Shown piece by piece: positions 1 through 20,000 of a stretch of 20,000 nucleotides of DNA. Source of the DNA: an uncultured virus (IMG/VR IMGVR_UViG_3300037458_000449) (lineage: Duplodnaviria; Heunggongvirae; Uroviricota; Caudoviricetes); the IMG/VR virus record IMGVR_UViG_3300037458_000449; one strand, given 5' to 3'. Within the stretch, counting starts at the first letter, position 1. Every line of letters begins with the position of its first letter. The translations under genes and the position numbers were made by a program. Under the pieces are notes generated by a model, which saw nothing but the letters and a program-made list of their open reading frames with translations, did no database searches and was not told the origin of the DNA.

Positions 1-21
1 TGGGCGCCGGGGCGCAGCCGT

Positions 22-53
22 AGAATATTCACTACGGCCGAGAATATTTACTA
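22..53. repeat. Tandem 13-bp direct repeat AGAATATT(C/T)ACTA; candidate integrase arm-type sites
   Basis: agaatattcacta 22-34 and agaatatttacta 41-53; AT-rich, just past the xis stop; gccgtag/ctacggc inverted repeat at 17-38. Confidence 0.5.
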
Positions 54-76
54 TCGCGCGTGCGCCTGCGGCCCAT
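32..76 (-). pseudogene. Possible remnant 5' end of a tyrosine integrase (MGRRRTRDSKYSRP*)
   Basis: ATG at 76 overlaps the 3' end of xis where int normally starts; basic MGRRRT N-terminus typical of integrases paired with DUF4224; stop after 14 codons. Confidence 0.4.
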
Positions 77-272
77 CCAATGCCCCCCAGTTCGGTTCCT
101 GCGTCGCCGCTCGGCCGCCCACCATCCGCTTATTGAACTCGGCCACGGCGACTTTCGGCTGGCCGAGGGCGTTGACGCTAAACCGCCAGCCATGACGTTG
201 CAACCATCGCACCTGTGCGGACGACCGAGCGTAGCCGGTCAAGGCTTCGATTTCCGACTGAGGCATCAGCAT
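51..272 (-). CDS. xis: DUF4224-family excisionase-like protein
   Basis: EIEALTGYARSSAQVRWLQRHGWRF..NALGQPKV and C-terminal EPNWGAL are typical of DUF4224; last gene of the leftward operon. Confidence 0.8.
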   Translation of the reverse strand: MLMPQSEIEALTGYARSSAQVRWLQRHGWRFSVNALGQPKVAVAEFNKRMVGGRAATQEPNWGALDGPQAHAR

Positions 273-661
273 GGGATCAGCGTGTTGAACGGCGGCCGGT
301 AGTGTCGAATGTAGGCACGCTCAGCGGCAGTTACCGCTGCCCGAAGGCTGTCGGTGACGATCCGCGACTGAGCTTGCGGCGGCCATACCAGCACGGTTGC
401 GCGATTGAAGGGTATCGGCTTTCCCGATCGCCGCCCGTCCCTGGCTAACTGATGAGAGACGAGCCGCGCCTGAACGCTGTGCGAGTGACCGACATATAGC
501 AGTCGCGGTCCTTGCCAGAGAAAATAGATCGCCGAGACGTACTCATCGAAAGAGTCGGCGTTCTCCGGCAGCCCGCGAAGCTGATCGAGCGGGAGCGCGA
601 CGACGGCCGCCGGCTGTTCCAGCCCGCTCATGCGCTGCAGCTTGGCGAACGTCACAATCAC
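266..661 (-). CDS. GIY-YIG nuclease domain protein
   Basis: AIYFL...LLYVGHS..VQARL..H and AERAYIRHYRPPFN motifs; GTG start at 661 overlaps upstream TGA (GTGA). Confidence 0.75.
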   Translation of the reverse strand: MIVTFAKLQRMSGLEQPAAVVALPLDQLRGLPENADSFDEYVSAIYFLWQGPRLLYVGHSHSVQARLVSHQLARDGRRSGKPIPFNRATVLVWPPQAQSRIVTDSLRAAVTAAERAYIRHYRPPFNTLIPC

Positions 662-873
662 GGACCTGGCCGCTCCCGCGCAAGGAAGGCGTCGATGTCT
701 CGCTGGCATCCCTTTCCTTGAATCGTTAAGGTGTCGATCTTGCCACGCGCACTAGCGAGCAATTCGACGGCCTCGGCCAGCCGCGCCGCGAGGGCGTCTA
801 CAGCCTCCGCACATTCGCGTGAGCCGTTCTGTCGAAGAATACTGACTGCTTCCTTGACCCAGAAATTATTCAT
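658..873 (-). CDS. Modular accessory protein (RLAEA linker, DIDAFLA end)
   Basis: ATG at 873 overlaps previous stop; MNNFWVKEAV...ARLAEAVELL...RDIDAFLARERPGP. Confidence 0.65.
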   Translation of the reverse strand: MNNFWVKEAVSILRQNGSRECAEAVDALAARLAEAVELLASARGKIDTLTIQGKGCQRDIDAFLARERPGP

Positions 874-1201
874 GCTCGCACCCGCACGGCTCGTCTGAGA
901 TCCCAGCAACCGGGTCGCCCTGAATCCATCCCGTGTCGCCGCAGCGTTCGCACTTAGGCCCGGATGCGCTGTCCGGTGCGAGGAAGGCGTCGATGGCGGC
1001 GTCAAGCCGAAGGCTGTCGTACTCGTACCAAGTCTCGGGATCGTCATTGTCTGCGATAGTCACAGAGACTCCGTTCTCTGCTATGCGCAGCCACCGATAC
1101 CGCTCCGCGTCCTTGCGCAGCGCCTCTAGATCACACATGGCGCAGCCCTGATAGGCGTCCTCGCCGTGCTTATCGCAGCCGTAACTTTCGGTGGTGATCA
1201 T
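866..1201 (-). CDS. Modular accessory protein (Ead/Ea22-like LRKDAERYRWLR linker, Cys-rich tail)
   Basis: ALRKDAERYRWLR...LDAAIDA motif common in lambdoid ea-region genes; CxxC...CGC tail; coupled starts/stops. Confidence 0.75.
   Translation of the reverse strand: MITTESYGCDKHGEDAYQGCAMCDLEALRKDAERYRWLRIAENGVSVTIADNDDPETWYEYDSLRLDAAIDAFLAPDSASGPKCERCGDTGWIQGDPVAGISDEPCGCEHE
877..971. repeat. Repeat A copy 1 (~95 bp; copy 2 at 2082-2176)
   Basis: About 9 mismatches by eye; encodes SGPKCERCxDTGWIQGDPVxGISDEPCGC. Confidence 0.95.
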
Positions 1202-1536
1202 GGCTGCCTCGCAAGGTGGGCGTCGATGCGGGACTCTAGGGCGAGGTCTTTATTCATCTGTTCGCAATGCTTCCGCGTATGGAACTCGTCGCCGCGCTTC
1301 ATTGCGGCTTCCCATGATCGCCGGTGCTTGCGGATGTGCGACTGTACGGACGGCAGGGCCTCCCGCAGCAGCGCCTCGGCCTCGGCCAGCCGCGAGCGCA
1401 GGGATTCGATCTCGTCGGCCAGCGGCGTGATAAGCCCGAAACGCTCTTCTGTGCATTCCTCGCACTCACAAATCGAATCCGACCAGTGTGCGTTGACACG
1501 CTGGACTAATCGCGCACGTTCCACGATGTCACTCAT
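1198..1536 (-). CDS. Modular accessory protein (ADEIESLRSRLAEAEALLRE linker)
   Basis: MSDIVER start, CxCxxC, coiled-coil linker, RIDAHLA end; GGAGG SD; coupled to both neighbours. Confidence 0.75.
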   Translation of the reverse strand: MSDIVERARLVQRVNAHWSDSICECEECTEERFGLITPLADEIESLRSRLAEAEALLREALPSVQSHIRKHRRSWEAAMKRGDEFHTRKHCEQMNKDLALESRIDAHLARQP

Positions 1537-1792
1537 GTCCCACCTCCAAGAGCTTGCGTAGGTCGGTGCAGTCGGGGCAGGGATCGGCGTCGTCCATCCC
1601 GGCCCCTTCCTCGTATGGTGATTTCAACTCACCGAAGCCCTCGCACCGCCAGCACGTCACCTTCCCCGCCGCCTCGCGCAGGGCGTCGTAGTCCTCACTG
1701 CGCACATAGTCGCCGTCTGGCTCGGGGCGCATTTCATATCTGTCATCGTCGCTGTATGGCGCAAGAGCCAGACCGAATCGCCTGACGCTCAT
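1529..1792 (-). CDS. Accessory protein with DGDYVRSEDY motif and CxxCxGxG...CxxC zinc finger
   Basis: ORF translation; ATGA overlap upstream. Confidence 0.7.
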   Translation of the reverse strand: MSVRRFGLALAPYSDDDRYEMRPEPDGDYVRSEDYDALREAAGKVTCWRCEGFGELKSPYEEGAGMDDADPCPDCTDLRKLLEVGHE

Positions 1793-2331
1793 GGTTTTCC
1801 CTCCCGCGTAAGGTGGGCGGCGATGCGGTCAGGATGCGGTCCCCAATAATGGTGAGCCGTCGTTTCAAAGATAACGCTGCCTCTGTATTGAAGTTCTCGC
1901 AGCAGCGCCTCGGCCTCGGCTAGCCGCGCTTGTATATCGACTTCGCACTGCTCCGCGTCACGCCTACCGCTCTTGTCGTCGCAAAGCTCGCAGTACAAGG
2001 GTTCGCCTGTTTCGGCGGAACGCAGAAGCAGCGAGGCCGGGTGCTCACAAGTGAGTGCTGGCGGCGTGTCACGCGCCTCCGCGCACCCGCACGGCTCGTC
2101 TGAGATTCCAAAAACCGGGTCGCCCTGAATCCAGCCCGTGTCGCTACACCTTTCGCACTTAGGCCCGGATGTGCTGACAGCGGCTCGCACTATCGCGTCC
2201 AGTTCGTTGAACTGATCTTCGTCCAGCAAGTCTGCACAGCGTGCCATGATCTTTTGCAGTCTCGCCTCTGCTTTCATGGCGCGTTCGTGCCAGTGCGCCG
2301 CGTTGCTTGTTCCTTCGTCCTTGATTTTCAT
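1789..2331 (-). CDS. Chimeric modular accessory protein (repeat B + repeat A + Zn module + RLAEAEALLRE)
   Basis: ATG at 2331 equivalent to paralog start at 3510; contains both long repeats. Confidence 0.75.
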   Translation of the reverse strand: MKIKDEGTSNAAHWHERAMKAEARLQKIMARCADLLDEDQFNELDAIVRAAVSTSGPKCERCSDTGWIQGDPVFGISDEPCGCAEARDTPPALTCEHPASLLLRSAETGEPLYCELCDDKSGRRDAEQCEVDIQARLAEAEALLRELQYRGSVIFETTAHHYWGPHPDRIAAHLTREGKP

Positions 2332-2333
2332 GG
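2173..2333. repeat. Repeat B copy 1 (161 bp; copy 2 at 3352-3512)
   Basis: 3 mismatches by eye; encodes MKI(K/N)DEGTSNAAHWHERAMKAEARLQKIMARCADLLDEDQFNELDAIVRA. Confidence 0.97.
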
Positions 2334-2335
2334 AG

Positions 2336-3334
2336 TCACCTTCGGCTGCACGTAGCAACGTGGATAATTGGCCCGTCGCTGGTCATGGCCTGACCGCGAC
2401 ATTCGGCGCAAAACCAATGCGGCACCGTGGGGGATTCGGACAATGAGATTCCGGCTTGTTCGTAGCACCATTGCTGGCAGGATGAGCCGGGGTAATCGTC
2501 GCCCACGGATTTGAGTGCTGCGCGCAGCCGCTCAATCTCGTCGGCGGCTGCATACCCTGCGTCCTCCAAAAGATCGCCGGCGGCACCTCCACGCAATGCT
2601 GCGATTAAGTCTTTTCCTGTCAGTTTTTCATATTTGATACCGCTCATCGCGCACCTCTCTGAGTCGTTGAAGCCGGGCATGTCCACCCGCTTTTTGTTGT
2701 AATAGCCGAGCGCGTCGGCTATACCCTCTTCGAAGTAGTCCAACGGCTGTATAGGTCCGCCGTATACGGTGGCGCAGTCGTCTAGCAGGCTGTCGATAGC
2801 CTTGCTATGCGCGTCGCGTCCCCAGCATCGAATGCACTTCCCGTCCCGGTAGGTGCAGCCATGCGTAGCACAGGTAACATCCGGGGCGCTGTCCGCCGCC
2901 GCAAGCGTATCTCGGCCAATTGTCATCAACTCAGCGGCACGCTTCTCGGCTTCCTCTCGCGTCGGCCACTCAGGAACCTCACCGATTGGTTTCCCGCCAA
3001 GTATCGAAGCCGCCGTCTGACGCGCCACCTCGTTCATGAGCCTGTTCTTGTCGTCGGCAATCAGTTGCAGGCCAGAGCGAAGCCGCTCGATTTCCATCTG
3101 TTGATCCACAAGCCATCGCGCAGGAGAGCAAGCTGGGCAATCCTCGGCGTGCCCGTGGCTGTCACAGTCACACTCGTTGGTGGACTCGTTCACCGCCGCT
3201 TTGAGTAGCACGGCTGCCGCTAATGGCTTGGCGTAACTCGCCGCTTCTTCTGCGATCAACTCCTTGACGCGCCGTTCAATGCTCTGTCGGCGGTCATCGG
3301 GGAGTCCATCTAGTACGTCGTTCAGCGTTTTCAT
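2336..3334 (-). CDS. Multi-module accessory protein with antitoxin-like N-terminal helix and several Cys clusters
   Basis: 332 aa ORF; two EIERLR linkers; ADSA linker; internal SD-ATG at 2647. Confidence 0.75.
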   Translation of the reverse strand: MKTLNDVLDGLPDDRRQSIERRVKELIAEEAASYAKPLAAAVLLKAAVNESTNECDCDSHGHAEDCPACSPARWLVDQQMEIERLRSGLQLIADDKNRLMNEVARQTAASILGGKPIGEVPEWPTREEAEKRAAELMTIGRDTLAAADSAPDVTCATHGCTYRDGKCIRCWGRDAHSKAIDSLLDDCATVYGGPIQPLDYFEEGIADALGYYNKKRVDMPGFNDSERCAMSGIKYEKLTGKDLIAALRGGAAGDLLEDAGYAAADEIERLRAALKSVGDDYPGSSCQQWCYEQAGISLSESPTVPHWFCAECRGQAMTSDGPIIHVATCSRR

Positions 3335-3510
3335 TTCTGCACCTCGTCTGCGCTGACAGTGGCTCGCACTATCGCGTCCAGTTCGTTGAACTGATCCTCG
3401 TCCAGCAAGTCTGCACAGCGTGCCATGATCTTTTGCAGTCTCGCCTCTGCTTTCATGGCGCGTTCGTGCCAGTGCGCCGCGTTGCTTGTTCCTTCGTCGT
3501 TGATTTTCAT
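3331..3510 (-). CDS. Small protein consisting of module B only
   Basis: ATGA overlaps at both ends; paralog of the 1789-2331 N-terminus. Confidence 0.7.
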   Translation of the reverse strand: MKINDEGTSNAAHWHERAMKAEARLQKIMARCADLLDEDQFNELDAIVRATVSADEVQK

Positions 3511-3896
3511 GGTGCGGCGTCCTGCGTGACGGTTGAAGCGGCTCTCTCCTCGAAAGCCTCTAGCGCCTGCTCCCACGGGCAGTTCATGTTGCTGTGTTCG
3601 CCAATCTCGACGCCTAGCAGCGTGGCGATGGCGTCGGCCAGTTTGTCCGCCATGCCCTGAGCATGGTCACGCTCACCGATCAACTGGTCCATATCACGCT
3701 CAGCCTCGGCCAGCCGCTTCTCTAGTGCAATGTTTGCTTGCGCCTGTGCCTCGCAGTTGAAACGTGCAATGGCAAGGGCATCATCCGCCTCGGCCAGCCG
3801 CGAGCGGAGGGAGCGTTCCTCGCAACGGCACATCCTTGCGCGGTTGTGATCCACCGGCATTAGGATCGCTTCGCACTGGTTGTCGTGGTCACTCAT
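3507..3896 (-). CDS. Ead/Ea22-like modular protein
   Basis: Two RLAEA linkers; C-terminal LADAIATLLGVEIGEHSNMNCPWEQAL segment recognisable from phage ea-region proteins; start at 3896 with GGAG SD. Confidence 0.7.
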   Translation of the reverse strand: MSDHDNQCEAILMPVDHNRARMCRCEERSLRSRLAEADDALAIARFNCEAQAQANIALEKRLAEAERDMDQLIGERDHAQGMADKLADAIATLLGVEIGEHSNMNCPWEQALEAFEERAASTVTQDAAP

Positions 3897-4164
3897 GTCC
3901 CTGCTCCATTGCTGCGTCGAAATCGGCTCGCGTCGCGGTGCCAGCACGATCCATTCGATCTGCCAGCGTGAGATCAAGGCCGCGTAGTTTTGCTGACGCC
4001 AATGGGATCGCAGTCAAGGCATCGCGAGCCTCTTGAAATAGCGGGATAATGTCCGTGAGCCGCCACTTGTAGTATTCCGCGTCCTTGCGCAGCGCCGCGT
4101 TCTCAGCGGTCAGGCGGGCAATCTCGGCGTTTTGCTGCTCGATGATGGCGTCAATCATGGTCAT
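3889..4164 (-). CDS. Modular accessory protein (ALRKDAE linker)
   Basis: ATG at 4164 in ATGA overlap; ends GHE* like 1529-1792. Confidence 0.7.
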   Translation of the reverse strand: MTMIDAIIEQQNAEIARLTAENAALRKDAEYYKWRLTDIIPLFQEARDALTAIPLASAKLRGLDLTLADRMDRAGTATRADFDAAMEQGHE

Positions 4165-4322
4165 TTTCGCCCCTGCTCCCGCGCCGCCGGCCCGTGGCGC
4201 AGCTGCTCCTGGGCGCGCAGCATCCGCCGAGCCTGCTCGAGCTCGCTCGGCGTCCAAGGCCGCAGATGCAGAGGGCCGAGTTCCTTGTTCGGCATGAAGG
4301 GGATCGCGGGTTTGGCGGTCAT
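4161..4322 (-). CDS. Small hypothetical protein (MTAKPAIPFMPNKELGPLHLRPW...)
   Basis: 53 aa ORF that exactly fills the gap, with ATGA overlaps at both ends. Confidence 0.6.
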   Translation of the reverse strand: MTAKPAIPFMPNKELGPLHLRPWTPSELEQARRMLRAQEQLRHGPAAREQGRK

Positions 4323-4447
4323 CCTGCGGCTCCGGGTTCGTATTCAAAGTGGTGGCACCTGGCCGTCGCCAGTTGCTCAAGCGCGAAGCACCAAAGGCCG
4401 CCCGTCTCGGCGTGATACCGGGACCAGCGGCAGGCGTGGCAATTCAT
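4319..4447 (-). CDS. Small Cys-rich protein (MNCHACRW...WC...RCHHFEYEPG)
   Basis: 42 aa; ATGA overlaps at both ends; CxxC..C..C pattern. Confidence 0.6.
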   Translation of the reverse strand: MNCHACRWSRYHAETGGLWCFALEQLATARCHHFEYEPGAAG

Positions 4448-4716
4448 AGCGCACCTTCCTTCACCAACGCGTACTGGGTCCGAATGACGCCCTCGAGGAA
4501 CGACCGCGCTGTTGCGTCGTCCCGGTGCGAGTCCACATAGGAATGGCAGGCTGAGCAGGCCCAGGCCGCGCAGACGTCCGGTGCTTTCATGCCCATTCCG
4601 CTGACGCCCGCCATTCGGTAGTGCGCCAGCACGGTCGTCTCGGGGTTGAAGTTGCAAACGCCCGGCAGCCGGATCTGGCAGTCGCGGCCACGGGCGAGCT
4701 TGCGGAGCTTCGTCAC
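4444..4716 (-). CDS. DUF1364 (YbcO-like) HNH-fold protein
   Basis: KLRKLARGRDCQIRLPGVCNFNPETTVLAHYR...GMKAPD...AWACSACH signature. Confidence 0.9.
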   Translation of the reverse strand: MTKLRKLARGRDCQIRLPGVCNFNPETTVLAHYRMAGVSGMGMKAPDVCAAWACSACHSYVDSHRDDATARSFLEGVIRTQYALVKEGAL

Positions 4717-5033
4717 AGGTTCACACCCTGCTTCCGCGCCGAGTTTTCCGACCGGAAGACTTCGATGGTGTAGACGGCGGCCTCGCGCATCGCGCGGATC
4801 GTTTCGTATTCCGCGATGGCGTTCTTCATGTCGGTGAGGGCCGCCTGGTAGGCATCCGAGGCGTAGGCAGACCGCTCGCGATCGGCGACCGAGCCCTCGT
4901 CGGGCATGTTCAGCGCCTTGACGCGCCGCAGGCCTTCCTCGCAGTAACGGGCATGGCCGCGGGCCTGCCCGTACTGCTTCGCGGTGTCACGCAGGTACTC
5001 GACGGCCGCCTCGGCGCGATCCTCTCCGATCAT
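4713..5033 (-). CDS. Conserved helical phage protein of recombination modules (possibly UvsY-like)
   Basis: SVADRERSAYASDAY...IEVFRSENSARK pattern; position downstream of exo/erf. Confidence 0.6.
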   Translation of the reverse strand: MIGEDRAEAAVEYLRDTAKQYGQARGHARYCEEGLRRVKALNMPDEGSVADRERSAYASDAYQAALTDMKNAIAEYETIRAMREAAVYTIEVFRSENSARKQGVNL

Positions 5034-5926
5034 GCAGCGCGCTCCGTACCGAAGGCCTCGCGCAGCCAGCCGATGATCGTGGTGCGCGGCGCCTTGTAGT
5101 GCGCCTCGAGGACGTCGAGGATGTCGCGCGCGGTCGGGCGCGCGAGCGGCGCAACCGACGAAACTGACGGAACCGGGGTTATGTCGGTTTTGTCTGTTCC
5201 GGGGGCGCTCGTCACGACCGCCGCAGCCCGCTGCCGGGCGAGTTCGGCCCGCTCAGCGTCGAGCTTCCTGCGTTCCTCGGCATCGCGCTTCGCCTGGGCG
5301 GCCCGCAACTGCTCAAGCTCGGCCCGCTCAGCGGCGAGCCGCGCCTGCTCAGCCTCACGCTCCTGCGCGGCCGCATGGAGATCCTGCAGCGTCGTGGCGG
5401 TTTCGGTGAGGACGCGGCCGGCCTCGTCCTTGAACTCGGCGAACGAGTCGTCAATCGAGACTTGCGCGAGCTCGCTGATGCGCCGGCTGATCTTGTCGGT
5501 CGAGAACGCGGCGGCCGTCGTTGCCATGCCGCGGATCTGCTCAATCCGCGCGCGGATCTTCTCGACGCGCTGCTGCTCGGCGCGGATCTTCGCCTGGCGC
5601 TCGGCCTCGCGGCGGGCTTCCTCGGCGGTGATCTGCTGGTCGATGGGCGTCTCGATCGCGAGCAGCGCGGCCGTGATGCGCTTGGCCTCGTCGTCAATCT
5701 GCCGGCCCAGCGCAAGCAGCGGCGCCTTGGCGTCCTTGCGGACCTTCTCGACCTCGTAGCGCGGCTCGCGGATGGTCCGGCGAGCGAGGCGCGCGGCCTC
5801 GATGCCCTCGGTCGTGGTGACGTCGTAGACGACGCCGGCGTACTGCTCCGTCAACGCGGCGAGTCCGGCCTCGACGCGATTGAAGTCGGCCAGCGCCCCG
5901 GTGATTTTGTCGATGTTCGTGGTCAT
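5030..5926 (-). CDS. Long coiled-coil phage protein (DUF1351-like)
   Basis: YDVTTTEG..AR..R...VEKVRKDAKAP....GRQIDDEAKRI N-terminal pattern followed by an Ala/Glu/Arg coiled coil. Confidence 0.75.
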   Translation of the reverse strand: MTTNIDKITGALADFNRVEAGLAALTEQYAGVVYDVTTTEGIEAARLARRTIREPRYEVEKVRKDAKAPLLALGRQIDDEAKRITAALLAIETPIDQQITAEEARREAERQAKIRAEQQRVEKIRARIEQIRGMATTAAAFSTDKISRRISELAQVSIDDSFAEFKDEAGRVLTETATTLQDLHAAAQEREAEQARLAAERAELEQLRAAQAKRDAEERRKLDAERAELARQRAAAVVTSAPGTDKTDITPVPSVSSVAPLARPTARDILDVLEAHYKAPRTTIIGWLREAFGTERAA

Positions 5927-6549
5927 GCTGCCTCCGTGAACTGAGCGACCAGCGCATTAACCTCGTCGCTGAAGACTTTGACGCTCGCTCGCAGCAGTGA
6001 AATGTATTCCTCGTCTCTTTCAACCCGGATGACGTAGAGCGGCAGCTTCGGCCAATAGGAGACGTAGTCCACCCACTGCCGGCCGGCAATCATCATCTGC
6101 CCTTGAACTTGAGCCTTGTGCTCTGACGGGAGGCCTCCGGTGAGCAGCAACTCAAGGTGCAGCTCTGGCAGGCGAGTCTTGATTTCAAGCATCCCGTCGT
6201 CGCCGATCAGCCCGTCCGGGCTTGCGCCTGCACCAATCTGCGTGTTGCGAATGAACGCGACCTGCCGAACATCGGCCCCCGTGCGAAACGAGTAGAGATC
6301 GCGGGCTTCGGCCTCCAATGCCTTGCCGCGATCCATGTGAGCGTTTGAGTAGGATTCGCTCACTTCTTGCGTCAGTCGCTCGGCAACAATCGAAAGCAGG
6401 TACTTCCTGCGCGTGACGGACTCACCGCCGCCGCGCCCTTTGGCGAGCACGTCAGCAAAGCGCGAGGCTGTTGGGCAGCCGCATCGCAACTGTTGCCAAT
6501 CGGCCGTTCCTTGTTCGACGCCTTCGGTAATTACAATGTGTGATTCCAT
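5923..6549 (-). CDS. YqaJ / lambda-exonuclease family 5'-3' exonuclease
   Basis: QGTADWQQLRCGCPTAS, MDRGKALEAEAR, GASPDGLI, LEIK, QVQGQM motifs; likely start ATG at 6549. Confidence 0.92.
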   Translation of the reverse strand: MESHIVITEGVEQGTADWQQLRCGCPTASRFADVLAKGRGGGESVTRRKYLLSIVAERLTQEVSESYSNAHMDRGKALEAEARDLYSFRTGADVRQVAFIRNTQIGAGASPDGLIGDDGMLEIKTRLPELHLELLLTGGLPSEHKAQVQGQMMIAGRQWVDYVSYWPKLPLYVIRVERDEEYISLLRASVKVFSDEVNALVAQFTEAA

Positions 6550-7046
6550 GTCTTGCCCTTGAGAATTGAAGAAATGTTTGCTGGCGTGACCCGGAAGTGA
6601 CGGGCGATGTCTTTGCCCAACACTCCGTTTCTGTTCATGTCGCGAATGCGCTGCACGTCGCTTGTGGTCAGCTTTGCTAGAAAGTTCCGTTCGCCGCGAG
6701 CAGACCGGCCATGGCGAACCTTGTCGGCGTGGTTGGCCTTGCGCGTGTCCCATCGCAGATTGCATAGCCGATTGTCGGCCGGATTTCCGTTGTAGTGGCA
6801 CGCCTCCATCCCTTCAGGGCAGGGGCCAGCGAAGGCCGAGAGCACCAGCCGGTGAACGAGCATGAACGGACTGCCGCGACCAAGCCGAAGATGAAGGTGC
6901 CCGCTCTTCATGGGTTTTGGTGAGAGCACCCGGCCGCGCCACTTGCGACCCGAGGGCAGCGTTCTCGATAGGCTGCGAACGCGCCCGAGGCTGGATACCT
7001 CGTAGGCTCCTTCATGACCTCGGATCGGGCGCCATTCCTCTATCAC
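6531..7046 (-). CDS. NUMOD4-HNH homing endonuclease with C-terminal HTH
   Basis: EEWRPIRGHEGAYEVSSLGRVRS (NUMOD4); VHRLV...CHYNGNPADNRLCNLRW (HNH_3); IARHFRVTPANISSI HTH. Confidence 0.93.
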   Translation of the reverse strand: MIEEWRPIRGHEGAYEVSSLGRVRSLSRTLPSGRKWRGRVLSPKPMKSGHLHLRLGRGSPFMLVHRLVLSAFAGPCPEGMEACHYNGNPADNRLCNLRWDTRKANHADKVRHGRSARGERNFLAKLTTSDVQRIRDMNRNGVLGKDIARHFRVTPANISSILKGKTWNHTL

Positions 7047-7780
7047 GAACGTGCCCTCGCGCGAACTTCGCGAACGATCGCGTTATAGTTCTTGGCTGCA
7101 ATCTGATCGAGTGACGTAACTTTCGCCCACTTCATAAAGCGATCGATGTTTGCGCCGGTTTCGTCCAGCAGCGCGCGGAGGTCGGCGACCTGGCTTTCGG
7201 TGATGACGTCGATCGACGCGCCGCGGCCGTCATCGTCTATGTCCTTGGTCGCGAGGCCGGTCGCGGCGAGCAGCGTGTATCGCTGCAGGTAGGAAACCGC
7301 CGAGCCGATCGCCTGGATCGCGTTCTTGCCGCCGGACTGATCGGCGGATCCCGTGAGCGTCGTGCGCTCGCTGTGGCCCTGCTCATGCGTCAGGACGCAA
7401 TGGACCGTGATGCGGTCGTTCTGCTGTTCGACGTCCCAGCGATGACTGATGCCAACGTCGGCCAGGCCTTTGATCACGGCCGCGCAGACATCCGCGAGGG
7501 TCGCGTGCATGTAGTCGGTCGTCCCCTTCTGCGTCGTGAAGTTGACGTGCTTGCGCTTGAGGATTTCCGGCGGGTTCCGCTTGAACTGCGCCATGGCGGC
7601 GACGTAGGCCTTGCGCGCCTCGTTCGCTTCCCATCGTTCCTGCAGCGCCATCAGCTGCTCGAGCTTGGCGAGGTCGGCGCCCTGGTCGAGCGCGACCTGT
7701 AGCATCTGCATGGGCGTAACCGCAGGGCGGTCCTGCACGATGGCGGGCTGCATGGGCCGCGCCTCTACTACTGCGTTCAT
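7043..7780 (-). CDS. erf: ERF-family single-strand annealing protein
   Basis: GGKNAIQAIGSAVSYLQRYTLLAATGLATKDIDDDG ERF motif; LTHEQGHSE. Confidence 0.92.
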   Translation of the reverse strand: MNAVVEARPMQPAIVQDRPAVTPMQMLQVALDQGADLAKLEQLMALQERWEANEARKAYVAAMAQFKRNPPEILKRKHVNFTTQKGTTDYMHATLADVCAAVIKGLADVGISHRWDVEQQNDRITVHCVLTHEQGHSERTTLTGSADQSGGKNAIQAIGSAVSYLQRYTLLAATGLATKDIDDDGRGASIDVITESQVADLRALLDETGANIDRFMKWAKVTSLDQIAAKNYNAIVREVRARARS

Positions 7781-7989
7781 GTGTTCCCCTCATTGGTGGG
7801 CTGGCGGTGCAGCACGGTCTGTCCGTGCTGCGTCGAAATCGTGAGTCCGGTGCCGCGCAGCGCGTTGACGAGCTCGCCTACGCTCATGTCGCGCAGCATC
7901 AGGACGTGGAAGGTCGGGGCCGCGGGCTGGCGACGGCGGGCTGCGCGAGCCTCGAAGAACGGCGTCGCGTCGATGGTGTTGCTGCTCAC
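7777..7989 (-). CDS. Hypothetical early protein
   Basis: GTG start in GTGA overlap; ends in ATGA overlap with erf. Confidence 0.6.
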   Translation of the reverse strand: MSSNTIDATPFFEARAARRRQPAAPTFHVLMLRDMSVGELVNALRGTGLTISTQHGQTVLHRQPTNEGNT

Positions 7990-8189
7990 GACTGGATCCC
8001 GGCCTGCGTCTTGCGGCCGCGTTCTTCCATGCGGCGGCGGGCGTCCTGCCGACGCAGGTCTTTCCATTGATGCTCGGTGAAATCGCCGTAGTCGCTGTCG
8101 CCGCGCTTGGCGAACGACAGGAACTCGAGGATGAGATACACGGCTACCAGCCAGAGGCAGGCGAGCATCAGTCCCGTGGCCCAACTCAT
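7986..8189 (-). CDS. Small membrane-anchored early protein
   Basis: N-terminal hydrophobic helix MSWATGLMLACLWLVAVYLILEFLSF; ATGA overlap. Confidence 0.65.
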   Translation of the reverse strand: MSWATGLMLACLWLVAVYLILEFLSFAKRGDSDYGDFTEHQWKDLRRQDARRRMEERGRKTQAGIQS

Positions 8190-8488
8190 GACGTGCGCTC
8201 CTCGCTGCAGCAGTTGAGGCAGCGGAAGTTCAGCAGCGCGGCCGACGACACCGGCACGGACGACGCGAGCGGGACATCCCGGCCGCAACGCTGGCAGGTT
8301 GCCGTGTTGTCGTAGACCGGCTTGGCGACGGGCGCCTTGATGATCTCCATGGCTTCATCAAGGCCGTGCCTACGGCCATGCATCCATGCGATCTCGGCGA
8401 GCTTTACCGGGTCAGCGCCAGCGAATTTAGCGAACAGCCGTTCGGCGGCGAGCCGGGCCGTGTCGATGTCGGAAGATACTGAGGTCAT
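8186..8488 (-). CDS. First gene of the leftward operon; C-terminal zinc ribbon
   Basis: GGAG SD before ATG at 8488; CQRC...CLNC. Confidence 0.7.
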   Translation of the reverse strand: MTSVSSDIDTARLAAERLFAKFAGADPVKLAEIAWMHGRRHGLDEAMEIIKAPVAKPVYDNTATCQRCGRDVPLASSVPVSSAALLNFRCLNCCSEERTS

Positions 8489-8519
8489 CTTGGGGCTCCG
8501 TCCTGTGGAAGGAGCGCCC

Positions 8520-8548
8520 AAGGTAATGCCGATTGGCCGTTAGGTCAA
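8520..8548 (-). promoter_or_regulatory. PL-like sigma70 promoter
   Basis: TTGACC (8548-8543) - 17 bp - TACCTT (8525-8520), upstream of the leftward operon. Confidence 0.75.
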
Positions 8549-8558
8549 TACCTTTGAG

Positions 8559-8855
8559 TCAACATTCTGGACAGCCGACAGCCGGGCTGTTCCAAGGTTG
8601 AACGGCGAGGATCGAGGCGGCCAGGAGCAGCGCCACCAGCTGCCAGCGCATCGGCACGCGCGAGCCGCGCCGCGGCAGCAGGTTCCACGCGAGCAGCCCC
8701 GGCAGGCATAGCGCGACCGCGGCGAGGAAGAACTGGATGAGGAACTGCGCGAGCCTCGCGGCCGGCAGGTTCCAGAGCATCACCTGGGCGGCGGCGATCC
8801 CGGCGGCCCACCCTGCCCCCCACGTTATGTCGCGGATGGTCAGGGCCGGCGGCAT
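8559..8855 (-). CDS. Small multi-pass membrane protein downstream of repressor (rex/sie position)
   Basis: ATG 2 nt after the cI stop; three hydrophobic segments; ends CPEC. Confidence 0.7.
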   Translation of the reverse strand: MPPALTIRDITWGAGWAAGIAAAQVMLWNLPAARLAQFLIQFFLAAVALCLPGLLAWNLLPRRGSRVPMRWQLVALLLAASILAVQPWNSPAVGCPEC

Positions 8856-8857
8856 CG

Positions 8858-9505
8858 TCAGTATTGCTTGGCCTGGTAGATGACGCGGCCGATGATCTGG
8901 CCGTCGCCGAGCTCGACCATGCGCTCGGGATAGTCGTCGTTGATCGCGCGCAGGTACGTCACGTCGCCGTCGATCACCAGCTGACGCAGGATTGGTACCT
9001 TGCGCCCGGCAGGCCTCGCGACGACGAAATCCCCATGTTTTGCAGGGGTTGAAGCGTCTATGTAGATCAGCCACCCGTCACGGAACTCAGGCTCCATGGC
9101 GGGCCCGCGCACAATCGAGGCGCAGGCGGAATCGGGGACTCCCGCGGGTTGCGGTGCGTAGTCGGTCGCAGCTGTCGAGTTCATTCGTCTTAGTTGTCCG
9201 TGGTCGGAATGGACCAGATTTTCGAGCGCGATTATAGGTACACGTCCAGTCGTAAGGTAAGAATTTTCCGAGGTTTCTAGTGAGTCTCCGTAGCCGTTCA
9301 GCCGGTCGAGGTCGCCCCGCTCGAGGCCGAGCGTGACCTCGATCTCGCGCGCCAGCTTCTCGCCGAGGGCTTTCTTGCCCGTGACGAGGCGGCTGACGTA
9401 GTCGGCCTGGCGGCCGATCGCAAGCCCGAACTTGCTTTGCACACCCCCGAACCTTGAGTCGATCAGGGCCCGTAAGTTCCGTCTCCGGGTATCTGTTGTT
9501 TGCAT
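8858..9505 (-). CDS. cI: CI-like repressor, HTH plus degenerate S24 peptidase domain
   Basis: RRRNLRALI...QSKFGLAIGRQADYVSRL...GEKLAREIE HTH; VRGPAMEPEFRDG, GDFVVAR, YLRAIN, IIGRVI S24 fold; divergent from cro. Confidence 0.9.
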   Translation of the reverse strand: MQTTDTRRRNLRALIDSRFGGVQSKFGLAIGRQADYVSRLVTGKKALGEKLAREIEVTLGLERGDLDRLNGYGDSLETSENSYLTTGRVPIIALENLVHSDHGQLRRMNSTAATDYAPQPAGVPDSACASIVRGPAMEPEFRDGWLIYIDASTPAKHGDFVVARPAGRKVPILRQLVIDGDVTYLRAINDDYPERMVELGDGQIIGRVIYQAKQY

Positions 9506-9552
9506 GATGGAAGGGTAGGCCGACTCCGGCAAAAAGAAATGCGCTGCCGGTA

Positions 9553-9580
9553 TTGACCAACGTTGTCCTCGGGGTAAACT
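9553..9580 (+). promoter_or_regulatory. PR-like sigma70 promoter
   Basis: TTGACC (9553-9558) - 16 bp - TAAACT (9575-9580); ATG 9 nt further on with no SD, so a near-leaderless mRNA. Confidence 0.7.
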
Positions 9581-9589
9581 CTCGGCCCT

Positions 9590-9826
9590 ATGGACAAGCT
9601 CAAGGCCCACATCAACAGCATGACCACCCTCGAGCAATTCTTCTTTGCTCATCGGTGCGGCACCACCATCGGCTACATCAGGAAGCGCATCAGCATCGGC
9701 GGGCGCTTCGGCCAGAAGATCGCCGCGGCCATCGACCGCGAGACAGGCGGGAAGGTCCCGCTCGCCGAGATCGGGCCGATCGAGGATGAGGCCCGACCTC
9801 GCAGCAAGCGTCAGCGCGCGGCGTAG
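9590..9826 (+). CDS. cro: Cro/YdaS-like HTH regulator
   Basis: FAHRCGTTIGYIRK...AAAIDRETGGKV pattern; divergent from cI. Confidence 0.85.
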   Translation: MDKLKAHINSMTTLEQFFFAHRCGTTIGYIRKRISIGGRFGQKIAAAIDRETGGKVPLAEIGPIEDEARPRSKRQRAA

Positions 9827-9832
9827 TCGCGC

Positions 9833-10036
9833 ATGGCCGACGAAGACCTCATTGAAGTTCGCGCGAAGATCGAGGCGGAAACCAACCGCGTGCTCGACGC
9901 CGTAGCGGTCGCGACCGGGCAGGACAAGAGCGCGATCGTTCGTGAGGTCATGCGCAAGTGGGGAAGCGACGAGATCCATAGGGCAACCATCGTCCTGCGC
10001 GTTGTCTCGCGCAAGGGAAGCGGGGCGGAAACATGA
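9833..10036 (+). CDS. Ribbon-helix-helix regulator in the cII position
   Basis: EVRAKI (strand) - ETNRVLDAVAVATG - DKSAIVREVMRKW pattern. Confidence 0.7.
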   Translation: MADEDLIEVRAKIEAETNRVLDAVAVATGQDKSAIVREVMRKWGSDEIHRATIVLRVVSRKGSGAET

Positions 10037-10242
10037 CGGCGTCCCAGCGGAAGGCGAGCGGCATGCCGCGGCGCCGCGGACAAGTGTGCGTGGTGTGTGG
10101 CTACCCAGCCCCCGAATCCACCGCGCCGCTCTGTGACCAATGCCACGACTGGCAAGGGGTCGCGGCGTATGCGGACGCGGCGATCCAGTTCAGCAAGAGC
10201 CCCGCGCTTGCGCCAGGGCAAACGAAAGGGGGCGAGCAGTAA
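10033..10242 (+). CDS. Small zinc-finger protein
   Basis: CVVC...CDQC; coupled at both ends. Confidence 0.65.
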   Translation: MTASQRKASGMPRRRGQVCVVCGYPAPESTAPLCDQCHDWQGVAAYADAAIQFSKSPALAPGQTKGGEQ

Positions 10243-11132
10243 TGGCGCGCATCCGCACAATCAAACCTGAGTTCCCGCAGTCGGAAAGCATGGGGCGCGT
10301 GAGCCGCGATGCCCGGCTGTTGTTCGTGCTGTTGTGGACCGTCTGCGATGACGCCGGACGCTCGCGAGGGGACCCGAGACTGCTCAAAGGGCTGCTGTTC
10401 CCCTATGACGAGGTCGCGTACAGCGAGATTGAGGCATGGTTGGCAGAGCTCGAGGCCGAGGGTTGCCTTACGCAGTATGCTCGCGAGGGCTCGCGATACC
10501 TCGCGATTCGTAACTGGTTGAGCCACCAGAAGATTGACCGGCCATCAAGGTCGAGACTTCCAGAGCCACCCGAGACTGTCGCGAAGGCTCGCGAGGATTC
10601 GCGAGACAGTCGCGAGGCCTCGTCGGGGGATCTAGGACCTAGGACCGGGACCAAGGACCATACCGGGACCCTCGCGAGCGGCGCCGAGCCGCCGTCGCCA
10701 TCGCCGCAAGCGGCGAGCCCGCCCACGAAGCCAGCGCGGACCAAGACCCCGACCAAGACCCCATACCCCGATGATCTCGCGTGGGACGACAAGCTGCGGC
10801 AGTACGCCACCGAGCGGCTGCCCGATGTTGACGTCGATGCGCTGATCGAATCATTCCGCGGCAAGGCGCTCGCGAAGGGCTGGAAGTTCGCGAACTGGCG
10901 ACAGGCCGCGCAGGAGTACATCCGCAACTGCGCGCCGAACTCGGGACACTTTGCCGCCGGCCAATACCCGCGCCTGCTCGCCGTCGTCCATGCGGAGTCG
11001 CCTGACGCCCCCGCGACGCTGCCGAACGGCGACCCGAATCCGATCGTCGTCGTGGCCGGCAAGCGAGTGCGCCAGTACATCCTCGGGCCCGGCGGCCAGG
11101 TCGGCACGAACCCGGAGGCCGTGCGATGGTGA
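10242..11132 (+). CDS. Phage replication initiator (O-like)
   Basis: MARIRTIKPEF...ARLLFVLLWTVCDDAGR...NWLSHQKIDRPS N-terminus; internal iterons; TAATG coupling. Confidence 0.85.
   Translation: MARIRTIKPEFPQSESMGRVSRDARLLFVLLWTVCDDAGRSRGDPRLLKGLLFPYDEVAYSEIEAWLAELEAEGCLTQYAREGSRYLAIRNWLSHQKIDRPSRSRLPEPPETVAKAREDSRDSREASSGDLGPRTGTKDHTGTLASGAEPPSPSPQAASPPTKPARTKTPTKTPYPDDLAWDDKLRQYATERLPDVDVDALIESFRGKALAKGWKFANWRQAAQEYIRNCAPNSGHFAAGQYPRLLAVVHAESPDAPATLPNGDPNPIVVVAGKRVRQYILGPGGQVGTNPEAVRW
10579..10677. repeat. Candidate replication origin: TCGCGA iterons and GGACC repeats
   Basis: TCGCGA at 10579, 10589, 10599, 10610 and 10672; clustered GGACC repeats at about 10627-10670. Confidence 0.7.
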
Positions 11133-11464
11133 CATGGGCTGATCTCGCAGAACTCCGCGCCCGCGGCCAGCGACCCGCGCTCCCGGTCTACGTCACCAAC
11201 CGCCCCGTACTGGCGCGGAACATGAGCGACGTCGGCTGCCTGACGATTCTGCACAAGTCCGGCGAGCCGATGCCCGTGGAACTGCTGCGCGGGCTCGACG
11301 TGCGCCTCGACTTCGACCTCTGCGAAACGGCCGGGCACGTCAAGCGGCTCATGGATCGCCGTGACGTTCAGGCGGCTTCGCTGCGCGCGTGGTGCCGCTG
11401 CGCCAGAGGGTTTACCGCCATCTGCGGCGCATGCGACACAGGGGGCGAGCCATGGAACAGCTAA
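11126..11464 (+). CDS. Hypothetical protein between initiator and helicase
   Basis: 112 aa; overlaps both neighbours; C-terminal CRC...CGAC. Confidence 0.7.
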   Translation: MVTWADLAELRARGQRPALPVYVTNRPVLARNMSDVGCLTILHKSGEPMPVELLRGLDVRLDFDLCETAGHVKRLMDRRDVQAASLRAWCRCARGFTAICGACDTGGEPWNS

Positions 11465-12387
11465 AGCGCGGCAGCCTGCGCGGGATCTTCGTCACGCAGG
11501 ACGACCCAGCGTTCCTCGAGGCAGCGGTTGATCCCGAGCGCGTCATCCTCGATCTGAATGGGCAGAACGTCAGCGAGTTGCGCGAGGCGTTCCTCGCGAA
11601 ACAGGCCGCGTACAGCACGACGCCATTCGATCCCGAGGGGCGCCGGCTGCGCCTGTTCCCCGGCGGCTTCACGATCTGGTCGGGCTTCCCTGGCAGCGGC
11701 AAGACGACGCTGTTGCGGCAGCTGACTTGCCACTTGCTGCAGTCCGGCGGCGTGTTCTTCGCCTCGCTCGAGGAGGACCCGCGCGATTTGCTGGTGCGTG
11801 TCGCCGGGGTGGCCGCCGGCCGGGAAATGCCGTCGGACGATGAGCTCGACTGGTTCCTGTTCCAGCACGGCGAGCGGCTGAAACTGTGGGGAGTCATCGG
11901 GCTCGCGCGGTATCAGGAAATCCTCGCGACGGTGCGTGTACTGGCGCGGCAAGGAATCCGCCACGCGATCATCGACAGCCTCATGTGCCTCGACGTGAAC
12001 AGCACGGATTGGGAGGCGCAGCGGCAGTTTGCGACGGCCCTTTCGGCGACCGCGCGCCTCTCCGGCGCCCACATCCACCTTGTCGCCCATCCGCGGAAGC
12101 TCGTCTCGGCCGATCAGGCGCCGGACATCAACGACGTCGCCGGCAGCGCCGACCTTGGGCGACTGGCCGACAACGTGATTTTCATTCGCCGATCAAACAC
12201 CGAGGCCGGCATCGGCGGCGACGCTACGCCCATGTCCATCGCAATCCGCAAGCAGCGCCACGGCACCGGCGCGACGGGCGACGTTGCCGGCTGGTTCCAT
12301 CGGCATTTTCGTCAGTTCCACGTCGATCAATTCGCGCAGGAGCCCATCCGCTACCTGCGCCCCGAGGCCTACGCGAGGCACGCATGA
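11452..12387 (+). CDS. SF4 (DnaB / T7 gp4-like) replicative helicase domain
   Basis: Walker A GFPGSGKT, SLEE, IIDSL, HIHLVAHPRK, GSADLGRLADNV, KQRHG. Confidence 0.9.
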   Translation: MEQLKRGSLRGIFVTQDDPAFLEAAVDPERVILDLNGQNVSELREAFLAKQAAYSTTPFDPEGRRLRLFPGGFTIWSGFPGSGKTTLLRQLTCHLLQSGGVFFASLEEDPRDLLVRVAGVAAGREMPSDDELDWFLFQHGERLKLWGVIGLARYQEILATVRVLARQGIRHAIIDSLMCLDVNSTDWEAQRQFATALSATARLSGAHIHLVAHPRKLVSADQAPDINDVAGSADLGRLADNVIFIRRSNTEAGIGGDATPMSIAIRKQRHGTGATGDVAGWFHRHFRQFHVDQFAQEPIRYLRPEAYARHA

Positions 12388-12488
12388 CCCGAGCAAGTAC
12401 ATGGTTCGCCGTCGGCACGGTCGCCCTCATGGCGCTCGTCGCATGGATCATCTGGTCGCTGCGGCCGGAAACGTGGGTCGCCCCATGA
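12384..12488 (+). CDS. Tiny single-pass membrane protein
   Basis: MTRASTWFAVGTVALMALVAWIIWSLRPETWVAP; ATGA overlaps at both ends. Confidence 0.55.
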   Translation: MTRASTWFAVGTVALMALVAWIIWSLRPETWVAP

Positions 12489-12805
12489 ACACCACGCAGG
12501 AACATTCCGAGCGCGTCGTCGCCATGCTGACGCTGCAATCCGTCATCGACGGCCGCGACGTAACGGCCGCCGTCGAGATCCTGGCCTGCGGCTGCCTCAA
12601 GGCCGGCGCGTTCATGGCCGAGGACGACAGCGGCGAGCTCGCCATGGTGCCAGTCAGCGAGCGCAGCAACGCCATGCTGCAACTCGGGCTCCAAGCGATC
12701 GCCGCCGCACGCGCCGCCTACTCCCGCCGAATCCATCCGGCCGAAGATGCATTTCTCGCCGAGGTCCGCGCTGCCGCGCAGGCCGCGACTACGGGAGCGC
12801 ATTGA
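12485..12805 (+). CDS. Hypothetical protein (nin-like region)
   Basis: Coupled starts/stops; GC3-rich codons. Confidence 0.65.
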   Translation: MNTTQEHSERVVAMLTLQSVIDGRDVTAAVEILACGCLKAGAFMAEDDSGELAMVPVSERSNAMLQLGLQAIAAARAAYSRRIHPAEDAFLAEVRAAAQAATTGAH

Positions 12806-13080
12806 TGGCAACACCAGCAGAAGACTTGCCGCCCCCCGAGATCATCGACGCCACGCCCCTCGGCTGGCGCTTCCACTCCACCGAACGCTACGCGCTGGTC
12901 AGCATCCCCGAAGGCTTCACGGTCACTCGCGTAACGATCCCCGTGGCCGGCAAGCCGACCCCCATGTACGAGGCCTGGGACGTTCGCGAGAAGCCCGCGC
13001 GCCGCCTCGGCATGTTCCCGTGGCAAGACCAAGCCAAAGCCTGCGCCGCCACCGAATTCGCGAAGGACACCAACCCATGA
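12805..13080 (+). CDS. Hypothetical protein
   Basis: GGAG SD, TGATG coupling. Confidence 0.65.
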   Translation: MATPAEDLPPPEIIDATPLGWRFHSTERYALVSIPEGFTVTRVTIPVAGKPTPMYEAWDVREKPARRLGMFPWQDQAKACAATEFAKDTNP

Positions 13081-13337
13081 CACGACCCCGCAAACAGATG
13101 GGCCGCCCGAGCCGCCTGACCGCCGTTGAGATCGAGCGCGTGCGCCAGGTCTACGCCGCATGGATGGCAATTCGCCAAGAGCGCCTGCGCCTCGGCGCCG
13201 AGCTCGGCCTGCGGCACAGCGAGTTCACCGACTACGGCCGCGGCACGCGCGGCAAGAAGCCGCGCCCTATGTCTGCCACGGCGATCGACCGGACGACGTT
13301 CGACTGGATTTCCACCACCCCGAGGACCCCGGAATGA
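13077..13337 (+). CDS. Small basic, probably HTH DNA-binding protein
   Basis: GRPSRLTAVEIERVR...LGAELGL pattern; ATGA overlaps. Confidence 0.55.
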   Translation: MTRPRKQMGRPSRLTAVEIERVRQVYAAWMAIRQERLRLGAELGLRHSEFTDYGRGTRGKKPRPMSATAIDRTTFDWISTTPRTPE

Positions 13338-13618
13338 GCAACTGTCCACGCTGCGGCGCCGCCAAGCATCGAGGCCGCTGCAAGAAGGCGGCCCCTGCCG
13401 TTGCTGTGGCGCCGCCCGTCATCACCCTGGCCCCAGTCGCCCTCGAGGTCCCGAGCGGCCTCGGGTTCCGCGCCTCGCTCGAGGACGGCCAGCTGCACAT
13501 CGAGCAGGACCACCCCGACACCGACGGCACGATCTACACGCACAACCTCGTCCTCGCGCCGCATGAGGCCGCGCGGCTCGTTGACTGGATCGCCGACCAG
13601 GTCGGGACGCGAGCCTGA
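13334..13618 (+). CDS. Hypothetical protein with N-terminal CxxC-H-C motif
   Basis: MSNCPRCGAAKHRGRC; ATGA overlap. Confidence 0.6.
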   Translation: MSNCPRCGAAKHRGRCKKAAPAVAVAPPVITLAPVALEVPSGLGFRASLEDGQLHIEQDHPDTDGTIYTHNLVLAPHEAARLVDWIADQVGTRA

Positions 13619-13621
13619 GCC

Positions 13622-14053
13622 ATGCGGCCCCTTCGACTGACCGGCATCGAGGCCAGCCGAACCACGCGCCGCAAGCCGGTCGATCTCGCGTCGAAGCTCG
13701 CCGAGCAACTGACCCTCGCCGGCTGGCGCACCTTCGTCCGTGAGTACCACTTCCACCCCGCTCGCCGCTGGCGGCTCGACATCGCGTTCCCCGACGTCAA
13801 GCTCGGCGTCGAGTGCGAAGGTGTCGGGCCCAAGGGCAAGCCCGGCCGCCACCAGCTGACCCAGCACCTACACGCGAACACCGAGAAGCACTCGGCCATC
13901 GCCGTCGCCGGCTGGCGCCTGATCCGCGTCACCGGCCGGCAGATCCAGTCCGGCCATGCCCTGCGCTGGGTCGAGGCTGCCCTGTCCGGCGAAATCGGCT
14001 ACGTCTTCGATACGCCCGGCAACTGGGCCTCGCCCCGGAGGCGTCGTGCCTGA
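13622..14053 (+). CDS. PD-(D/E)XK nuclease, Vsr/DUF559-like (possible resolvase)
   Basis: REYHFHPARRWRLDIAFPDVKLGVECEG...GRH...GWRLIRVT. Confidence 0.85.
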   Translation: MRPLRLTGIEASRTTRRKPVDLASKLAEQLTLAGWRTFVREYHFHPARRWRLDIAFPDVKLGVECEGVGPKGKPGRHQLTQHLHANTEKHSAIAVAGWRLIRVTGRQIQSGHALRWVEAALSGEIGYVFDTPGNWASPRRRRA

Positions 14054-14366
14054 GCAGATCCAAGTCGCCCGCTTCCTCGTCGTGTTCACCAGCTACACCC
14101 AGCCCGGCGAATGGATCACCGCATCCCGCCTCGCGCAACGCATCCTGCCCATGGCCTCGAGCGAGTTCGCGAAGGAGGTCAGCCGCAAGCTGTCGAACCT
14201 CAACCGCTTCGGCCACCTCGAGCGCCGCCTGGCCCGCGATCGCCGCGAGCATGAATACGCCCGCCAGCCCGATCGCCCCGTCGTCCTGCCGGTCGAGCTC
14301 GCCTCGATGTTCCACTTCGGCGCCTACGCCGGCCTCGAAAGGCGCAAAGAGCCTATTGACCTTTAG
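14046..14366 (+). CDS. Putative winged-helix DNA-binding protein (end of early right operon)
   Basis: WITASRLAQRI...EVSRKLSNLNRFGHLERR...HEY pattern; GGAGG SD before GTG. Confidence 0.6.
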   Translation: MPEQIQVARFLVVFTSYTQPGEWITASRLAQRILPMASSEFAKEVSRKLSNLNRFGHLERRLARDRREHEYARQPDRPVVLPVELASMFHFGAYAGLERRKEPIDL

Positions 14367-14386
14367 GTAATGACCCGGTCTATAAT
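14356..14386 (+). promoter_or_regulatory. Promoter of the radC island
   Basis: TTGACC (14356-14361) - 19 bp - perfect TATAAT (14381-14386); GGTAATGACC in the spacer. Confidence 0.7.
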
Positions 14387-14442
14387 GAGCCACCCCGCCG
14401 GTAGTCGGCGAGGGACCAACCCAGCCAAGAGCGAGGGATCAC

Positions 14443-14940
14443 ATGACCACCAGCAACACCACAATTCCGATGTTCGTCCGCGAAGCCGGCCGGCGCTACC
14501 GCCCGGCAACCCGAGACGAAATCCTCGTCGCGGCCGGCAGCTTCATGTACCGGCAGATGCTCGGCGAGACGCTGCGCAGCCCCGACCACACCAGCAAGTA
14601 CCTGACGAGCTACCTCGGCAAGCTCGACTACGAAGTGTTCGGCGTCATCCTGCTCGATAACCGGCACCGCATCATCCACGTCGAGGAACTGTTCCGCGGC
14701 ACGATCGACGGCGCCAGCGTCCACCCGCGCGAGGTCGTGCGGTTGATGATCCTGCATAACGCCGCAGCCATCGTCCTGTTCCACAACCACCCGAGCGGCA
14801 ACCCCGAGCCCTCGCAGGCCGACGAGCTCATCACCCACCGCATCCGCGATGCCGTCGGCCTCATCGACGCGCGCCTGCTCGATCACTTCATCGCCGCCGC
14901 TGACCGGACCGTGAGCTTCGCGGCAAGGGGTCTGCTGTGA
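14443..14940 (+). CDS. radC: RadC-like JAB/MPN domain protein (short, mobile-element type)
   Basis: EVFGVILLDNRHRII...LFRGTIDGASVHPREVV...HNHPSGNPEPSQAD...LLDH. Confidence 0.95.
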   Translation: MTTSNTTIPMFVREAGRRYRPATRDEILVAAGSFMYRQMLGETLRSPDHTSKYLTSYLGKLDYEVFGVILLDNRHRIIHVEELFRGTIDGASVHPREVVRLMILHNAAAIVLFHNHPSGNPEPSQADELITHRIRDAVGLIDARLLDHFIAAADRTVSFAARGLL

Positions 14941-15137
14941 AAACCGCCAAGCTCAAGTGCGGCTGCCAGTTCACCCTCGGCGACGTCGAACGCTGGACCG
15001 AACTCTGCCCGCCCCACAAGGCCGAGGCCGACGCGATCCACGCCCGATGGGATGCCGAGCGCCGCGCCACCCCGCCCCTGCCCCCGCGGCAGGAACTCCC
15101 CGCCCGCAACGTCATCCGCATCGGGAGGACGCCATGA
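14937..15137 (+). CDS. Small Cys/His protein
   Basis: LKCGC...LCPPH; GTGA/ATGA overlaps. Confidence 0.6.
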   Translation: MKTAKLKCGCQFTLGDVERWTELCPPHKAEADAIHARWDAERRATPPLPPRQELPARNVIRIGRTP

Positions 15138-15355
15138 CCCGCCTCGAACTCAAAGCCATCATGGCCGCCATCGTCGCCAGCGGATACCGAGCCGCCGAGA
15201 CTTTCGACCCCGAGGAACGCGACTCACTCGGCTCCCGCGAACTCGCCCGCCTCGCCGTCCAAGACTCCGAGCGAGTCCTGCTGCTGGTCGAGGAACGCTC
15301 CACCGCAGACGACAACCAGCCCCTCGTCTACCTCGCGCCGGAGACACAGCCATGA
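15134..15355 (+). CDS. Hypothetical protein
   Basis: GGAGG SD; MAAIVASG...LARLAVQDSERVL. Confidence 0.65.
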   Translation: MTRLELKAIMAAIVASGYRAAETFDPEERDSLGSRELARLAVQDSERVLLLVEERSTADDNQPLVYLAPETQP

Positions 15356-15810
15356 CCGCCACCCACACCCCCGGCCCGTGGAGCGTCGTGCGGCAGGGCC
15401 GAGTCTTCCACGTCAACGCCGCTCGCCCGTTCGATGAGGCCGAAGTCGAGGCAGACGCCCGCCTCATCGGCGCCAGCCCCCTGCTCCTTGCCGCCCTCGA
15501 GCGGGCCTTCGAGTTCCTGTCCACCAACTTCGATGACACCGACATGGCCGACATCCTCGGGCCCTGCAGGGAGGCGTTGGAGGCGGCCCGTGGCGAAGTA
15601 AACGCTACGCGCGCGCGGGAGCCCTCGCGCTGGCTGTGCCCGAAGTGCCTGAGTGATCGGGTGCAGATTGGGCTGCCGGCGTGGTTCACGGAGTCCGCTG
15701 ACCTCAATCTGCGCTACGTCGAGGTCGATGCCGAGGCGGAAATCATGTGGTGGAACTGCCTCGACTGCGATGAAACGGACGGCGGCCGGCCCACCGAGGC
15801 GCAGCCGTGA
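15352..15810 (+). CDS. HTPGPW / ARLIAAAP-type phage protein fused to a zinc ribbon
   Basis: THTPGPW...ADARLIGASPLLLAALE; CPKC...CLDC. Confidence 0.7.
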   Translation: MTATHTPGPWSVVRQGRVFHVNAARPFDEAEVEADARLIGASPLLLAALERAFEFLSTNFDDTDMADILGPCREALEAARGEVNATRAREPSRWLCPKCLSDRVQIGLPAWFTESADLNLRYVEVDAEAEIMWWNCLDCDETDGGRPTEAQP

Positions 15811-16010
15811 ACCGCCACGACCCCTACAGCCTCGACGCCCGCGATCGCCTGCTGCTGTGCCGCTCCCGCGTGATGCGGGTTGCCAGCGAGGCGCGGGTCG
15901 GGCAGCGCGAGGCCCGTACCGACGACGCGCGCGAAGTGTGGGCCGCCTTGGAACAGCTGGCGGCCTCGATCGAAACCCTGACCAGCATCGAACTCAGGAG
16001 GGAGCGATGA
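15807..16010 (+). CDS. Hypothetical helical protein
   Basis: GAGG SD, GTGA and ATGA overlaps. Confidence 0.6.
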   Translation: MNRHDPYSLDARDRLLLCRSRVMRVASEARVGQREARTDDAREVWAALEQLAASIETLTSIELRRER

Positions 16011-16177
16011 GATACCGCGACCACATGACGCCCGAGGAAGAACGCGCCCTGCTGGCCGACCTCGAGCATATCGAGGCCTGCTACGCCAGCCAGCCCGAAC
16101 CCGAGCCGCCGCCCGAGGATTGGGAGGACGAGGACGACACCCTGCGGCGGGCTGCGCTAAACTGCGGTCAGCCATGA
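16007..16177 (+). CDS. Small acidic protein
   Basis: AGGAGG SD; PEPEPPPEDWEDEDD. Confidence 0.6.
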   Translation: MRYRDHMTPEEERALLADLEHIEACYASQPEPEPPPEDWEDEDDTLRRAALNCGQP

Positions 16178-16386
16178 GCATCGTCGTAGAGATCGTGGGC
16201 CTCGATGAGAGCCTGGCGCGCGTTCGCGTAATCTCCCTCGACAAGCAGATCGAGGTGGCAATCAGCGCCAGCGATCCATCTTTCGACGCCCTGCGGCGCA
16301 TCGTTCGGCAGGCCAGCTACGAGATTGGCCGGGCGATCGCCGATGACCAGTTACGGGCCTTTGCCGCGCAGACCCGCCAGCCATGA
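16174..16386 (+). CDS. Hypothetical protein
   Basis: ATGA overlaps at both ends. Confidence 0.6.
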   Translation: MSIVVEIVGLDESLARVRVISLDKQIEVAISASDPSFDALRRIVRQASYEIGRAIADDQLRAFAAQTRQP

Positions 16387-16568
16387 CCGACGCCGACAAG
16401 CTCCGCGACCAACTGGCCCGCCTGGGAATCTCCCAGCGCGGGCTGGCGCGCGAGCTCGACCTCGATGAGCGGACGGTTCGCCGGTATTGCGCCGGCGAAC
16501 TGCCCGTGCCGAGGGTCGTCTGGCTTTCGCTCGAGGCGCTGGCCTCGCGATCGCCGAAACCCCGCTGA
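16383..16568 (+). CDS. XRE-family HTH protein closing the radC island
   Basis: LARLGISQRGLARELDLDERTVRRYCAGELPVP. Confidence 0.85.
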   Translation: MTDADKLRDQLARLGISQRGLARELDLDERTVRRYCAGELPVPRVVWLSLEALASRSPKPR

Positions 16569-16697
16569 CCTAGCTCGTCCCCGCGGCCGATCGCCGCGCC
16601 TGCGCCTTCCTGGGCGCTCCGACCGCTCCAACCGATCCGCGCCCCGCTACCGTTCCCGCTAACAGCGTGGCTCCCGGTTGCGGAGGGGTGTTAGCGG

Positions 16698-17150
16698 ATG
16701 TTCTGGCGCGAATTAATGCTTGCCGCCGTCGGCGATGCCACGGTCGAAGAAAAAGCAAGGCTCGCCCGCATTGCGTTTCGCATCGTGGTCGCCGTCCACA
16801 TCGTTTGGGTCTGCGGCTGGCTCGCCCCGCTCGGCCTGTCCGGCGCCGTCTTCGCCAAGGACATCGACCCGATGGTGCAGGCCGCCGTCGAACCCGTGCG
16901 CAGCGAACTCGGCAAGGTCGCCAAGCGCGTCGAAAGCGTCGAGGAAAAGCTCGACTACACCAACGAGCTCGTCGTCGAAGTCCTGATCGGCAACCTGGCA
17001 AACCAGCTGCGCGACCTCAACCGGCTGCGCTGCTCGACCAATGACGAGCATGGACACATGCGCTTGGAGCGCGACATCGAGGACGGCCAGCAAAAGTACA
17101 AGGAACTGACCGGCGAGCGGTACCCATTGGCCGCCTGCAAGGACTTGTAG
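16698..17150 (+). CDS. Membrane-anchored coiled-coil protein, first gene of the lysis cassette
   Basis: GGAGG SD; hydrophobic segment at about aa 25-52, then a coiled coil. Confidence 0.75.
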   Translation: MFWRELMLAAVGDATVEEKARLARIAFRIVVAVHIVWVCGWLAPLGLSGAVFAKDIDPMVQAAVEPVRSELGKVAKRVESVEEKLDYTNELVVEVLIGNLANQLRDLNRLRCSTNDEHGHMRLERDIEDGQQKYKELTGERYPLAACKDL

Positions 17151-17152
17151 CC

Positions 17153-17620
17153 ATGACCCCCGCCGTTCAGGTCCGCGCCCGCGCCAGCATCATGAAGCAC
17201 GAAGGCCTCATGCTGGCCGCCTACGACGACGCCACCGGCCGCGTCGTCCAGCCCGGCCACATGGTCAAGGGCTGGATCACCGTCGGCTACGGCCGCAACC
17301 TGATCGGCCGCGGCATCACCCTGCCCGAGGCCGAATACCTGCTCGCCAACGATCTCTCTGAGGTCGAGGCCGAACTCAATCGCCGCCTGCCCGAGTGGCG
17401 CCGCTGGGCCGAGCCCCGCCAATGGGCGATCTTCGAGCTTGGATTCAACCTGGGCGTCGCCCGTTTCATCGCCGAATGGCCCACGACGGTCGCGCACCTT
17501 CGCGCCGGCCGCTTCGATCGGGTCGCCGGCATCCTCTCCGGGTCCAAGTGGCGCAGCCAGGTCGGCGACAGCCGGGCCCTGCCGATCATCCGAGCCTTCC
17601 ATCGAGGGGTGTGGACATGA
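17153..17620 (+). CDS. Endolysin, GH24 (T4-like) lysozyme
   Basis: HEGLMLAAYDDATG...ITVGYGRNL; FNLG; SKWRSQVG..RA. Confidence 0.92.
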   Translation: MTPAVQVRARASIMKHEGLMLAAYDDATGRVVQPGHMVKGWITVGYGRNLIGRGITLPEAEYLLANDLSEVEAELNRRLPEWRRWAEPRQWAIFELGFNLGVARFIAEWPTTVAHLRAGRFDRVAGILSGSKWRSQVGDSRALPIIRAFHRGVWT

Positions 17621-17829
17621 ATCCGACCGTCAAAGGTGCCGTCCGCTCGAAAACCATCTGGCTCAACGTCGCCCTCGCCACCTTGGGCGGCCTCGAGCTC
17701 ATGGGGTCGCAGATCACGACGCTGCTCGGCCCCGAATGGGCTGCCGCCCTCGTCATGCTCGGCGCCCTCGTCAACATCGCGCTGCGCGTCTACACAACGC
17801 AGGCCCTCGCGGAGAAGGCCGATGGTTGA
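17617..17829 (+). CDS. Putative holin (2 TM)
   Basis: RSKTIWLN...two hydrophobic helices...NIALRVYTTQAL; directly follows the endolysin. Confidence 0.75.
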   Translation: MNPTVKGAVRSKTIWLNVALATLGGLELMGSQITTLLGPEWAAALVMLGALVNIALRVYTTQALAEKADG

Positions 17830-18013
17830 GCGCGCCCACATGCTGCTCAGCGACCACTTGCTCGATGCCCTGGCGTCGATCAACCGGGCCCGTGAGGCCT
17901 CGCGCTCCGAGACGCTGCAGCGACGGGAAACCGTCGCGTTTGAACTTGCCAGCGCCGAGACGTCCATCGGCCGCGTCATCCACCTGATCGCTCACGATCC
18001 ACCGTCGCCATGA
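17822..18013 (+). CDS. Small soluble protein inside the lysis cassette
   Basis: 63 aa; GGAG SD; fills the gap between holin and Rz with overlaps. Confidence 0.55.
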   Translation: MVERAHMLLSDHLLDALASINRAREASRSETLQRRETVAFELASAETSIGRVIHLIAHDPPSP

Positions 18014-18516
18014 GTCCAACCGTCATCAAGCTGATTGGATGGGGCCTGATCGTCGCCGGCGTGGCGCTGATGGGCAACCGTGTCACCACCTGGCGCGCGT
18101 CCCATGAGGCGTTGCCGGGCGTCGAGCAAGCCTTGGCCCGCGAGGAATCCTGCGAGGACGGGTCCAAGTGCTTCGATCGCGTCAACGCGCTGAAAGCCAA
18201 GCAGGCCGAGGCATCGAGGGAGGCAGTAGCGGGCTATGAACTGGAAATTGAGGCTCTACGCAATCGTCCTGAGCGCGTTCGCACTATCCGGCTGTGTCCC
18301 GAGGACGCTGACCGTGACGTGCGTGATGCCGCCGTTGCCGGCCGAACTGGACCGGGATCCGCCGCCGCCGGGATGGTTCACCCAGGAACTCGACCGGATA
18401 TTGGACCGGGGCTCTACGCCCTCACCGGGATCGCCGACGAACTGAGCGCGCAATGCCGGGCGATCATCCAGCGTGACCGCGCCCTGTCGGCCTTGCCGAT
18501 CGAGGCCTCGCCGTGA
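18010..18516 (+). CDS. Rz: i-spanin
   Basis: N-terminal TM, coiled coil, RLCP motif, ADELSAQCRA end; nested lipoprotein gene. Confidence 0.85.
   Translation: MSPTVIKLIGWGLIVAGVALMGNRVTTWRASHEALPGVEQALAREESCEDGSKCFDRVNALKAKQAEASREAVAGYELEIEALRNRPERVRTIRLCPEDADRDVRDAAVAGRTGPGSAAAGMVHPGTRPDIGPGLYALTGIADELSAQCRAIIQRDRALSALPIEASP
18236..18445 (+). CDS. Rz1: o-spanin lipoprotein nested in Rz (+1 frame)
   Basis: Signal peptide with lipobox LSGC; Pro-rich mature part; GGAGG upstream. Confidence 0.88.
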   Translation: MNWKLRLYAIVLSAFALSGCVPRTLTVTCVMPPLPAELDRDPPPPGWFTQELDRILDRGSTPSPGSPTN

Positions 18517-19058
18517 CCAAGGCGAAGGGCAAGACGCCCCGCAAACGCCGCCAGAAATTGCTGATCGAGGGGACCGTCGCTGACCAGGTGCCCAAGGACA
18601 CCGCCACCCCGCTCGACGCCGCGGCCTTCGATGCTCTCTGCGCCCACATCGCCGAGGGCAACAGCCTGCGGGCATGGGCTCGCGAGGCAAATCGGCCAGT
18701 CGCCACGGTCGCCAAGTGGATCCTCTCGAACGAGGATCGCACCAAGCTCTACCGCGAGGCCCGCAAGATGCAGGCCGACGCGCACATTGACGACATCATC
18801 GAGCTTTCCGACAGCCCGGTGCCGGTGGACGACCAGGGCCGCACCGACTCGGCGGCCGTCAACCAGCTGCGGCTGCGCGTGGACACCCGCAAGTGGATCG
18901 CGTCGAAGTACCACCCGGCCATGTACGGCGAAAAGGTGGACGTCAACGCGACGTTCCGCGGCGCCGACCAGAAACCCGACGAGATCCTGGCGCGGATTAC
19001 CGCGCTGCTCGCCGCTCACGGGCTGCGGATCGCACCAGCTGACCCGACCGAGCCGTGA
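18513..19058 (+). CDS. terS: Terminase small subunit (Sf6-like)
   Basis: IAEGNSLR...YREAR..QAD....IIELSD...RLRVDTRKWIASK..P..YGEK. Confidence 0.92.
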   Translation: MTKAKGKTPRKRRQKLLIEGTVADQVPKDTATPLDAAAFDALCAHIAEGNSLRAWAREANRPVATVAKWILSNEDRTKLYREARKMQADAHIDDIIELSDSPVPVDDQGRTDSAAVNQLRLRVDTRKWIASKYHPAMYGEKVDVNATFRGADQKPDEILARITALLAAHGLRIAPADPTEP

Positions 19059-19834
19059 GCCTCGATCTCTCCGCGGTCGTGAGCCAGTTGCCCGCCGAGG
19101 CACAGGCCGAACTCGCCAAGCTGGCCGCGGCCCTCGAGGACTCGGTACGCGCCAACCGCATCCTGCAGTTCTACCCCGACACCGGGCCGCTGCGCCGCGA
19201 GCTCTACCCGAAGCACTTGGAGTTCTTTCGGGCCGGCGCGACCTACCGCGAGCGGTGCTTCATGGCCGCGAACCGCATCGGCAAGTCCGAGGGCGCCGGC
19301 GGCTATGAGTCGTCCCTGCACCTGACCGGCGAATACCCCGATTGGTGGGAGGGCCGCCGCTTCCCGATGGCGACGCAGGGCTATGCGTGCGGCAAGACCA
19401 ACGAGACGACCCGCGACATCGTGCAGACCAAGCTGTTCGGCAAGGTCCGCAGCGAGGGGCAGCGCAAGGTCTTCACCGGCACCGGGCTCGTCCCGGCCAG
19501 GCTGATCGGCGACGTCACATGGAAGCAGGGTGTCGCGGATCTCGCCGACACCGTCCGCGTCCGGCACCGCACCGGGCAATGGTCCGAGGTCAATCTCAAG
19601 TCCTACGCGCAGGGCCGCGGCTCGTTTGAGGGCACCGAGCGCGATTGGATCTGGCTCGATGAGGAACCGCCCGTCGATATTTACGGCGAGTGCCTGATCC
19701 GCACCGCGACCACCCAGGGGATCGTCTACATCACGTTCACCCCGCTCGAGGGGGCTACCGAGGTCGTGCAGTCGTTCATGCCGGCCAAGATGCTCAACGA
19801 GATCATGGAATCGTTCCGCAATGCCCGAAATTAA
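19055..19834 (+). CDS. terL: Terminase large subunit, N-terminal ATPase part (P22-like)
   Basis: Walker A AANRIGKS, KSYAQGRGSFEG, Walker B WIWLDEEPP, motif III TFTP; stops at 259 aa. Confidence 0.93.
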   Translation: MSLDLSAVVSQLPAEAQAELAKLAAALEDSVRANRILQFYPDTGPLRRELYPKHLEFFRAGATYRERCFMAANRIGKSEGAGGYESSLHLTGEYPDWWEGRRFPMATQGYACGKTNETTRDIVQTKLFGKVRSEGQRKVFTGTGLVPARLIGDVTWKQGVADLADTVRVRHRTGQWSEVNLKSYAQGRGSFEGTERDWIWLDEEPPVDIYGECLIRTATTQGIVYITFTPLEGATEVVQSFMPAKMLNEIMESFRNARN

Positions 19835-20000
19835 CCCGTCCAAGTACCTCGTCATGGCGGGCTGGAACGACGTCCCGCACCTGGGCGAGCAGGACAAGAT
19901 CGAACTGCGCCGGGCGTTCGCCGCGCGCCCCCACGAACTCAAGGCCCGCGAAATGGGCATCCCCGTGCTGGGCAGCGGTGCCGTGTTCCCGGTGAACGAG
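19821..20000 (+). CDS. terL: Terminase large subunit, second part (runs off the window)
   Basis: MPEINPSKYLVMAGWNDVPHL...ELKAREMGIPVLGSGAVFPV is the continuation of P22-like TerL, in the +1 frame. Confidence 0.88.
   Translation, partial: MPEINPSKYLVMAGWNDVPHLGEQDKIELRRAFAARPHELKAREMGIPVLGSGAVFPVNE

Follow-up and report, generated by a model that had tools for sequence, protein, structure and literature searches.

Lambda Ea22, P22 Ead and EaA, and HK620 HkaG and HkaE (PF13935, DUF551) are encoded between the exonuclease and xis genes, and genes of the Ea22 type consist of a head, a coiled coil, and a variable end. Ea22 is a tetramer, and the Ead/Ea22 family has a pro-lysogenic phenotype. When ead, hkaG, and ea22 are compared, the head, the coil (87–90% nucleotide identity), and a 28-nt tail are held in common and the middle differs; ea22 genes of Stx phages are described as mosaic (PMC10834534). 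Phage boundary sequences offer another precedent, in which short conserved words focus module exchange. Papers on HK620 and on the T4 PeSL reportedly describe conserved linker sequences between phage genes. Conserved boundary or linker sequences of this kind are also cited in PMC3233612. Rad52-like annealases (Red-beta, RecT, and Erf) carry out relaxed recombination: D3 Erf/Exo recombines DNA that is 78% identical (PMC3945230), and RecET joins 5–13 bp at a low rate (PMC2327257). Domain mosaicism of phage proteins has been attributed to ongoing fragment shuffling under host-related selection in an account whose focus, in the parts of it considered here, is on tail fibers, spikes, endolysins, and proteins of replication and which points to small, uncharacterized accessory proteins as a reservoir still to be explored (PMC10684548). 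Our literature search found no published description of an array such as the one reported below.

We analyzed a 20,000-nt stretch of DNA (the window) from an uncultured wetland phage in which nine small genes, g1–g9, occupy positions 658–4164 on the minus strand. Like the lambdoid ea genes, they lie in a leftward early operon between an exonuclease gene and xis: a YqaJ/RecE-like exonuclease (5923–6552, minus strand; Pfam E = 1.8e-22), an Erf single-strand annealing protein (7043–7780, minus strand; Pfam E = 2.8e-15, PHROG E = 1.6e-36), and an S24 repressor (8858–9508) are on one side, and a DUF4224 excisionase-like gene (51–272, minus strand; Pfam E = 1.2e-12, PHROG excisionase) is the downstream border. 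Next to the latter, g0 (266–661, minus strand) is a weak endonuclease-like ORF (phrog_1111, E = 0.0048) without a linker. No integrase follows xis in the contig, and scans for promoters (2 vs. 1.6 expected) and terminators picked out nothing specific. In searches with Pfam, NCBIfam, and PADLOC, g1–g9 matched no family above cut-off, the Anti-TRAP match of g4 (E = 0.001) falling under the Pfam cut-off. Unlike the Ead/Ea22 family (PF13935), g1–g9 lack Ead_Ea22 and DUF551 domains (Pfam, E ≤ 0.01). A fold search of the predicted g5 structure against PDB and BFVD gave nothing at E ≤ 0.001, and all Atlas feature scores for g5 and g8 were below 0.9; the nearest named Atlas cluster to g5 is Ead_Ea22, at a score of only 0.76, a lead at most.

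A preliminary description had proposed that six sets of DNA linkers recur in these genes, always in frame. We recovered all six on the minus strand, with one reading frame per set. Joint (i) (RLAEA) is present in five copies (770, 1379, 1913, 3703, and 3787), two of which extend to 1364–1394 and 1898–1928 with 1 mismatch in 31 nt, whereas joint (ii) (ALRKDAE) is an exact 21-mer at 1104 and 4076. Joint (iii) (IDAxL) lies at 682–696, 980–994, 1213–1227, and 1810–1824, the last copy reading IAAHL, and joint (iv) (EIE(R/S)LR) at 1396–1413, 2522–2539, and 3077–3094; the composite of (iv) and (i) at 1364–1413 (minus strand; EIESLRSRLAEAEALLR) is the longest composite joint. Copies of joint (v) (DSA/VSA/VST; 965–973, 2170–2178, 2885–2893, and 3349–3357) have only ~7 nt in common, below the ~30 bp quoted for Red-beta (PMC3945230). 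Junction (vi) (GHE-stop/MSD) differs at 2 of 21 nt between its copies at 1528–1548 and 3888–3908. The region 658–4164 contains 15 exact direct repeat pairs of at least 14 nt, compared with 1, 1, 2, and 0 in the next four stretches of 3507 nt. The strongest repeat evidence in the array is a pair of longer repeats absent from the earlier list: one of 164 nt (2170–2333/3349–3512; 97.6% identical) and one of 95 nt (877–971/2082–2176; 90.5% identical). The two overlap at 2170–2176; hence g5 is a chimera of a g7 head and a g2 tail.

The modular order had been condensed into a single grammar, from a head through a coiled-coil linker, a variable stretch, IDAxL, and DSA to a tail. The modularity stands, but the order is looser and includes the additional joints KAEARL, LTAENAAL, and RAENAEAAL as well as internal start codons. 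All nine genes lie on the minus strand. g1 (658–873; 71 aa) comprises a head, joint (i), a tail module, and joint (iii), and an identical copy of its tail closes protein P0194. g2 (866–1201; 111 aa) has a Cys/His head, joint (ii), a middle module, joints (iii)/(v), and a CxxC..CxC zinc module. g3 (1198–1536; 112 aa) has a head, joints (iv) and (i), a middle module, and joint (iii); its segment 1196–1413 is 98% identical to contig L037, which carries a different head, with the break at 1413. g4 (1529–1792; 87 aa) joins a head through an ALR joint to a DnaJ/anti-TRAP-like zinc module and junction (vi), and the region 1527–1687 is common to L037 at 73%. g5 (1789–2331; 180 aa) combines the g7 head, a g2-type zinc module, a CEHP zinc knuckle, joint (i), a tail, and joint (iii), its chimeric junction being the ~7 nt at 2170–2176 common to the g7-like and g2-like repeats. 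g6 (2336–3334; 332 aa) is an in-frame fusion with an internal Shine-Dalgarno sequence and ATG at 2647; the segment that starts at this ATG is a free-standing gene in contig L014, and 2902–3094 is 98% identical to contig L006. g7 (3331–3510; 59 aa), which shares the 164-nt repeat with g5, consists of two modules that meet at KAEARL and ends in joint (v); breaks recur at 3436–3450. g8 (3507–3896; 129 aa), a predicted parallel coiled-coil dimer, has a head, joint (i), a coil module, a second joint (i), and a tail module. g9 (3889–4164; 91 aa) has a coiled head, LTAENAAL with joint (ii), a middle module, and an AAMEQGHE tail with junction (vi).

Comparison with other contigs showed that the modules occur in many orders and that crossovers are concentrated at a small number of short sequences that recur within coding DNA. 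The comparison set comprised 56 genes on 16 contigs, hand-picked and partly from loci retrieved with linker patterns. Of the 615 segments shared among these genes, 609 keep the frame (the other six are all gapped) and none is on the opposite strand; 100 of the 101 gene pairs sharing at least 45 nt, which are mutually non-independent, do so only partially, and one is homologous end to end. Distinct internal breakpoints fell on the previously listed linkers in 13 of 31 cases (16.7% expected; P = 8e-4); of the remaining 18, several recur at unlisted joints and the rest are scattered. Combinations of modules from different window genes were seen in 29 of 226 proteins, in 14 orders. P0011, for example, contains pieces of g7, g8, g5, and g1, and its g8-to-g5 junction was also seen at the DNA level, among the joints of run X5. 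Match ends along g5 (133 matches, only the self match at full length) cluster at residues 22–25, 46–57, 85–95, 128, and 141–146. The g2 head occurs 26 times with 10 distinct continuations and the g2 middle 7 times with 6 distinct predecessors; no full-length homolog of g2 was found among 37 non-self matches. Thus, the proposed combinatorial shuffling with breakpoints at linkers was borne out, with no fixed order among relatives. It had been placed in a single locus, however, and here the data differ: the exchange extends between unrelated phages. At least 90% identity was observed for 12 of the 22 segments of at least 60 nt common to the window and other contigs, in contrast to the two detectable relatives of Erf (30–36% protein identity), and the backbones that draw on the module pool are lambdoid, PolA/SNF2, and dNMP-kinase.

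Searching 50,697 phage records at the nucleotide level returned 4 matches of ~40 nt, three of them at joint (ii); with tblastn, g2 had 3 weak matches and g8 had 1, so there is no close cultured relative among the records searched. Linker-pattern scans of metagenome and of genome contigs yielded one locus each. Profile-library searches with the g2 middle module returned 15 matches, of which 8 long repeat proteins were judged by inspection to be chance and were excluded from later counts, and a motif-proximity count (87/166 vs. a 19% background) is not relied on, the motifs having been picked post hoc. For the backbones of L037 and L042, high repeat counts were attributed to tandem repeats and disregarded, on a by-eye inspection of L042/L043 only. 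Locus L036 is on a 2.8-kb contig from an assembly labeled Rhodothermales, which is too short to be trusted as a pointer to the host.

Do these joints attract recombination, or do illegitimate events occur anywhere, with selection keeping the in-frame, in-register products? The latter model has been laid out for phages generally (PMC3233612); under it, the linkers are helix ends conserved in families of small domains, and amino acid constraint and shared ancestry make them alike. Synonymous sites bear on this. The identity of joint (i) at such sites (0.78 vs. 0.31/0.41 expected, reached in 0 and 3 of 20,000 resamplings) is unexplained by codon bias; the excess is weaker for joint (ii) (213 and 917 of 20,000) and joint (iii) (128 and 794 of 20,000). 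Across contigs, the codons of LRSRL, ALRKDAE, AENAAL, and RAENAEAAL are identical at 0.86–0.93 vs. 0.21–0.48 expected, those of LRSRL being nearly invariant (0.86 vs. 0.21/0.35). Joints diverge less at synonymous sites (0.135) than the modules next to them do (0.259), a difference that alignment ends may bias, and 513 short segments (median 26 nt, median identity 93%) connect genes with unrelated flanks. These observations argue against recombination without targeting. In its favor, joint (iv) shows no synonymous excess within the window (0.50, reached in 4522 and 11,935 of 20,000 resamplings), nor does IDAAM across contigs; dN/dS is as low in joints (0.18) as in modules (0.15); and joints (ii) and (iii) flank a domain that is also present in Pseudomonas phage proteins (phrog_4029). 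On balance, we consider the untargeted model unlikely.

The main joints appear to lie inside parallel coiled coils, where heptad register is kept, and are not neutral spacers. The predicted structure of g8 is dominated by a single helix at residues 15–94 (pLDDT 91–98 over residues 21–90), and its dimer model scored 0.71 vs. 0.01 for the best control, with runs agreeing in at least 98% of contacts at pLDDT of at least 89. Among true pairs, 20 of 30 reach the dimer-score mark, compared with 1 of 23 single chains; coiled coils may pass through resemblance to solved ones. The modeled interface includes L34 and L62, from both joints. In g5, helices are predicted at residues 8–54 and 115–161, so that a central coiled coil with variable ends is supported by models of two of the nine genes and by heptad tests. 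Heptad phase is retained in 26 of 40 unbroken inserts (non-independent, with ~20 module types behind them, and with register anchors chosen after seeing examples). Unrelated flanks of joint (i) are hydrophobic at a/d positions both upstream (62/131, p = 2e-4) and downstream (63/155, p = 4e-4); the upstream test for LRSRL is borderline (p = 0.05).

Purifying selection (dN/dS about 0.15 over 50 segments) also speaks against neutral churn, in which a dispensable region accumulates coiled-coil DNA by duplication and gene conversion and its products have little function. None of the 56 genes is disrupted, most are translationally coupled, and register is retained in unrelated flanks. Such churn would fit the dispensability of lambda exo-xis for replication (PMC10834534), the lack of family or fold matches, and the small size of most array-gene clusters (1–5 members), but we judge it very unlikely.

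A metagenomic assembly that fused co-occurring phages through shared repeats is hardly probable. The close relatives are all metagenomic contigs, and run X1 contigs break at long repeats, with none spanning the whole stretch. Against this, no difference from the window was seen in the X1 pieces, whose depth is even (12.5–18), one error-free contig covers 1899–2211 and with it the g5 junction, and a single read is longer than most joints. The foreign order of g6b head and g7 middle recurs in 11 proteins, and partial sharing of this type is also present in the isolate genomes of P22, HK620, and lambda. Joints in runs X4 and X5 with an unplaced partner probably belong to other phages and were left out of the counts. 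The low-share runs X7–X24 carry no weight for habitat, and none of the 24 runs on record is from RNA.

Near-identical DNA words at module borders might also suggest a dedicated cassette system with one specific site and its enzyme, akin to an integron, a shufflon, or a protease-cut polyprotein. This is largely refuted and its probability is close to nil: there are at least 8 unrelated joint words, without a common core, symmetry, or fixed length; no tyrosine recombinase (PF00589) was matched among the scanned window ORFs or in 5 sister records (all <90% complete); and the joints lie mid-helix in the predicted dimer core, unlike protease sites. A diversity-generating retroelement was likewise rejected, with no reverse transcriptase among 30 scanned ORFs and the 164-nt copies differing at 4 mixed positions.

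The preliminary description had named the phage's own Erf and exonuclease as the driver. Both lie upstream of the array and are a plausible driver, and breakpoints do share homology, as in annealase-mediated microhomology. ERF is present in the window phage, L037, and L042 and absent in the other five records; two of these five are complete PolA/SNF2 phages, both with an Enc34-type protein. Erf therefore does not appear to be required, because the same modules occur in these two phages without it. Published annealase mosaics also differ in scale: median segments are 130–500 bp vs. 26 nt here, and reusable intragenic joints are not resolved in the portions of those accounts considered.

The array works like the lambda/P22 ea22, ead, and eaa mosaics, with far denser joint reuse. 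Exact 14-mer pairs number 15 here, with nine paralogs and several joints in one genome, vs. 0 in lambda, 2 in P22, 0 in HK620, and 2 in D3; a single array gene can contain as many as five swappable modules, and the module pool crosses lambdoid, PolA/SNF2, and dNMP-kinase backbones. Direct ties exist as well: the (ii)–(iii) module sits behind an Ead_Ea22 domain in gp11 of phage Amjad_SA and in contig L023, the L037 array includes a DUF551 gene, and D3 orf40 ends in a similar motif pair. Phage boundary sequences have a counterpart in junction (vi) and in the stop/start tails that the genes share; those sequences, however, are intergenic, whereas most array joints are intragenic and bound by frame and heptad register. 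Fragment shuffling appears as ongoing here as in other mosaic phage proteins.

We consider it likely that the array is an extreme combinatorial form of the exo-xis (ea-type) accessory block of lambda-like phages, drawing on a module pool common to otherwise unrelated phages. The pool would consist of 20–70-residue modules (helical heads, coil pieces, small zinc knuckles, and helix-loop-helix tails) exchanged in co-infected cells or in prophage rescue. Annealing of ~15–35-nt joints or of longer shared modules might be the work of a single-strand annealing protein that the phage encodes, together with its exonuclease (Erf/YqaJ in the window phage and an Enc34-type protein in others). Since the joints encode the a/d core of a parallel coiled coil, any crossover between two copies would yield a dimeric stalk that can fold, carries new heads and tails, and survives selection, and repeated use may keep the joint DNA alike. 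We infer a function as Ea22-like oligomeric stalks that would show variable small binding domains to host proteins early in infection. Candidate roles are lysis-lysogeny tuning, takeover, or anti-defence. No anti-defence domain was found in g1–g9 by Pfam and PADLOC searches; the one hint at the counter-defence role suggested in the preliminary description is a fusion of one module to Lar, which scored above cut-off in 3 of the 83 proteins that share modules, each of them distantly related to the g8 tail. A stronger version, possible though doubtful, is that the array evolved as an enzyme-independent diversity generator among unrelated phages of one host community, with heptads doubling as DNA joints and dozens of small binding modules forming new parallel-dimer stalks. 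Paralogs with coil segments in common might then also heterodimerize, adding combinations at the protein level directed against the host's defence or regulatory proteins.

Small early genes make up the largest share of phage "dark matter." For this group, our results point to a module of 20–70 residues, rather than the gene, as the evolving unit; whole-protein clustering would then yield singletons, and screens for host-takeover or anti-defence functions would be better done per module. An old question, whether mosaic boundaries are targeted by short homology or filtered by selection only, becomes testable, as the array joints are defined to the nucleotide and can be recoded with the protein unchanged. 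Natural joints that preserve register may also be useful to coiled-coil design.

The window is a piece of an uncultured lambda-like phage. Its leftward gene series, all on the minus strand, starts at an S24 repressor (8858-9508) and runs through Erf (7043-7780), a NUMOD4-HNH homing endonuclease gene (6531-7046) inserted between erf and the exonuclease, a YqaJ exonuclease (5923-6552), YbcO and nine small array genes, g9 to g1 (4164-658), ending with a DUF4224 excisionase. The array, lying between exonuclease and excisionase, therefore corresponds to the exo-xis block. The plus strand encodes a helicase, RadC, lysozyme and terminase; the RadC-like JAB protein gene (14443-14940, rightward operon) belongs to a family that is a candidate anti-restriction factor. 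No Pfam, NCBIfam or PADLOC family scored above cut-off for g1-g9, and PHROGs matches were found for g2, g8 and g9 only, all of unknown function. One IMG/VR contig, identical to the window over 1-12331, was taken as its source and left out of the support. Downstream of the excisionase (12-75), just 14 codons of a start that resembles the N-terminus of an integrase are left, with a stop at 32-34, and the integrase looks to have been lost from this phage. In locus L001 (12196-17270) of the same contig, the next gene, on the opposite strand, encodes a 1653-aa protein in which an intein-like insert is discernible by eye; in L036, xis is followed by a long integrase-like ORF.

The preliminary description held that the array genes reuse a small set of in-frame DNA linkers. 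All motifs, RLAEA (joint i), ALRKDAE (ii), IDAxL (iii), EIE(R/S)LR (iv), DSA/VSA/VST (v) and the GHE*/MSD junction (vi), were present as claimed, each set in a single frame, and the array holds 15 exact repeat pairs of at least 14 nt versus 0-2 in four stretches of equal size. Identity beyond codon bias was borne out for joint (i) (0 and 3 of 20,000 resamplings) and partly for (ii) and (iii), whereas codon bias alone accounts for the identity of (iv) within the window. Two long repeats had gone unlisted, both involving g5: its codons 1-54 match g7 (164 nt, 97.6%), and its following 30 codons match the g2 tail (95 nt, 90.5%). The two repeats join at 2170-2176, where they have ~7 bases in common. 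One contig of sequencing run X1 spans this junction without differences and depth is even across all X1 pieces, so misassembly is unlikely, although no single X1 piece covers the whole array. Within g6, an in-frame fusion, a Shine-Dalgarno sequence and an ATG at 2647 (region 2640-2665) have been retained, so the gene may yield a pair of products; proteins P0015 and P0056 contain comparable buried heads.

We then compared related loci. Protein scans plus linker-pattern scans gave 45 loci, of which 28 were compared with the window once 11 duplicates and 6 loci belonging to the source contig had been removed. Requiring at least 40 non-linker bases left 26 segments with 51 usable ends: 17 on the listed linkers, 6 at gene borders and 28 elsewhere. 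Breakpoints are enriched on the named linkers (13/31 distinct internal ends versus 16.7% expected, P=8e-4); several other ends recur at joints outside that list, namely KAEARL (g5 and g7), ALR (g4) and the internal start at 2647. Among 56 array genes from 16 contigs, chosen by hand, 609 of 615 shared segments were in frame, the other 6 were gapped and none lay on the opposite strand; end-to-end homology was seen in only 1 of 101 gene pairs with at least 45 nt in common. For example, the g2 head and middle sit in separate genes of L041, with (ii) and (iii) as the points of division; in L037, g3 from (iv) on (98%) follows another head; and L004 runs from the last head of g6 into the second half of g7 and then joint (i).

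Protein searches made independently of the linker patterns agree with the contig comparison. g2 had 37 non-self matches, each spanning 25-73%, g8 had 31 non-self matches, and g5 had 133 matches overall, with ends clustering at five places among the 120 matches listed. When modules were defined without the joints, 29 of 226 proteins united modules from different window genes, in 14 orders, and single modules had 6-23 distinct neighbours. P0011 is a chain of g7, g8, g5 and g1 pieces, its g8-to-g5 junction being found as a DNA joint too (run X5), and P0194 places a g1 tail at the end, after the g8 coil. Shuffling is real and well supported. A g10 (4161-4322) segment, LHLRPWT..ELEQA.RM, recurs by eye in a PolA/SNF2 phage gene (L039, 7333-7488, reversed strand); module sharing may therefore reach upstream of the array.

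Joints (i) and KAEARL are predicted to sit within long helices (g5 residues 8-54 and 115-161; g8 residues 15-94). Modelled as a parallel dimer, g8 residues 24-120 scored 0.71 versus 0.01 for the best control, a mark reached by 20/30 true pairs and 1/23 single chains; contacts agreed by at least 98% between runs, pLDDT was at least 89, and the leucines of both joint (i) copies lie in the predicted interface. This score is model support, to which likeness to solved coiled coils may contribute. Of 40 unbroken inserts lying between joints, 26 preserved the heptad phase and another 10 were off by 3 or 4; ~20 independent module types lie behind the 40, and anchors were fixed after examples were seen. 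As an independent check, we scored hydrophobic residues at core positions a/d in de-duplicated, unrelated flanks: the preference was clear on either side of joint (i) (p 2e-4, 4e-4), weaker for (ii) (p 0.02) and (iv) (p 0.008), and of borderline significance for LRSRL (p 0.05). Over 50 non-independent segments, purifying selection acts on modules (dN/dS 0.15) as well as on joints (0.18), with synonymous divergence in joints about half that of modules. For short shared segments, the median length is 26 nt, at 93% identity.

P22 ead, HK620 hkaG and lambda ea22 likewise have head, coil and tail pieces in common with differences in between, and two Pseudomonas-type proteins carry the (ii)-(iii) module behind a true Ead_Ea22 domain. 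That domain is missing from g1-g9, and exact 14-mer pairs number 0-2 in classic ea regions, 0-10 in sister arrays and 15 here. The array therefore works as an ea22/ead/eaa mosaic does, but is no family member. On the tests run, a DGR, an integron, a shufflon and a protease-cut polyprotein were ruled out.

Those sharing the pool include phages with ERF (L037, L042), of PolA/SNF2 type (L014, and L039 by eye) and of dNMP-kinase type (L006). Of 22 segments of at least 60 nt shared with the window, 12 are at least 90% identical, versus 30-36% protein identity for the Erf relatives present in 2/5 records, so exchange is of recent date and limited to the array. ERF was absent from 5/5 further records, and both complete ERF-lacking records encode an Enc34-type ssDNA-binding protein. 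The neighbouring Erf is therefore a candidate driver but not a defining part. Other features of these loci include a DUF551 gene within the L037 sister array (7422-7712), the same portable domain as in P22 EaA-like and Stx Ea22 variants; genes of short tandem units, pentapeptide-repeat in the L042/L043 upstream backbone and Gly-Tyr-rich in L016 (2445-2687); an 873-nt two-gene block that stands in tandem duplicate in the L047 record (5220-6650; phage Amjad_SA isolate) and may be real or an assembly error; and an IS630-like transposase ORF (by eye) adjoining an Ead-like gene with joint (ii) in L028 (2592-3629).

Sub-gene mosaicism, breakpoint enrichment at shared words, a kept frame, a mostly kept register and purifying selection are established. 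We infer that annealase-driven recombination acts at the shared joint words. D3 Erf/Exo recombines DNA only 78% identical, and Red-beta requires ~30 bp (PMC3945230); RecET rarely joins 5-13 bp (PMC2327257). Many array joints are at most 30 nt long, so swaps may be rare and retained by selection; these data separate targeting at joints from selection that filters swaps only in part.

Ea22, a protein that favours lysogeny, forms tetramers in which a head is followed by a coil and a variable end (PMC10834534, PMC8614690), and its likeness to the array products suggests their function: they probably bind host proteins. Some other role is rather unlikely, and near-neutrality would be quite improbable. 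The anti-defence role proposed earlier, a subset of host-protein binding, is overall doubtful; its sole link is a Lar restriction-alleviation domain fused ahead of a distant g8-tail form in 3/83 proteins (P0185, P0187 and P0190; g8 tail at 3537-3695, ~60% identity over the module). Small accessory proteins of unknown nature have been called unexplored (PMC10684548). Published work deals with Ea22 mosaics, with relaxed recombination and with boundary sequences between phage genes (PMC3233612); the literature covered, mainly freely accessible full texts, describes no multi-joint, register-keeping module pool.
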